From the NCBI GenBank assembly GCA_000004985.1, contig GG739460.1: a stretch of DNA of 1,276 nt; one strand, 5' to 3'. The DNA comes from Naegleria gruberi (lineage: Eukaryota). A program made the translations under genes and the position numbers. A model generated the notes under the pieces. That model was not told the DNA's origin and did not search any database. It saw only the letters and a program-made list of their open reading frames with translations. The stretch's first letter is position 1. Each line of letters starts with the position of its first letter. Of the stretch, positions 1 to 1,276 are shown in pieces.

Positions 1-1
1 C

Positions 2-1276
2 AAATGGCATCTCCATTGCTGTCCTTGATTGTGTAAGAGAGAGTGGCTTCCAATCCTTATAATCTTGAGAGGACCATTCAGAATAATCTAATTGAGAGAA
101 ACTGTGTGTAACCTTCATATCTAACTTCATATTTTCACCTTCTTTAAAGTCACAACGAGTAGATATATTTTTGGTTTCAAATGATGTACCCAAGTTAACT
201 TCAGAATTAAAGAACTTTTCACCATTTCTAATACTGATACTACTAGAGAAGTAACCAGCATTTGTTTGATCATTAATTAACATTTCCATAAGTGTTGCTT
301 CTTCAGTGTCTGGCTTGGCTACAGCAAATTCTATAGACACTCTCTTTTCCAACAATGTAAACTTTCTAGAGGTTGGAATTACACTCTTCACAACTTGGTT
401 AGGGTTGGTGGTACACTTGTCTTTGGTACCATTGTTAACAAAGCCGACACTAACCTTAATTGTAATCTCACCAGTCTTCTTAGAAATCATTGGAATGAAT
501 ACTGGCTTGACGTCAGGAGTAACAACACTACCGGTCTTTGGATCGACAGTTTCTTCTGTTGGAGAAGCAGTCTCACTTAAAGCACTGGACAAGAATGTCA
601 GTACACCACTCATACTCTTTTCTTCTTCTTGAATAACTGTAGTTGATGCAGTTGTAGTGGTTGTGCTATTTTGAGTGTTAGTGCCAAACTCAGCAGGAGT
701 AAACATAACATATGCATTAAGAGTTTTTGGGGAATAAACTTCTCCATTATCTGATGAGACTTGGACTGAAATAAATCCAATATTGGTCAAGTCATTCAAA
801 ACCATGTCAGCTGTAACGTAATCTTCAGAAACATATGTAGCATCAACAATCTTTGTAACAAGTATATCATTCACAAAATATTCATATTTAACCTTGACTT
901 GATAATTATCAAAGAATACACCATAAATACCAAGTTTTGTCTCGGAAAGCTTTTCAATCTTCTTTACAGAATTGTCGTAAAGTGTCATATCCACAGAGAT
1001 AGTAGTATCCAAGCCATCCAATCCCAAGTAAAAAGTGATTGGCTTCTTTTTGGAAATTGTGGTGGCATCTTTCAAATCTGAGGAGGTCATACAAACTTGG
1101 TAGTTCTTGCATAATGTGCTTTCAGATGGATTACTAATTGAGTAGGACACCTTTGAATTGAGTTTGGTAGAGAGTACAGATCCCTTTAGAATGAACGAAT
1201 CGAAAGTCATGCCAAATGAAGTACCAGTGTAAAGTGGTAAAACGTTTTTAGAAATCTTCAAAAGCTTTGGTCGGTA
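2..1276 (-). CDS. Internal fragment of a large protein-coding gene, open at both window edges. Product unknown: a hydrophilic, beta-strand-rich protein with a central Thr-rich linker.
   Basis: Manual reverse-complement translation gives 425 sense codons with no stop. The first codon is + 1276..1274 (tac, Y) and the last is + 4..2 (ttt, F); one leftover base sits at position 1. All 425 in-frame + strand triplets were checked and none is TTA, CTA or TCA. The fragment begins YRPKLLKISKNVLPLYTGTSFGMTFDSFILKGSVLSTKLNSKVSYSISNPSESTLCKNYQVCMTSSDLKD and ends FETKNISTRCDFKEGENMKLDMKVTHSFSQLDYSEWSSQDYKDWKPLSLTQSRTAMEMPF. Synonymous codon use is coherent throughout: Gln CAA 10 of 10, Pro CCA 12 of 15, Gly GGT 11 of 19, Lys AAG about 25 of 36. 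The other five frames are interrupted by stops; the longest listed + ORF is 108 aa. An open frame this long in AT-rich DNA is very unlikely by chance. Confidence 0.86.
638..682 (-). other. Thr/Ser-rich low-complexity linker inside the CDS (TNTQNSTTTTTASTT), followed C-terminally by an acidic EEEK motif. The EEE is encoded by a short (GAA)3 run, read as (TTC)3 at + 620..628.
   Basis: Minus-strand codons from + 682 down to + 638 read act aac act caa aat agc aca acc act aca act gca tca act aca. This is a run of ACN and TCN codons in an otherwise mixed-composition protein. The next codons are gtt att caa gaa gaa gaa aag (VIQEEEK). Confidence 0.6.

What the first reader, a model, noticed from the sequence alone, without database searches (positions are those of the whole stretch)
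2..1276. Window-spanning 425-codon open frame on the minus strand, absent from the ORF track
The supplied six-frame track lists only three short + strand ORFs, yet the minus strand is open across the entire window in one frame. I checked every in-frame triplet and found none that reverse-complements to a stop. Codon usage is consistent along the whole length. The window is therefore the interior of a single large gene (more than 425 aa, both ends outside the window), and the listed + ORFs are artefacts of the antisense strand. One caveat: the first in-frame Met on the minus strand is at + 1210..1208 (residue 23 of the fragment). From the frame alone I cannot exclude that the true start is there and the 22 upstream codons are an open leader. 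However, those 22 codons carry the same codon bias as the rest, so I favour the gene continuing past the window edge.
Basis: seen in the sequence. Interest (0 to 1): 0.55.

Follow-up and report, generated by a model that had tools for sequence, protein, structure and literature searches.

The report
Fragment of an orphan Naegleria gene
The window is a complete 1.3-kb unplaced scaffold of the amoeba Naegleria gruberi, filled edge to edge by the interior of one already-annotated gene of unknown function, probably the outer part of a membrane-anchored surface protein; it is a real gene but an ordinary finding.

Summary
The minus strand frame 2..1276 has 425 codons and no stop. The other five frames have 17-45 stops, and 2000 dinucleotide shuffles never gave more than 164 open codons. 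The frame was missing from the ORF track only because that tool omits ORFs that run off the sequence ends. The window is identical to a 1276-bp Naegleria gruberi contig. GenBank annotates it as 'predicted protein, partial' (XP_002668011.1, 366 aa), covering residues 23-388 of the frame. An exhaustive HMMER search of 1.84 billion representatives found one relative, P0002, a 269-aa metagenome fragment. P0002 aligns to residues 319-424 and continues into a transmembrane helix, a poly-Lys stretch and a short tail. Residues 389-425, beyond the GenBank model's end, match P0002 on their own (0 of 2000 shuffles), so the frame is coding to the left edge. The 22 codons before Met23 score as coding, and Met23 is not followed by a signal peptide. 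No Pfam, NCBIfam or PDB match exists, and the structure predictions failed. Best guess: the ectodomain of a lineage-restricted type I membrane glycoprotein. Low interest; the gene is already known.

The parts
2..1276 (-). Open reading frame of 425 codons, open at both ends; the interior of one protein-coding gene.
   Evidence: No stops. The shuffle maximum was 164 codons. Residues 23-388 are 100% identical to N. gruberi XP_002668011.1.
113..1210 (-). Extent of the public gene model (366 aa, 'predicted protein, partial'), covering residues 23-388 of the frame.
   Evidence: BLASTP gives 366/366 identities, query 23-388. On the coding strand the model ends at AAG followed by GTTACA. This suggests the predictor called a splice donor there, which is an inference.
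1211..1276 (-). The 22 codons upstream of the first Met; probably coding, with the gene continuing off the right edge.
   Evidence: Codon log-likelihood is +7.1 bits in frame against -15.8 and -7.4 in the shifted frames. GC is 36%. No signal-peptide-like segment follows Met23, and the maximum 19-residue hydropathy in the window is 1.03.
2..112 (-). Residues 389-425, outside the public model but coding.
   Evidence: On their own they align to P0002 residues 68-106 with score 58, against a shuffled mean of 24.4 +/- 4.3; 0 of 2000 shuffles reached it. Both other frames of this stretch contain stops.
5..322 (-). Domain shared with the environmental homologue P0002 (residues 319-424). In P0002 this region lies about 80 residues before a transmembrane anchor.
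   Evidence: phmmer E=3.2e-5 against 1.84 billion representatives. Pairwise BLASTP E=3e-14, 32% identity over 109 columns. There are 35 invariant columns, including MEM, YFSSS and H.FS..D.S.W.
503..691 (-). Ser/Thr/Pro-rich, poorly hydrophobic linker (about residues 196-258), including NSTTTTTASTTV and an acidic EEE patch. Probably a flexible, O-glycosylated, mucin-like spacer.
   Evidence: The S+T+P fraction is 0.44-0.52, with hydrophobic fraction 0.16-0.28, in most 25-aa windows here. Glycosylation is an inference.
692..1276 (-). N-terminal module of the fragment (residues 1-195), rich in alternating hydrophobic residues and beta-formers (e.g. YGVFFDNYQVKVKYEYFVNDILVTKIV). No detectable relative.
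   Evidence: Composition windows. No similarity to P0002 (score 45 against a shuffled mean of 38; 63 of 500 shuffles reached it). No Pfam hit.

Best explanation
The window is a whole 1276-bp unplaced scaffold of the Naegleria gruberi NEG-M genome assembly. It holds only the middle of one intron-free stretch of a protein-coding gene on the minus strand. The gene continues beyond both edges. It encodes a lineage-restricted, Ser/Thr- and Lys-rich, Arg-poor protein that is probably beta-rich. In the fragment, two globular modules are separated by a Thr/Ser/Pro-rich, mucin-like spacer. By analogy with its only relative, the missing C-terminal part is expected to hold about 80 more extracellular residues, a single transmembrane helix, a poly-Lys stop-transfer signal and a short cytoplasmic tail. 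The missing N-terminal part is expected to hold a signal peptide. The product would then be the ectodomain of a type I membrane (cell-surface) glycoprotein, most plausibly acting in surface contact such as adhesion, substrate sensing or prey sensing. Shown: the open frame, its coding nature, its identity to the annotated N. gruberi protein, and its homology to P0002 across the end of the public model. Inferred: the membrane topology, glycosylation, extracellular location and any role in adhesion or sensing.
For: The open frame is statistically far beyond chance. It is 100% identical to XP_002668011.1 on a 1276-bp contig. Window GC is 36% against 35% for the N. gruberi genome, whose assembly has 784 scaffolds (PMC6125883). 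The CpG odds ratio is 0.29 with a TG/CA excess of 1.28, a eukaryote-like signature. The single homologue P0002 (E 3.2e-5 library-wide, 3e-14 pairwise) aligns to residues 319-424. Residues 389-425 are significant alone. P0002 continues into GGLGFVVVLVIFAILLTVIICFF (19-residue hydropathy 3.43), followed by KKKKKRK, a 55-aa tail and a stop codon. The window itself has no hydrophobic segment (maximum 1.03) and no signal peptide after Met23. S+T make up 23.5% of residues, with a T-run spacer. There are three N-x-S/T sequons and four Cys.
Against: The topology rests on one homologue at 32% identity covering only a quarter of the fragment, and that homologue is itself a fragment of unknown organism. 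No signal peptide or transmembrane segment is seen in the window. Both AlphaFold runs failed (pLDDT 30 and 32.5), so no fold supports an extracellular domain type. No Pfam, NCBIfam or PDB similarity exists. There is no expression evidence. The gene has no detectable paralogue or orthologue in any other Naegleria proteome in the databases searched. That is unusual for a functional surface protein and leaves room for a contaminant or a very fast-evolving gene.
Confidence: 0.6

Rival explanations
1. The public model is right at the 5' end. Translation starts at Met23 (+ 1210..1208), and the 22 upstream codons are an untranslated leader that happens to be open. The protein would then lack a signal peptide and be soluble or intracellular.
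For: The GenBank/JGI model begins at this Met. At the stop density of the non-coding frames (about 4-10% of codons), 22 codons stay open by chance roughly 10-40% of the time.
Against: The leader scores +7.1 bits as coding in this frame and negative in both others, and its GC is no lower than that of the coding body. A gene predictor confined to a 1.3-kb contig will pick the first ATG by default. The homologue's membrane anchor implies a secretory-pathway protein, and Met23 is not followed by a signal peptide. The record is flagged 'partial'.
Confidence: 0.2
2. The scaffold is not Naegleria DNA. It would be a contaminant from another AT-rich eukaryote, or a virus, that entered the assembly as an orphan 1.3-kb contig.
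For: It is a tiny unplaced scaffold. The protein has no relative in any other genome, and its only homologue is environmental. ContScout lists the N. gruberi assembly as contaminated (PMC10831095).
Against: The contamination reported is bacterial (135 proteins). This sequence has a CpG odds ratio of 0.29. It has no match in 185,579 prokaryotic species genomes, phage records or IMG/VR. GC (36%) matches the N. gruberi genome (35%). From my own knowledge, the NEG-M strain sequenced is grown axenically.
Confidence: 0.12
3. The frame is a decaying or never-functional open frame, such as a pseudogene fragment, a repeat-derived ORF or a chance ORF, and not a working gene.
For: No known domain, no expression data, no close relatives, and failed structure prediction.
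Against: A 425-codon frame with no stop at 36% GC is 2.6 times the maximum seen in 2000 shuffles. Codon bias is frame-specific along the whole length. Protein-level conservation with P0002 at 32% identity implies purifying selection over a long divergence. There are no tandem or internal repeats.
Confidence: 0.05

Closest known systems
N. gruberi XP_002668011.1 / EFC35267.1, 'predicted protein, partial' (the database record for this very locus)
   Same: It is 100% identical over 366 residues, on the same strand and in the same frame. The contig length of 1276 bp equals the window.
   Different: The public model is shorter at both ends. It starts at Met23 and stops at residue 388 with no stop codon. 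Homology to P0002 shows that residues 389-424 are coding, and the 22 upstream codons look coding.
P0002, a JGI metagenome hypothetical protein (269 aa; sample 3300059473, 957-bp contig)
   Same: It is the only detectable homologue: 32% identity over about 106 residues, collinear, with conserved MEM, YFSSS and H.FS..D.S.W motifs.
   Different: It covers only the last quarter of the window fragment and is itself truncated at its N terminus. It supplies the C-terminal transmembrane anchor and tail that the window lacks. Its organism is unknown.
Generic single-pass type I membrane glycoproteins with mucin-like Ser/Thr-rich spacers (an architectural analogy only)
   Same: Ser/Thr-rich composition, a T-run spacer between globular modules, and, in the homologue, a transmembrane helix followed by a basic stop-transfer stretch and a short tail.
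   Different: No sequence or fold relationship to any named family was found. Pfam hits on P0002 (TraL, TMEM18, DAG1 and others, E 0.01-0.27) are all below their cut-offs and sit on the hydrophobic segment. Neither a signal peptide nor a transmembrane segment is seen in the window.

Membership tests
Protein-coding gene of Naegleria gruberi (annotated locus XP_002668011.1) | Sequence identity to the deposited protein and contig | tested here: met
   366/366 identities. The longest contig for that protein is 1276 bp, the same as the window.
Protein-coding gene of Naegleria gruberi (annotated locus XP_002668011.1) | Base composition consistent with the host genome | tested here: met
   Window GC is 36% against 35% for the genome. 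The CpG odds ratio is 0.29. No N. gruberi codon table was available for a direct codon-usage test.
Protein-coding gene of Naegleria gruberi (annotated locus XP_002668011.1) | Physical linkage to other Naegleria sequence | not testable with these tools
   The window is the whole scaffold, and no longer contig carrying the gene was on record.
Type I single-pass membrane protein | N-terminal signal peptide | not testable with these tools
   The N terminus lies outside the window. The sequence after Met23 is not signal-like, which argues that Met23 is not the start.
Type I single-pass membrane protein | A single C-terminal transmembrane helix followed by basic residues | tested here: inconclusive
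   It is absent from the window (maximum 19-residue hydropathy 1.03). It is present in homologue P0002 about 80 residues after the shared domain (hydropathy 3.43, then KKKKKRK). Its presence in this gene is an inference.
Any Pfam / NCBIfam / PDB family | A significant profile or sequence match | tested here: not met
   There were no hits at E<=1 to 10 for the whole fragment, either half, or the profile with P0002.

The most novel reading that the evidence does not exclude
The fragment and P0002 would be the first two sampled members of a previously unrecognised family of surface proteins restricted to heterolobosean or related protists. The family would have a new extracellular fold, evolve fast, and possibly act in prey or substrate recognition. 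It would be under-assembled in N. gruberi because it sits in a hard-to-assemble region.
Probability: 0.3. Interest if true: 0.3.

Novelty: already known. Interest (0 to 1): 0.12.

Why it matters
It matters little beyond housekeeping. The finding shows that the ORF track hides any frame running off both ends of a short contig. It also shows that the public model XP_002668011.1 is probably truncated at both ends: 37 C-terminal codons are shown to be coding, and 22 N-terminal codons are likely coding. The gene is a taxonomically orphan protein with one environmental relative. If it is a Naegleria surface protein, it would add to a poorly characterised surface repertoire. Nothing here opens a long-standing question or would surprise a specialist, since eukaryotic protist genomes are full of such 'predicted proteins'.

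Tried and rejected
1. Pfam, NCBIfam and PDB sequence and profile searches on the whole fragment, both halves, P0002 and the joint profile found nothing significant. One search failed because of my own frame error and was redone.
2. AlphaFold2 on the full fragment (single sequence) and on residues 230-425 aligned with P0002 gave mean pLDDT 30.3 and 32.5. These models are unusable, so no fold search was run.
3. I searched for more relatives with the word-indexed search using the fragment, the two-sequence profile and the P0002 ectodomain. I also ran exhaustive phmmer and scanned metagenome contigs twice, viral contigs twice, prokaryotic genomes and phage records. Only the self-hit and P0002 were found.
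4. The look-up of contigs encoding P0001 found nothing on record.
5. Internal repeats: self-BLASTP gave only the identity hit, and there are no tandem repeats. A repeated-domain architecture is rejected.
6. RNA genes: three Rfam matches fell well below gathering scores (E 0.12-0.61) and there are no tRNAs. These were rejected as chance.
7. The + strand ORFs as real genes: no family hits, and they lie antisense to the homology-supported frame. Rejected.
8. A literature search for the accessions found no papers. A general search for Naegleria orphan surface proteins found nothing specific.
9. Bacterial contamination, as reported for this assembly by ContScout, is rejected on CpG depletion and the lack of prokaryotic matches.

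Full report
**Observation.** The reverse complement of window 2..1276 translates into 425 codons with no stop. A six-frame count gives 0 stops in this frame, against 17, 18, 23, 44 and 45 in the others, whose longest open run is 120 codons. In 2000 dinucleotide-preserving shuffles of the window (36% GC), the longest open run in any frame averaged 80 codons and never exceeded 164. The frame is therefore far beyond chance. Third-position GC is 32% against 38% at positions 1 and 2, and synonymous choice is strongly biased (CAA 10: CAG 0; AAG 28: AAA 10; no ACG, GCG or CCG). A codon log-likelihood trained on codons 23-425 is positive in every 22-codon window of this frame (mean +12.3 bits, minimum +4.5). 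It is negative on average in both shifted frames (-13.4 and -17.2). The first in-frame Met is residue 23 at + 1210..1208, as stated.

**Why it was absent from the ORF track.** At the default 60-aa threshold the ORF lister returns exactly three + strand ORFs: 306..632, 395..580 and 899..1081. The tool's description states that ORFs running off either end of the source are not listed. The absence is a property of the tool and has no biological meaning.

**Identity.** The word-indexed search of 5.8 billion proteins returned one hit, P0001, 'predicted protein, partial [Naegleria gruberi]'. It is 366 aa and 100% identical, and its longest contig is 1276 bp, the window's length. Its accessions are EFC35267.1 / XP_002668011.1. 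The window is thus an entire small unplaced scaffold of the N. gruberi assembly, which has 784 scaffolds and a genome GC of 35% (PMC6125883). P0001 corresponds to residues 23-388 of the frame. The public model starts at the first Met and stops at + 113 without a stop codon, where the coding strand reads AAG|GTTACA. I infer that the predictor called a splice donor there.

**The only relative.** Exhaustive phmmer against 1.84 billion cluster representatives found just the self-hit and P0002 (E 3.2e-5).
- P0002 is a 269-aa 'hypothetical protein' from a 957-bp JGI metagenome contig (sample 3300059473). The gene begins at the contig edge and ends at a stop.
- Pairwise BLASTP gives E 3e-14 and 32% identity, with query residues 319-424 matching P0002 residues 2-107. 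Conserved motifs are MEM.I.D, YFSSS and H.FS..D.S.W.
- Residues 389-425, which lie outside the public model, align on their own to the collinear part of P0002. Their score is 58, against a shuffled mean of 24.4 +/- 4.3, and 0 of 2000 shuffles reached it. Both other frames of that stretch contain stops. The frame is therefore coding right to the left edge, and there is no intron at + 113.
- Residues 1-318 show no similarity to P0002.

**Anatomy.** The fragment is 23.5% Ser+Thr, 9% Lys and only 1.4% Arg, with four Cys, three N-x-S/T sequons, and pI about 5.2.
- Residues 1-195 are rich in hydrophobic and beta-forming residues.
- Residues ~196-258 form a Ser/Thr/Pro-rich, poorly hydrophobic spacer containing NSTTTTTASTTV and EEE.
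- Residues 259-425 form a second module, whose last ~106 residues are the P0002-like domain.
- No segment approaches transmembrane hydrophobicity (maximum 19-residue Kyte-Doolittle 1.03).
- The sequence after Met23 (MTFDSFILKGSVLSTKLNSK) has no signal-peptide core.
- There are no internal or tandem repeats.
- After the shared domain, P0002 continues through ~80 residues with Cys pairs. It then has GGLGFVVVLVIFAILLTVIICFF (hydropathy 3.43), KKKKKRK and a 55-residue acidic tail. This is the classical signature of a type I membrane anchor.

**The two ends.**
- Left edge: homology shows the gene continues. By analogy with P0002, about 160 or more codons are missing.
- Right edge: the 22 codons before Met23 score +7.1 bits in frame, against -15.8 and -7.4 out of frame, and their GC is 36%, the same as the rest. 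If the homologue's architecture applies, the lack of a signal peptide after Met23 also argues for an upstream start. Twenty-two codons can stay open by chance in roughly 10-40% of cases at the stop densities of the other frames.

**Function.**
- No Pfam, NCBIfam or PDB match was found for the fragment, its halves, P0002 or the joint profile.
- The sub-threshold Pfam hits on P0002 all sit on its hydrophobic segment.
- AlphaFold2 failed twice (pLDDT 30.3 and 32.5), so no fold search was justified.
- The two-sequence profile, the P0002 ectodomain alone, two metagenome scans, two viral scans, a prokaryotic genome scan and a phage tblastn found no further relatives.
- My best-supported explanation is that this is the interior ectodomain of a lineage-restricted type I membrane glycoprotein with a mucin-like spacer, plausibly a surface contact or sensing protein. 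The coding status and the homology are shown. The topology, glycosylation and role are inferred.

**Other features on both strands.** No tRNA was found. Only three Rfam matches appeared, far below gathering scores. There is no compositional break, and the + strand ORFs match no family.

**Origin.** ContScout lists the N. gruberi assembly as contaminated, with 135 proteins of bacterial origin (PMC10831095). This scaffold has a CpG odds ratio of 0.29 with a TG/CA excess and a GC matching the Naegleria genome. It has no prokaryotic, phage or viral match, so bacterial contamination is rejected. A foreign eukaryotic origin cannot be formally excluded for a 1.3-kb orphan scaffold.

**Verdict.** The gene is already in GenBank as a hypothetical partial protein, so this is not new. 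The modest additions are that the public model is probably truncated at both ends and that the protein probably belongs to a two-member, membrane-anchored orphan family. Interest is low.

Noticed in passing
window 2..112 and 113 (minus strand): The GenBank model XP_002668011.1 ends at an internal codon (residue 388) followed by GTTACA, as if a splice donor had been called. Yet the next 37 codons are conserved with P0002, so the public model appears to be mis-truncated.
   Followed up: yes
whole window: There is strong CpG depletion (odds ratio 0.29) with a TG/CA excess (1.28), and no ACG, GCG or CCG codons. This is compatible with cytosine methylation and deamination pressure in the source genome. 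I did not compare it with other Naegleria sequence.
   Followed up: partly
P0002 (JGI sample 3300059473, 957-bp contig), positions 835..957 minus strand: A second, convergent 40-residue gene fragment is called 24 bp downstream of the P0002 stop, which hints at a compact eukaryotic genome. The DNA was not retrievable, so the organism is unknown.
   Followed up: no
window 194..280 (-), 554..595 (+): There are weak C/D-box snoRNA-like Rfam matches (SNORD113 at 22 bits against gathering score 36; snoZ6 at 20 bits against 35). They lie inside coding sequence and are almost certainly chance.
   Followed up: partly
window 306..632 (+): A 108-codon antisense ORF lies opposite the most GC-rich part of the gene. 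It has no family match and is typical of the antisense frame of a coding region.
   Followed up: yes
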